A DNA stretch of 64,000 nt from Myxococcota bacterium (GTDB lineage: Bacteria; Myxococcota_A; SURF-8): assembly GCA_965140415.1 (NCBI GenBank), contig OZ223209.1, forward strand, positions 5,440,001 to 5,504,000, read 5' to 3'. The position numbers and the translations under genes were made by a program. Every line of letters begins with the position of its first letter. The first letter of the stretch is position 1. Positions 1 through 64,000 of the stretch are shown here, in pieces. The notes under the pieces were generated by a model. The model was not told where the DNA came from, did no database searches, and saw only the letters and a program-made list of their open reading frames with translations.

Positions 1-1031
1 AATCCATGGCTCGCAACGACCTTACTGCCAAAGCCACCGGTGATTACAAGGGTGATTATCTCGCCATTGCCGAAAACCTCAACAAAGGCATGGAAGCGCA
101 GCATCAGGCGATGTTACAGGTGGCCGAGGCTGTCGATCAGATTACCGCAGCCGGTGGTCAGATTGCTCAATCGAGTCAGTCGGTGGCGGAAGGAGCAAGT
201 GAGCAAGCTTCTTCTTTGGAAGAGACATCCTCAAGTCTGGAAGAAATGGCATCTATGACGAAGCAGAATGCCGACAACGCCCAGCAAGCCAATACTATGG
301 CAAATGAAGCCAGTAGAAACAGCGATGAAGGTGGCAAAGCGATGCAGCAGATGAGCTCATCCATGGTTAAGATCAAAGCCTCCGCGGAGAATACTGCTGC
401 AATCATTAAAGATATCAACGAAATTGCTTTCCAGACAAACCTGTTGGCTTTGAATGCTGCCGTGGAGGCTGCCCGAGCAGGTGAAGCCGGACGGGGTTTT
501 GCTGTCGTTGCCGAAGAGGTTCGAAATCTTGCTCTGCGAGCGAAGGAAGCGGCTATGAAGACCGAATCCTTGATCAACGAATCTGTCAGCTTGGCTGAAG
601 AGGGAGAAAGTGTTTCCGGAGAAGTCAACACCAAACTGCAAGATATTGTCAGCGGCATCAAAAAGGTGTCGGACATTATCGGAGAAATAACCACGGCCAG
701 CCAGGAACAATCTCGCGGGATTGAGCAGGTGAATAAAGCTGTAGCCGAGATGGACAAAGTCACTCAGCAGAATGCGGCCAACTCTGAAGAATCCTCCAGT
801 GCGGCAGAGGAGCTTTCAAGTCAGGCTCAAGAATTAAGCGCCATGATTGACAGGTTTACGCTAAACAGAAATGCAACGGCAAGGAGAGTCGCTGATGCAA
901 AACCGATTACTTTTCAAAGCAACTCAAGAAAAATAGTAAAGCGAGGCAATGGATCGAGCAAAGTTGGCATGCAACTATCACCTGAAGATATAATTCCACT
1001 GGATAGTGATCCGGACTTCAAAGCCTTCTAA
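1..1031 (+). CDS. Methyl-accepting chemotaxis protein, C-terminal signalling domain (5' end outside window)
   Basis: [37 protein letters not shown] hairpin-tip signature; EQASSLEET and NAANSEE methylation helices; frame open at window edge. Confidence 0.95.
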
Positions 1032-1115
1032 ACCATTGCATCTTATCGCATCTCAGGGTGGTGGGTATTGAAACCTACCACCCTGAATGTTGTGCTCTGC
1101 TTGGATGAAATTGAA

Positions 1116-2147
1116 ATGACGAAAGCAAACTGCAAGCAATGTGGTGAATGTTGCCATTACGAAATTCCCATTACGCTTTTCGATATTCATCGACTGGCCA
1201 AAGTGCTAAAGTGTGACGGTCGAACTATACTGAAGAACTACATCCAGAGCGACATTTCACCCATTTCCGGACTTTTTAAAATACAAAAAAGAGATGATCG
1301 CACCTGCATTTTCCTGAATGACCGGAAGCGTTGCGATGTACATGCTGCCAAACCGCTTGTTTGCGAACAATTTAACTGTGAAAAAGCAAAACAACAGGCA
1401 TCCTTGCCATGGACGGCAACCTGCGATGACGATTTATCACGCATTCATGTCTGGCGACAATCCATTGCCGTTGCCATTACTCGGGCATATATAGAGCGTA
1501 ATGGATCAAGCTGGAATGAAAAAGCTTTTCAACTTGCCATTTCCACGATAGAGAAGCAAAGCGGTTGTGACGGGCATTGCAAAGTCAAACTTTCACAGGA
1601 CTCTGAGGGTCACCCTTTGGCAATGGTTTATTCTTGTGATGAATGTCAAAAAAGAACAGAAGCTTCAAATGAAACCCCCATTACCTTGGATGATATCGAA
1701 TCAATGCGGAAGTCGCTCGCAATTTCTCCTGAGAAGTTTTTCAGATTGTACATAGATAAACAAGTTGCGATTGAAAGCGGCGTTTTACGTCTAAAACGCA
1801 ACAAGCATTGTGTCTTGCTTGGAGCGAACATGAAATGCATGGTTGAGCAGTCTCGCCCGATGCACTGCCGTTTCACACCATGCCCGATGAGGGCAGAACA
1901 ATCTGAAATGATGGACCGATTCTATCTTGGTTCGGGGACCCTGAACGAGCAGTTTCGACACCAGATTGCGCTGGAGCAAACCAGAAAATACATATCACGA
2001 AATGGCGTAGGTTATGATCGATTAGAATATCATTTATTCCTGTCCCATATCATGCAGTGTTCAAGGGACAAGAATCTGTTTCAACAGTTCTGTCAATGGA
2101 TTGCACCCTATCGATACCTGGAAGACACTCGCTCGGTGGTGTTGTGA
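1116..2147 (+). CDS. YkgJ-family (CxxCxxCC) Cys-cluster protein with two tandem domains
   Basis: CKQCGECC...ITLFDI...CIFL...C.VH..KP..C..F.C, then a second copy (CDEC...PITLDDI...CVLL...C.V...RP..CRF.PC); ATG at 1116 preferred over TTG at 1068. Confidence 0.8.
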   Translation: MTKANCKQCGECCHYEIPITLFDIHRLAKVLKCDGRTILKNYIQSDISPISGLFKIQKRDDRTCIFLNDRKRCDVHAAKPLVCEQFNCEKAKQQASLPWTATCDDDLSRIHVWRQSIAVAITRAYIERNGSSWNEKAFQLAISTIEKQSGCDGHCKVKLSQDSEGHPLAMVYSCDECQKRTEASNETPITLDDIESMRKSLAISPEKFFRLYIDKQVAIESGVLRLKRNKHCVLLGANMKCMVEQSRPMHCRFTPCPMRAEQSEMMDRFYLGSGTLNEQFRHQIALEQTRKYISRNGVGYDRLEYHLFLSHIMQCSRDKNLFQQFCQWIAPYRYLEDTRSVVL

Positions 2148-2177
2148 CTTTGAATATTGTGATTATCAGTAGTAGCC

Positions 2178-2558
2178 ATGTTCTTTGGCAAACCTGACTT
2201 CAGGATTGTTTACGTCCTGTTGACAACGAATGCCGGAAACTACGAGGCAGAACTTTTCAAGATACCGTAGTGTCCAGATATTGAGGGATATGATACAGTT
2301 GACGGAACCGGTCAAGGCCGCATTCGATATGTCTGACTCAGCGAGCATGCTGGCAACACGCCGCCTGAAGACGATATCTTCACCGAGCTGTAACTCGTCG
2401 GCCTGAATCCAGATCAGGCAGCGGAGTTGCTTGACGCCGTCGAAGACTGACAGGGCGACCTGGACGAGTTCTGGGTCATCTTGGACTGCGTCCTCGGCGG
2501 CGATGGTCGGGCGGTGGACCCGTGGTCAGTGCTGCAAGTGCTGGGGAGAAATAGCTGA
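2178..2558 (+). pseudogene. Possible decayed ORF of unknown family
   Basis: One frame reads protein-like (MFFGKPDFRIVYVLL...DQAAELLDAVED*QGDLDEFWVILDCVLGG...) but has stops at 2268, 2334, 2391 and 2448. Confidence 0.3.
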
Positions 2559-2719
2559 CCCTGACCCCATTATCTGATCATCAATAAGAAGGAGTTTCAT
2601 CTCTTTCTTTATTTGCGAATCCTTTTCCTTGTCCCTTAATCTAACATCGTTGTAAACTGAATTCTCGCAGTAGGGGAAAGTTATTCGCTGTATTTTCTGG
2701 GCAGTATGGCATCAAGGCG

Positions 2720-5700
2720 ATGGGGGATACCGTGTCCGATCTGCAGAAAACTAAAGCACAGCTTATTGAGGAGCTTGAGGTTGCTCGACAGCAAATCAAG
2801 CAGTTCAGGATCGAAGCCCGCCAACGTGAAGCGGAAATCTCAAAGACCGGAAAAATCGGTCTGTGGGATTGGGATCTGAAGACGAACAAGGTCGATTTCT
2901 CTGATGAATGGAAACGCCAGATTGGCTATGAGCCGAGCGAAATTGGAAATGATTTCAGAGAATTTGAGAGCCGAGTCCATCCTGATGACATCGAGCCAAT
3001 CATGGGACATGTCCGAGATTGTATCGATGAAATGCGTCAAGACTTTCAAGTCGAGTTCAGATTCCGACACAAGGACGGATCCTATCGATGGATTCTGGAT
3101 CAAGCATCTACCATTTCGAATGAAAGCGGTGCGGCAGTTGGCTTGCGTGGTTCACATATCGACATCACAGAAAGAAAACGCATTGAGTCCGAACTATTCA
3201 CCCAAAACGAATTATCGAAAAATATCGCCAATACCAGCCCGATTGGGATCACCGTCGTCGACATAGATGGCCAAATCAATTACGCCAATCCAACAGCGGA
3301 ATCTATTCTGAAGCTCGAAACTTCCGAACTACTTGATAGAACGTACAACGACCCACACTGGAAAATCTTCAATTTGGATGGAGGTCCCTTCCCAGACGAT
3401 CAACTGCCTTTTGTCCGCGTAATGAAAACCGGGGAACCGGTATTCGATGTCCAGCACGGGATTGAAACACCCGATGGGCAACGCATTCTTCTTTCAATCA
3501 ATGCCGCGCCGCTAAAGGACCCCACCGGCAAAATCTCCGGTATGGTTGCCGTGATGTCGGATATTACCGAGCGAATAAGGATGGAGGAAAGCCTTCGTTC
3601 AAGCGAAGAAAAATACCGTCTATTTACGGAGTCAACCAACGATTGGGTTTGGCAGGTAGACGCTCGCGGAGCCTATACGTATGTAAGCCCCAGTATTGAA
3701 TCTCTTATAGGTTATAGCCCTCAAGAAGTCATTGGGAAGACCCCCTTCGATTTCATGGCTTCCGAGGAAGCCCGGCGGGTGGGAGCCATTTTTCAGCAGA
3801 TCGCATCGAAGCAAGAGCGAATCACCGATCTGGAAGACACATTGATCTCGAAAGACGGTCAAGAGGTAGTTTTCGAAACCAATGCCGTACCGGTGTTCGA
3901 TGAAGCAGGTACCTACTCAGGATACTTTGGTACTTGCAGCAATATTACAGAGCGGAAGCGTGTTGAAGAAGCGCGAAAACAAAGCGAGCTGCGTTTCAAG
4001 CTAGCCTTCGATCAATCTTTCCAATTCAACATGCTTATCGACCCGAATGGTATGGTCGCTGATGCCAACGAGCTGTGTTTTGAAGTCACACAAACGCCTC
4101 GATCTCAGGTAATCGGCAAAGAATTTGCTCTGGCTCCCTGGTGGGATTTCGATTCAGGGGCCGAGGAGACTTCCAGGGAATCAGTTGAGCGTGCCTTAAA
4201 GGGAGAAACCGTAAGCGACGAAGTCGGCTTTTTCGATTTTAACAATAATTTGAGACATGGTAGGCGAATATATAAGCCGATTTTCGATGAGAACGGCAAG
4301 GTTATCTATGTCAACGTAAACGGGCAAGACACAACAGACCAAAGAAAAGCAGAGCAAAGTCTTGCGGAACGAGAACGTAGCTTCCATGGCTTATTTAATA
4401 CGATTGCAAGCTGTGTGGCCGTATACGAACCGATTGAAAATGGCCGGGACTTTGTCTTTGTCGACATCAATCCGGCGGGTGAAAAGCACAGCAAGGTTGT
4501 CCGGGATGAGATTATCGGCAAAAGGGTCACGGAGGTTTTTCCTGGAATCAAGGATATCAGCTTATTCGAGATATTCCAGGAGGTTTATCGCACCGGTAAA
4601 ACCCGGCATCTGCCGCTAAGAACTTACAAAGACAATCGCATCCGTGAGTGGGTCGAGAATACGGTATATCGACTTCCCAACGGACAGATCGTGGCTGTGT
4701 ATGAGGACACAAGCGAGCAGAGACTAGCCGAGGAAGCACTTCAAGAAAGCGAAAAACGGCTGATAGCTTCTCAATACATCGCCAGAATGGGTGATGTCAT
4801 GTGGGAGGTGGAAACCGGAAAGGTTTCCTGGTCTCCTGGAATGCAAACTCTGATGGGATATAGCGAAGGTGAAATACTCGACTATGCGAAAGTGAATGCC
4901 GAGGTTCATCATCCTGACGACCTGGAGCGTATTCAGGTCTGGCTTGAAGAAAATGTTGCTTCCGGCAAAAACAGGCTCACACCCAATGAATATCGGATTG
5001 TTCGGAAAGATGGTGTGGTTATCCACGTACATGTAGAAGGGACGATTGCACGTGAAGAGGGTCAGCCAACCCGGATACTGGCAACGGTACAAGATATTTC
5101 CGAACGGATTAAGGCTGAAAAGCTCATTCAGGAATATCAAAGAGAACTCGAACTTACCGTTGACGCGACAACTGACGGTATATGGAAGTGGAATTTCATC
5201 ACCAACGAACTCTCCTTCAGTCCCAAATATTACACGATGCTCGGTTACGAACCGGATGAGTTTCCTTCCGATTTTGAAAACTGGAAAGCGCTGATCCACC
5301 CAGACGATCTGGATCGCGCCCTTTCAGCGGCTTCCGAATACCTGGAAACAAAACCCGATACCTACGAAAACGAATTCCGCCTGCGGACAAAGAGCGGCGA
5401 GTATCGTTGGATACGGGCCAGCGCTCGCGTTGTTGAACGCACTCCGGAAGGCGAGGCCGTGCGCATGATAGGCAACCATCAGGATATCACCGACCATATA
5501 AAGTCCGAGGAACGCAACCGGTCTCTGGCAGAAATGGTTGACTTCGCTCCGAATTCCATCACGATACATGATTCCGAAGGAAACTTTGTTTACGCCAACC
5601 GAAGGACGTTTGAGCTTCACGGCTACACACCAGAAGCGTTTTTCAATCTCAAATTGCAACAATTGGACGTGCCGGAAAGTGCGGAAAAGATTGAAGCCCG

Positions 5701-8700
5701 TATTCGTGAGGCTCAGGAAATAGGAGAAGCCACCTTCGAAGTGGGCCACTACCGGAGAGACGGCAGCATTGTTCCATTGGAAGTTTCAATCAAGCCGATT
5801 GAATGGCAAGGGAAACAGGGGGTTCTCAGCATCGCCCGCGATATCACCGAGCGCAAACAGGCTGAAGATGAACTCCGAAAGAGCGAAGCACGCCATCGAG
5901 ATCTGGCCAGAAAGTACGAATTGTTGCTTCAACAGTCTCGCTCCGTCATTCAGACTACGATGGACGGCTTCTGGTTGATGGATGCGGAGGGAGGTTGCCT
6001 TGAAGTCAATCAGGCCTTCGCTGATATGCTGGGCTATTCAAAAATAGAATTGCTGAGTATGAATGTTTCCGACATCGATATCGATGAAGATCCCGAAGAT
6101 ATGGCGCGACATGCCGAAGAGATCAAGAAAGCCGGGTCGTCCCGGTTCGAAGCGCGTCACAGGCGGAAAGATGGTCGTATCATTGATGTTGAAATCTCCA
6201 CTACGTATCTTCCAGACCAGCAGAAGTTCACGGTTTTTGCCAGAGATATTACCGAAAGAAAACGTAAAGACCTTGAACTGAAAGAGACCAACGAGCGCCT
6301 TCAGGCTTTTCTCGACAATGCTGCAGACGCCATCTACATCAGTGATAAAAAGGGAACTATCATCCAGGTCAATGCTCAAGCCAGTCGAGACAGCGGCTAC
6401 AGCCGGGATGAATTGCTCTCCATGAACATTACGGATATCGATGCCGAGACGGTGTCGAAAGACGCGCTTGATGCCATCTTCCGAGAGTTGTTTGAAACCC
6501 GTAGAATGAGCCACGACTCAAATCATAAGCGTAAAGATGGCACGACATACCCGGTGGAGATCACCATCTCCGTGCTTGACACACATGAAGGCGAGCGAGT
6601 AATCGGCATTGCGCGAGATATGACGGAGCGTCGCCGGTTCGAACAGAAACTGAAAGTAGCGTATCAAAGAATTTCATTAGCGAAAGAATCGGCAAAACTC
6701 GGTATTTGGGATCTTGATTTGATTGAAAACCACCTCGAATGGGACGAGCGTATGTTCGAGTTGTACGGTCTCCTTCCTAGTGGTTTTGGCGGTGCCTACG
6801 AAGCATGGCTACAAGGAGTTCATCCTGATGATGTGGAGCGGGCAAGTCGAGAGGTGGAAGACGCCATTCGAACGGGTGAAAATTTCGAATCTGAATTCCG
6901 GGTAGTCTGGCCTGATGAGACGGTAAAATATATAAAAGCCTATGCAGCGGTTGTCAAAGAGGAGAAAGGTCAGTCCGTTCGCATGATCGGTGTCAACTTC
7001 GACATCACGGATCAGAAACTCAGTCAAAAAGCGATAGTGGAAAGTGAAAAGAAATATCGTTTGCTGGCCGACAACATCTCCGATGTCATATGGATTCGTG
7101 ATTTGGACCTGAATCTCACCTACATCAGCCCTTCCATCAAGAAGCAAAGCGGGTTTTCCGTAGAAGAAAAACTGAACCAGCCATTGCAGGAAAGCATGAC
7201 GCCGGAATCCGTCGCGCTTTCATTGGACAGACTTCAGCAATACTTAGAATCAGAACGGGCGGGGGAGCTTGATCCATCAACCGCCATAACCATCGAACTT
7301 GACATCTATCGTTCCGATGGCACCACCTATCCGGTAGAGTCAACGGTTTCTTTCCTGCGCGATGATCAAGGGGAGGCAATCGGTATCATTGGGGTAAATC
7401 GCGAGATCACGGATCGTAAAGAGGCGGAAAATGCCCTACAAGAGAGCGAAGAGCGTTTTCGATCCCTCCACAATGCTTCATTCGGTGGTATTGCCATTCA
7501 CGACAAGGGGAGGATTCTTGAATGTAATCAGGGTATGTCGGAGATGACCGGATACTCCCTGGATGAATTGATCGGCATGGATGGCCTGTTGCTTATTGCC
7601 GAATCGAAGCGGGAATTGGTGATGGAAAAGATCATGACCGGGTATGAAAAACCATATGAAGCTATTGGTTTAAGGAAGAATGGCGAAGAGTATCCTTTAA
7701 GACTTGAAGCCAGAAATATTCCATACAGAGGAAAACAGGTCAGGACTGTCGAATTCAGGGATATCACCGATAGCAGGCAGGCTGAAGAGGCGCTTAGAGC
7801 CAGCGAGGAAAGATTGGCATACGCCCTCACAGCCACTGCTGATGGGCTGTGGGACTGGAATATCGTGACAGGGGAAGTATACTTCAGTCCGCGCTATTTC
7901 ACGATGTTGGGTTACGAACCCGGAGAATTGCCGTCTACGTTCGATACATGGCAAAGCCTGTTGAACCCGGATGATGCAGATAATGCTCAATCGGTCGTCC
8001 AGCAGCATATTGAGAGCCAGAGAGAGTCGTTTGGTGTTGAGTTTCGCCTGAAGACGAAGAACGGGGAATGGAAATGGATTCTTGGTCGCGGAAAAGTCGT
8101 CGAACGAGATAAGGAAGATAAACCCATTCGAATGGTTGGCACGCATACCGACATCTCTGAATTGAAACTCGCCGAGCAATCACTCAAATCCAACCTCGAA
8201 GAGCAAAGCGCCATCCTGGAAAGCAGCATGGTGGGCATCATGGTGCTGCACAACCGGATCATTACGAAAGTCAATTCACGTATGGCGGAGATGCTGGGAT
8301 ATTCGGTGGAGGAAATGGAGGGCAAAGGACCGGAACAACTCCATCTTTCCAAAAAGCACTTCGAAGAATTCGGGGAGAAGTACTATTGGCGACTCGGTGA
8401 AACCAACATCGTCCAGGTGGAATATCCCTTGCGTCATAAGGATGGCCACACCGTATGGTGTCAGTTCAATGGTCGCGCCATTGCCCCGCCGGACCTTAGT
8501 CTTGGGGCTGTCTGGATTATTGATGATATTACGGAACGGAAAGCGGCGGAGGAAGAGAAATCAAGGCTACAGGAGCAACTTCAGCAATCCCAGAAAATGG
8601 AATCGGTCGGACGTCTTGCCGGTGGTGTGGCCCACGATTTCAACAACCTGCTCACCGGCATCACCGGCAACGTATCACTGGCCATGATGGATCTTTCACC

Positions 8701-9715
8701 AGGTGACCCACTGCTGGAATCACTAGGGGAAATTGGTCAAGCTGCGGACAGCGCGGCAAGCCTGACGCGCCAACTTCTGGCCTTCAGCCGCAAACAGATC
8801 ATCAAGCCGAAGGTGCTGGATCTTAATCAGTTGATCGATAACATGCAAAAGATGCTACGGCGCTTGATCGGTGAAGATCTGGAACTTTCGACCATTCCGA
8901 CAAGGGATTTGGGACGCATCAAAGCCGATCCCGGTCAACTTGAACAGATCCTGGTGAATCTGGCCGTCAATGCGCGAGATGCCATGCCGAATGGTGGCAA
9001 GCTCACCATCGAAACCGCCAATGTCACATACAAGGACGTAAAGTGCGAATTATGCTCCGAGATTCGCAAAGGCGAATACGTATTGCTGACCATCTCCGAT
9101 AATGGAGTAGGGATGGATGAAGACATCCGAAAGAAGATGTTCGATCCTTTCTTTACGACAAAGAAAGAAGGAGAAGGCACAGGTTTAGGATTGGCGATGG
9201 TATATGGTATCGTCCTGCAACATGAGGGTCATATCGAAGTCCAATCTAAACCGGGTGAAGGCACCACATTCCACATTTCTTTCCCGACTGTCATGGAAGA
9301 AGCTGAAACGCTTACCCGAAAAACAACGATGGATGATCTTCCAAGTGGGAGCGAAACTGTCCTTCTGGTGGAAGACGAGCGTATGGTGCGCAACATCGCC
9401 ACCAAGATTCTTGTAAGGCAAGGCTATAAAGTCCATAGTTCGGATTCCGGTCCGATGGCTTTAAGCAAGGTCAAGAAGGAGAATCTGGAAATTGACCTGC
9501 TCGTAACCGACATCGTCATGCCCGGCATGAACGGGCGTGAATTGGCCGAAGAACTCCAGTCGATCATACCGAACCTGAAGGTTCTTTACACATCCGGATA
9601 TACAGAGGACGTTATCGCCCATCATGGTGTGTTGGACGAAGGTCTAAGCTTCATCGGCAAACCTTATACGCCACAAGATCTGGCCAAGATGGTGCGGAAG
9701 GTGCTGGATGGGTGA
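2720..9715 (+). CDS. Cytoplasmic hybrid sensor histidine kinase/response regulator with 15 PAS/PAC domains
   Basis: 15 DIT(E/D)R-type PAC ends; H-box [12 protein letters not shown]-box [11 protein letters not shown]1 DNGVGM; G2 GTGLGL; receiver LLVEDE...[13 protein letters not shown]...KP; no TM helix seen. Confidence 0.95.
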
Positions 9716-9925
9716 GGAACAAGGTCTCAATTAGCCGCAATTCCAACCGAAAATTGGTCATAAGAAAAAGACACCCGTTCGATGTGCGTTCGATGACTTT
9801 GCACCAATTCATGGAATTTGGCGGGACGAAATGGGATCAGACGGAATTGATAAAATTAATGATTTCAGGTGATTAACGGCCAAGTCGCCCGAAATATTGA
9901 TGTTTCAGGGATTCGATTTGTAATT

Positions 9926-9948
9926 TTCGAATCCCTCCTCCTCCGCCA
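9926..9948 (+). repeat. Exact 23-bp copy of the tRNA-Ser 3' end, inverted relative to the gene (att-core-like)
   Basis: ttcgaatccctcctcctccgcca is the reverse complement of 10817-10839. Confidence 0.9.
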
Positions 9949-10047
9949 GTTTTCCTTAATAATTCCAGCTAGTTTAACAAAGAACCTGTCGTTTGTGCCG
10001 CTATTGTGCCGTAAGATTGCAGTAGTCTTACGGCGTCCCGCTTGGCG

Positions 10048-10362
10048 TCAGGACTCAAATGGGCATAGCCTCACTTCAAGATGTAATAGAACATCAAGTC
10101 GCTTCCCTCCCAATTTATACGCCACTTCTTTTCCTGTCAGATCCCTTTCTTGCATGTCGATTCCTTGAAGAGTTTTGTTGCATGCAGGACATTGACATGG
10201 AAGTGAAGTCTCAAATGCGCATCCGCAGTAGCCACAGAAAATGTCTAAAGTGAGAGAGCCAGAAGGAATCTCCAGAGTAAGTTCTGAACCGCAGCCAGGG
10301 CAAGGTCCAGGTACTTCATTACTGTTGATATCCGTTCCACAAAAAATGCAAGGACCAGACAT
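10048..10362 (-). CDS. Small Cys-rich protein, double zinc-ribbon-like (4 CxxC)
   Basis: CIFC, CPGC, CGYC, CPAC; strong RBS GAAGGAGGGAG before ATG. Confidence 0.65.
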   Translation of the reverse strand: MSGPCIFCGTDINSNEVPGPCPGCGSELTLEIPSGSLTLDIFCGYCGCAFETSLPCQCPACNKTLQGIDMQERDLTGKEVAYKLGGKRLDVLLHLEVRLCPFES

Positions 10363-10417
10363 TTCTCCCTCCTTCGAGTTGGCTATTCGCGTTATTGGCG
10401 AGTAGCTCCGTAAATAA

Positions 10418-10618
10418 TCAGTCTGTTCGTTTTTCAGTTGTGTTGTCTACTGGATTGAGGCGTGAAACGGAAGCCTCTTTCAATGAAGACAATTGAACCC
10501 CAGGAATCACTTGGCCGCACTCCTGGCAAACCAAGGTTCCTATGTCATCACCGCATCCAACGCAGCCCATCCACTGGGCCGTTTTTCCGCAATTTGGACA
10601 TTCGACCGGATGTTGCAT
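10418..10618 (-). CDS. Small Cys-rich zinc-ribbon-like protein (3 CxxC)
   Basis: CPNC, CVGC, CQEC; RBS GGAAGGAG before ATG. Confidence 0.65.
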   Translation of the reverse strand: MQHPVECPNCGKTAQWMGCVGCGDDIGTLVCQECGQVIPGVQLSSLKEASVSRLNPVDNTTEKRTD

Positions 10619-10816
10619 GCTTCTCTCCTTCCAGCATCTCGTGCTGCCCTCGTGCTGTAACTTGGCTCTACGGCCCGGAATCAGGCGGAATCAGATGGGA
10701 TGAAGCCTTTTTGGGATGTTTCAGTCGTCTGAAATAGAAGTACGGCCAAGGTCGTGTAATGGTTAAAGAATTCCAGACGACTTCAGCCTAGAAGAATGAA
10801 TCTGAAGGAAAAAGTA

Positions 10817-10904
<88 letters not shown>

Positions 10905-10924
10905 AGGTTGGGTCAACCGACCGA

Positions 10925-10953
10925 AACGTAAAATGAAACGTCCGATGTGTCAA
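10925..10953 (-). promoter_or_regulatory. Sigma70-type promoter for tRNA-Ser
   Basis: TTGACA-N17-TACGTT about 20 nt upstream of the tRNA. Confidence 0.6.
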
Positions 10954-11122
10954 GAACTATCGTGCTCAATCTCGACTTGTCGGAAAACGAACAAGTATCA
11001 CGCTGCCTGATATGGGCTCACCCTGCTATAAACGACATATTACCAATACAGGCAGTTTCTGCATTGTAGGTCCAATGCTGGTGCTTTCTTCCCGAATTGC
11101 AAACCGGGTGAACTGTACTTTG

Positions 11123-12124
11123 CTATTCTTCAATCTGACGTTGCATTTGCTGTAATGTCGCCTTGCATTCGGCAACAATGCGCGTTATCAATTCCGCCAC
11201 CGTCGGGATATCCTCAATGCGCCCCACAGACTGTCCCACCGTCAGCATCGCCTGCTCGGCATCGCCATTCTGCCAGACCTGACGCGCACGCTCGCCGGAA
11301 ATCAAGGGGAACAATGCGGAAAAATCGCCGCCTTCGTTTTCAACGGCCTCGATCTGTCGCATGATGTCGTTGCGCAGCGCACGAACCTGTAACCCGAAGG
11401 GGGCAAGCAACGTGCGTAGACCCAACATGGTGTCGCGTTCGTTTCTTTCCAGTAACATCTTGTAAATGTTCGGATGCACTCCGCTGTCTTTGGTGGCCAG
11501 AAAACGAGTGCCCATCATCATGCCACCGGCACCTAACGCTAACGCCGCTGCCAGCGATTGTCCATCCACCATGCCACCTGCGGCCAGTACCGGTAAATCC
11601 ACCGCAGCAACGACTTTCGGCAGCAGAATCAAGGTGCTGACATTATCTTTGTGTGGGAAACCACCTTCTTCGAAACCGGCAATCGTCACCGCATCGTAGC
11701 CCACTTTCTGAGCGTGCACGGCATGCTTGACCGTACCCACCTTATGCAGCACTTTAACATCCGCTTCTTTTGCTTTCGGAATCAAGTCGGGTCCGAGAAA
11801 ACTGTCCACCGGGGCACCGGCGATTTCGATGGCTGCCACCCGCTTCTCGCAACAGATTTCGAAAAACTCGCGCAGCAGCTCTACCGGCAGACGGATAGAG
11901 GGCATGGTGGTGATATTCACGATAAAGGGCTTATCTGTCAGTTCAAAGGTACGATCCACCGCGGCCCGAAAATCGTCTCCGCTATTGTAGTTGCCACTGG
12001 TCAAGTTGCCCATGGCCCCGGCGTTACTGATTGCCGCCGCCAGTTCCGGCTTGGCCAGCCACAACATGCCGCCACATTGAATTGGGTACTCGATCTTAAA
12101 CAGTTCGGTGATACGGGTTTTCAT
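11123..12124 (-). CDS. Nitronate monooxygenase / FabK-like FMN oxidoreductase
   Basis: MKTRITELFKIEYPIQCGGM start, GFEEGG, PVLAAGGMVDG, MGTRF, GQSVGRI. Confidence 0.9.
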   Translation of the reverse strand: MKTRITELFKIEYPIQCGGMLWLAKPELAAAISNAGAMGNLTSGNYNSGDDFRAAVDRTFELTDKPFIVNITTMPSIRLPVELLREFFEICCEKRVAAIEIAGAPVDSFLGPDLIPKAKEADVKVLHKVGTVKHAVHAQKVGYDAVTIAGFEEGGFPHKDNVSTLILLPKVVAAVDLPVLAAGGMVDGQSLAAALALGAGGMMMGTRFLATKDSGVHPNIYKMLLERNERDTMLGLRTLLAPFGLQVRALRNDIMRQIEAVENEGGDFSALFPLISGERARQVWQNGDAEQAMLTVGQSVGRIEDIPTVAELITRIVAECKATLQQMQRQIEE

Positions 12125-12298
12125 CGTATTCCTCTCGTTGCCGTTTTCTTTTTCAATTGGCTTATACGTATGCTCGATCCACTGTTCACTTTATCCCTAA
12201 TAAACTAACACTGGCAAGTGGGATTAACGATTTACTGGTTGATTTCATAGACAATCACCCATCGAGCCTGCTCGCTTAATCTCTATTACATTACCGGA

Positions 12299-14620
12299 TT
12301 AGCCTCGCCATTTTGCACCCGTCACGTAGCGCTGCGTTTCGGGAATCGCATACAGGTCAAGCACCGCCTGCTCAATTTCCGATTCGATCATTTGTATTGC
12401 AGATTCATCACGAGGTATATAATCGTCATGTGCCGCCAGATAGGCACGTCGCTTACTAAGTTGATGCAACCGCTCTAAAGCTGTAAAAGGAAATTCTCCT
12501 TTAAACAGAGCTTTCGGAAGAGGCACACGGCGCAGCAGATGGCCATTGACTTCCAACCCCACCCCTCGGCGCTTGGCGTAGGTATCGAACCAGGTTGCCA
12601 ATAGGTCTGAATTCAAGATGGCACATAGCGCATAAAGGGAAAGTCCGTCCATCTTGGACAATACGACATTCAAGGAAAACGGTACGTAACACGGCGTTTC
12701 CATAACGGCAAAAGCCGGACGCCTTCCCAACTGGCGAGCGATGATTTTCGGCGTTTGCCAGAGCCGCTCATCGCGTGGCCAGTGTAAATGATACCAACAA
12801 TTGCGACCTCTAATCGTTTCCCGTCGAGCATCCATGATGGGACGAAAAGGTTCGAGATGCTTGATAATAACAGGAGCAAGCGTCGGGTCCGGTAGCGTGC
12901 GTTTCGTCGAATAGACGATATATTGAGCGCCAGACTCTTCCAGGCAGTAGCGGTGCAGATCCCTGGCGCGTGGGTATGAATGAATTAACTTGGCTTCGAA
13001 TTCGGAGACGTGCAGGGTCTTCCGTTCCCTTTCGGACAGTACAAAAACGCCTGCCTGAAGTGGATAGCGATTCTGAAAGCGTCGATTGATGGAAGGCGTA
13101 ACCCTGGCGGGATTCTCGGCGATTCCCTGTCGAATCGTGCAACATTGCTCCAGAAAACACCCCGTATCCAAAGCAGCTAAAACAGGTTGATCGGAAATAC
13201 GAAAAGAATGCGTCTGGCCGAATATCTCATCAAAAGAAACGTCCCGGTCGACAAAACGCCGTTTACCGGATAAAAGCGCTTCAGCTGTTACAGAAGAACA
13301 ATCGGGAGGTTGTCGCAATAACGTGCGGTCCTCTTGTTCACCTTGCTGCAACGTAAGGATCAAATGCTGTCCGGCGACCGAGGCAAACACCGGTAAGTCC
13401 TGCAACAAAGTCAACTCCGTTACATGGGCACAATGCTTGATATGTTCGATCAACGGCGAGGCGTATTTTGAGTTTAGCCAGTAGCTCGGCAGAATAAATG
13501 ACACGCGCGCCTGCGCTGTCATACATTGCAGCGAACGATGCAGAAAGTAATGCCATAAATCCATACGAGGCGCATGGAAGCGGCGCCCCAACTCACTCTC
13601 GGCCAGTCGATCCAGTTGGGTTTTGTGCTGCCGTTCACGAAGGTAGGGCGGGTTACCAACGATGATCTCGAAACGTTCGCTCCATGCATTGCCATTGGAA
13701 AAGGACGATTCATCCGCAAGAAAATCACCACAAAGTAAATGAGAAAAGAGAGAGCCATCAGCAAAAAGCGCCTTACAATCGTTCTCCCGCATGGATGCAT
13801 GGGAAAAACAATGAGCCAGGGTTTCCCACAACAAAGTCAAGCGTGCAAAGCGAATGGCACAGGCATCGATATCCACTCCGAATAGTTGCCTGCGCAGAAT
13901 CGAAAGACACTGTTGGAGATCAACGGTCCCGCCTTGGGTTTGCCCTATGAGGCGGCGATATGTTGCCAGTAAAAACGCTCCGGCTCCACAGGCCGGATCC
14001 AATATACGAGTGGAAGCGGCAAGGGCTTCGCCCGTTGGCATCACGCGCTCCAACATGTAGTTCACCACAAAAGCTGGTGTATAGAATACGCCTTGCTGCT
14101 TGCGCTTGTAATTGCGCAGGTTAGCGAGTAAGCCGGAACTCGTCCGTTTGAGGGGATGAGAGAGGATCCACTCGTAAGCCTGTCCGATCACCTCCGCATC
14201 CGGTGCAGATGCAGCTTGCAAAGATTCGGAAAGAGTATGCAACCAATGGTCCAGCACGGACTTTGTGAAAACCAAACGGCGATACGATAAAGCCGTGTTC
14301 AGATCCGTGTATAATCCCCTGCTGCCGCATTGCTGCTGTAGGATAGCTACGAAATCAACCGCTTTGATACGATTACCCGGTAACGAGTTAAGATCGTTTC
14401 TGGCGCTGTCGATGAGATTCGAAGCAGATGCAGTATAGAGAGTGAAGAGTTGAAAGGTCCACAGTTCCGATAACAACGCAGAAAGGCTTTGATCCACTGT
14501 CGCCAGATCCGCTGTGGAGTCCCGGAGATTTCCAAGGGTATCTTTTGCCAGGCATAGCCGCAATTCGCGGGCTTCCTGCAAAAAACGCTTAGTGGGGGTC
14601 GCTTTGGCTGACACCTTCAT
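12299..14620 (-). CDS. N6-adenine DNA methyltransferase (Eco57I/TaqI-like, gamma class) with C-terminal target-recognition region
   Basis: GVFYTP, motif I ILDPACGAGAFL, FGVDID, motif IV IVGNPPY, TaqI_C-like WYHLHWPR...PKII.RQ...ILNS. Confidence 0.9.
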   Translation of the reverse strand: MKVSAKATPTKRFLQEARELRLCLAKDTLGNLRDSTADLATVDQSLSALLSELWTFQLFTLYTASASNLIDSARNDLNSLPGNRIKAVDFVAILQQQCGSRGLYTDLNTALSYRRLVFTKSVLDHWLHTLSESLQAASAPDAEVIGQAYEWILSHPLKRTSSGLLANLRNYKRKQQGVFYTPAFVVNYMLERVMPTGEALAASTRILDPACGAGAFLLATYRRLIGQTQGGTVDLQQCLSILRRQLFGVDIDACAIRFARLTLLWETLAHCFSHASMRENDCKALFADGSLFSHLLCGDFLADESSFSNGNAWSERFEIIVGNPPYLRERQHKTQLDRLAESELGRRFHAPRMDLWHYFLHRSLQCMTAQARVSFILPSYWLNSKYASPLIEHIKHCAHVTELTLLQDLPVFASVAGQHLILTLQQGEQEDRTLLRQPPDCSSVTAEALLSGKRRFVDRDVSFDEIFGQTHSFRISDQPVLAALDTGCFLEQCCTIRQGIAENPARVTPSINRRFQNRYPLQAGVFVLSERERKTLHVSEFEAKLIHSYPRARDLHRYCLEESGAQYIVYSTKRTLPDPTLAPVIIKHLEPFRPIMDARRETIRGRNCWYHLHWPRDERLWQTPKIIARQLGRRPAFAVMETPCYVPFSLNVVLSKMDGLSLYALCAILNSDLLATWFDTYAKRRGVGLEVNGHLLRRVPLPKALFKGEFPFTALERLHQLSKRRAYLAAHDDYIPRDESAIQMIESEIEQAVLDLYAIPETQRYVTGAKWRG

Positions 14621-14635
14621 TCGTTACGAGCCGGC

Positions 14636-16720
14636 CTACCAGCAATTCCATTCGTCGGAATTGTCGCCGCAATCATCCCAGCCGTCGCATTCCCAATAGT
14701 ACGGAATGCATTCGCCGTTGTCACATTCGAAATCCCAGTAATCGCAGCCGCAGTCACGCTCATCGGAGTTGTCGTCGCAATCGTCCCAGCCATCGCAAAC
14801 CCAGGAACTCGTAATGCAGTTGCCATTGTCACAGGTGAATTCATAGGATTCACAACTGGACCAGCCGCAGTCTACCGGATCTTCGTCCGAGCCATCCGAG
14901 CAATTGTCGGTGTGGTTGCAAGCCTGCGCCTGTGGGATGCATTCGCCGTTGTCGCAGGTAAACTCATTTGCTAAACAGGGGCAGCCTTGCTCGTCGGAAC
15001 CATCGCTGCAATCGGTGGAGCGGTCGCACTGCCAACCAGCCGGGATGCATTCTCCATTGTCGCAGACAAACTCATCCGCGGCACAACCGCAGTTCTGCTC
15101 GTCGGAAGCATCCGGGCAATTCACCGCACCATTACAGTAGGAGGTCGTTGCGATACAGGTTCCATCGCTGCATTGCCACTGGTTGGCCGCGCAGTTGCAG
15201 TTCTGTTCGTCTTCACCCTGTAGACAATCTTCTCTGCCGTCGCACACATATTGCAGTGGAATGCACAGGCCATCCAAACAGGCGAATTCTTCAGAGCTAC
15301 AGGTATTGGAACAATCGACTTCATCCTGGCCACGCGGACAATCGTTTACGCCGTTACAAACCCAGCCATCCGGGATGCACAGTCCCGCACCGCAATCGAA
15401 CTCGTTACGCGCACAGTCACTGGTACAACCGTTCTCGTCCGCTGCATTTGCACAATCGTTGAATCCATCGCAGACCCAGTCCAAGGGAATGCAGGTGTAA
15501 TCCGGGCAAGTGAATTCCTCTGCGGTGCAATCCACCGGACAATTCGCCTCGTCCTCACCCTGCGGACAATCGCTTACGCCATCGCACTTTTTATCCAGTT
15601 CGATACAACTCCCATCGTTGCAGGTATACTGCTGATCGGTACAGGGGCAATCCTGTTCATCTTCACCGGAAGGACAGTTATCCGTGCCGTCGCAAACCTT
15701 GGTCAATGGAATGCAGGAATCGTCGTTGCAAGTGAATTCGTCCTCACCACAACCACAATCCGCCTCATCTTCACCGAAAGGACAATCCCGGTTTCCATCG
15801 CATTGCAGACTCTGCGCGATGCAGGAGCCATCACTACACGTGTATTGATCGTCCGCACAGCCACAGTCCGCTTCATCGGAGCCGTCAGCGCAATCCTGGT
15901 TGCCATCGCAGAGCAATGTCAACGCAATGCAGGCACCATCATTACATTCAAATTGCGTATCGGTGCATTCACAATCGATCTCGTCCGCGCCATTGTCACA
16001 GTCCCGCACACCGTTGCAAACCAGGCGCAGGTGGATGCACTGCTCGTCGGAACAGCGGAATTCGACATCGCTGCATACGATCGGACAATCCAGTTCATCT
16101 TCGCCGTGAGCACAATCCTCGGTTTCGTCACAAACCTTTTCCGCTGCAATACAGACCGCATCACGGCAGCGATACTCCGTCGCCGAACAGGGAGCCGGGC
16201 AACCTATTTCGTCTTCTCCGGTGGCGCAGTTTTCCAACCCGTTACACCGTTGCCAGTAGCGGATGCAAGCGCCATCATTGCAGGCAAAGTCATCACCGCG
16301 ACATTCGCTGCCCCAATCTTCATCGCCTTCCGGTTCCGCTTCCGCTTCCACATCCGGGTCCGCTTCGATTTCCGCAAGGTCAATGTCCATCTCGCCTGCA
16401 TCGGAATCCATCTCCGTCGAATCGCCATCTACCGGCAGGTCGGGTTCACTGTCGTGGTCCCCATCCGGTTGAATCTGATCGCCGTCTGCGCTCACGTCGG
16501 TTTCCGCTTCCGTCTCGGATTCACCCTCACCCGATTGCGATTCCACATCAAGATCGAGGTCACCATCCTCTCCATCACCGAGTTGATTGGGATTGACGGG
16601 ATTGTAGCTCCATTCTTCCGCATCCTGATCGCCATCCGCTCCACTATCGCTGCCTGCACAGGAAATCCCGGCAAACGCCAGAACCAGTGCGACCAGTAAC
16701 AACCATCGAAAACCTGTCAT
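14636..16720 (-). CDS. Lipoprotein with acidic DGD linker and 15 tandem LDL-receptor class A repeats
   Basis: Start MTGFRWLLLVALVLAFAGISC (lipobox-like Cys); 15 six-Cys units with consensus CxxxxFxCxDGxCIxxxWxCDGxxDCxDGxDExxC. Confidence 0.9.
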   Translation of the reverse strand: MTGFRWLLLVALVLAFAGISCAGSDSGADGDQDAEEWSYNPVNPNQLGDGEDGDLDLDVESQSGEGESETEAETDVSADGDQIQPDGDHDSEPDLPVDGDSTEMDSDAGEMDIDLAEIEADPDVEAEAEPEGDEDWGSECRGDDFACNDGACIRYWQRCNGLENCATGEDEIGCPAPCSATEYRCRDAVCIAAEKVCDETEDCAHGEDELDCPIVCSDVEFRCSDEQCIHLRLVCNGVRDCDNGADEIDCECTDTQFECNDGACIALTLLCDGNQDCADGSDEADCGCADDQYTCSDGSCIAQSLQCDGNRDCPFGEDEADCGCGEDEFTCNDDSCIPLTKVCDGTDNCPSGEDEQDCPCTDQQYTCNDGSCIELDKKCDGVSDCPQGEDEANCPVDCTAEEFTCPDYTCIPLDWVCDGFNDCANAADENGCTSDCARNEFDCGAGLCIPDGWVCNGVNDCPRGQDEVDCSNTCSSEEFACLDGLCIPLQYVCDGREDCLQGEDEQNCNCAANQWQCSDGTCIATTSYCNGAVNCPDASDEQNCGCAADEFVCDNGECIPAGWQCDRSTDCSDGSDEQGCPCLANEFTCDNGECIPQAQACNHTDNCSDGSDEDPVDCGWSSCESYEFTCDNGNCITSSWVCDGWDDCDDNSDERDCGCDYWDFECDNGECIPYYWECDGWDDCGDNSDEWNCW

Positions 16721-17062
16721 GTTCTTATTTCTTTCACGTCCCGGCATACACAGATATCCGTTTCGCTGCATTGCATCGCAGCCTGGATCGATTCGGTTAA
16801 AACAAATCGAAAGTAATGATCACGTCCTAGAGGCACTATACTCATTTCTGCCCATCAAGTAATCGTGATGTGCCATGGTCTCACGGAATGTAAATTCCGG
16901 GAGGCCGTGTGTATCTTATTGAAAGCACACAGCCTTCCACGATCTTCGATCGCGTAAGACTATGCCACAACTTCTTGGAATCGGTGGCTAAAAATGACTA
17001 ATACCTCCAATAAAGCAGTGGTCATTGTATCCGAAATACACGACAATTGCCAGTGACACCGC

Positions 17063-20000
17063 TTATTTGCAAAAGCGGCGACGACACACAGCCAGCAGAG
17101 CGACAAATCCCCACCACATCGTTCCAGTTGAAGCAGGAATTTGATTGCAACCGCCTCCATCGTCTGCGTCGTCCAAATCGCCCACAGACAGATCCTCATC
17201 CGAATTCGATTGCGGCGCTTCTTCTATTTCCAAATCGACGTCACCGGCGACGGTGCCATCTTCGTCTCCATCTGGAAACTCGTATTCCGCTTCCTGTTCG
17301 TCCTCGTCGCCAGGCCCTTCTTTTTCTGTTTCGAATTCCCGTTCTTGTACATCCAAATCCAAATCACCATCGGGTACGAACTCGATATCCTCTTCCGTCG
17401 CATCCCGTTCCAGATCGCCGTCCCCTTCCGGTTGTGCTTCATCGAGCGTTCTGAAGCGACATGGTTCATCATTAAACACGGAGAGGTTTTCCGCGATATC
17501 GTAAGCCATAATCAGGCAACTGTAATCGGTGTCCGGGGTCAACCCCTGAAAGCGTACTTCCTGTTCTGTCGCCGCCACCGGAACGACAAACGACAATTGC
17601 TCGCGATCGCCTGTATTTTCATCCGTCACCAGCACAAGGCCGTTTGTAGCTTCATCGGTACGCCATGAAAGCAGAGCAGATTCAGCCTCGATTTCGGAAA
17701 GCTCGACGTCAGTAAAAACGGGCGATTCGCAATCCATCATCGCCGTTGCATTAACAAACACGGTTTGTCCGTCGCAATCGGCGTCATCGTAGCCCGCGAA
17801 GAACGTCTCGCCATGCGCCACGGGCAAGGGATCGTTTCCGTTAAAATCCAACCAGGCGCTGAATTGCCCTGTGTCTTCACCACTTTCCGTCAAAACGAAG
17901 GAAACAGCCCCAGAAGCGCGGCGTGCCAATTCCACCTCAGTATCTATTTCATCTTCGTTTTCGCTGTCCGAATCAACATCTGCGTCGCCATCCAAATCAC
18001 TATCTGTATCACTATCTGTATCGCCATCCGCAGGAGTTTCCTCCGTCCACAGCCACACCTGGACGCTGTCTACGCTTTGCGAATCCACATTCAGATCCCA
18101 ATCCGACAACGTAATTTTCAGACCGTTTTCGCAAGAAGCCACCGTTCGATCCAGCCACAATTCGCCGCAACTCACCGGCAGTGCTGGAATTCGCGCCGAA
18201 AACGGCAGGGCATCCGCCGCCGTAATCAGCAAATCCGCCGTTTGATCGCCTGCAACCGGAAGCGTGAAATTTACTTGCCCGGCATTGTCTCCCTGCGCGA
18301 CGACGACCGCCTCACCGATCGTCAATACAGCCGTTACTTCCTTAGCCGCTTCACCGTTACGCAAAACGCTTAAAGAGAACTCAGACCCCGTTTGCAATGG
18401 CAGCGCTTCGGGTAGTTCCACTTCAAGCGGCAAAGGATCGCTCAAACGAATCAGGCCGGTTGGATCGCCGAACAAAACGTATTGAGAAAGCACATCCTCC
18501 ACGTTTTTACCATCGCCATAAGCAGCCAATAGTCGCAGCATCCCGCCCAATAGCGCTCCACCCAATCGTTGAGAAAAATTGAATAAACTGCTCGTAACGC
18601 CCTCGCCCAACTCGGCGGATTCATCCCAGGCGGTTGGCGTGCTGCTGGCGTAAATCGCCACCGAACCATGTGGACCGTGGCGCATCCACGCTTCCGCAAA
18701 ACTCGGCTCCAATTGCCTGAACGCGCCGTTGGTGCAGGAAACATCCATTACAAAAGGAACGCGCGGGGCATTTTGCAATAACAAAACATCCGCGTAGTTA
18801 TAGGGCGGCTGGGTGGTCGTCCATTCCACACCATTTCCGTGACCCATGTAAATCGCGAACCCACGCCCCTGGTTGAATGCATTCTGAATCAACTCCGCCG
18901 TGTCATTTCCCACGCTGTGATACAGTTTGTTGACGCTTTCGAAACCGTGATCCAATAACAGCGCCGAGATGCGATCCAGGCGCTCGTCGTCGTTTTCACC
19001 CAATCCCAGCGACTGCGAAGAACTGATTGCCAAACCTTTTTTAAAGCTGGCTCCCTGCCTCCCTGTCGGCGGCGTCTGGGCATATGCCAGTAATTTTTCT
19101 AGTTGCGCCGTCAATTGTTCCAGGTTCTGCGCACTCAACCGCCCGGTTAGTAATTCAGGAAAAAGATCGTCACCATCAAGTAATCCATAACGAAAATCTT
19201 GATCGCTGTTATCCACGCCCACAACGGTCGGAACCTGTGCTGCATCGCCCACAAGTAACAACATATCTGGAGTAGGTTGTAGGGTTTGATAGGCAGTGAG
19301 TAAGCTTTGCTTGATTTCCTCGCTGGTTCCACCAGCTTCCGAAACCGGAATCACGCTAACCACCCATCCGCTGGCTCGTTTCCAGGCGACGTACTCCTCA
19401 AGCGCCGGAATGAATTCGTCGTAAGCGACGATCAACAGATGCCCTAAAGCCTCGCCGTTAACACGTTCGTGCGGCAAAACGCGATCTGACGCCAAAATCG
19501 TGGTCATTGCTCGCGCAAAGATCGCGGAATCATTGGGTAATCGCTTGCCGTACGGACGGTGCAATGTTAATGTCACCTGCGCAGTACCATATACCGTCAA
19601 CGCACTACCCGCCGCAACGTATACAGTTGGATTCAGTTGCACGCGCAGCAGATCGACATCACGGAAACGATACGGGCCGCTAAGCTGTATCGGCTGCTCC
19701 GGAAAAGCATTTGTGCTGTGATAACGGTCGCTTTCGAGTTGAAACGCCGGTTGCGCCCCGTTCACGCAGCGACAACGAGACGGCTGAGCCGGCCATACTT
19801 TTATCTGACTGTAATGATGCGGATCGGAGAAATTTACGGAGGCAGTGACCGTTGCACCTCGCGGGACGGCAACCAAGCGCCCGACGGTCGGCAAAGCCGG
19901 AAGTCCGACTTCCCGAAGATGGCCTTCACCGGGGAAATCAAGCTGCTGAAAACGTGTATTCTGCGCCTGCCGCTGAGTTTCGTAGAAACCGGGAATATGG

Positions 20001-20200
20001 AAAGTCAGTTTAAGCGAATCGGAAGTTGGCTGCTCGATCTGTACCGTTGGTCCAGCGGGAGATAAGTCACCGGATTTATTGAAAGTTCGCCATTCTGCCG
20101 CCTGCGCGATGGTGCAAACAAACAAGATCCCCAACACGCCGAGAATACGTCCCAGGTGGCAGCAATGGAACCCGAACCTGCTTTTCGTTAACCGCACCAT
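17063..20200 (-). CDS. Gingipain-like C25 cysteine peptidase with propeptide, FN3-like domain and MYXO-CTERM-like sorting tail
   Basis: Signal peptide ending AQA; propeptide VGLPALP; LLLVGD; catalytic YMGHG and DVSC; YVLFGDP; WRTDEAT...GLTPDTDY; tail DDGGGC...WWGFVALLAVCRRR; RBS GGAGG before ATG 20200. Confidence 0.88.
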   Translation of the reverse strand: MVRLTKSRFGFHCCHLGRILGVLGILFVCTIAQAAEWRTFNKSGDLSPAGPTVQIEQPTSDSLKLTFHIPGFYETQRQAQNTRFQQLDFPGEGHLREVGLPALPTVGRLVAVPRGATVTASVNFSDPHHYSQIKVWPAQPSRCRCVNGAQPAFQLESDRYHSTNAFPEQPIQLSGPYRFRDVDLLRVQLNPTVYVAAGSALTVYGTAQVTLTLHRPYGKRLPNDSAIFARAMTTILASDRVLPHERVNGEALGHLLIVAYDEFIPALEEYVAWKRASGWVVSVIPVSEAGGTSEEIKQSLLTAYQTLQPTPDMLLLVGDAAQVPTVVGVDNSDQDFRYGLLDGDDLFPELLTGRLSAQNLEQLTAQLEKLLAYAQTPPTGRQGASFKKGLAISSSQSLGLGENDDERLDRISALLLDHGFESVNKLYHSVGNDTAELIQNAFNQGRGFAIYMGHGNGVEWTTTQPPYNYADVLLLQNAPRVPFVMDVSCTNGAFRQLEPSFAEAWMRHGPHGSVAIYASSTPTAWDESAELGEGVTSSLFNFSQRLGGALLGGMLRLLAAYGDGKNVEDVLSQYVLFGDPTGLIRLSDPLPLEVELPEALPLQTGSEFSLSVLRNGEAAKEVTAVLTIGEAVVVAQGDNAGQVNFTLPVAGDQTADLLITAADALPFSARIPALPVSCGELWLDRTVASCENGLKITLSDWDLNVDSQSVDSVQVWLWTEETPADGDTDSDTDSDLDGDADVDSDSENEDEIDTEVELARRASGAVSFVLTESGEDTGQFSAWLDFNGNDPLPVAHGETFFAGYDDADCDGQTVFVNATAMMDCESPVFTDVELSEIEAESALLSWRTDEATNGLVLVTDENTGDREQLSFVVPVAATEQEVRFQGLTPDTDYSCLIMAYDIAENLSVFNDEPCRFRTLDEAQPEGDGDLERDATEEDIEFVPDGDLDLDVQEREFETEKEGPGDEDEQEAEYEFPDGDEDGTVAGDVDLEIEEAPQSNSDEDLSVGDLDDADDGGGCNQIPASTGTMWWGFVALLAVCRRRFCK

Positions 20201-20319
20201 CGATTTCCCTCCATATTCATTCACTTTACAGGGAAATCAGCCATGCTGTCAAAGCGAATTCGCTTCGTTAATATAAGTACAAATGTACAGGCGATTTAAG
20301 TGGAATCGTTTCTATCGAA

Positions 20320-20661
20320 TCACCCGACATGATCGAAAAGAGAGAGAACGGAGGCTTTCAGATTGGGAAGTTTGTTTTGCATTACATCCCATAAAATTTG
20401 CAAGTTGACTCCAAAATATTCGTGAACGAGAATGTTTCTCAGTCCAATGATTTTATGCCATTCAATATCAGTGTTTTTACTTCGTAAATCTAACGACAAG
20501 CGGTTGGAGGCTTCTCCGATTATCTCAAGGTTTCGCACGACTGCATCTATGGTTTTTTCATCTTCCGAGAAAAGCTGAAAATCCATACCCGATGAATAAC
20601 GCTGAATCTTGCCAATCGCTTCCAGAATATCATCCAGATAGACACGCTCATCCCTCGGCAT
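20320..20661 (-). CDS. HEPN (DUF86/HepT-like) ribonuclease toxin
   Basis: DAVVRNLEIIGEA and R-x4-H motif RNILVHEY; overlaps the upstream MNT gene. Confidence 0.92.
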   Translation of the reverse strand: MPRDERVYLDDILEAIGKIQRYSSGMDFQLFSEDEKTIDAVVRNLEIIGEASNRLSLDLRSKNTDIEWHKIIGLRNILVHEYFGVNLQILWDVMQNKLPNLKASVLSLFDHVG

Positions 20662-20944
20662 GAACGGCCTCTTTCAAGATGTACGGCTTTAGACGTGATT
20701 TCAGTGTTTCTTCCAATACAAGATCGACCGGCATACCGAACAATTCTTCCAGGCGAAATTTCAGATCCATGTAGTGGTCGAAGGATGGCTGCTTGAAAGA
20801 CACGAGAATATCGATATCACTACCCTGCTGTTGCTCATTGCGAACGTGAGAACCAAAAAGAGCGAGCGTTTCCACTCCGAATTTTTCTTTAAATTCGGTA
20901 CGATGCTTACTCAGTACGTCGATTATGGATTCTTTCGAATGCAC
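20648..20944 (-). CDS. Minimal nucleotidyltransferase (MntA-like) antitoxin
   Basis: LFGS...SDIDILV and VDLV motifs; 98 aa. Confidence 0.92.
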   Translation of the reverse strand: MHSKESIIDVLSKHRTEFKEKFGVETLALFGSHVRNEQQQGSDIDILVSFKQPSFDHYMDLKFRLEELFGMPVDLVLEETLKSRLKPYILKEAVHAEG

Positions 20945-21043
20945 AACACCCTCATCTCTTCAAAGCTAGTTTATGATAACCGATACGTTTTCGAAATGCC
21001 AGTTTTTGAAATAGAGAGGAATTCGCTTCGCGACAATCAGAGT

Positions 21044-21631
21044 TCACTTTATTGTTTCTGTCCAGTGCTGCAATTCATCCAAACGATTGATATTGATGAA
21101 ACTTTCCAGCTCCGGGTCATGTTCTTCAAGGATTTCCTGCTCGATGTAAGCCACATTCAAGCGCGCGTAGAAATCGGTCATTTTATAACGCTGCCGTTCC
21201 AACTGATCGAGCAACACGGGCCGAATTCGCGTTGCTACGCGCGAAAACAAAGGCTCTGCGAAACCATGAACCATGGGGACAAGCAGATCCGCCTCGGGCG
21301 CGGTAGATAGCATATATTGTACTAGTTCCTTGCGGATAAAAGGCATATCGCAAGCCACTAAAAAAATCTGTGGAGTTTTCACCGCTGCCAAAGCAGTAGC
21401 CAGTCCACCGAGCGGACCACAGCCAGGGCGCTCGTCGCCGATGATCGGAAGGTTAAATTCCTTATAAATATCAGGTGTATTGGTGACCAGCAGGAGATCG
21501 TCGAAGGACTCCGAAAGTGTATCCAGTTGCCGTTGTAAAATGCTGCGTCCGCCAATTTCGCACAAGCCTTTCGCTTGTCCGCCCAGGCGTTCCGCTTTTC
21601 CGCCACAAAGAATCACCAGCGTGCAAGTCAT
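21044..21631 (-). CDS. mobA: Molybdenum cofactor guanylyltransferase
   Basis: ILCGGKAERLGG.K, GPLGG, ACDMPF, EPL, FININ. Confidence 0.9.
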   Translation of the reverse strand: MTCTLVILCGGKAERLGGQAKGLCEIGGRSILQRQLDTLSESFDDLLLVTNTPDIYKEFNLPIIGDERPGCGPLGGLATALAAVKTPQIFLVACDMPFIRKELVQYMLSTAPEADLLVPMVHGFAEPLFSRVATRIRPVLLDQLERQRYKMTDFYARLNVAYIEQEILEEHDPELESFININRLDELQHWTETIK

Positions 21632-21784
21632 TGAAGCGCCACCTCTTTCTCAATGCGATGAGCATCATTTCCAGCAGTATCACCCGGAAGCAAGGCTTTG
21701 ACAAGCAAATCCGACGGCAAAGGCTTTGCGGCTGCGAAACGCTGTGCTATGCTCCCTTGCGTTACGATCCCAGTACCATTGGAT

Positions 21785-22345
21785 ATGCACATGGCGACCT
21801 TGCCGGAAACTCTAACCGCTCGAAATTGGGCGAGTATTTTTGATGACCTTACGCGCGCGAGTGCGCTTGGAAAATCCTTGCCTGATTGGGAAGAAATGCT
21901 CGGTTCATCGTTGCGTGTTTTGCATGGTCATAACCAGCGTCTTTGGCGGTTGGAAGATGAGATTCGGCGCACCGGGATCGAAGCTGAAAACGTGGTGAAA
22001 CTCAAACGGGAAATCGACCGGGAAAACCAGTTGCGCAACGATGCCATGGAGCGCATCGATGAGATTCTGCTACAACAACTGGCACAAGCTGGAATCACTC
22101 AAAATGAGGAAGCACCCCCCTATTCCGAATCGCCTGGCTCCATTGCAGATCGGTTTTCTATCTTATCATTGCGTATTGCAGCGCTTTCTCGGAGCGACTT
22201 AAAAGACGATCACACACGTTTATCGGAAGCACTGGCGCAGCGACAAGACTTGATTGCGGCATTGGATCTACTGCTTGAAGATATCGCCTCTGGACGTCGC
22301 CGTTTCCGCATCGGGCGAAAATTGAAATTGTATCATGCAGGATAA
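21785..22345 (+). CDS. DUF4254-like protein
   Basis: NQRLWRLEDEIR...KREIDRENQLRND..ERID...ESPGSIADRFSILSLRI...KLY; start uncertain (21698/21785/21791). Confidence 0.75.
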   Translation: MHMATLPETLTARNWASIFDDLTRASALGKSLPDWEEMLGSSLRVLHGHNQRLWRLEDEIRRTGIEAENVVKLKREIDRENQLRNDAMERIDEILLQQLAQAGITQNEEAPPYSESPGSIADRFSILSLRIAALSRSDLKDDHTRLSEALAQRQDLIAALDLLLEDIASGRRRFRIGRKLKLYHAG

Positions 22346-22374
22346 CTCTTGGTTGGAGACTTGTCTGCCATAAT

Positions 22375-22406
22375 AAAACCGCCCCAATCAAACGATCGGG
22401 GCGGTT
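22375..22406 (-). terminator. Intrinsic terminator after prxU (possibly bidirectional)
   Basis: aaccgcccc...ggggcggtt hairpin between convergent genes, A-run on the left side. Confidence 0.7.
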
Positions 22407-22435
22407 CGTTAACGTAAGCAAAACGTTTGCATTCG

Positions 22436-23149
22436 TTACTCAGTCGGTTTCCAAACCTGCCAGACTTTGCCCGCCAGATCGGGACCGACTTTCAATGTTT
22501 CCTGACCCGGTTCCCAGCCAGCCGGACAAACTTCCGCGCCCTTGGTGGCACGAACATGTTGGAACGCCTGGAGTTGACGGATGGATTCCGTCACTTTGCG
22601 CCCCACCGGCGGGGTTAGAATCTCGATGGCTTGAATCACACCATCCGGGTCGATGATGAAGCGCCCGCGCACATCCACGCCACCAGCTTCATCGTACACT
22701 CCGTAAACCTGACCGATCTTTCCCCCGGCATCGGAAAGCATGGGGAAAGGAAATCCACCGTCAACCATTTTCGACAACTCTTCTTCCTGCCAGATCTTAT
22801 GCACGAAGCGGCTGTCCGTACTACAAGAAAGAACCTGTACGTCTAACTTCTTGAACTCCTCGGCCTTGCCGGCGACCGCCGACAGCTCCGTGGGTCAAAC
22901 GAATGTGAAATCACCCGGATAGAAACAGAGAAACACCCATTTTCCCCGGTAATCGGATAATTTGATGTTTTTGAATCCGCCTTCATGAAAAGCGGTTGCG
23001 CCGAAATCAGGCGCTTCCTTTCCCACCATTACGGGCATGGTCTTCTCCTTTACCGATTCTTGGTTTTGTTGCGTTGCCTCGTTGTCCTTTTTGGGGACGA
23101 TTGGTCCTTCGGCTGTGGCAACACAGCCTTGGGCTTTGTCATCCGGCAT
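22436..23149 (-). CDS. prxU: Selenocysteine-containing 2-Cys-type peroxiredoxin (237 aa; TGA at 22895-22897 read as Sec)
   Basis: The two track ORFs are in one frame; read-through gives [18 protein letters not shown] at the peroxidatic position, plus [10 protein letters not shown] and resolving EVCPAGW. Confidence 0.93.
22867..22884 (-). promoter_or_regulatory. Candidate bacterial SECIS hairpin
   Basis: UGUCGGC-GGUC-GCCGGCA stem-loop; G-initiated loop begins 17 nt after the UGA. Confidence 0.75.
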
Positions 23150-23288
23150 CAGGCCTCCTTTCTTCCGATAGTTGACAGGGTCCAGGTTTCTGGTTCTATT
23201 GCGGCATCTCCTCCAGTGAAATGCCTTTGCGCCTTAATCAGAATTGATTTTGGTGCAATTGTCAATTCATAACAATTTATTGTCGCGT

Positions 23289-26004
<2,716 letters not shown>

Positions 26005-26016
26005 CAGCCCTCTTAT

Positions 26017-26031
26017 TAGTAATCATTACTA
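26017..26031. promoter_or_regulatory. PerR/Fur-type operator, perfect 7-1-7 palindrome
   Basis: TAGTAAT-C-ATTACTA 12 bp upstream of the regulator ATG and downstream of a TTGACA near 26062-26067. Confidence 0.75.
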
Positions 26032-26145
26032 GTTAGGAGCGTATATGTACTAGAGCATTTCTGTCAAGCTGATTATTCCCATTTTAATATCATCATATAA
26101 ATGACTTTTATCTTCATTGCTTTTTGAAATTTCGTGCAAAAACAC

Positions 26146-26177
26146 AAAAAAACGGATGGGCAAAACCCATCCGTTTT
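26146..26177 (-). terminator. Intrinsic terminator of the alpha operon
   Basis: aaaacggatggg-caaaa-cccatccgtttt with U-tract on the minus strand. Confidence 0.9.
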
Positions 26178-26201
26178 ATATGCTCGCTATTTAAGAAGAA
26201 T

Positions 26202-26588
26202 CTATTCTTCTTCGCTACCCGCGCCCTCGTTTTCGTATCCGAGGAATTCAATGAAAGACATCGGTGCGTTATCGCCAGGACGACGTCCTTCCTTGATGAT
26301 GCGGGTGTAACCGCCAGCGCGTTCCTTGAAGCGCGGAGCGTATTCGCCGAACAACTTCTGAACGGCTTCGTTGCCACGCACTTTCTTCGTCACCAAGCGG
26401 CGCGCATGAACCGTGTCTTTCTTGGCCATGGTGATCAAGCGTTCCACGTAAGGACGCAACACTTTCGCCTTGGTATCCGTGGTGCGAATCCGGCCATGTT
26501 CGATCAAAGCGCTCGCCAAGTTGCGCATGAGCGCCTTGCGGTGCGCGGAATTCCGTCCGAGTCTTTTACCAACCTTCTGATGTCGCAT
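26202..26588 (-). CDS. rplQ: 50S ribosomal protein L17
   Basis: [12 protein letters not shown]...TTDTKAK...GGYTRI. Confidence 0.98.
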
Positions 26589-26628
26589 TGCTTGCGCCCT
26601 TTCTCTCTACACCCAAGCCGCGTTACGG

Positions 26629-27618
26629 CTATTGTTTGTCCTTCGGCGGCACGAAACCTTCCAGTTTCATCCCTAACGACAATCCCATCTCCGACAGGAT
26701 TTCTTTTATTTCGTTGAGCGACTTTCTACCGAAATTCTTGGTTTTCAGCATTTCGGCTTCGGTCTTCTGCACCAACTCATAGATAAAACGGATGTTCGCG
26801 TTTTGCAGACAGTTTGCACTGCGCACGGACAATTCCAGTTCATCCACCGAGCGGAGCAGGTTCTTGTTGAATTCTTCCTCACCGCTGACTTCCTCTGGAA
26901 TCTCGGCGTCGATACTTTCATCGAAATTGATGAAGATATTGAGCTGTTCCTTCAGAATTTTTGCGGCCAGCCCAAGCGCGTCGTCCGGACGCACAGAGCC
27001 GTTGGTGGTGATTTCCAGCGTCAGTTTATCGTAGTCGATCACCTGGCCCACACGCGAAGGAGTGACATAGTAGTTCACATCGCGCACCGGGGAGTAATTC
27101 GCATCGATCGGAATGGTGTTGACCGGAAGCTCCATCTCGCTGATGCTGCCGGCTGCCACGAATCCGCGTCCCATGGTAATGGTCAGTTCGATCACCAGAG
27201 AGCCATTCTCACCGATTGTGGCGATATGCTGATCCGGGTTCAGAACCGTTACCAGGTTGTGTTCAATGTCACCGGCCTTGAATTCGCAGGGGCCCTTCTT
27301 TTCGACGAGCACCACGACCTGTTCCGATTCCTCGGCCAGTTTCAAGTCGACCTGCTTCAGATTCAGAATAATCTGAGTGATATCTTCCACGACATCGGGA
27401 ACGGTTGCGAATTCATGCAGAACGCCATCGACTTTGATAGCAGAAATCGCAGCGCCCCTTAAGGACGAGATCAGAATTCGCCGAAGCGAGTTGCCAATCG
27501 TGGTTCCGTATCCGCGCATCATCGGTTCACAGAAGAATTTCCCCTTGCGATCCGTCAGCGACTCACGATCGAACTCAAGATGTTTCGGCTTGATCAGATC
27601 ATGCCAATTCTTATACAT
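26629..27618 (-). CDS. rpoA: RNA polymerase alpha subunit
   Basis: [36 protein letters not shown]. Confidence 0.99.
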
Positions 27619-27651
27619 GCTCCCTCCTTAAAGGACTCCTATAGGTTAACC

Positions 27652-28284
27652 CTACTTCGAGTAAAGCTCGACGATCAGCCGCTCGTTGATTTCGAGCTGA
27701 ATGTCCTCGCGGCTTGGAAGCTGCTTGATACGACCCTTGTACTCGTTCTTTTCAAGTTCGAGCCAAGCCGGGATCCCGCGGCGTTCGATCGTTTCAAGGT
27801 TCTGATTGATACGCTCAACCTTGCGGCTCTTCTCAATCAGGGTGATTTCGTCGTTTTCCCGCACCTGCATGGAGGGGATGTTCACTCGGCGACCGTTCAG
27901 CATGAAGTGACGGTGGCGCACCAACTGACGAGCTTCCTGACGCGAACTGGCGAAGCCGAGACGATACACGACGTTGTCCAGGCGCTGTTCGAGCAGGCGC
28001 AGCAGGTTTTCACCGGTGATGCCTTTTTTACGATCGGCAATGGCGAAATAATTGCGGAATTGTTTTTCCAGCACACCGTAAATACGACGCACCTTTTGTT
28101 TTTCGCGCAGCTGCAATCCGTATTCCGAGGTCTTATGGCGGCCAAAACCGTGCTCGCCCGGCGGATAGGGGCGGCGCTTCTGTTCCATGGCGCACTTCAT
28201 CGTGAAGCAACGCTCGCCCTTTAAAAACAGTTTCCCGCCTTCGCGACGGCACTGCCGACATTTAGATCCAATATACTTAGCCAA
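27652..28284 (-). CDS. rpsD: 30S ribosomal protein S4 (Zn-motif form)
   Basis: [35 protein letters not shown] start. Confidence 0.98.
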
Positions 28285-28313
28285 GGTTTCCTCCTAAGTG
28301 CTGATTTCAGCAA

Positions 28314-28706
28314 TTACACACGGCGACGCTTGGGCGGACGGCAACCGTTATGCGGCACCGCCGTGACGTCACGAATCAGGGTGACTTTCAAACCCACAGC
28401 GCTCAGCGCACGCAAAGCGGCTTCACGACCGCTACCCGGTCCGCGCACGTAAACGGCGACGTTCTGAAGGCCATGCTCCATCGCCTTCTTCGCCGCATCT
28501 TCCGATGCGCTCTGAGCGGCAAACGGCGTGCTCTTACGAGAGCCGCGAAAACCCAACGAACCAGCCGAAGACCAGGAAATCACATTCCCGGAAACGTCGG
28601 AGATCGTGATCAGCGTGTTGTTGAACGACGACGCGATATGCACAATCCCGGACTGGATATTTTTCTTTACTTTCTTGACACGCGCTTTACGCGATGACTT
28701 GGCCAT
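28314..28706 (-). CDS. rpsK: 30S ribosomal protein S11
   Basis: [27 protein letters not shown]. Confidence 0.99.
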
Positions 28707-28736
28707 AATGCCTCCAAAAGACAGACGGTTGCGTGT

Positions 28737-29102
28737 TTATTTCTTGCGTCCCAGAATACGACGCGGTCCCTTATGGGTGCGCGCGTTGGTATGCGTGCGC
28801 TGACCGTGGCAGGGAAGTCCCCTACGATGCCGCAGTCCGCGGTAGCAGCCCAGATCCATCAGGCGCTTGATATTCATTTGTATTTCTCGGCGCAGATCAC
28901 CTTCCACCGTATATTCTTCATCGAGGATGCGGCGGATTTTTTGTACGTCTGCTTCAGTCAGATCGTCGGACTTCAGGTCCAACTCGATCTGGGCTTTGTT
29001 CAGAATCTCTTTCGCGCGCGACCGGCCAATGCCGTAAATGTAGGTCAACGCGATATCGACCCGCTTTCTTCTGGGCAAATCAACACCAGCAATACGTGCC
29101 AC
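28737..29102 (-). CDS. rpsM: 30S ribosomal protein S13
   Basis: [21 protein letters not shown]. Confidence 0.99.
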
Positions 29103-29139
29103 TGTTCTCTCCTTCTTGCGGTTATTCCGCTAACGCGAA

Positions 29140-29253
29140 TTAACCTTGAACCTGCTTATGACGGGGATTCACGCAAATCACGCGAACCTTTCCGTTACGC
29201 TTGATAATCTTGCACTTATCACAAATTTTCTTAACAGATGCTCTGACTTTCAT
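29140..29253 (-). CDS. rpmJ: 50S ribosomal protein L36 (37 aa, absent from ORF track)
   Basis: Manual translation [37 protein letters not shown]. Confidence 0.98.
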
Positions 29254-29292
29254 CGTTCCACTCCTGATATGGCCGTTTGCGGCTATTCCGCG

Positions 29293-30048
29293 TTAGGGCC
29301 TTGATTCCGTCAATATCCGGGGACCATCCTTTGTAATAGCGATGGTGTGCTCCCAATGGGCCGACATCTTTCGGTCCGCCGTGATGGCCGTCCAGCCATC
29401 TTCAAGCACGATCACGTCGTAGGTGCCTTCGTTGATCATCGGTTCGATCGCCAGCACCATACCTTCCTCGAAACGCTTTCCCCGTCCGGCTTTGCCGTAG
29501 TTGGGAATCTGCGGATCTTCATGCAGCGAGCGCCCGATTCCGTGTCCTACGAAATCCCGTACAACCGAAAACCCGTGCGCTTCTACATGCGACTGCACCG
29601 CGTGACCCAAGTCGCCCAGCCGGTTACCCGGCACCATCGTATCGATGGCCTTGTAAAGCGACTCGCGTGTAACCCGGTTGAGCGTTGCCGTCGTTTCGGA
29701 AACCGTTCCAACCGTATGACTGCGAGCGGCATCACCGAACCAGCCATCAATAATCACACCCAAGTCAATGCCGATCAGGTCGCCCTCTTTAAGCACCCGC
29801 TTTTTAGAAGGAATACCATGAACGACTTCTTCGTTGATCGAGGCGCAAAGCGTTCCCGGATATCCCCGGTAGCCTTTGAAGGCCGGAATCGCACCACGGC
29901 TGCGGATGAAACTTTCCGCTTCCTGGTCCAATTCCCAGGTACTGACACCCGGTTCGATCAACGCAGCCACGCGCTCGTGAACTGCCGCCGTAAGTTGTCC
30001 TGCTTCAAAGAGCCGTTCGATTTCATCTGAACTTTTCAGATGGATCAT
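29293..30048 (-). CDS. map: Methionine aminopeptidase type I
   Basis: SINEEVVHGIP, GHGIG..LHEDP, AIEPM, SAHWEHT. Confidence 0.98.
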   Translation of the reverse strand: MIHLKSSDEIERLFEAGQLTAAVHERVAALIEPGVSTWELDQEAESFIRSRGAIPAFKGYRGYPGTLCASINEEVVHGIPSKKRVLKEGDLIGIDLGVIIDGWFGDAARSHTVGTVSETTATLNRVTRESLYKAIDTMVPGNRLGDLGHAVQSHVEAHGFSVVRDFVGHGIGRSLHEDPQIPNYGKAGRGKRFEEGMVLAIEPMINEGTYDVIVLEDGWTAITADRKMSAHWEHTIAITKDGPRILTESRP

Positions 30049-30057
30049 ATCAAAATC

Positions 30058-30702
30058 CTAGCCGCGCAGGGCGTTTGTCACCCGCTCGAACACTTCATCA
30101 AAACCGCCCAAGCCATCTACCTTGCGGGCCAGATTGCGCTCGGTGTAGTAATCCAACAATGGTTTGGTCTGCTTGTGGTATTCCTGCAAACGCACCGAGA
30201 TGGATTCCTCGTTGTCGTCGGAACGCTGGTAAACTTCACCACCGCACAGATCGCACACACCCTCTTTCGCGGGGGGCTTGAACATGACGTGGAATTCGGC
30301 ACCGCACTTCTTGCAGACGCGGCGACCGGTGAGGCGTTTCATCAGTTCCTCGTCGGGAACGATCAGCGCCAGCACGTGGTTCAACTTGCGACCCATTTCG
30401 TCCAACACCTTACCCAGAGCATCCGCCTGGGGAATGGTGCGCGGGAAGCCGTCTAGCAGAAAGCCTTTTTCGCAATCGGCTTGCTTCAGGCGATCCGCCA
30501 CGATGCCCACCACGATCTCATCGGGCACCAACTCACCTTTATCCATATACTCCTTGGCTTTTTTACCCATCTCCGTGCCTTCTTTTACAGCAGCGCGGAA
30601 GATGTCGCCAGTGGAGATCTGCGGCACATCGAAAGCCTTGATCACTCGCTTCGCTTGAGTTCCTTTACCCGCTCCTGGAGGTCCCAAAAATATCAGGTTC
30701 AT
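30058..30702 (-). CDS. adk: Adenylate kinase (Zn-LID)
   Basis: GPPGAGKGTQA, LDGFPRT, CKKC...CDLC. Confidence 0.99.
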   Translation of the reverse strand: MNLIFLGPPGAGKGTQAKRVIKAFDVPQISTGDIFRAAVKEGTEMGKKAKEYMDKGELVPDEIVVGIVADRLKQADCEKGFLLDGFPRTIPQADALGKVLDEMGRKLNHVLALIVPDEELMKRLTGRRVCKKCGAEFHVMFKPPAKEGVCDLCGGEVYQRSDDNEESISVRLQEYHKQTKPLLDYYTERNLARKVDGLGGFDEVFERVTNALRG

Positions 30703-30720
30703 TTCATTCCTCCTAAAGGT

Positions 30721-32043
30721 TTAGCGGCCAGTGCGACGCCCGCGAATACGGGGGCCCTTCGCGCCGGTCAGTCCATCATAGTGCCGCGTGATCAAATGCG
30801 ATTCGATCTGGTTGACGGTGTCCAGCGCGACGCCGACAACGATCAGTAACGCAGTACCACCAAAGTAAAACGGCACGTTCATTTTCTGCTGGAGAATCAT
30901 CGGCAATACGCAGATGATAGAGAGATAGATCGCACCAAGCACCGTAATACGTGTGAGTACAAAATCAATGAACTCGGCGGTTTTCTTGCCGGGACGAATC
31001 CCCGGAATGTAGCCACCGTATTTTTTCATGTTATCCGCCACGTCCATCGGATCGAACTGCACCGCCGTGTAGAAAAAGGCGAAGAAGATGATCATGACGA
31101 CGTACAGCGTGTTGTATACCCAGGAACCGGGGTTCATGGCATCGCTGAACACCTGCACCCAGGGATGATCGATAAAGTTGGCCATCGTCGCCGGGAACAT
31201 GATGATCGAGCTGGCGAAGATCGGCGGAATCACGCCGGAAGTGTTGACTTTCAACGGCAGATGCGTCGTTTGGCCACCGTACATTTTGCGTCCGACGACT
31301 CGCTTGGCGTATTGCACCGGAATGCGGCGCTGCCCTCGTTCCACGATCGTGATGACTCCAATGGTGAGAACCATCAGCACCAGGAATACAACCAGGGTCA
31401 GAGGTTTGATCTGATCACCGGAAATGTAATCGAAGGTCTGCTTGACCGCATTGGGCAGCCGGGCCACGATACCGGAGAAGATGATCAGGGAAATACCGTT
31501 GCCGATACCCTTTTCCGTGATCTGCTCACCCAGCCACATCAGGAAGGCCGTACCGGCAGTCAAGGAGATGACGGTCATCAGGCGGAAGCCCCAACCGGCC
31601 ATTTCGGGATCGACAACGACCTGCTCGCCGATTTTAATCGATTCGAGCCAGGCGGAAATACCGAAACTCTGCATGACGGAAAGGAAAATGGTTCCGTAGC
31701 GTGTGTATTGCGTAATCTTGCGCCGCCCGGCTTCGCCTTCCTTCTTCAACTGCGCCATGTACGGCCAAACAACCGTGAGCAGTTGCAAAATAATGGAAGA
31801 AGAAATGTAGGGCATGATACCCAGCGCGAAAACGGAGACCTGCTCCATCGCACCACCGGTAAACATGTTGAACAGACCGAACAAACCGCCGGCCTGACCC
31901 ATGAACTCCTGCATGACCTGGCGATTGACTCCCGGCGTGGTGATAAAGATCCCCAACCGGTAGACGGCCAACATCGACAGAGCGAACAGGAGCCGACGTT
32001 TTAATTCGGGAACTCGCGCAATATTTGCAAATTGAGTCGCCAC
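30721..32043 (-). CDS. secY: Preprotein translocase SecY
   Basis: [31 protein letters not shown]. Confidence 0.99.
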
Positions 32044-32715
32044 TTACCCAATCTCCTCTATTTTACCGCCAACCGCCAGGACCGCTTTACGGGCCGAGCG
32101 AGACACGAAGGGCAAACGGATCGTTTTCGCGGACTTGATCGCACCGCGTTTAACCAGGCGCACCCGCTGCACGTCTTCGGCAACCAGACCCGCCTTTTTC
32201 AGCACGTCCATATCGATGACGCTGTCGGCGAGTTTTTCGATCTTCGAAACTTCAACTTCGAAGGGACGCACGGTCGGTTCGATCAATTCAACGGTACCAC
32301 CAGCCGCCTCGATTTTTTCTTTGGCGCTTTTGGTGATTTTTTCCACACGCACGGTAACCGCACGCGAGATTTCACCGTTGGACAGGATCTTGACGCCGTC
32401 ATGAGCAGCCTTGACCATACCCAGATCCGCCAGCATTTCGGTGTCGATCACATCGCCTTCGATGTCGTTCAAGCTGGAAAGGCTGATCTCGGCCCACTGC
32501 TTACGGAAAATGTTGGTAAAACCGAACTTCGGCAAGCGCCGCTGTAAAGGCATCTGGCCACCTTCGAATCCCGGACGAACGTATCCGCCGGAACGGGCCT
32601 TCTGTCCCTTATGTCCCTTACCGGCTGTTTTACCGCTGCCGGAACCGTGGCCTCTACCAATCCGCTTGCGCGAACGATTCGCGCCTTTCGGTGCGGTGAT
32701 GTCTTTGAGGTTCAT
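32044..32715 (-). CDS. rplO: 50S ribosomal protein L15, 223 aa, with duplicated C-terminal domain
   Basis: RIGRGHGSGSGKT, GFEGGQMPL; residues 151-222 align without gaps to 74-145. Confidence 0.95.
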   Translation of the reverse strand: MNLKDITAPKGANRSRKRIGRGHGSGSGKTAGKGHKGQKARSGGYVRPGFEGGQMPLQRRLPKFGFTNIFRKQWAEISLSSLNDIEGDVIDTEMLADLGMVKAAHDGVKILSNGEISRAVTVRVEKITKSAKEKIEAAGGTVELIEPTVRPFEVEVSKIEKLADSVIDMDVLKKAGLVAEDVQRVRLVKRGAIKSAKTIRLPFVSRSARKAVLAVGGKIEEIG

Positions 32716-32735
32716 CGTCTACACCCTTCGTTTAT

Positions 32736-32963
32736 TTAAGCCTGAGCGCGCTTTACACTGCGACGCGACGGCGTAAGTTCCTCTGTGGTTTCTTCCATCG
32801 TGACCAGGTGCTTGACCTTGAACACCATGCCGCGGATGGCAGGCGTATCTTCGCGAATCACCGTGTGGCGGATTTTACGTAAACCCAAACCTTTGATGAT
32901 TTTCCGTTGATTTTCAGGTCGCCCTACCAGGCTGCGTGTCATCGTGATTTTCAAGTTCGCCAT
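32736..32963 (-). CDS. rpmD: 50S ribosomal protein L30 with C-terminal extension
   Basis: RSLVG...LGLRKI...TPAIRGM..KV.HLV; operon position. Confidence 0.96.
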
Positions 32964-32978
32964 GCCGCTTCTCCTTAC

Positions 32979-33488
32979 CTAACCCAACTGCTCGGGCGTT
33001 TTACCCAAACGCTTGGCGAAGGCTTCCATCGTCGTGAGGTTGTTCAACCCGTCCATCGTCGCACGTACCACATTATGCGGATTACGCGAGCCGATGATCT
33101 TGGACAGGATATTCGGAATACCTGCCGACTCGATGATGGCACGAACCGTACCGCCGGCGATGATTCCCGTACCTGGGGAGGCCGGTTTCAACACGACCCG
33201 GCTCGCTCCATAGCGACCGATGATCTCGTGCGGAATCGACTCTTTCACGATCGGAATCTTCACCATGTCGCGCTTGGCCCGCTCACCCGCTTTACGGATG
33301 GCTTCCGGAACTTCGTTAGCCTTACCTTTGCCAACGCCGACCGAACCGTTACCATCGCCGACCACTACGATCGCGCTAAAGGAAAAACGACGACCACCTT
33401 TGACAACTTTGGCAACTCGGTTGATATGGACGATGCGATCCTGAAATTCATCGTCTGTCGCATTTTGATTTTGTACCATGTTCGCCAC
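32979..33488 (-). CDS. rpsE: 30S ribosomal protein S5
   Basis: [28 protein letters not shown]. Confidence 0.99.
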
Positions 33489-33506
33489 GGAATCCTCCTT
33501 CGGCGC

Positions 33507-33959
33507 CTAGAAGTTAAGACCCGCTTTGCGAGCGGCCTCGGCCAGGTTACGCACCCGCCCGTGATACTTGTATCCACTGCGGTCGAACACGACCTTTTCG
33601 ATCTGCTTCGCCTTGCAGCGCTCCGCCAGTACTTCACCCACTTTGCGGGCGATCAGCACGTTGCGGCTGGGAGGCGGCTCGACCTTCTTTTGTTTCTTAC
33701 CCTTGCCTTTGCCTTCGGCCTCTTCTGCCGGAGGTTCGGGAGCCGGAGCACTTTCCAAAGCTTGGATCTGCTCGCGCATCTCACCATCCAGTGATGAAGC
33801 CTGGGCCAGGGTAGCGCCCGTTTCATCATCGATGACCTGGGCGTAAATGTGCTTCAGGCTGCGAAAGACTGTCAAACGCGGACGCTCGACGGTGCCGACA
33901 ACCTTCTTGCGAATTCTACTCTTGCGGTTCAGCCGTTGGGCCGTTTTCTTCGTTGGCAT
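33507..33959 (-). CDS. rplR: 50S ribosomal protein L18 with internal insertion
   Basis: [29 protein letters not shown]. Confidence 0.97.
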
Positions 33960-33994
33960 GTTACAATTTCCTCGTCAATAAAGGAAACATTCAA

Positions 33995-34537
33995 TTACTT
34001 ACCGGCTGACTTGCCTGCCTTGCGGCGGACGGTCTCTTCCGTGTACTTGATGCCCTTGCCTTTATAAGGCTCGGGGGGACGCAGGCCACGGATGTTGGCC
34101 GCCGTCTGTCCGAGCAACTGCTTGTCAAAACCTTTTAGAACGATGTGGTTGGTCTTTGCATCCACTTCGCCACTGATGCCTTTAGGCAGTGGGAATGAAA
34201 TGGGATGCGAATAACCCAGCGCGAATTCAATGGCGTTGCCCTTCAATTCGGCCTTGTAACCTACACCGACAATGTCCAGCTCGCGTTTGAAGCCCTCGCT
34301 TACGCCCGTCACCATGTTGGCGAAGAGACTGCGGTAAAGCCCATGGTACGCTCCTGCCTGGCGATCATTGCCGACGCATTCGCAAAGGAGTTGATTATCC
34401 TCGATCTTAACCTGAACTTCCGGACGAAAATCCTGGGTCATCTCACCCAGCGGTCCTTTTACGGTGACGGTCATGCCGTCTACCTTGACTTGGACCTTGT
34501 CCGGAATCGGTATAGGTAGTTTACCAATTCGTGACAT
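33995..34537 (-). CDS. rplF: 50S ribosomal protein L6
   Basis: MSRIGKLPI, PEPYKGKGIKY. Confidence 0.99.
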   Translation of the reverse strand: MSRIGKLPIPIPDKVQVKVDGMTVTVKGPLGEMTQDFRPEVQVKIEDNQLLCECVGNDRQAGAYHGLYRSLFANMVTGVSEGFKRELDIVGVGYKAELKGNAIEFALGYSHPISFPLPKGISGEVDAKTNHIVLKGFDKQLLGQTAANIRGLRPPEPYKGKGIKYTEETVRRKAGKSAGK

Positions 34538-34561
34538 AGCGAACACCTATTTCGTTCGTTG

Positions 34562-34960
34562 TTACCAAATGGAGCAAATCAGCTCTCCGCCAATGTGCTT
34601 CTGCTTCGCCTCACGGTCCGTCATGACACCCTGCGAGGTGGAGATAATGGAAGTTCCCATTCCGTTGCGAACACTGGGAATTCCGTCGCACCTTACATAT
34701 TGCCTGAGTCCCGGCTTGCTCATGCGCTTGATTCCAAGGATCACCGGATCACGGTTCTCCAGATACCGAAGAGAAATCTCCAGCTCTTTGTGGACACCCT
34801 TTTCCGATACCTTGAATCCCTTGATGTACCCTTCTTCTTTCATGATGTTCAGGATACGAACCTTCATGTTGGAAGATGGGCAGCGCACTTTATCCAAACG
34901 CGCCTGGCAGGCGTTACGGATTCGTGTCAGCAGATCGGCGATTGGATCGGTCATGCTCAT
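34562..34960 (-). CDS. rpsH: 30S ribosomal protein S8
   Basis: DPIADLLTRIRNA, SKPGLR, STSQGVMT. Confidence 0.99.
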   Translation of the reverse strand: MSMTDPIADLLTRIRNACQARLDKVRCPSSNMKVRILNIMKEEGYIKGFKVSEKGVHKELEISLRYLENRDPVILGIKRMSKPGLRQYVRCDGIPSVRNGMGTSIISTSQGVMTDREAKQKHIGGELICSIW

Positions 34961-35012
34961 AGTTTCAATCCTCTTTCGTTATCGGCGGCGATTCACCCGC
35001 TTGTCGCCGAAA

Positions 35013-35198
35013 TTACCAGCTCGCCTTGGTCACGCCGGGCAGAAGCCCGAACGATGCGTTATTGCGTAAACAAATGCGGCACATCCCGAATTTACGATGG
35101 TAGCCACGCGGCCTGCCGCAAAGCGGACAGCGGTTATAGCGTCTCACCTTGAACTTCGGTTTTTTGACAGCCTTTACTCTTAAACACGTTTTTGCCAA
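35013..35198 (-). CDS. rpsZ: 30S ribosomal protein S14 type Z
   Basis: 61 aa, RCPLCGR...[12 protein letters not shown]. Confidence 0.97.
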
Positions 35199-35215
35199 TG
35201 TGGCCTCCCGATACG

Positions 35216-35755
35216 CTAGTGTCTGAACGGCATTCCGAAATGCTTCAGCAATGCCCGTGATTCTTCGTCGGTAATGGCTGTCGTGACGATGGTCACATTC
35301 AAGCCTTTGATCTTATCGATCTTATCGTAGTCGATCTCGGGGAAAATGATTTCCTCGCGGATACCCATGCTGTAATTGCCACGACCGTCGAAAGCCTTTT
35401 TGCTCACACCCTTGAAGTCGCGTACACGAGGCAGGGCGATGTTGACCAGTCGATCGAGGAATTCGTACATGCGAGCGCCGCGCAACGTGACTTTCGCACC
35501 GATCTTCATTCCTTCGCGCAGTTTAAACTGGGCAATCGACTTGCGTGCTTTCGTCACAACCGGGGCTTGGCCGGTAATCGTGCGCAGTTCATCGACAGCG
35601 GATTCCATAACCTTCGGGTTCTGAATGGCTTCACCCAGGCCCATGTTCACTACGATCTTTTCCAGACGTGGAATCTGGAGTTGATTCTTGTAGTTGAAAT
35701 CCTTCATCATCTTTGGGATGATCTGTTCTTTATACAGTTCTCTCAGACGCGCCAT
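35216..35755 (-). CDS. rplE: 50S ribosomal protein L5
   Basis: [24 protein letters not shown]. Confidence 0.99.
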
Positions 35756-35770
35756 AATAGCAGTCTCCTT

Positions 35771-36094
35771 TTATTCGAACACCTCACCGGTGCGCTTGCA
35801 ACGGCGCATGACTTTGCCATTATCCAGCTTGTGCCGCAGCGCTCGGGTGGGTTTACCATCCTGCGGGCTGATCAGCATGACGTTGGAGGCGTCGATCGGC
35901 GCTTCTTTTTCAATGATGCCACCGGTGGGATACTTCTGATTGGGTTTCTGGTGACGTTTCACCATATTCACGCGCTCCACCAGCACTTTCCCCTTGTCGG
36001 AGTCTACCAAAAGCACCTTGCCCTTGGAGCCCTTTTCGCTTCCAGCGATCACGATCACCGTGTCACCTTTTTTTACGTGCAGCGATTTCGCCAT
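35771..36094 (-). CDS. rplX: 50S ribosomal protein L24
   Basis: [21 protein letters not shown]. Confidence 0.98.
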
Positions 36095-36119
36095 TTCTTT
36101 CTCCTAGACCTCTGGCCGT

Positions 36120-36488
36120 CTACAACACTTCCGGGGCCAACGAGACGATTTTCATGAAACGTTGGGCTCGCAGTTCACGGGCCACCGGTCCGAAAATACG
36201 CGTTCCGATCGGTTCACGAGCCTGGTTGATCAATACCGCCGAGTTGTCGTCGAATTTGATATAGGTTCCGTTCGGGCGAGCGATTTCCTTGGCCGTGCGA
36301 ACGATGACCGCCTTGACGACCGACCCTTTTTTCACCTTGGAATTTGGGATCGCCTCTTTTACGCTGGCTACGATCACGTCGCCGACGTGCGCGTATTTAC
36401 GCTTTGAGCCGCCCAGCACCTTGATGCACATCACCCGCTTCGCACCGGAATTGTCCGCTACTTCGAGCACGCTTTGCATCTGAATCAT
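36120..36488 (-). CDS. rplN: 50S ribosomal protein L14
   Basis: [23 protein letters not shown]. Confidence 0.99.
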
Positions 36489-36525
36489 GATCTTACTCCA
36501 CTTTGCAAGTGATATCTAAAAGCCG

Positions 36526-36783
36526 TTAGATGGCTTTCTTAACAATCTCTTTGACCCGCCAGCGCTTGGTTCGCGACAACGGACGACTCTCGCTAATGAT
36601 CACTTCATCGCCAATCGAGCACAGGTTCTTTTCGTCGTGAGCGCTGTACTTCTTGCTTTTGGAGATGTATTTCTTGAACAGGGGGTGCTTGAAACGGCGG
36701 TTGATTTTCACGACGACCGTTTTGTCCATCTTGTCGCTTACTACGACACCCTGCAATGTTTTCTTGTTTGCACTGTCGCTCAT
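36526..36783 (-). CDS. rpsQ: 30S ribosomal protein S17
   Basis: [20 protein letters not shown]. Confidence 0.99.
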
Positions 36784-36992
36784 GACAGACCGCCTTCCTT
36801 CTGCTCATTCTGGCGTTCGTTGAGCACCGTCTTGACACGCGCCACATCGCGTTTGAGCAGCGACATGTGCTTGACGTTCTCCAACTGGCCAGTGGCCGCC
36901 TGGAACTTGAGGTTGAACATCGTTTCTTTTAGCTCTTTGAGCGTGGCAGCCAAATCGTCATTGGATTTGCTGCGCAGATCTATCATTTTCAT
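36780..36992 (-). CDS. rpmC: 50S ribosomal protein L29
   Basis: [17 protein letters not shown]. Confidence 0.97.
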
Positions 36993-37405
36993 TCTTCATC
37001 CTCCCGTATGACGAAGCGCGTCTGGATCGGCAGCTTATGCGCCGCACGACGGAAGGCCTCTTTTGCCATATCCTCGGGTACACCCATCATTTCATAAAGC
37101 ATCTGACCGGGCTTGATTACGCACACCCACTCTTCCGGACTACCCTTTCCTTTACCCATGCGGGTTTCGGCAGGTTTCTTTGTCAACGGCTTATCCGGGA
37201 ACATGCGGATCCAAATGCGTCCGCCACGGCGGATATAGCGGGTCATGGCAATACGAGCAGCCTCGATCTGACGCGAGTTGATAAACCCTCGCGTCGTAGC
37301 GCGAAGACCGAAATCGCCGAAGCTGACTTCGCTGCCGCGCTGGGCGATTCCACGATTACGCCCTTTTTGTACCTTCCGGTGTTTAACCTTTTTCGGTGCT
37401 AACAT
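36989..37405 (-). CDS. rplP: 50S ribosomal protein L16
   Basis: [16 protein letters not shown]. Confidence 0.99.
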
Positions 37406-37455
37406 CTCAACGCCTCTTTATATTCGCCTGAGTTTCCAGTCCGTCGCCGCTCCGA

Positions 37456-38112
37456 TTAATAGAGCGCCCTGCGGATGGATTGTTTTTCCTCGAAGACCTC
37501 TCCCTTGAACACCCACACCTTCACGCCGATGACGCCGTAGGTGGTGCGTGCCTGGGTGTATCCGTAATCGATGTCGGCGCGCAGCGTGTGCAGCGGAACC
37601 CGGCCTTCGTGATAACGCTCGGTACGGGACATTTCCGCGCCGCCCAAACGACCGGCGAGGTTGACTTTGATTCCCTTGACACCGAACTTGATGGCCTGGC
37701 TGATCGATTTCTTCATCGCACGTCTGAAGGCGATACGCTTGATCAGCTGTAGCGCGATCGACTCGGCGATGAGCTGTGCATCGGTTTCGGGCTTACGAAC
37801 TTCGACGATATTCACGAAGACATTGGAGGCCGTCAGCTTGGAGATTTTCGCTTTTAGCTCGTCCACTCCGGCGCCGCCTTTACCGATTACGACACCCGGT
37901 CGAGCGGTGTGAATCGTGACCTTCAATTTGCCGGGCGCGCGCTCTAATTCGACTTTCGAAATACCAGCCGTATAGAGTTCCTTCTTGATGAAGCCGCGCA
38001 CCTTCATGTCTTCATGCAGCCATTCGGCGTAACTCTTCTGGGCAAACCACTTGCTATCCCAAGTGCGGTTTATCCCGACCCGAAGACCTATGGGGTTAAC
38101 TTTCTGACCCAA
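37456..38112 (-). CDS. rpsC: 30S ribosomal protein S3
   Basis: [20 protein letters not shown]. Confidence 0.99.
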
Positions 38113-38133
38113 AACTCACCTCCGCTTTATTCG

Positions 38134-38466
38134 TTAAGCTTCTTCGAGCACGATGGTGACGTGGCTCGTACGCTTGTTGATCCGCGTGGCCCGACCCATC
38201 GCGCGTGGCATGAAGCGACGCAGCGTGGGCCCTTCATCCACCATGATACGCTTGACAAAAAGAGTGTCGATATCGAGATCACCTTTTTCATCCGCGCTCG
38301 CCACCGCCGACTGCAACAGCTTCGCCACCGGTTGCGCGGCTCGACGCTGGCAGAAATTCAGCGTATTGATCGCGTCTTCAACCTGCTTGCCTCGAACGAG
38401 ATCGGCAACCAGACGCACCTTTCTGGGTGCGACGCGCAAATATTTTAATTTCGCTTGGACTCCCAT
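38134..38466 (-). CDS. rplV: 50S ribosomal protein L22
   Basis: PRKVRLVADLVRG, PRAMGRA. Confidence 0.99.
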   Translation of the reverse strand: MGVQAKLKYLRVAPRKVRLVADLVRGKQVEDAINTLNFCQRRAAQPVAKLLQSAVASADEKGDLDIDTLFVKRIMVDEGPTLRRFMPRAMGRATRINKRTSHVTIVLEEA

Positions 38467-38480
38467 TTTAGGCTCCTTAA

Positions 38481-38756
38481 CTAGCGCTTCGATTTCTTGT
38501 CGCCGGCGTGACCTTTGAAGGTACGCGTGATGGCGAACTCACCGAACTTATGCCCGACCATGTTTTCGGTCACAAACACCGGGATAAATTTCTTGCCATT
38601 GTGCACGGCGAAGGTCAAGCCAATGCATTCAGGCAGGATCGTCGACCGGCGCGACCAGGTCTTGATGACTTTGCGGCTGCCGCTGTTCTGGGCGTCCAGC
38701 ACTTTTTTCACCAAATGGTCGTCTACAAAGGGTCCTTTTTTAATCGAACGAGGCAC
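38481..38756 (-). CDS. rpsS: 30S ribosomal protein S19
   Basis: [23 protein letters not shown]. Confidence 0.99.
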
Positions 38757-38784
38757 GGTTTCCTCTCCTCTTCACGGCTTTCAG

Positions 38785-39618
38785 TTATTTACGCCCTTTA
38801 TGGCGACGGCGCACGATCAAGTAATCGCTGCGATGATTCTTACGAGTCTTCTTACCCTTGGTCGGCACACCCCAGGGAGTAACCGGATGACGACCACCGG
38901 AGGTACGGCCTTCACCACCACCATGCGGATGGTCAACCGGGTTCATGACGACACCACGTACACTCGGGCGACGTCCCAGCCAGCGTTTACGACCGGCCTT
39001 ACCGAGTTTCACGTTTTCCTGCTCCTGGTTACCGACCGTACCGATGGTAGCGCGGCACTCCATGAGCACTTTGCGAACTTCACCGGAAGGCAGACGCAAC
39101 TGAGCGTAACGGCCTTCTTTGGCGAGCAGCTGCGCACCGGTTCCACCAGCGCGGCAGATCTGGCCGCCCTTGCCGATCTTCAGTTCGATGTTGTGCAACA
39201 CCGTACCAAGAGGAATGTCCTTGATCGCCAAGCAGTTGCCGGGCAGGATATCCGCTTCGGGACCGGAAACGACAGTATCGCCGACTTTCAAGCCATTGGG
39301 CGCGATGATGTAACGTTTTTCACCATCGAGGTAATGCAGCAAGGCAATACGGGAAGTGCGGTTCGGATCGTATTCGATCGTCGCAACGCGCGCCGGCACA
39401 CCGTATTTATCGCGCTTGAAATCGATTACGCGGTAATGACGACGATGCCCACCACCACGGTGACGCACGGTAATGCGTCCGTAGTTGTTGCGTCCGCCCG
39501 ATTTGGACAAACGACGCAGCAGCGGTTTGTACGGCTTGTCTGTAGTGATCTCCTTGAAATCGGAGACGGTCATTCCGCGCCGACCCGGAGATGTTGGTTT
39601 ATATTTTTTATTGGCCAT
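38785..39618 (-). CDS. rplB: 50S ribosomal protein L2
   Basis: [19 protein letters not shown]. Confidence 0.99.
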
Positions 39619-39649
39619 CGATCCACTCCTTTAGTTCGACCGGCAGCGC

Positions 39650-39943
39650 CTAAACGCCTTCATACATTTCGATGGTGTCACCTTCGCGCAGCGAAATGAT
39701 CGCTTTCTTCCAACCCGTCGAGCGGCCCGTAAACCGACCGAGACGCTTCCACTTGCCGGGAAGCAGGATGGTGCGCACGTTGGTCACTTTGACATCAAAC
39801 AGTTTTTGAATGGCGTGCTTGATCTCTACCTTGTTGGCGTCCTTTCTCACTTCGAAGAAGTACTGGTTCGCCTCCTCCTGGATGCGAGTTCCCTTTTCCG
39901 TGAGCAGTGGCCGCACGATGATGTCTTGCGGATCTTTTTTCAT
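39650..39943 (-). CDS. rplW: 50S ribosomal protein L23
   Basis: PLLTEK, ANKVEIK, WKKAI. Confidence 0.98.
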   Translation of the reverse strand: MKKDPQDIIVRPLLTEKGTRIQEEANQYFFEVRKDANKVEIKHAIQKLFDVKVTNVRTILLPGKWKRLGRFTGRSTGWKKAIISLREGDTIEMYEGV

Positions 39944-40563
39944 GACTTCAACGCTCCTTCCACCGTCTCGATCGCCGACTTGGTCATGACCAGGGTGTCA
40001 TGGTTTAGAATGTCGTATACGTTCAATCCCGCCGTAGGCAGCACGTTGACACCATGAATGTTACGCGCCGACAAGGTCAGGTTGGTGTTGCCATCGTCTA
40101 CGATCAAGGCTTTTCCGTTGGCACCCAGTCGATTGAGGGTAGCTACGAGATTTTTCGTCTTGATCTCGGACAATTCGAAGTTGTCAACCACGACCAGCTT
40201 GGCTTCGCCATTACGCAGACTCAACGCGGAGCGCAGCGCGCCCTTGCGAACCTTCCGCGGCACGCGGTAGGCATAACTGCGAGGATGCGGACCGAAAACC
40301 GTTCCACCGCCACGCAACGTAGGCGATTTACGGCTACCCTTACGAGCCCGGCCAGTTCCCTTCTGACGGAACATCTTTGCCGTAGTACCGGCAATCAAAC
40401 CGCGAGTCTTGGTGCTGTGGGTTCCCGCACGGCGGTTCGCCAGTTGCATCTTGACCACTTCGTAAAAGAGGTTCTGGTTGACTTCGGCGGCGAACACACT
40501 GTCGTCCACCTCAATCTGCCCTACCTCGTTGTAATTAAGGTCGTAAACCTTCAGGACCGCCAT
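39940..40563 (-). CDS. rplD: 50S ribosomal protein L4
   Basis: RQKGTGRAR, GGGTVFGP. Confidence 0.99.
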   Translation of the reverse strand: MAVLKVYDLNYNEVGQIEVDDSVFAAEVNQNLFYEVVKMQLANRRAGTHSTKTRGLIAGTTAKMFRQKGTGRARKGSRKSPTLRGGGTVFGPHPRSYAYRVPRKVRKGALRSALSLRNGEAKLVVVDNFELSEIKTKNLVATLNRLGANGKALIVDDGNTNLTLSARNIHGVNVLPTAGLNVYDILNHDTLVMTKSAIETVEGALKS

Positions 40564-40589
40564 GATCCACTCCTTCGCACGATCGGCTG

Positions 40590-41273
40590 CTAGCCTTCTT
40601 GCTTTTGAATGTACACAATACCATTGCTGGCGCCGGGAATGGAGCCGCGCAGGAACATCAGGTTGTTCTCTTCGTCTACCGAAAACAAGAAGATGTTCTT
40701 GATCGTGACTTTTGCATTGCCGAGCTGACCCGGCATTTTCTTATTCTTCAGTACTCGGGCCGGCCAGGCGCACATACCGATCGAGCCGGGGATACGGTGG
40801 CTGCGGCTACCGTGAGTCTTGCGACCGCCATGGAATCCGTGACGCTTAACGACGCCCTGGAAACCGCGACCTTTGGAAGTGCCCGTCACCTTTAAGATGT
40901 CGCCGTGACCGAAGTCCGCCATGGAGATTTCCTGGCCCACTTCAAAATCATCGATACGATCGGTGCGGAATTCCTTTAAATAACGGAAGGCACCCTTTCC
41001 GGCTTTTTCGAAGTGACCGACCATCGGCTTCGGTACGCTGTTTTTCTTGCGCGTACCCTTCATTTTGCCCTGCTTTTCCTGCACTGTGGATTTCCACTGG
41101 ATCGCCTTGGAGCTGAATCCGAGTTGCAGTGCATTGTAGCCGTCTTTTTCCATGGTCTTCTTCTGAAGCACCACGCAGGGGCCGGCTTCCACTACTGTCA
41201 GCGCATGACGGGTTCCGTCTTCCGTGAAGACTTGCGTCATACCGACTTTCTTTCCAATTATTCCGAAAGACAT
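40590..41273 (-). CDS. rplC: 50S ribosomal protein L3
   Basis: KKVGMTQVF, SKGRGFQG, HRIPGSIG. Confidence 0.99.
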   Translation of the reverse strand: MSFGIIGKKVGMTQVFTEDGTRHALTVVEAGPCVVLQKKTMEKDGYNALQLGFSSKAIQWKSTVQEKQGKMKGTRKKNSVPKPMVGHFEKAGKGAFRYLKEFRTDRIDDFEVGQEISMADFGHGDILKVTGTSKGRGFQGVVKRHGFHGGRKTHGSRSHRIPGSIGMCAWPARVLKNKKMPGQLGNAKVTIKNIFLFSVDEENNLMFLRGSIPGASNGIVYIQKQEG

Positions 41274-41355
41274 AGCATCCTCACACTCGCGCCATCAACT
41301 TCGGCGCCAGAGGTTCTTCTTCAACACATCCAGTTGCAACTACCGCTACCGAATG

Positions 41356-41664
41356 TCAGGTCTTGATTTCTACATCCACGCCAGCCGACAGATCCAATTT
41401 CATCAGTTCATCCAGAGTCTGCTGATTCGGCTCCAGAATATCGACCAACCGGTTATGGGTGCGAATCTCGAACTGTTCCCGCGACTTCTTGTTGACGTGC
41501 GGCGAACGCAAGACCGTGTACCTGTTGATAACCGTCGGCAGGGGAATGGGGCCTGCCACCCTGGCGCCAGTGCGGCGCACGGTTTCTACGATCTCTACCG
41601 TGGATTGATCCAACAGTTTGTAATCGTAGGCTTTAAGCCGTATGCGGATCTTCTGCTGAGCCAC
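41356..41664 (-). CDS. rpsJ: 30S ribosomal protein S10
   Basis: [26 protein letters not shown]. Confidence 0.99.
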
Positions 41665-41681
41665 TTGGTACCCCTTTCGGC

Positions 41682-42872
41682 CTACTCAATAACTTCGGCG
41701 ACGACGCCAGCGCCAACGGTACGACCGCCTTCGCGGATCGCAAAGCGCAGCTCTTTTTCCATCGCCACAGGCGTAATCAGTTCCACTTCCATCGAAATAT
41801 TGTCACCAGGCATCACCATCTCGACGCCTTCAGGCAACGTCACCGCTCCAGTCACATCCGTCGTACGGAAATAGAACTGAGGACGATAACCCTTGAAGAA
41901 CGGAGTATGACGTCCGCCTTCTTCCTTATTCAGAACGTACACTTCCGCTTTGAATTTCGTATGCGGTTTGATCGAACCCGGCGCCGCCAGAACCTGGCCA
42001 CGCTCGATTTCGTCTTTCTTCACACCACGCAGCAAGCAGCCAACGTTGTCGCCCGCACGACCTTCATCCAGAATCTTGCGGAACATTTCAACGCCCGTAA
42101 CAACCGTCTTGCGGGTTTCTTTGAAGCCCACAATCTCGATCTCGTTGCCCGTATTCACGATGCCGCGTTCCACACGACCCGTCGCAACCGTTCCACGACC
42201 GGAAATCGAGAACACATCCTCGACCGGCATCAGGAAGGGCTTGTCCGTTACGCGCTCGGGCTGCGGAATGTAGCTGTCCACTTCTTCCATCAGCTTCAAT
42301 ACCGACTGCTCGCCCTGCTCGTCTTCGTCGCCGTTCAAGGCTTTCAGCGCGCTACCAGGAATGATCGGAATGTCGTCGCCCGGGAATTCGTAGCTGCTCA
42401 GCAGCTCACGCAGTTCCAGCTCGACCAGTTCCAGCAGTTCCGGATCGTCCAGCATATCCACCTTATTTAAGAACACCACCATCGCGGGGACACCAACCTG
42501 ACGAGCCAGCAGCACGTGCTCGCGAGTCTGCGGCATCGGACCGTCGTTGGCCGCCACGACCAGGATCGCGCCGTCCATCTGCGCCGCACCCGTGATCATG
42601 TTCTTGATATAGTCAGCATGGCCCGGGCAGTCCACGTGCGCGTAGTGACGATTCGCGGTTTCGTATTCGATATGCGCCGTCGCGATCGTAATGCCACGTT
42701 CTTTTTCTTCCGGGGCCTTGTCGATCTCGTCAAACGCCGTGAATTCCGCTCCGCCGGCCTTGGCCAAAACCTTGGTGATCGCCGCGGTCAGCGTCGTTTT
42801 ACCATGATCGATGTGACCGATCGTCCCAACATTGCAGTGGGGCTTGTTACGCTCAAACTTTGCTTTTGCCAT
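41682..42872 (-). CDS. tuf: Elongation factor Tu (str-operon copy)
   Basis: [23 protein letters not shown]. Confidence 0.99.
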
Positions 42873-42973
42873 GCCTGCCTCCTTGTCGTTCTCCCATCTG
42901 ACCCTTTTGGTAGTGGAAGAAAGCGTTTACAGTCTTTGCTCTATTCTGTCTCTTTCAAATCACGAATGATTCG

Positions 42974-45070
42974 CTAATAGTATCCAAACGTCCGGTTCGT
43001 CATTTCCTGTTGCAATTTGCTTGGAACCGGAGAATATCTCTTGAATTCCATCGAGTAGGTCGCTCGTCCCTGCGACTGACTTCTTAAATCCGTCGCGTAT
43101 CCGAACATGCTGCGCAAAGGAACCAGACCCTCAACCACCTGCAATCCGGGTCGCATCGACGTTCCGGCAATTTCTCCATTTCTGGAGTTCAGATCCGAGA
43201 TCACATCGCCAACGAACTCATCCGGTGTGACGATCTCGATGGACATCACCGGCTCCATCAAAATTGGTGCCGCCTTGTCCAACGCTTCCCGAACCGCAAA
43301 GTTTGCCGCTGCCTGGAAAGCCAGTTCCGTCGATTCCTCATCGCGCGTTATCGCTTCTTCCAGAACCACGTGAACGTCTACCACCTGATATCCAAGGATC
43401 GGACCGGAATTCATTACATCCCTTGCTCCGCGTCTAACCGCTTCCAGAAATTCCTTGCTGAAACTTCTGCTTGTCGGAACCACGCTGTCGAATGTAAATC
43501 CGCTTCCCGATTCGCCCGGCTCGACCCGAAGCACCACCTTGGCATACTGACTTTTGCCGGCCATCTGCTTATCGTAGATATGCTCGACTGTCGCCGTTTG
43601 GGTGACGGTCTCTCGATACGCCACCTGTGGTCGCCCGATATTCGCCTCCACCTTGAATTCGCGTCGCAAACGATCCACGATAATATCCAGGTGAAGTTCT
43701 CCCATACCTTTAATAATGGTCTGACCGGTTTCCTGATCCTCTTCAACCTGGAAGGTCGGGTCTTCCAACGCCAACCGTCCCATCGCCTGAGTTAACTTGA
43801 CCTCATCCTCGGTGGATTTCGGCTCGATGGCGATGGAGATCACAGGCTGCGGAAACTCAATGGATTCCAGCAGAATTGCAGCGTTTTTCTGGCAGAGCGT
43901 ATCGCCTGTGGCCGTACTTTTCAGTCCAACCGCCGCCACGATATCACCCGCATTGATAGCTGCAATTTCTTCGCGTTTATTGGCATGCATTTTAAGCAGC
44001 TTGGTCACCCGCTCCTTTTTATCGGTACGGGGATTGTAGACCATGGCTCCACTTTCCAGTTTCCCGGAATACACTCGCAAAAACGTAAGGTGCCCAACAA
44101 AAGGATCCGTCCACAACTTGAAGGCCAACGCGGCAAACGGCTCGTTTACATCGGCTTTGCGCTCAAGAACCTTATCGGTTCGAACGGGATCGACACCCTT
44201 GACCGGCGGAATATCCAACGGAGAAGGCAGGTAATCCACAACGGCTCGCAAAAGCGGTTGAACGCCTTTGTTTCTAAACGCCGAACCACAAAATATCGGA
44301 GAGATCTTGCTATCGATGGTCGCCTGCCGAATTGCCTGTCGAATCTCCTGCTCGCTCAGCTCCTGACCATCCAGGTAGCGTTCCAACAGGTCTTCGTCCT
44401 GCTCGGCAGCCGTCTCAACCAATTGCATGCGATACATCTCGGCATCTTCCATAAGTTCCTCGGGAATGTCACTTTCGACTTCCTCGGAACCCAGTTTTTC
44501 CTGCGGATAGAAGTAAGCTTTCATGCTTACCAGATCCACGACGCCTTGAAACTCGCTCTCCAGCCCGATCGGGATCTGCATCACAACCGGATTGGCATGC
44601 AACCGGGATTTCATCATCTCCACGGCTCGAAAGAAATCTGCGCCTACTCGATCTAATTTGTTAATGAACGCGATGCGCGGCACTTTATATCGATCAGCTT
44701 GCCGCCATACTGTTTCGGACTGCGGTTCCACACCCCCAACGCCGCAAAATACAACCACGGCACCGTCTAAAACCCGCAAACTCCGCTCAACTTCAACGGT
44801 GAAGTCCACATGACCCGGCGTATCGATGATGTTAATTCGATGGTCTTGCCAGTAGCAGGTCGTGGCCGCGCTGGTAATCGTAATTCCGCGCTCCTGTTCC
44901 TGCTCCATCCAGTCCATAACGGCATTGCCGTCGTGAACTTCTCCCATACGATGAGAGACGCCGGTGTAATAAAGAATCCGCTCGGTCGTGGTGGTCTTGC
45001 CTGCATCAATATGCGCGGCGATACCGATATTACGTATCAGCCTTAAATCAGCTTTGTCAGCCACAACCAA
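42974..45070 (-). CDS. fusA: Elongation factor G, diverged domain IV
   Basis: [30 protein letters not shown]; lies between rpsG and tuf; start uncertain. Confidence 0.95.
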
Positions 45071-45157
45071 TCCTCGTTGCGATTCCTACACCAAGTGGAC
45101 AACATCTATTCAACTGTCAAACAGTCCAAATGACTGTCGCAAAAACAACTAAAACTC

Positions 45158-45628
45158 TTACCAGCGATAATGCGCAAACGCCTTGTTGGCTTCCGCCATA
45201 CGGTGCACATCTTCCCGCTTCTTGAAGGAAGCGCCGCGACCGTTGTAAGCATCGAGCAGTTCATTTGCAAGACGCTCTTTCATGGTGTTCTCGCTGCGGC
45301 CCTTCGCATAACCGACCAGCCAACGCAGAGCCAGCGAAAGCTGACGATGCGGAGCCACTTCGGTCGGAACCTGGTATGTCGCACCACCGACGCGGCGAGA
45401 CTTGACCTCGACCAACGGCTTGATGCCATCAACGGCTTTGCGCAGCACCTTGACCGGATCCTCTTTGGAACGCTCCTGAATGATATCCATCGCATCATAA
45501 AGAATGGATTCCGCTGTGCTCTTCTTCCCACCCATCATGAGGCTATTGATGAACCTCGCCACGAGAGTATCGTGAAACTTGGGATCGGGAATGATTTTTC
45601 GTTTTGCTACCGGGCCTTTTCTAGGCAT
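45158..45628 (-). CDS. rpsG: 30S ribosomal protein S7
   Basis: [24 protein letters not shown]. Confidence 0.99.
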
Positions 45629-45666
45629 ATCAACCTCTTATGCAAACGTTCTGGAAACCACACTCG

Positions 45667-46038
45667 CTACTTGGGTCGCTTCGCACCATACTTACTGCGA
45701 CCTTTGCGACGCGCAGAAACACCGACCGTATCCAGCGTACCGCGAATGACGTGATAACGAACACCGGGCAAATCCTTAACACGGCCACCGCGAATCAACA
45801 CAACACTATGTTCCTGCAAGTTATGACCTTCGCCAGGAATATAGGTGGTGACTTCGTAACCGGAAGTCAAACGGACACGGGCGACTTTGCGAAGCGCCGA
45901 GTTGGGCTTCTTGGGAGTGACCGTATACACACGCGTGCAAACACCGCGACGCTGCGGGCAACTCTTGAGAGCGGGAGAAGTGGTCTTCTTTTTAATCTTC
46001 TTCCGTCCTTTTCGAATTAACTGATTGATCGTTGGCAT
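45667..46038 (-). CDS. rpsL: 30S ribosomal protein S12
   Basis: [18 protein letters not shown]. Confidence 0.99.
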
Positions 46039-46128
46039 TCAAACCCTCTTTTCACGGTCCCTGAAATCCACAATTCATTAATATTGCTCGTACTTTACAG
46101 CACTCACTCCACTTCGCAGAGCCTTCGC

Positions 46129-46156
46129 ATTATATGGACGAGGCCGTAAGTGTCAA
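46129..46156 (-). promoter_or_regulatory. Sigma70 promoter of the str operon
   Basis: Consensus TTGACA-N16-TATAAT with an upstream A-tract. Confidence 0.85.
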
Positions 46157-46390
46157 GCAATTAATCAGTTTTTTTTCAAATCTTTGAATGGGGCACAGAA
46201 GAAGGGTAGATCTGAACCGGTTTGGAGCAGATCATATGAGAGGTAGGCGTCCCTAAATAGCTCACCGCTGGAACGAACTAAATCTCATTACCCACTTATA
46301 CCATTCAAAGACGGTACAGTATGGGCAACCAGTATCGCGCTTACTTATACTATAAGAAAAGTGCGATCCGGGCGCCGCGTTACAGCGGCT

Positions 46391-49300
46391 CTACCCGGCG
46401 TCAGTCACCGGCGCATCATCGCCCCCTTCGGGAGTTTCAGATGCAGGTGCTTCCGATGTCGCCTCTTCGCCCTCGCTACCAGCTTCCGCCGAGTATTCAG
46501 GGCGATCTAACGCAATGTCAGTCTGCCGGTATTTGTTCAAACCCGTACCGGCAGGAATCAAGCGGCCCATGATCACGTTCTCTTTCAGGCCCTTGAGGTA
46601 GTCCACCTTGCCTGCAATTGCCGCTTCTGTCAAGACTTTTGTTGTTTCCTGGAACGAAGCAGCGGAAATAAAGCTGTCCGTCACCAAAGAAGCCTTGGTA
46701 ATACCAAGCAATAACGGCTCACCAACGGCTGGATTCCCGCCCTTGGCCTGGATGCGCCGATTCTCGCGCAGGAAGGTGAATTTATCCACCTGCTCATCGA
46801 GCAGGAAGTCGGTGTCGCCCACGTTCTTGATGCGAATCTTGCGCAGCATCTGGCGGACGATGACTTCAATGTGCTTATCGTTGATCTTGACGCCCTGTAA
46901 GCGATACACCTGCTGCACTTCGTTGACCAGGTATTTGGCCAGTTCCTTTTCACCCAAAACACGCAGAATATCGTGCGGGTTACTGGAACCGTCCATCAAG
47001 GCCTCACCAGCCATGACCATGTCGCCTTCGTGCACGGAGATGAACTTACCACGCGGAATCAGATATTCGCGAGCCTCACCGATCTCCGGTGTAACCACGA
47101 CTTTACGCTTACCCTTGGTGTCCTTGCCAAAACTCACGGTACCGTCGATTTCCGTAATGACAGCGTGATCTTTTGGCTTGCGAGCTTCAAACAATTCCGC
47201 GACACGCGGCAGACCACCGGTAATATCCTTGGTTTTGGTCGTTTCACGCGGAATCTTGGCCAACACATAACCCGGCTTGACCTCTTCGCCTTCCATGACA
47301 CCGATATTCGCGCCAACAGGCATCAGGTAACGAGCGGGCTGTTTGGACGGTTCGAGCTTGAGCGTACGACCGTTTTCGTCTTTGATCGAAATGCGCGGAC
47401 GCAGATTGGGATCGCGCGATTCGACCACGACTTTACGGGAAAGACCGGTCACTTCATCGACCTGCTCGCGAATGGTGATACCTTCCGCGATGTCGCCGAA
47501 TTTGACCTTACCAGCAAGTTCCGTGATGATCGGCATCGAGTAGGGATCCCACTCGGCGATGGTCTGACCCGGCTTGACGCGATCGCCTTCCTTAACCATC
47601 ATAGTGGCACCGTAAATCAGGCTGTAGCGTTCACGCTCACGCCCGGATTCGTCGACCACCACCACGGCTCCATTACGATTCATCACAACGATGATACCGT
47701 CATCGCGGCTGACATACTGCATGCCGTCGAAACGAATGACACCTTCGTAGCGGACATCAATGGAGCTTTGCTCGACGCGTCTGGAGGCCGTACCACCGAT
47801 ATGGAAGGTACGCATAGTCAGCTGCGTTCCCGGCTCACCGATGGACTGTGCCGCAATGATACCGACCGCCTCACCGATGTTGACACGCTGCCCGCGCGAC
47901 AGATCGCGCCCGTAACACAACGCACACACACCGTGCTCGGTCTGGCAAGTCAACACCGAACGGATGCGGACACGCTCGATACCGGCATCTTCGATGCGCC
48001 GTACGAGTTCTTCGTCGATTTCTTCACCGGCCTTGACCAGCACTTCCTCGGTATAGGGATCGCGAATATCGGAGAGAGCCGTACGACCCAGGATACGTTC
48101 ACCCAGAGTCTGGATGATTTCGCCACCTTCCGTCAACGCCTGAATTTCAATACCGTCGATGGTGCCGCAGTCCGTTTCACTGATGGTGCTGTCCTGCGAG
48201 ACATCGACCAGACGACGAGTCAGATAACCTGAGTTCGCGGTTTTCAGAGCCGTATCGGCCAGACCTTTACGAGCACCGTGAGTGGAGATGAAGTACTGTA
48301 GAACGTTCAAGCCTTCACGGAAGTTCGCGGTAATGGGCGATTCGATGATTTCACCGGAAGGCTTGGCCATCAAACCACGCATACCGGCCAGCTGACGGAT
48401 CTGCTGGGCGGAACCACGAGCACCGGAATCGGCCATGATGTAAATGGAGTTACGGCTGGGGATTTTGACCTTTTGTCCGTCCGGACCTTCGATCTCCTCT
48501 TCAGCCAGGTTCTTCATCATTTCGCCGGCGACATCGTCGGTGGCCTGCGTCCAGATATCGATAACCTTGTTGTAACGCTCACCGTCAGAGATGTAACCGT
48601 CGTCATACTGTTCCTGGATTTCCTGCACCTTGTTGTTGGCTTCGCCCAGGATGCGTTGCTTGGCCTCCGGAATGACCATATCTTCCAGGCCGATGGAAAT
48701 ACCGGCCTGTCCGGCCAGACGATAACCCAAACTGCGCAGCCGGTCGGCCAGCAGAACCGTGGTTTTTCCGCCGCTGAGACGGAAGCACAGATCGATCAGA
48801 TCACCAAGCGATTTCTTGTCCAATACACGGTTGATGTTTTCAAAAGGAATTACATCCGGCACGATGCGCGACAGCACGATACGTCCCGGAGTGGTGTCGA
48901 TCAATTCCCCGCCCTCTTCGAAACGCACCTTGATGCGGGCCTGCATATCGACAGCCTGACCATCGAGGGCACTGATGACTTCCGCCTTGTTGGAGAAGAT
49001 CATCCCCGTTCCCTTGGCGAAGGGCATCTCACGGGTGAGATAGTAAATACCTAAAACGATATCCTGCGAAGGCAGAATGATCGGCTTACCATGCGCGAGC
49101 GAGAGGATGTTGTTAGTAGACATCATCAACACGCGCGCTTCCAACTGCGCTTCGATGGACAGCGGAATGTGAACGGCCATCTGGTCACCGTCGAAGTCGG
49201 CGTTGAAGGCGGTACATACCAGCGGATGAAGCTGAATGGCCTTACCTTCGATCAACTTCGGTTCGAACGCCTGGATACCCAAACGGTGCAAAGTAGGCGC

Positions 49301-50578
49301 ACGGTTGAGCATAACAGGATGCTCGCGGATGACATCTTCCAGGATGTCCCACACTTCGTTCTTTTCTTTCTCCACCATTTTCTTGGCGCTCTTGATGGTA
49401 GAGACCATGCCCTTTTGGATCAGCCGGTTGTAAATGAACGGCTTGAACAGTTCGAGCGCGATTTTCTTGGGCAGACCGCACTGATGCAGTTTCAGTTCCG
49501 GACCGATGACGATAACGGAACGGCCCGAATAATCGACGCGCTTTCCAAGCAGATTCTGCCGGAAGCGTCCCTGCTTACCTTTGAGCATGTCGGACAGAGA
49601 TTTCAACGGACGCTTGTTGGGTCCGGTAATGATCTTGCCGCGCCGACCGTTGTCGAACAGGGCATCCACCGCTTCCTGCAACATGCGTTTTTCGTTGCGG
49701 ATGATGATTTCCGGCGCATTCAGTTCCTGCAAACGCTTTAAGCGGTTGTTACGGTTGATCACGCGTCGGTATAGATCGTTCAAATCGCTGGTGGCGAAAC
49801 GTCCGCCATCCAACGGAACCAACGGGCGCAGATCCGGCGGCAGCACCGGGATACGGGTCAGCATCATCCATTCGGGCTTGTTGCCGCTCTCTTTGAGCGC
49901 AGTAACAATCTTCAGCCGCTTGGCAACTTTCTTGCGCTTCGCCTCGGAAGTAGAGGTTTTCATTTCGGCGCGAAGCTGATCGGCCATCGCCACGACGTCC
50001 AACTCTTCCAACAGCGCCTTGATGGCTTCCGCGCCCATCCCGGCGTCGAAGCTGTAATCGCCGAAGGTTTCCAGGGCTTTGTAGAATTCATCCTCGGAAA
50101 GCACCTGCCCCTTGGTCAACCCGGTTTCGCGCGGGTTGATTACGATATAGGCTTCGCAATACAGCACGCGCTCCAGATCCTTCATCGTCAGATCCAGTAC
50201 GTTACCGATACGAGAAGGCAAGGACTTCAAGAACCAGATGTGCGCCACCGGTGTCGCCAGGTCGATATGTCCCAGCCGCTCGCGGCGAACCTTGGACTGA
50301 ATGACCTCGACGCCGCACTTATCGCAGACCACGCCGCGATGCTTCATGCGCTTGTATTTTCCGCACAGACATTCGTAGTCCTTGACCGGTCCGAAGATCT
50401 TGGCGCAGAAAAGACCGTCCCGCTCCGGTTTGAAGGTGCGGTAGTTGATCGTTTCCGGTTTCTTCACTTCGCCGTTGGACCACTCCAGAATTTTTTCTGG
50501 CGACGCCATCGAAATACGAATTGCGCCGAAATTGACTGGGTCTGTCGGTTTTTCGAAAAAGCTGAGTATATCTCTCAC
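46391..50578 (-). CDS. rpoC: RNA polymerase beta' subunit
   Basis: NADFDGD catalytic motif, [22 protein letters not shown]. Confidence 0.99.
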
Positions 50579-50653
50579 AACTCTACTCCTTGGATCGAGT
50601 GGAAGTTGAGTTCTGGCATTTGCTTATGCCGCCAAGTACACCGGAACACCCGG

Positions 50654-53600
50654 TTACTTGTTGTCCTCCAACAACTCAATATTCAGGCTCAGACTTTGCA
50701 GTTCCTTAATCAAGACGTTAAAGGACTCGGGCAGGCCCGGATCGATGTCGTGCTCACCCTTGACGATCGCTTCGTACATTCGGGTGCGGCCCACCACATC
50801 ATCGGACTTGACCGTTAGAAATTCCTGCAACGAATGCGCAGCACCGTAGGCCTCCATGGCCCAGACTTCCATTTCACCGAGACGCTGTCCACCGAATTGC
50901 GCCTTACCGCCCAAAGGCTGCTGCGTAACCAGTGAATACGGTCCGATGGAACGGGCATGAATCTTGTCATCGACCAAGTGATGCAACTTGAGCATGTACA
51001 TCACGCCCACGGTGACATCCTGGAAGAAGGGATCGCCGCTGCGCCCATCGTACAGCAGGGTCTGGCCGGAGCTGTCGTAACCGCTCTCCACGAGCAATTC
51101 GTGAATTTCCTGCTCCGGTGCGCCGTCGAATACCGGCGTGGCGATATGCATTCCATTTTGCACACGGCGCACGAAATCGAGAACGACTTCGTCGCTGGCG
51201 TTTTCCAGTTCTTCGTTAAGCACAGGCGACTTATACAATCGTTTCAACTCGCTGCGAATCTTGTCCGCACCGTAGTTCTCATCGATGTAGCGATTGAGCA
51301 TTTCGCCCAAGCCTTTGGCCGCCAGACCCAGATGGGTTTCCAGAATCTGCCCCACGTTCATACGCGAGGGAACGCCCAACGGATTGAGCACGACGTCCAC
51401 CGGACGGCCATCAGGCATATAGGGCATATCTTCCATCGGAAGAATACGCGAAACAACACCCTTGTTTCCGTGGCGACCCGCCATTTTATCACCGACGCAC
51501 AGCTTGCGCTTCATGGCAACATAGACTTTCACCATCTTGATAATGCCGGGCGCCAGTTCGTCACCGCGCTTCAGGCGGTTGATCTTGTCGGTAAAGTATT
51601 CCTTGATCTTGGCGACTTCTTCAATGGTGTTCTGGATGATCTTCTCGATGCGCTGTTCCAGTTCCGGCTCGTTCTGAAGCTGGATCTGTCCCAGATATTT
51701 GCGGGCAATGCCTTCCACCATCGAGTCTTCGATCTTGACGCCCTTCTCCAGCAGCACTTTGCCGTTGTCCGCCACCAGGTTGGCCTTCGGCTTTTTGCCG
51801 ACCAGCAACTGACGGATCATGGAGTAGGACGCTTCCTGAATGATACGGACCTGATCGTTCTGATCTTTGAGTAAGCGGTTGCTTTCCTGCTCTTCGATTT
51901 CCAGCGAGCGGGCGTCTTTTTCCACACCCTTACGCGAGAAGACGCGAGCGTCGATCACGATACCACTAACACCCGGCGGAACCCGCAGCGACGTATCGCG
52001 CACGTCTCCGGCCTTTTCACCGAAGATCGCCCGCAGCAGTTTTTCTTCCGGAGAAAGCTGCGTTTCGCCCTTCGGTGTGATTTTGCCGACCAGAATATCG
52101 CCCGGCTTCACTTCCGCGCCTACGCGCACGATGCCGGATTCATCCAGATCTTTAAGTGCCTCATCGCCGACATTCGGAATGTCGCGCGTGATTTCTTCCT
52201 TACCCAGCTTGGTATCGCGGGCGACGGTTTCGAATTCCTCGATGTGAATCGAGGTGAACACGTCATCGACCAGCATACGCTCGGAAAGCAGAATCGAATC
52301 TTCGAAGTTGTACCCGCCCCAAGGCATGAAGGCCACGACCACGTTCTGGCCCAAGGCCAGTTCACCGGTTTCCGTGGCGGGACCGTCGGCCAGGATGTCG
52401 TCTTTCTTGACGACATCGCCTTTCTTGACGATCGGCAGCTGGTTGATACAAGTATTCTGGTTGGAACGCTGGTATTTGACCAGATTGTAAATATCGACCT
52501 GGGTGGTCGTATTATCAATGGTCGTGCCCTCGTCCATGTCAGCCTGAACCACGATGCGGGTCGCATCGACGGACTTGACCACGCCGGCGCGGCGAGCCAC
52601 GCAGCAAACACCCGAATCACGGGCCACGACATCCTCAATGCCGGTGCCCACCAGCGGCGACTTGGGAATCAACAGCGGCACCGCCTGGCGCTGCATGTTC
52701 GATCCCATCAGGGCGCGGTTGGCATCATCGTTTTCGAGGAAGGGAATCAGCGAGGCTGCTACCGAAACCAACTGGTTCGGCGAAACGTCCATCAGGCTGA
52801 CGTCCGTGGCGCGTTTGAGAACAACGTCCATTTCCTCGCGGCAACCGACGTATTCGTTGATGAACTCGCCCTTTTTGCTCAGTGGCGCATTAGCCTGAGC
52901 AATCACGTGCTCGGCTTCTTCCAGCGCACTGTAGAACTTTACTTCATTAATGACCTTGCCGTCTTTGGCGGTACGGTACGGCGTTTCGATAAAGCCGTAA
53001 TCGTTAACCCGCGCATAGGTAGACAAGGAAGCGATCAGACCGATGTTCGGACCTTCAGGCGTTTCAATCGGACAGATGCGGCCATAGTGAGTGGCGTGAA
53101 CGTCGCGCACTTCGAAACCGGCGCGCTCGCGTGTCAGACCACCCGGTCCCAGAGCCGACAGGCGCCGTTTATGGGTCACTTCAGACAGCGGATTGGTCTG
53201 ATCCATGAACTGGGAAAGCTGGCTGCTGCCGAAGAATTCCTTTACGACCGCCGAGACCGGCTTGCTGTTTACCAGATCGTGCGGCATCAAGGTGTCGATT
53301 TCCTGTAGCGTCATACGCTCTTTGATCGCACGTTCCATACGCACCAGACCGATGCGGTACTGGTTTTCCAGCAGCTCGCCCACCGCACGCACGCGGCGAT
53401 TGCCCAGATGGTCGATGTCGTCGATCATGCCGCGACCGTCACGCAGGTCGATCAGGTGGCGCACCGTCTCCATAATATCGGACGGCGTCAGCACCGCTTT
53501 ATCCAACGGCTCGTTGGCGCGGAACTTGTAATTCATCTTCAAGCGACCGACCTTGGAGAGATCGTAGCGCTCGGGATTGAAAAAGAGATTGTCGAACAAA

Positions 53601-54769
53601 CGCTGGGCGCTCTCTTCGGTCGGCGGATCGCCGGGGCGCATGCGCTTGTAAATTTCCATAATCGCTTCTTGCGGTGAAGAGATCTTGTCGATTTGCAGCG
53701 TTTTCTGAATATAATTGCCGACGTTGACATTATCGAAGAAGATGCAGGTAAATTCCTTGATCTTGCGAGCGCGGATTTCTTCCAGCTTCTCTTCGGTGAT
53801 TTCCTGGTTGACTTCCACCACCACTTCGCCGGTCTTGGCATCCATGATATCCACGGCAGCGACCATGCCCACGATTTCCTCATGGTTGATCGGCACGGCT
53901 TCCATCCCCGCCTGCTTCATACGGCGGACAGAGGCGCGCGTGAATTTCTTGCCCTTTTTGACCATCACTTCATTATTGGGACCGCGAACTTCGCGTTCGG
54001 TACGCTGGCCGATCAGCAATTCCAGTTGGAGCTTGCGCACGGCACGCTGCGGCTCGATTGTGATTTCTTGCTTATCATAGAAATACGCGAGCAGTTCTTC
54101 GGTGGAATATCCCAACGCGCGCAACAGCACCGTGGCCGGCAGTTTGCGGCGACGATCGATTCGCACGTACACGATATCTTTCGGATCGAATTCAAAATCC
54201 AGCCAACTTCCGCGGTAAGGTATGATGCGTGCGGAATAGAGCACCTTGCCGGAACTGTGAGTCTTGCCTTTATCGTGATCGTAGAATGCCCCCGGAGAAC
54301 GGTGCAACTGGGAGACGACAACGCGCTCGGTGCCGTTGACGATGAACGTGCCGTTGACGGTCATCAGCGGAATCTCACCGAAGTAAACTTCCTGTTCCTT
54401 CACGTTGCGAATGGAAAGCGCGCCGGACTCCTCGTCCTTATCCCAAACGACCAGGCGAATGAGCACCTTCATCGGAGCGGCAAAGGTCATGCCACGCTGC
54501 CGGCATTCGTCCACATCGTATTTGGGTTTTTCAAGCATGTAGCTTACGAATTCCAACGAAGATGTCTCGTTGAAATCCTTGATCGGGAAAATGCTGTTGA
54601 ACACAGCCTGCAATCCGACCGGACGCCGCTGATCAGGCGGCTTGGCCATCTGTAAAAAATCCTCGTATGATTTCTTTTGGATTTCGATCAGTTTGGGCAG
54701 ATCAATAATCCGTTTGATCGCCGAGAAATCCTTGCGTACGCGGAAATTCTTCTGGGAAATGGAGGCCAT
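50654..54769 (-). CDS. rpoB: RNA polymerase beta subunit
   Basis: [33 protein letters not shown]. Confidence 0.99.
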
Positions 54770-54980
54770 ACTTTTTTTTCCCTTCGTTCGACGAAGACCG
54801 GCTGCTCACTTCTACTTGGCGCCGCATCGATCAGAGATAGTGAACAGATACCTATTTATATGCCGAATTCCTACAAATACAAATATCCGGAACTCACAGT
54901 TCCCCCTTGGCGTCTTTTAACGCCGGGGAAACTGCGAGGAACCGGAAAGGACCACACAGAAAACCGTAAGTCCTACTCAA

Positions 54981-55358
54981 CTATTTCAACTCGATAGTAG
55001 CACCAGCCTCTACGAGTTGCTTCTTGGCTTCTTCGGCGTCATCTTTGTTGATGCCTTCTTTGACGGTCGCGGGGATGCCTTCGACCAGGTCTTTGGCTTC
55101 CTTCAGGCCCAGACCGGTCAGCGCACGCACGACCTTGATGACCTGGATTTTCTTGTCGCCGAAGCTGGTCATCACGACATCAAAGTCCGTCTTTTCTTCT
55201 TCCGCGGCAGCGGCTTCGCCCGGAGCGGCGGCAGCGACTGCGACCGGAGCGGCAGCGGACACGCCCCATTCCTCTTCCAATTCCTTGATCAGACCGGCCA
55301 AGTCCACGACCGTCATGTTGCTCAAGAATTCTTTCACTTCCTCTTTGGTAACCGCCAT
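54981..55358 (-). CDS. rplL: 50S ribosomal protein L7/L12
   Basis: GVSAAAPVA hinge, [15 protein letters not shown]. Confidence 0.99.
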
Positions 55359-55416
55359 GACACTATCCTTTCAGAATATGTAAATTTCAGTGTTTTCTTG
55401 TTTCCGCCGAATTGAA

Positions 55417-55941
55417 TCAGGCGGCATCTTCCAAACTGCGTTTTCGTGCGTCGAGCACGTTGACCATACCACCAGGTACGGCGTTAAGCAGCCGCACAAA
55501 ACCACCCGGTACCGCATTGAGCAGTCCCAGGAACTGCGCACGCAGTTCGTCGCGTCCCGGCATCTTCGACAGCGTAACCACACCATCCGGAGACAGCATC
55601 TGTCCGTCCAGCGCGCCCACGAGAACTTCCAATTTTTTGAATTCTTCCGTGGCTTTTACCAGAACTTTCGCCGGAGCGGTCTGATCTTCTTCGCTATAGG
55701 CAATCGCCACCGGGCCTTTCAGGTGATCGACCAGAAACTTCATGTTTCCATCGCCGAGCGCACGTCTGGCCAAGGTGTTCTTTACAACCTGAATGCCTAC
55801 GTTGGATGCCCTGCACTTGGCGCGCAGTTCATTCATCTGGTTCGACGTCAAGCCGGAGTAATCCGCAAGAATCACTACCGTTGCTTTGCCGAAAATTCCT
55901 TCCCAACGTTCAACGACTTCTTTTTTTTCGGGTAACCTCAT
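55417..55941 (-). CDS. rplJ: 50S ribosomal protein L10
   Basis: DYSGLT, VVKNTLARRA; operon position. Confidence 0.97.
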   Translation of the reverse strand: MRLPEKKEVVERWEGIFGKATVVILADYSGLTSNQMNELRAKCRASNVGIQVVKNTLARRALGDGNMKFLVDHLKGPVAIAYSEEDQTAPAKVLVKATEEFKKLEVLVGALDGQMLSPDGVVTLSKMPGRDELRAQFLGLLNAVPGGFVRLLNAVPGGMVNVLDARKRSLEDAA

Positions 55942-56022
55942 CGCATGAACCCCCTTTCACTGGATTTTTGAGGATTGCCGAAACCAGCAGCAACCCCGTC
56001 AAAGAAAGAGGGAAAGATCGGT

Positions 56023-56080
56023 TCCCTCGTCTGCGCAGGCCTTACGTTTACGGGCAAATGCCCACCCGCGGTCTTTGACC
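56023..56080 (-). promoter_or_regulatory. L10 leader (autoregulatory RNA)
   Basis: AAAGACCGCGGG...TAA...CCTGCGCAGACG upstream of rplJ, matching the known L10-leader pattern. Confidence 0.75.
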
Positions 56081-56126
56081 ATAAAGCGCGGCACCATTGC
56101 CGCGACCGACCTCAATAAAAAAACGT

Positions 56127-56831
56127 CTATCTCAAGTAATCGACGACGTTCGACACATCCACACGAACTCCCGGTCCCATTGTTGTCGAAACCGCCAGGC
56201 CCTTCAAATAGGTACCTTTTGTAGAGGACGGCTTCAACTTCATGATAACCGACATCAGTTCCAGGAAGTTTTCTTTCAGTTTGTCTTTTTCGAAGGACCG
56301 GCGACCGATAGGAGCATGAATAATGCCGGCTTTTTCAACGCGGAATTCGATTCGGCCTTTTTTCAATTCACCAACCGTGCGGGCGATTTCCTGAGTCACG
56401 GTGCCGACTTTGGGGTTCGGCATCAAACCGCGTGGTCCCAACAGGCGACCGATTTTACCCACAACGCCCATCATATCAGGGGCGGCCACGACTTTATCAA
56501 ACTCGAACCAGCCGCCTTTGATTTTTTCCACCAAATCATCGCCACCGACGAAATCGGCACCGGCTTCTTTGGCTTCCGTTTCTTTTTCACCTTTGCAGAA
56601 CGCCAACACGCGCACGGTTTTCCCCGTACCATGCGGCAGCAGAACCGCACCGCGAACCATCTGATCGGCATACTTCGGATTGACGCCCAATTTGATCGCC
56701 ACATCCACCGACTCATCGAACTTCGCAAATGTCAACTCGTCGATTTTCGCCAACGCTTCATCGAGCGAATATTTCGTTAGCGAATCAACGTTTTCTCGTA
56801 CGGCACGATATTTCTTGCCACGCTTAGCCAT
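56127..56831 (-). CDS. rplA: 50S ribosomal protein L1
   Basis: [32 protein letters not shown]. Confidence 0.99.
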
Positions 56832-56844
56832 GTTGCACTCCTTC

Positions 56845-56879
56845 GCGGTTCAAGCGGTCAGTTTTTCATGACCTCCCGC
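56845..56879 (-). promoter_or_regulatory. Candidate L1-binding mRNA site upstream of rplA
   Basis: GCG-GGAG-GTCA-loop-TGAC-CGC-TTGAA-CCGC internal-loop hairpin abutting the rplA RBS. Confidence 0.6.
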
Positions 56880-56900
56880 ATACAGGTGTAAATAGTATGA

Positions 56901-57326
56901 TTATTCGACGACCGTGATGCCCATCGAGCGGGCGGTGCCCTCTACGATTTTCATAGCGGCGTCGATATCGAACGCATTCAGATCTTCCATTTTCAGTTCG
57001 GCGATCTCCTGAACCTGCGCACGCTTGACCTTGCCGACTTTGCGCTTGTTCGGTTCACCGGAACCCTTGGCCAACTTCGCGGCTTTCAACAGCAAACGCG
57101 ATGCCGGGGGGGTCTTGGTAATGAAAGAAAACGTACGATCACCGTACACGGTAATCTGCACGGGAATGATCATACCGGCCTGCTTCTGGGTGCGAGCATT
57201 GTATTGCTTGCAGAAATCCATGATGTTCACACCATGCTGACCAAGAGCCGGACCGACGGGCGGAGAAGGATTTGCTTTGCCCGCTTCGATTTGCAATTTA
57301 ATTTTGCCGATAACTTTCTTTGCCAT
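56901..57326 (-). CDS. rplK: 50S ribosomal protein L11
   Basis: [22 protein letters not shown]. Confidence 0.99.
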
Positions 57327-57338
57327 GGGAAACCTCGT

Positions 57339-57884
57339 CTATTCCTTCTCTACCTGAGAGAAATCCAACTCAATCGGCGTGGCGCGTCCAAAAATGGAAA
57401 CAGACACAACCACCCGGCCTTTTTCCGCTTTCACCTCTTCCACGGTACCGGTGAAATTGCTGAACGGTCCGTTCATTACACGCACCGACTCGCCCTCGTC
57501 GAACATGACCTTGGGCTTCGGTTTGGACACACCGTCTTCGATCTGCTTCTTCAAACGCATGATCTCCGCTTCCGGAACCGGAGGCGGATTGGTAGAATTA
57601 CCAACAAATCCCGTGATCTTAGGCGTATCCTTGATGCAATGCCACGTGGTTTCGGTCAGCATCATTTCGACCAGCATGTAGCTGGGGAAAAATTTTCTTA
57701 CAGCCGTGCGCTTCTGATTCTTGACCGTTTCAACCACCGTTTCGGTCGGAATCAAAATTTCGCCGAAGTACTCTTCCAATCCGGTATTGCGGATATTCTC
57801 TTCCAGCGAAGCTTTGGCTTTGTTCTCATACCCTGAATAAGTATGAACGAAGTACCATTTCATTTTAATCTCGGTGTCACTCAT
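57339..57884 (-). CDS. nusG: Transcription factor NusG
   Basis: WYFVHTYSGYE, KOW GPFSNFTG, IFGRATP. Confidence 0.99.
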   Translation of the reverse strand: MSDTEIKMKWYFVHTYSGYENKAKASLEENIRNTGLEEYFGEILIPTETVVETVKNQKRTAVRKFFPSYMLVEMMLTETTWHCIKDTPKITGFVGNSTNPPPVPEAEIMRLKKQIEDGVSKPKPKVMFDEGESVRVMNGPFSNFTGTVEEVKAEKGRVVVSVSIFGRATPIELDFSQVEKE

Positions 57885-57929
57885 ACACCGTTACCTCCGC
57901 GCGAAGCTCGCGCTTCTATTCGAAGCCAG

Positions 57930-58313
57930 CTAGGAATAGATGAAGTTGGTAAACGTCGAAAAGATGTAATCGAAGAGACCGAGAATGAACGCAACGATGA
58001 GCACCAGAACGATTACCACAAGGGTTGCTGCTCGGGTATCCACAAGATTCGGCCACGTAACTTTCCGAATTTCCTTGATAACTTCAAGACCGAACTCACT
58101 GGCGCGCTGGTGTTTCATCAACACGATAAAAGCGATCAGGCCTGTAACAAGCCCCACCAAATCGGCCAAGGGAATATAGTTCGCCAGCGGATCCGCCAGG
58201 TCCATGATCCCCATTACGCTTTCAACGATCTTGGCCATCAGGTATACCCCGATGAGCGCCAGAGCGCCAAAGCTCAACATGATCCACCGCTGGTTAGAGG
58301 ACATTCGGAGCAC
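57930..58313 (-). CDS. secE: Preprotein translocase SecE (3-TM form)
   Basis: EIRKVTWP motif plus TM helices; lies between tRNA-Trp and nusG; start may be 58304. Confidence 0.93.
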   Translation of the reverse strand: MLRMSSNQRWIMLSFGALALIGVYLMAKIVESVMGIMDLADPLANYIPLADLVGLVTGLIAFIVLMKHQRASEFGLEVIKEIRKVTWPNLVDTRAATLVVIVLVLIVAFILGLFDYIFSTFTNFIYS

Positions 58314-58337
58314 CTCGCCTATTGAACATCAAAAAAG

Positions 58338-58414
58338 TGGCAGGCCAGGAGGGACTCGAACCCCCAGCATCCGGATTTGGAGTCCGGCGCTCTACCAATT
58401 AGAGCTACTGGCCT
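58338..58414 (-). tRNA. tRNA-Trp(CCA)
   Basis: AGGCCAG stem, CT-CCA-AA loop, GTTCGAG, encoded CCA. Confidence 0.97.
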
Positions 58415-58431
58415 TCTCTTAATAAAACCTG

Positions 58432-58590
58432 TTACTTCTTCTCAGTGAACTTCTTGTGCTTCCGACATTCCGGACAGTACTTGTTGAAAGACAGTTTCTG
58501 AGGTGTCGTTTTCTTGTTCTTCTTGGTGTGATAACGATAAGAGCAGTCTTCACACTGAAGAATCACATTGCTTTTACTATTCGCGGCCAT
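58432..58590 (-). CDS. rpmG: 50S ribosomal protein L33 (Zn form)
   Basis: LQCEDC...Y.T.KNK...KYCPECRKH; RBS GGAGG before ATG 58590. Confidence 0.96.
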   Translation of the reverse strand: MAANSKSNVILQCEDCSYRYHTKKNKKTTPQKLSFNKYCPECRKHKKFTEKK

Positions 58591-58657
58591 TACATGCCTC
58601 CGGTAATTCGAACGCCGGTCCCGCACATGGAACCGGCGAAACGAACCCTACTCGTTG

Positions 58658-59848
58658 CTACTCAATAACTTCGGCGACGACGCCAGCGCCAACGGTACGA
58701 CCGCCTTCGCGGATCGCAAAGCGCAGCTCTTTTTCCATCGCCACAGGCGTAATCAGTTCCACTTCCATCGAAATATTGTCACCAGGCATCACCATCTCGA
58801 CGCCTTCAGGCAACGTCACCGCTCCAGTCACATCCGTCGTACGGAAATAGAACTGAGGACGATAACCCTTGAAGAACGGAGTATGACGTCCGCCTTCTTC
58901 CTTATTCAGAACGTACACTTCCGCTTTGAATTTCGTATGCGGTTTGATCGAACCCGGCGCCGCCAGAACCTGGCCACGCTCGATTTCGTCTTTCTTCACA
59001 CCACGCAGCAAGCAGCCAACGTTGTCGCCCGCACGACCTTCATCCAGAATCTTGCGGAACATTTCAACGCCCGTAACAACCGTCTTGCGGGTTTCTTTGA
59101 AGCCCACAATCTCGATCTCGTTGCCCGTATTCACGATGCCGCGTTCCACACGACCCGTCGCAACCGTTCCACGACCGGAAATCGAGAACACATCCTCGAC
59201 CGGCATCAGGAAGGGCTTGTCCGTTACGCGCTCGGGCTGCGGAATGTAGCTGTCCACTTCTTCCATCAGCTTCAACACCGACTGCTCGCCCTGCTCGTCT
59301 TCGTCGCCGTTCAAGGCTTTCAGCGCGCTACCAGGAATGATCGGAATGTCGTCGCCCGGGAATTCGTAGCTGCTCAGCAGCTCACGCAGTTCCAGCTCGA
59401 CCAGTTCCAGCAGTTCCGGATCGTCCAGCATATCCACCTTATTTAAGAACACCACCATCGCGGGCACGCCAACCTGACGAGCCAGCAGCACGTGCTCGCG
59501 AGTCTGCGGCATCGGGCCGTCATTGGCCGCCACGACCAGGATCGCGCCGTCCATCTGCGCCGCACCCGTGATCATGTTCTTGATATAGTCAGCATGGCCC
59601 GGGCAGTCCACGTGCGCGTAGTGACGATTCGCGGTTTCGTATTCGATATGCGCCGTCGCGATCGTGATGCCACGTTCTTTTTCTTCCGGGGCCTTGTCGA
59701 TCTCGTCAAACGCCGTGAATTCCGCTCCGCCGGCCTTGGCCAAAACCTTGGTGATCGCCGCGGTCAGCGTCGTTTTACCATGATCGATGTGACCGATCGT
59801 CCCAACATTGCAGTGGGGCTTGTTACGCTCAAACTTTGCTTTTGCCAT
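58658..59848 (-). CDS. tuf: Elongation factor Tu (tRNA-operon copy)
   Basis: Protein identical to 41682-42872; start MAKAKF at 59848. Confidence 0.99.
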
Positions 59849-59939
59849 GCCTGCCTCCTTGTCGAAAGCTAGTCCTTCTATACTTCGATCATCCGGAACG
59901 CCGATAGGAGGCAAACCGGAACCGACGAAAAACAACGAA

Positions 59940-60015
<76 letters not shown>

Positions 60016-60017
60016 AC

Positions 60018-60093
60018 TGGAGCGGGAAACGGGACTCGAACCCGCGACCCATAGCTTGGAAGGCTATTGCTCTACCAACTGAGCTATTCCCGC
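60018..60093 (-). tRNA. tRNA-Gly(TCC)
   Basis: GCGGGAA stem, CT-TCC-AA loop, CCA end. Confidence 0.97.
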
Positions 60094-60116
60094 AAGCGAG
60101 TCCGTACATAAAAAAA

Positions 60117-60202
<86 letters not shown>

Positions 60203-60225
60203 AGTATATATCCTCAACAGTCTAA

Positions 60226-60301
60226 TGGAGCTGGCGATGGGACTTGAACCCGCAACCTGCTGATTACAAATCAGCTGCTCTGCCAATTGAGCTACGCCAG
60301 C
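60226..60301 (-). tRNA. tRNA-Thr(TGT)
   Basis: GCTGGCG stem, TT-TGT-AA loop, CCA end. Confidence 0.97.
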
Positions 60302-60404
60302 GAAGCTTTGACTATCGCTATGTACTTAAAATCAAAGAACTTACCGGATTATTGCAACCGGTTGGATTTTGCACACATACCACTCCATGGGTATGGACCG
60401 AAGA

Positions 60405-60433
60405 CTTATAAGCGGTTCGTTCGGTTTTGTCAA
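60405..60433 (-). promoter_or_regulatory. Sigma70 promoter of the tRNA-tuf operon
   Basis: TTGACA-N17-TATAAG. Confidence 0.7.
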
Positions 60434-60668
60434 GAAAAATATTGGGAGATGATCTCTATTTTTTTCTCGACTCGTCATGACGACCGCGTCTGCATCATTC
60501 GGCAGATGACCGGGATCCTGATTCCTACCTATTAGATAGAGCGGAAAAAACGCCTCCGCTCGTCGGTATAATTACAGGATCCACCCTCGCCCAAGGCGAA
60601 GCGGACTGCTTTATAAGTAAAAAAAAATCAGAAAACAAGATTTTTTTGAAAAAAATGCCATTCTTTAC

Positions 60669-60696
60669 TTGCAATTAATTTTCTACACCTTACTTT
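60669..60696 (+). promoter_or_regulatory. Candidate groESL promoter
   Basis: TTGCAA-N16-TACTTT preceded by A/T tracts. Confidence 0.45.
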
Positions 60697-60853
60697 GATG
60701 AGCGCTCGGTCACAATCGAGAGATTCGAAAGCTTGCCCGAGTCTAATGATAATAAGATTCGTTCGATGGTATATTTTACTTGGGGTAACCCATAACTTAT
60801 TGCAGTTCCATAGGAAATTAGGAACTTAGGAGAGGTCAAGAAAGGAGAACGTC

Positions 60854-61141
60854 ATGAATTTACGTCCGTTGAATGATCGCGTGATCGTGAAGCGCATGGA
60901 CGAGGAAGAGCGCAGCGCCGGTGGCATCATCATCCCCGACTCCGCCAAAGAAAAGCCGATTCAGGGAAAAATCATGGCCGTGGGCAATGGTCGTCTCAAA
61001 GAAGACGGCAGCCGCGTCCCGATGGAATTGAAAGAAGGCGATGTGGTCTTGTACGGCAAATATGCCGGTACCGAAGTCAAGCACAACGACGAAGAATTCC
61101 TGATCCTGCGCGAAGATGACATTCTCGCCGTGATCGTGTAA
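60854..61141 (+). CDS. groES: Co-chaperonin GroES
   Basis: [28 protein letters not shown]. Confidence 0.99.
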
Positions 61142-61162
61142 CCAAACCGCAACCCGGTTTAA

Positions 61163-62845
<1,683 letters not shown>

Positions 62846-62880
62846 GCTCCCACCTGCCGATTTCGGCCCCTAGATACACG

Positions 62881-62921
62881 ACTCCCCCGCAGCTTTATCG
62901 TTGCGGGGGAGTTTTGGTTTT
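62881..62921 (+). terminator. Intrinsic terminator of groESL
   Basis: actcccccgcagc-loop-gttgcgggggagt followed by a T-rich tract. Confidence 0.9.
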
Positions 62922-63025
62922 ATGGGAAGTAGCATGACAAGCCCCCCCCCTCTTCTAATTCCTCTTGGCTCTTGGGGCACCTATGCTAAGATACCCCATC
63001 GACGATCTCAGGCCAAAGGACGATC

Positions 63026-64000
63026 ATGCTGCGACATCATGTAACCTTCTATCTGCTGTTGACCTTGATGCTTCTGGGTTGCTCGGAGAACAGCTCTACT
63101 AATGACGGCGACATCGACTCGGATTCGGAATCGGATCTCACCATCCCGGACGGCGATCAAGACAGCGAGTGGACGGAAATCGAAAACGAATCCGGCTTCG
63201 ATCCGACAGCCCTGGTCGATCCGTTTATCGGCACGGCGGGAGACTGCGGGCAGTTGTCTCCAGCGGCCAACTATCCTTTCGGCATGGTGCGACTTGGCCC
63301 GGATACCCTGATTCGCAGCCATTCCGGCTACAACTATCTTATGGATTTGACTTCGGGTTTTTCCCATACGCGCATCGACGGCGTAGGTTGCAGCGGCGTG
63401 GGCGGCGACGTCCGCATCCTGCCCGGCCTGGGAGATCAGGCCAACGGCTCCTTGCAAATGGACAAGGAAACGGAAGTCGCCCTACCCGGTTATTATGCCG
63501 TGGAACTCTTGCAACAAGAACAACGCATCCAGGCGGAAATGACGGTCAGTGCTCACGCCGGACTGCATCGCTACCATTTTCCAAGCAGTAACACATCGAA
63601 TTTATTCATCAATTTCAACGATCCCATCACGGCGCGCATCGATGGCGCTTGGAACTTCGATGAAAGCGCAAACGAAATTTCCGGCTGGGTGGCGGCTAAG
63701 AACGTCTGTAACGAGGGGCAATACACCCTGTATTTCAGCATGAGTTTCAATCGCGCCGCTGCATCCTACGAACGGCAGGCAAGCTCCCGAGGCGGAGATA
63801 ATCTGTTACTGCGTTTCGCAGCCAGTGACGAGCCGCTGCTTGTGAAGATCGGCTTTTCCAGCGTCGATGAAACCTCCGCAGCCAACGACCGCGACCTGGA
63901 AATTCCGGGCTGGGACTTCGACATCCTTCGCAAGCAGAGCAGGCAGGCCTGGCAGCAGGAACTGGCTCGCTTCGAAATCGACGGAACAGGTGAGAATCAC
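63026..64000 (+). CDS. GH92 family alpha-mannosidase-like lipoprotein (3' end outside window; absent from ORF track)
   Basis: Manual translation MLRHHVTFYLLLTLMLLGC (lipobox), DGD linker, VDPFIGT.G, PFGMVRLGPDT, GFSHTR..GVGC; open to window end. Confidence 0.85.
   Translation, partial: MLRHHVTFYLLLTLMLLGCSENSSTNDGDIDSDSESDLTIPDGDQDSEWTEIENESGFDPTALVDPFIGTAGDCGQLSPAANYPFGMVRLGPDTLIRSHSGYNYLMDLTSGFSHTRIDGVGCSGVGGDVRILPGLGDQANGSLQMDKETEVALPGYYAVELLQQEQRIQAEMTVSAHAGLHRYHFPSSNTSNLFINFNDPITARIDGAWNFDESANEISGWVAAKNVCNEGQYTLYFSMSFNRAAASYERQASSRGGDNLLLRFAASDEPLLVKIGFSSVDETSAANDRDLEIPGWDFDILRKQSRQAWQQELARFEIDGTGENH

Follow-up and report, generated by a model that had tools for sequence, protein, structure and literature searches.

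The locus described here raises the question of what a bacterium may do with an apparent lipoprotein assembled from tandem LDL-receptor class A (LDLa) modules, which are known in animal biology from cholesterol uptake, megalin and virus entry receptors, and whether the encoding gene is bacterial at all. The window, i.e., the whole stretch of DNA analysed, comprises 64 kb; coordinates of the relevant features are compiled in Table 1.

Gene, signal sequence and acidic tether

The LDLa gene resides on a single closed 5.98-Mb Myxococcota chromosome contig, and tRNAs, tuf, fusA, rpoBC as well as ribosomal operons are found in the same window. A 6104-nt short-read contig covers positions 13800–16921, and thereby the LDLa gene together with the methylase gene adjoining it downstream, with 0 differences and a depth of 43.7, similar to the 38.2 on the side of the C25 peptidase gene; this contig originates from run X1, which is possibly the source sample and would then lend no independent support. 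Reads of run X3 over the stretch are of low depth (14 of 30 bins covered). At a GC3 of 0.58, the LDLa gene ranks at the 35th percentile among the long ORFs of the genome. The gene is genuine and belongs to the chromosome of an uncultured member of the Myxococcota. Two further in-frame ATG codons upstream (16747 and 16771) would merely lengthen the n-region of the signal sequence. The dispersed repeat preceding the gene has 41 further matches in the genome (84–92 % identity); here, short-read contigs end and depth rises to about 5000.

Table 1 Features at the LDLa lipoprotein locus (window coordinates)
Feature	Position	Strand	Basis or remark
LDLa-array lipoprotein CDS	14636..16720	minus	694 aa + stop; ORF reading, Pfam
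Signal peptide and lipobox, MTGFRWLLLVALVLAFAGIS-C	16658..16720	minus	Direct reading; Cys21 is the predicted lipidated first mature residue
Acidic disordered tether, residues 22–139	16304..16657	minus	Composition; AlphaFold pLDDT
15 LDL-receptor class A modules, residues 140–694	14639..16303	minus	Pfam, Cys spacing, AlphaFold, Foldseek
Distal tip, modules 12–15, residues 546–694	14639..15085	minus	Most aromatic and acidic part
Dispersed repeat, about 165 bp	16839..17006		Upstream of LDLa gene, before C25 peptidase gene; context only

The signal sequence reads MTGFR-WLLLVALVLAFAGIS-C and displays a positively charged n-region, a hydrophobic core and the lipobox Cys (Cys21), which closes the hydrophobic stretch (LAFAGIS-C). 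Measured against the general lipobox consensus, Gly at position −3 is atypical. Cys21 is invariant across an alignment of 10 bacterial LDLa proteins (A1), and the genome encodes LspA (PF01252; 1 match, E 6.9e-42) and Lgt (PF01790; best match E 2.3e-63), in agreement with the bacterial lipoprotein signal of the original prediction. Disulfide-forming machinery is represented by a VKOR-DsbA-like fusion, further DsbA-like domains and DsbD. Judged from these sequence features, the protein is exported with a lipoprotein-type signal and is predicted to be lipidated.

Between Cys21 and the first Cys of the repeats lies a tether of 118 aa (about 115 had been estimated), which contains 26 D and 20 E (39 % D/E) and zero K/R; AlphaFold pLDDT is below 50 across residues 20–139. 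That this D/G-rich tether is shared with neighbours was borne out by its presence in the adjacent C25 (gingipain-like) peptidase, and a D/G-rich acidic tether is likewise seen in another LDLa lipoprotein encoded in this genome. A crude pattern search retrieved 117 lipobox-like ORFs with acidic tethers, suggesting polyanionic tethered proteins to be a general feature of this cell envelope. Many Cys-rich lipoproteins are encoded in the same genome, among which the LDLa protein is an ordinary case of one more modular member.

The C25 peptidase gene is located about 290 bp upstream on the same strand. Among the homologous loci compared, no conserved neighbourhood hinting at a ligand or partner was found. 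The neighbours of the homologous loci L022 and L023 (DUF1552, HlyD, PD40-amidohydrolase and Na:Ala symporter) are unrelated to those of the present gene. In genome G024, an orthologue of the C25 peptidase (41 % identity) precedes unrelated genes and has no LDLa neighbour. In genome G042, the C25 and NMO-like genes are about 3 kb apart, with no methylase or LDLa gene between them, which weakly hints at an insertion.

The fifteen LDLa modules

Pfam assigns 15 stretches of the protein to PF00057 (Ldl_recept_a; E 9.5e-139, 451.8 bits vs a cut-off of 24.1), and each of the 15 modules also exceeded the cut-off in a six-frame search of the genome. PF00057 is the sole family returned by the Pfam scan, consistent with the claimed absence of a catalytic domain, and an NCBIfam search assigned no family. 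The protein contains 91 Cys, i.e., Cys21 plus 90 in 15 consecutive six-Cys repeats extending to the C-terminus, exactly as originally counted; only a single Trp follows the last LDLa Cys. The spacing C-x6-C-x4-C-x6-C-x5-C-x8-C is maintained in 14 of the 15 repeats (repeat 13 has x10 at the last interval), and 6-4-6-5-8 is likewise the most frequent spacing among the animal repeats sampled (258 of 573). LDLa modules form disulfides in the pattern C1-C3, C2-C5 and C4-C6. The linkers between modules are short (1–4 aa); at 8 of the 14 junctions, they consist of a single residue.

The acidic pattern reported to persist throughout the array was recovered at all positions: the position following Cys4 is occupied by D in 10 modules and by N in 5, that preceding Cys5 by D in 11 modules and by N in 4, and the D-E pair (SDE motif) occurs in 15 of 15. 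Asn at either of the former two positions suggests that some of the Ca2+ sites may be weak. Aromatic residues two positions ahead of Cys4 are indeed concentrated in the distal half, namely W in repeats 8, 9, 12, 14 and 15 and Y in repeat 10, and are absent from repeats 1–7. The central residue of the Cys4–Cys5 loop is acidic in none of the 15 modules vs 183 of 509 in the animal sample, all 15 belonging to the DxxxD class. Module 15 alone carries 8 aromatic residues (4 Trp) and a net charge of −12, while the mature protein has a pI of about 4, a net charge of −165 and 18 K+R.

AlphaFold models a beta-hairpin and a short helix in 14 of 15 modules, with module 1 partly resolved and pLDDT values of 72–92 in 10-residue blocks over modules 3–15. 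A Foldseek comparison of this model with the PDB yielded 51 matches at E ≤ 0.001; among the matches listed, all are LDLa-bearing and rat megalin ranks first (E 1.2e-31), with LDLR and VLDLR also returned (LDLR LA3-4, 2fcw_B: rmsd 2.7 over 71 columns). Profile matches and predicted structure thus both uphold the original assignment, and the repeats are, by sequence and model, true LDLa modules, each with six Cys and a predicted D/N...D/N...D-E calcium cage.

A recent expansion of the array, suggested originally by near-identical DNA in repeats 12, 13 and 15, found no support in a comparison of whole repeats. The 24-nt CDNGECIP motif of these three repeats varies at synonymous sites, and their mutual whole-repeat DNA identity amounts to 54–66 %. 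Over all pairs, the mean is 54 % and the maximum 71 % (repeats 14 vs 15), with the encoded repeats being 31–65 % identical in protein.

Relatives in Myxococcota and in animals

Of 401 genomes sampled from the phylum, 66 (about one in six) contain PF00057 matches, and the combination of lipobox, acidic linker and 9–14 LDLa modules without further domains recurs in Nannocystaceae and other Myxococcota, contradicting the rarity implied originally. These uncharacterised all-LDLa lipoproteins (loci L022, L023=L040, L041–L046 and L024) begin with a signal that terminates in Cys, continue with a linker that is acidic or rich in Ser, and carry 9–14 LDLa modules by pattern count, the array ending 0–2 residues before the stop; such architectures are given as examples rather than counts, since a census based on a Cys-pattern regex missed several loci found by Pfam. 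The Nannocystaceae homologues share 42–44 % identity over the array and, like the present protein, have aromatic-poor proximal and Tyr/Trp-rich distal modules. Alignment A2 shows W415, W453 and Y491 to be invariant; it comprises 3 sequences, was used for the locus search because A1 was too diverse, and by its two search patterns biases matches toward Nannocystaceae-like repeats. Differences of the all-LDLa lipoproteins from the present protein concern Tyr where the latter has Trp, the commonest spacing in a set of 10 Myxococcota homologues (6-4-6-5-10 in 46 of 109 repeats), and linkers of mostly 4–6 residues in these homologues.

LDLa modules were absent from all 5 sampled genomes of the same family, suggesting the gene to be dispensable at that scale; the all-LDLa proteins of other Myxococcota are therefore referred to as homologues. 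A genome-contig search with the single protein as query retrieved no close orthologues, a metagenome-contig search yielded one distant match (29 % identity), and the exact protein sequence, under two starts, was absent from the protein collection searched. The nearest Atlas cluster (score 0.87; to be taken as a lead only), automatically named 'Low-density lipoprotein receptor domain class A family protein', has 91 members, all bacterial. Domain databases already list bacterial LDLa automatically, and at that level the find is unsurprising; a literature search of titles and opening abstract text retrieved no study on bacterial LDLa proteins. The cultivable relative Enhygromyxa salina DSM 15201 carries the LDLa domain, with 12 PF00057 matches.

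Bacterial modular adhesins with cadherin-like, Big and PKD stalks, which are Ca2+-dependent, are likewise exported and repetitive. In the Myxococcota lipoprotein L079, PKD, Big_9 and cadherin-like domains are followed by 7 terminal LDLa stretches, and LDLa modules also occur beside Kazal and CarboxypepD_reg domains in other Myxococcota proteins. The present protein differs from modular adhesins in having LDLa modules alone, without stalk domains.

Ranked by E-value, the database matches are headed by LRP2 and related proteins of animals (31–43 % identity); modules 12–15 can be aligned with four consecutive modules of human LRP2, and the alignment of modules 13–14 spans two modules including the 4-aa linker. 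The PF00057 module, Cys spacing, Ca2+-cage residues and predicted fold are common to the present protein and the LRP2/megalin, LRP1, LDLR and VLDLR clusters, whose tandem arrays are used multivalently, as is proposed here. Unlike these receptors, the bacterial protein has no EGF/YWTD propeller (PF00058, PF14670 and PF07645, present in the animal matches, are absent), no transmembrane helix and no NPxY tail; its array runs to the C-terminus, its predicted anchor is an N-terminal lipid on an acidic tether, its linkers are mostly of 1 residue compared with a median of 4 for the animal proteins sampled, and its host is a bacterial cell without endocytic machinery. According to a study on LRP1 modules, lysine binds to acidic residues of the Ca2+ site beside a Trp, and the DxDxD/DxDDD loop class carries the strong binding of paired positive charges by LRP1 (PMC3304490). 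In contrast to LRP1 clusters II and IV, no module of the present array is of this class, which counts against a strong lysine-pair binding of the LRP1 type.

At the level of single repeats, mean best scores were 127 against all 573 animal repeats and 121 against 109 Myxococcota repeats; subsampling of the animal repeats to 109 gave per-repeat mean scores of about 102–141. In a FastTree phylogeny of 342 repeats over about 35 columns, the animal side of which was subsampled to 170 distinct repeats, the labels bacterial and animal changed 36 times vs 114 ± 5 times after shuffling, a contrast inflated by close kin in both sets. The 15 repeats of the gene are spread over more than one clade, their neighbours being partly animal and partly bacterial.

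Proposed function and alternatives

The reading favoured here, with a probability of about one half, is that of a protein tethered to the outer membrane which acts as a Ca2+-dependent multivalent binder or adhesin and whose distal tip is aromatic and acidic. Following Sec export, Cys21 would be lipidated by Lgt and LspA, a VKOR/DsbA-type system would fold the array oxidatively with formation of 45 disulfides, and the array, loaded with up to 15 Ca2+, would be anchored in the outer membrane. Tether and tightly linked modules may then form a long, strongly negative, bead-like stalk, with modules 8–15, chiefly 12–15, presenting Trp/Tyr beside the cage as a Ca2+-dependent multivalent binding tip. 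Candidate ligands would be positively charged, e.g., proteins rich in Lys/Arg or further polycations borne by prey, matrix or nutrients. Such a protein would act similarly to the ligand-binding cluster of LDLR/LRP, albeit at the cell surface as an adhesin or scavenger and with no endocytosis involved. An LRP-like capture or adhesin role is rendered plausible by other Myxococcota proteins in which LDLa modules sit at the distal end of stalks made of cadherin-like, Big and PKD domains. A binding role is also favoured by the net charge, the restriction of cage-side aromatics to modules 8–15 and the polarity shared with Nannocystaceae. Against this reading speak the lack of an acidic central loop residue in all 15 modules, the Asn residues at some cage positions, the missing conserved neighbourhood among the loci compared and the absence of LDLa from the 5 same-family genomes.

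The same charge and the up to 15 possible Ca2+ sites could also belong to a structural polyanion or calcium store, i.e., a Ca2+-rigidified, disulfide-locked spacer or coat devoid of a specific ligand. Agreeing with this, the frequent 1-residue linkers point to a stiff rod (linkers of this length make up 5 % of the junctions in animals and 16 % in other Myxococcota), the loops are uniformly DxxxD with no acidic central residue, and acidic tethers, as judged from the crude pattern search, appear to be a general envelope feature. A mere spacer is, however, hard to reconcile with conserved and exposed Trp/Tyr in the distal modules, which stay in register in distant homologues, and other Myxococcota proteins carry LDLa distal to dedicated stalk domains; this alternative is rather unlikely. 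Megalin binds aminoglycosides and polymyxin, and the acidic and aromatic features of the array would suit a protective sink, in which the tethered polyanion sequesters cationic antimicrobial peptides or polycationic antibiotics ahead of the membrane. The analogy to megalin derives from likeness in fold and sequence alone, no linked resistance or efflux genes are present at the locus, and such a sink would be a special case of cation binding rather than an independent model; it is improbable.

Since a lipobox carries no information on orientation, the protein might instead face the periplasm and bind or chaperone an envelope protein such as a secreted protease or a Cys-rich lipoprotein, in line with the nearby C25 peptidase gene on the same strand and the wealth of Cys-rich lipoproteins in the genome. 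The peptidase adjacency is, however, not conserved, the dispersed repeat lies between the two genes, and a 118-aa tether followed by 15 modules appears, from the general dimensions of LDLa modules, too long for the periplasm; a periplasm-facing role of this kind seems hardly probable. Contamination with eukaryotic DNA, a chimeric assembly or the very recent acquisition of part of an animal LRP could be suspected from the top-ranking animal matches and the collinearity of modules 13–14 with human LRP2. This suspicion is contradicted by the closed chromosome with housekeeping genes in the same window, the spanning run X1 contig (with the reservation as to its source), the genome-typical GC3, the bacterial lipobox and tether, animal-repeat identities no higher than bacterial ones and the mixed neighbours of the repeats. 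The original prediction had argued against contamination and proposed read coverage across the flanks as a check; such an artefact or import is extremely improbable.

A module familiar from animals, LDLa, here forms an entire bacterial lipoprotein in a phylum where about one in six sampled genomes carries it. The small, intron-free array of 15 modules, together with a cultivable relative carrying the domain, represents a tractable system for LDLa ligand recognition outside animals, and it allows the assembly of 45 disulfides and 15 Ca2+ sites in a bacterial envelope to be studied. It also bears on where the LDLa module came from. One may speculate, doubtful as this is at present, that Myxococcota have long possessed LDLa arrays as a surface module of their own and did not pick them up as a stray import from eukaryotes. 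The tethered all-LDLa lipoproteins would then be a bacterial counterpart of animal scavenger receptors, serving Ca2+-switched multivalent capture in predation or nutrient scavenging. If true, metazoan and myxobacterial LDLa would share a common origin, with transfer in either direction being conceivable and now testable.

An exported, Cys-rich and extremely acidic LDLa protein with a lipoprotein signal

The minus strand of the window contains an open frame (14636..16771) in which the ATG at 16720 starts a protein of 694 residues, hereafter the LDLa protein; a start at either of two further in-frame ATGs (16747, 16771) would change nothing but the length of the n-region. Its N-terminus, MTGFRWLLLVALVLAFAGIS-C, combines a short basic n-region, a hydrophobic core and a terminal Cys. 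From this Cys21, a tether of 118 residues (26 D, 20 E, neither K nor R) leads to 15 LDL-receptor class A modules (units), the last of which is followed by a single Trp and the stop codon. Of 91 Cys residues in total, 90 reside in the units, which share the spacing C-x6-C-x4-C-x6-C-x5-C-x8-C (x10 in unit 13) and are separated by linkers of 1–4 residues (a single residue at 8 of the 14 junctions). Pfam assigned 15 stretches to Ldl_recept_a (PF00057; E 9.5e-139) and no other family; NCBIfam returned none. The protein has a pI of about 4 and a net charge of -165. Thus, the originally predicted succession of lipobox, acidic linker and 15 units up to the C-terminus was borne out by frame, Cys count and Pfam scan, and the gene product is shown to be an exported, Cys-rich and extremely acidic protein in which a lipoprotein signal precedes genuine LDLa modules.

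Column-by-column comparison of the 15 units revealed that the acidic Ca2+-site residues (cage) are retained throughout, as had been proposed: all units have the D-E pair of the SDE motif, Cys4 is followed by D (10/15) or N (5/15), and Cys5 is preceded by D (11/15) or N (4/15). Ile follows Cys3 in every unit. Two positions ahead of Cys4, units 8, 9, 12, 14 and 15 have W and unit 10 has Y, whereas units 1–7 lack an aromatic residue there, in agreement with the supposed concentration of this aromatic in repeats 8–15; unit 15 is richest in aromatics (8, including 4 Trp). AlphaFold2 modelling from a 32-row alignment (mean pLDDT 73) yielded the hairpin-plus-short-helix pattern of LDLa modules in 14 of the 15 units, with module 1 partly resolved and 10-residue blocks of modules 3–15 at pLDDT 72–92. 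The pTM of only 0.27 is to be expected from a beads-on-a-string arrangement, and pLDDT values below 50 for residues 20–139 fit a predicted disordered tether. Foldseek retrieved 51 PDB matches at E<=0.001, headed by rat and human megalin/LRP2 (1.2e-31), LDLR and VLDLR; superposition on LDLR modules 3–4 (2fcw_B) gave an rmsd of 2.7 over 71 columns. At the sequence level, modules 12–15 align with four consecutive human LRP2 modules.

Recent expansion of the array, previously suggested by near-identical DNA in repeats 12, 13 and 15, is not supported. These units share only 54–66 % DNA identity, and their common CDNGECIP motif differs at synonymous sites. Across all pairs, identities amount to 31–65 % (protein) and 42–71 % (DNA, mean 54 %), units 14/15 being the best pair. 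Judged from these sequence identities, the array is old and diverged.

Genomic context and integrity of the gene

The window occupies positions 5,440,001–5,504,000 of a single 5.98-Mb contig and also contains tRNA genes, katG (by Pfam/NCBIfam) and large ORFs read by position as tuf, fusA and rpoB/rpoC, of which the product was compared for rpoB alone. RpoB shares 82 % identity with "Myxococcales bacterium" proteins and about 70 % with those of Myxococcus and Archangium, the host therefore being an uncultured Myxococcota member. A 6104-nt contig from a short-read run (X1) covers positions 13800–16921 without any difference and takes in the methylase end together with the entire LDLa gene. Its depth of 43.7 is similar to that on the C25 peptidase side (38.2); this support is non-independent, since X1 may represent the genome's own sample. 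X1 contigs break only at 16848–16974, within a dispersed repeat, where depth rises from about 44 to about 5000. The GC content of the gene is 0.55, and its GC3 (0.58) is typical, corresponding to the 35th percentile among 2039 long ORFs. The genome encodes Lgt, LspA, a VKOR-DsbA-like fusion, further DsbA-like domains and DsbD. Contig size, RpoB kinship, the matching X1 contig and GC3 speak against contamination, in line with the original view: the gene is bacterial, correctly assembled and well-formed, and an artefact is highly improbable.

Features in the window and at further loci of the source genome (G000; C1, its contig)
Feature	Position	Strand	Remarks
Hybrid sensor kinase, 2331 aa	2720-9715	+	at least 10 PAS-type domains, HisKA, HATPase_c, receiver domain
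Eco57I/MmeI/PglX-like N6-adenine DNA methyltransferase, 773 aa	12299-14620	-	TaqI_C specificity domain
LDLa gene	14636-16720	-	
Dispersed repeat, about 165 bp	16839-17006		intergenic, C25 peptidase/LDLa gene; 41 other G000 matches, 84-92 % identity
C25 (gingipain-type) peptidase, 1053 aa	17063-20224	-	propeptide, weak PorU-like similarity, acidic DGD-type linkers
Second LDLa lipoprotein, 1052 aa	G000:C1:3013958-3017116 (L073 959-4117)		
Lipoprotein with Dicty_CTDC repeats, 2349 aa (L071)	G000:C1:5872969-5880018		13 % Cys; 13 Dicty_CTDC (Dictyostelium-type) stretches
The two disulfide frames	G000:C1:4501176-4502303 and 2245874-2247607		

The methyltransferase gene may be co-transcribed with the LDLa gene, since it starts 15 nt past the stop codon of the latter; its NCBIfam matches to BREX families were all far below cut-off. 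The C25 peptidase ends in GGGC, a hydrophobic stretch and RRR, similar to its 41 %-identical orthologue in another sampled genome (G024). This tail resembles a MYXO-CTERM sorting signal, which NCBIfam did not report for this protein. Neither the upstream peptidase nor the downstream methyltransferase is a conserved partner of LDLa genes in the loci compared, and the context provides no functional clue.

Distribution in Myxococcota and other Cys-rich lipoproteins

Of 401 genomes sampled from the phylum, 66 matched PF00057, the source genome among them (63 above cut-off; 51 of 254 genera); there was no match in 14 control genomes or in five genomes of the host's family. With the array as query, 30 of the 401 genomes matched at E<=1e-10. 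The same lipoprotein design was read in G209 (L022), G269 (L023, on the contig of L040), G389 (L024) and G230 (L014), in the last case truncated where the contig ends. When named genomes were scanned by pattern, 22 loci were obtained from 98 candidate stretches: six from Nannocystaceae MAGs, one from Enhygromyxa salina DSM 15201, seven from Polyangiaceae, two each from "Myxococcales", "Deltaproteobacteria" and Neomarinimicrobiota, and one each from an unclassified source and Acidimicrobiaceae. Seven of these (L040–L046) comprise a signal with terminal Cys, a linker and 9–14 LDLa (by pattern count), ending 0–2 residues before the stop. The lipobox Cys is invariant across a 10-sequence alignment. 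The nearest protein-language Atlas cluster (0.87; 91 members, all bacterial, auto-named LDLa family) is a lead only. The 2-kb Acidimicrobiaceae contig (L048) carries a Nannocystaceae-type fragment nearly collinear with L040–L045 and, on sequence grounds, is probably mis-binned. Both Neomarinimicrobiota genomes have PF00057 matches, in one (G402) on several contigs.

The second LDLa lipoprotein of the source genome combines a long tether of xDGD repeats, EGF-like Cys motifs, three mid-protein LDLa and several copies of a Cys-rich module of about 115 aa without Pfam match. Acidic tethers occur in 117 of 379 lipobox-like ORFs (crude pattern). Dicty_CTDC represents another "eukaryote-type" Cys repeat in this genome, and four further Cys-rich lipoproteins (L068, L069, L070, L072) had no Pfam match. 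VKOR and a DsbA-like Thioredoxin_4 domain are joined in one 404-aa frame, and a separate 658-aa frame has three tandem Thioredoxin_4 domains; this unusual disulfide-forming set fits a Cys-rich exported proteome.

Relation to animal arrays and proposed function

By every feature tested, the protein belongs to the LDLa domain family, and its Cys spacing is the commonest among animal LDLa repeats. Lacking an EGF/YWTD region, a transmembrane helix and an NPxY motif, it stands outside the LDL-receptor protein family. Its linkers are unusually short: 57 % of junctions have a single residue, compared to 5 % among the junctions of 53 animal hits and 16 % among those of 10 Myxococcota homologues. The central residue of the Cys4-Cys5 loop is acidic in none of the 15 units versus 183 of 509 animal repeats (12/101 in the Myxococcota set; 1/40 in metagenomic bacterial-looking proteins), and is about three times more often aromatic in the bacterial sets than in animals. 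Animal and bacterial repeats scored alike against those of this protein; in the suggested phylogeny (342 repeats), the 15 units fail to group as a single clade and sit next to animal as well as bacterial repeats. Neither recent import nor a direction of transfer can be claimed.

Cys21 would be lipidated and, with Ala at +2, would anchor the protein in the outer membrane under the sorting rules for bacterial lipoproteins. The array would then form an extended stalk with 45 disulfides and up to 15 Ca2+. A study on LRP1 (PMC3304490) describes lysine contacting cage acids and Trp as the general binding mode, and few ligands for cluster III, which is poor in acidic-centre loops. The latter, together with the missing acidic loop centres, weakens the supposition of a simple LRP-like lysine trap. 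Aromatics beside the cage are limited to the distal half of the array, Nannocystaceae homologues display the same polarity in register, and in other Myxococcota proteins LDLa terminates PKD/Big_9/cadherin-like stalks or accompanies Kazal and CarboxypepD_reg domains. Distal aromatics, conserved polarity and stalk-end position lead us to prefer a multivalent binder or adhesin that would recognise cationic ligands in a Ca2+-dependent manner, to which we assign a probability of about 0.5. A role solely as structural polyanion or calcium store, in which the distal aromatics would be difficult to account for, appears rather unlikely; a sink for cationic toxic compounds and a periplasmic partner protein are both doubtful candidates.

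A literature search at title/abstract level turned up no publication dealing with LDLa proteins of bacteria. The LDLa protein exemplifies an undescribed yet fairly widespread architecture in Myxococcota.
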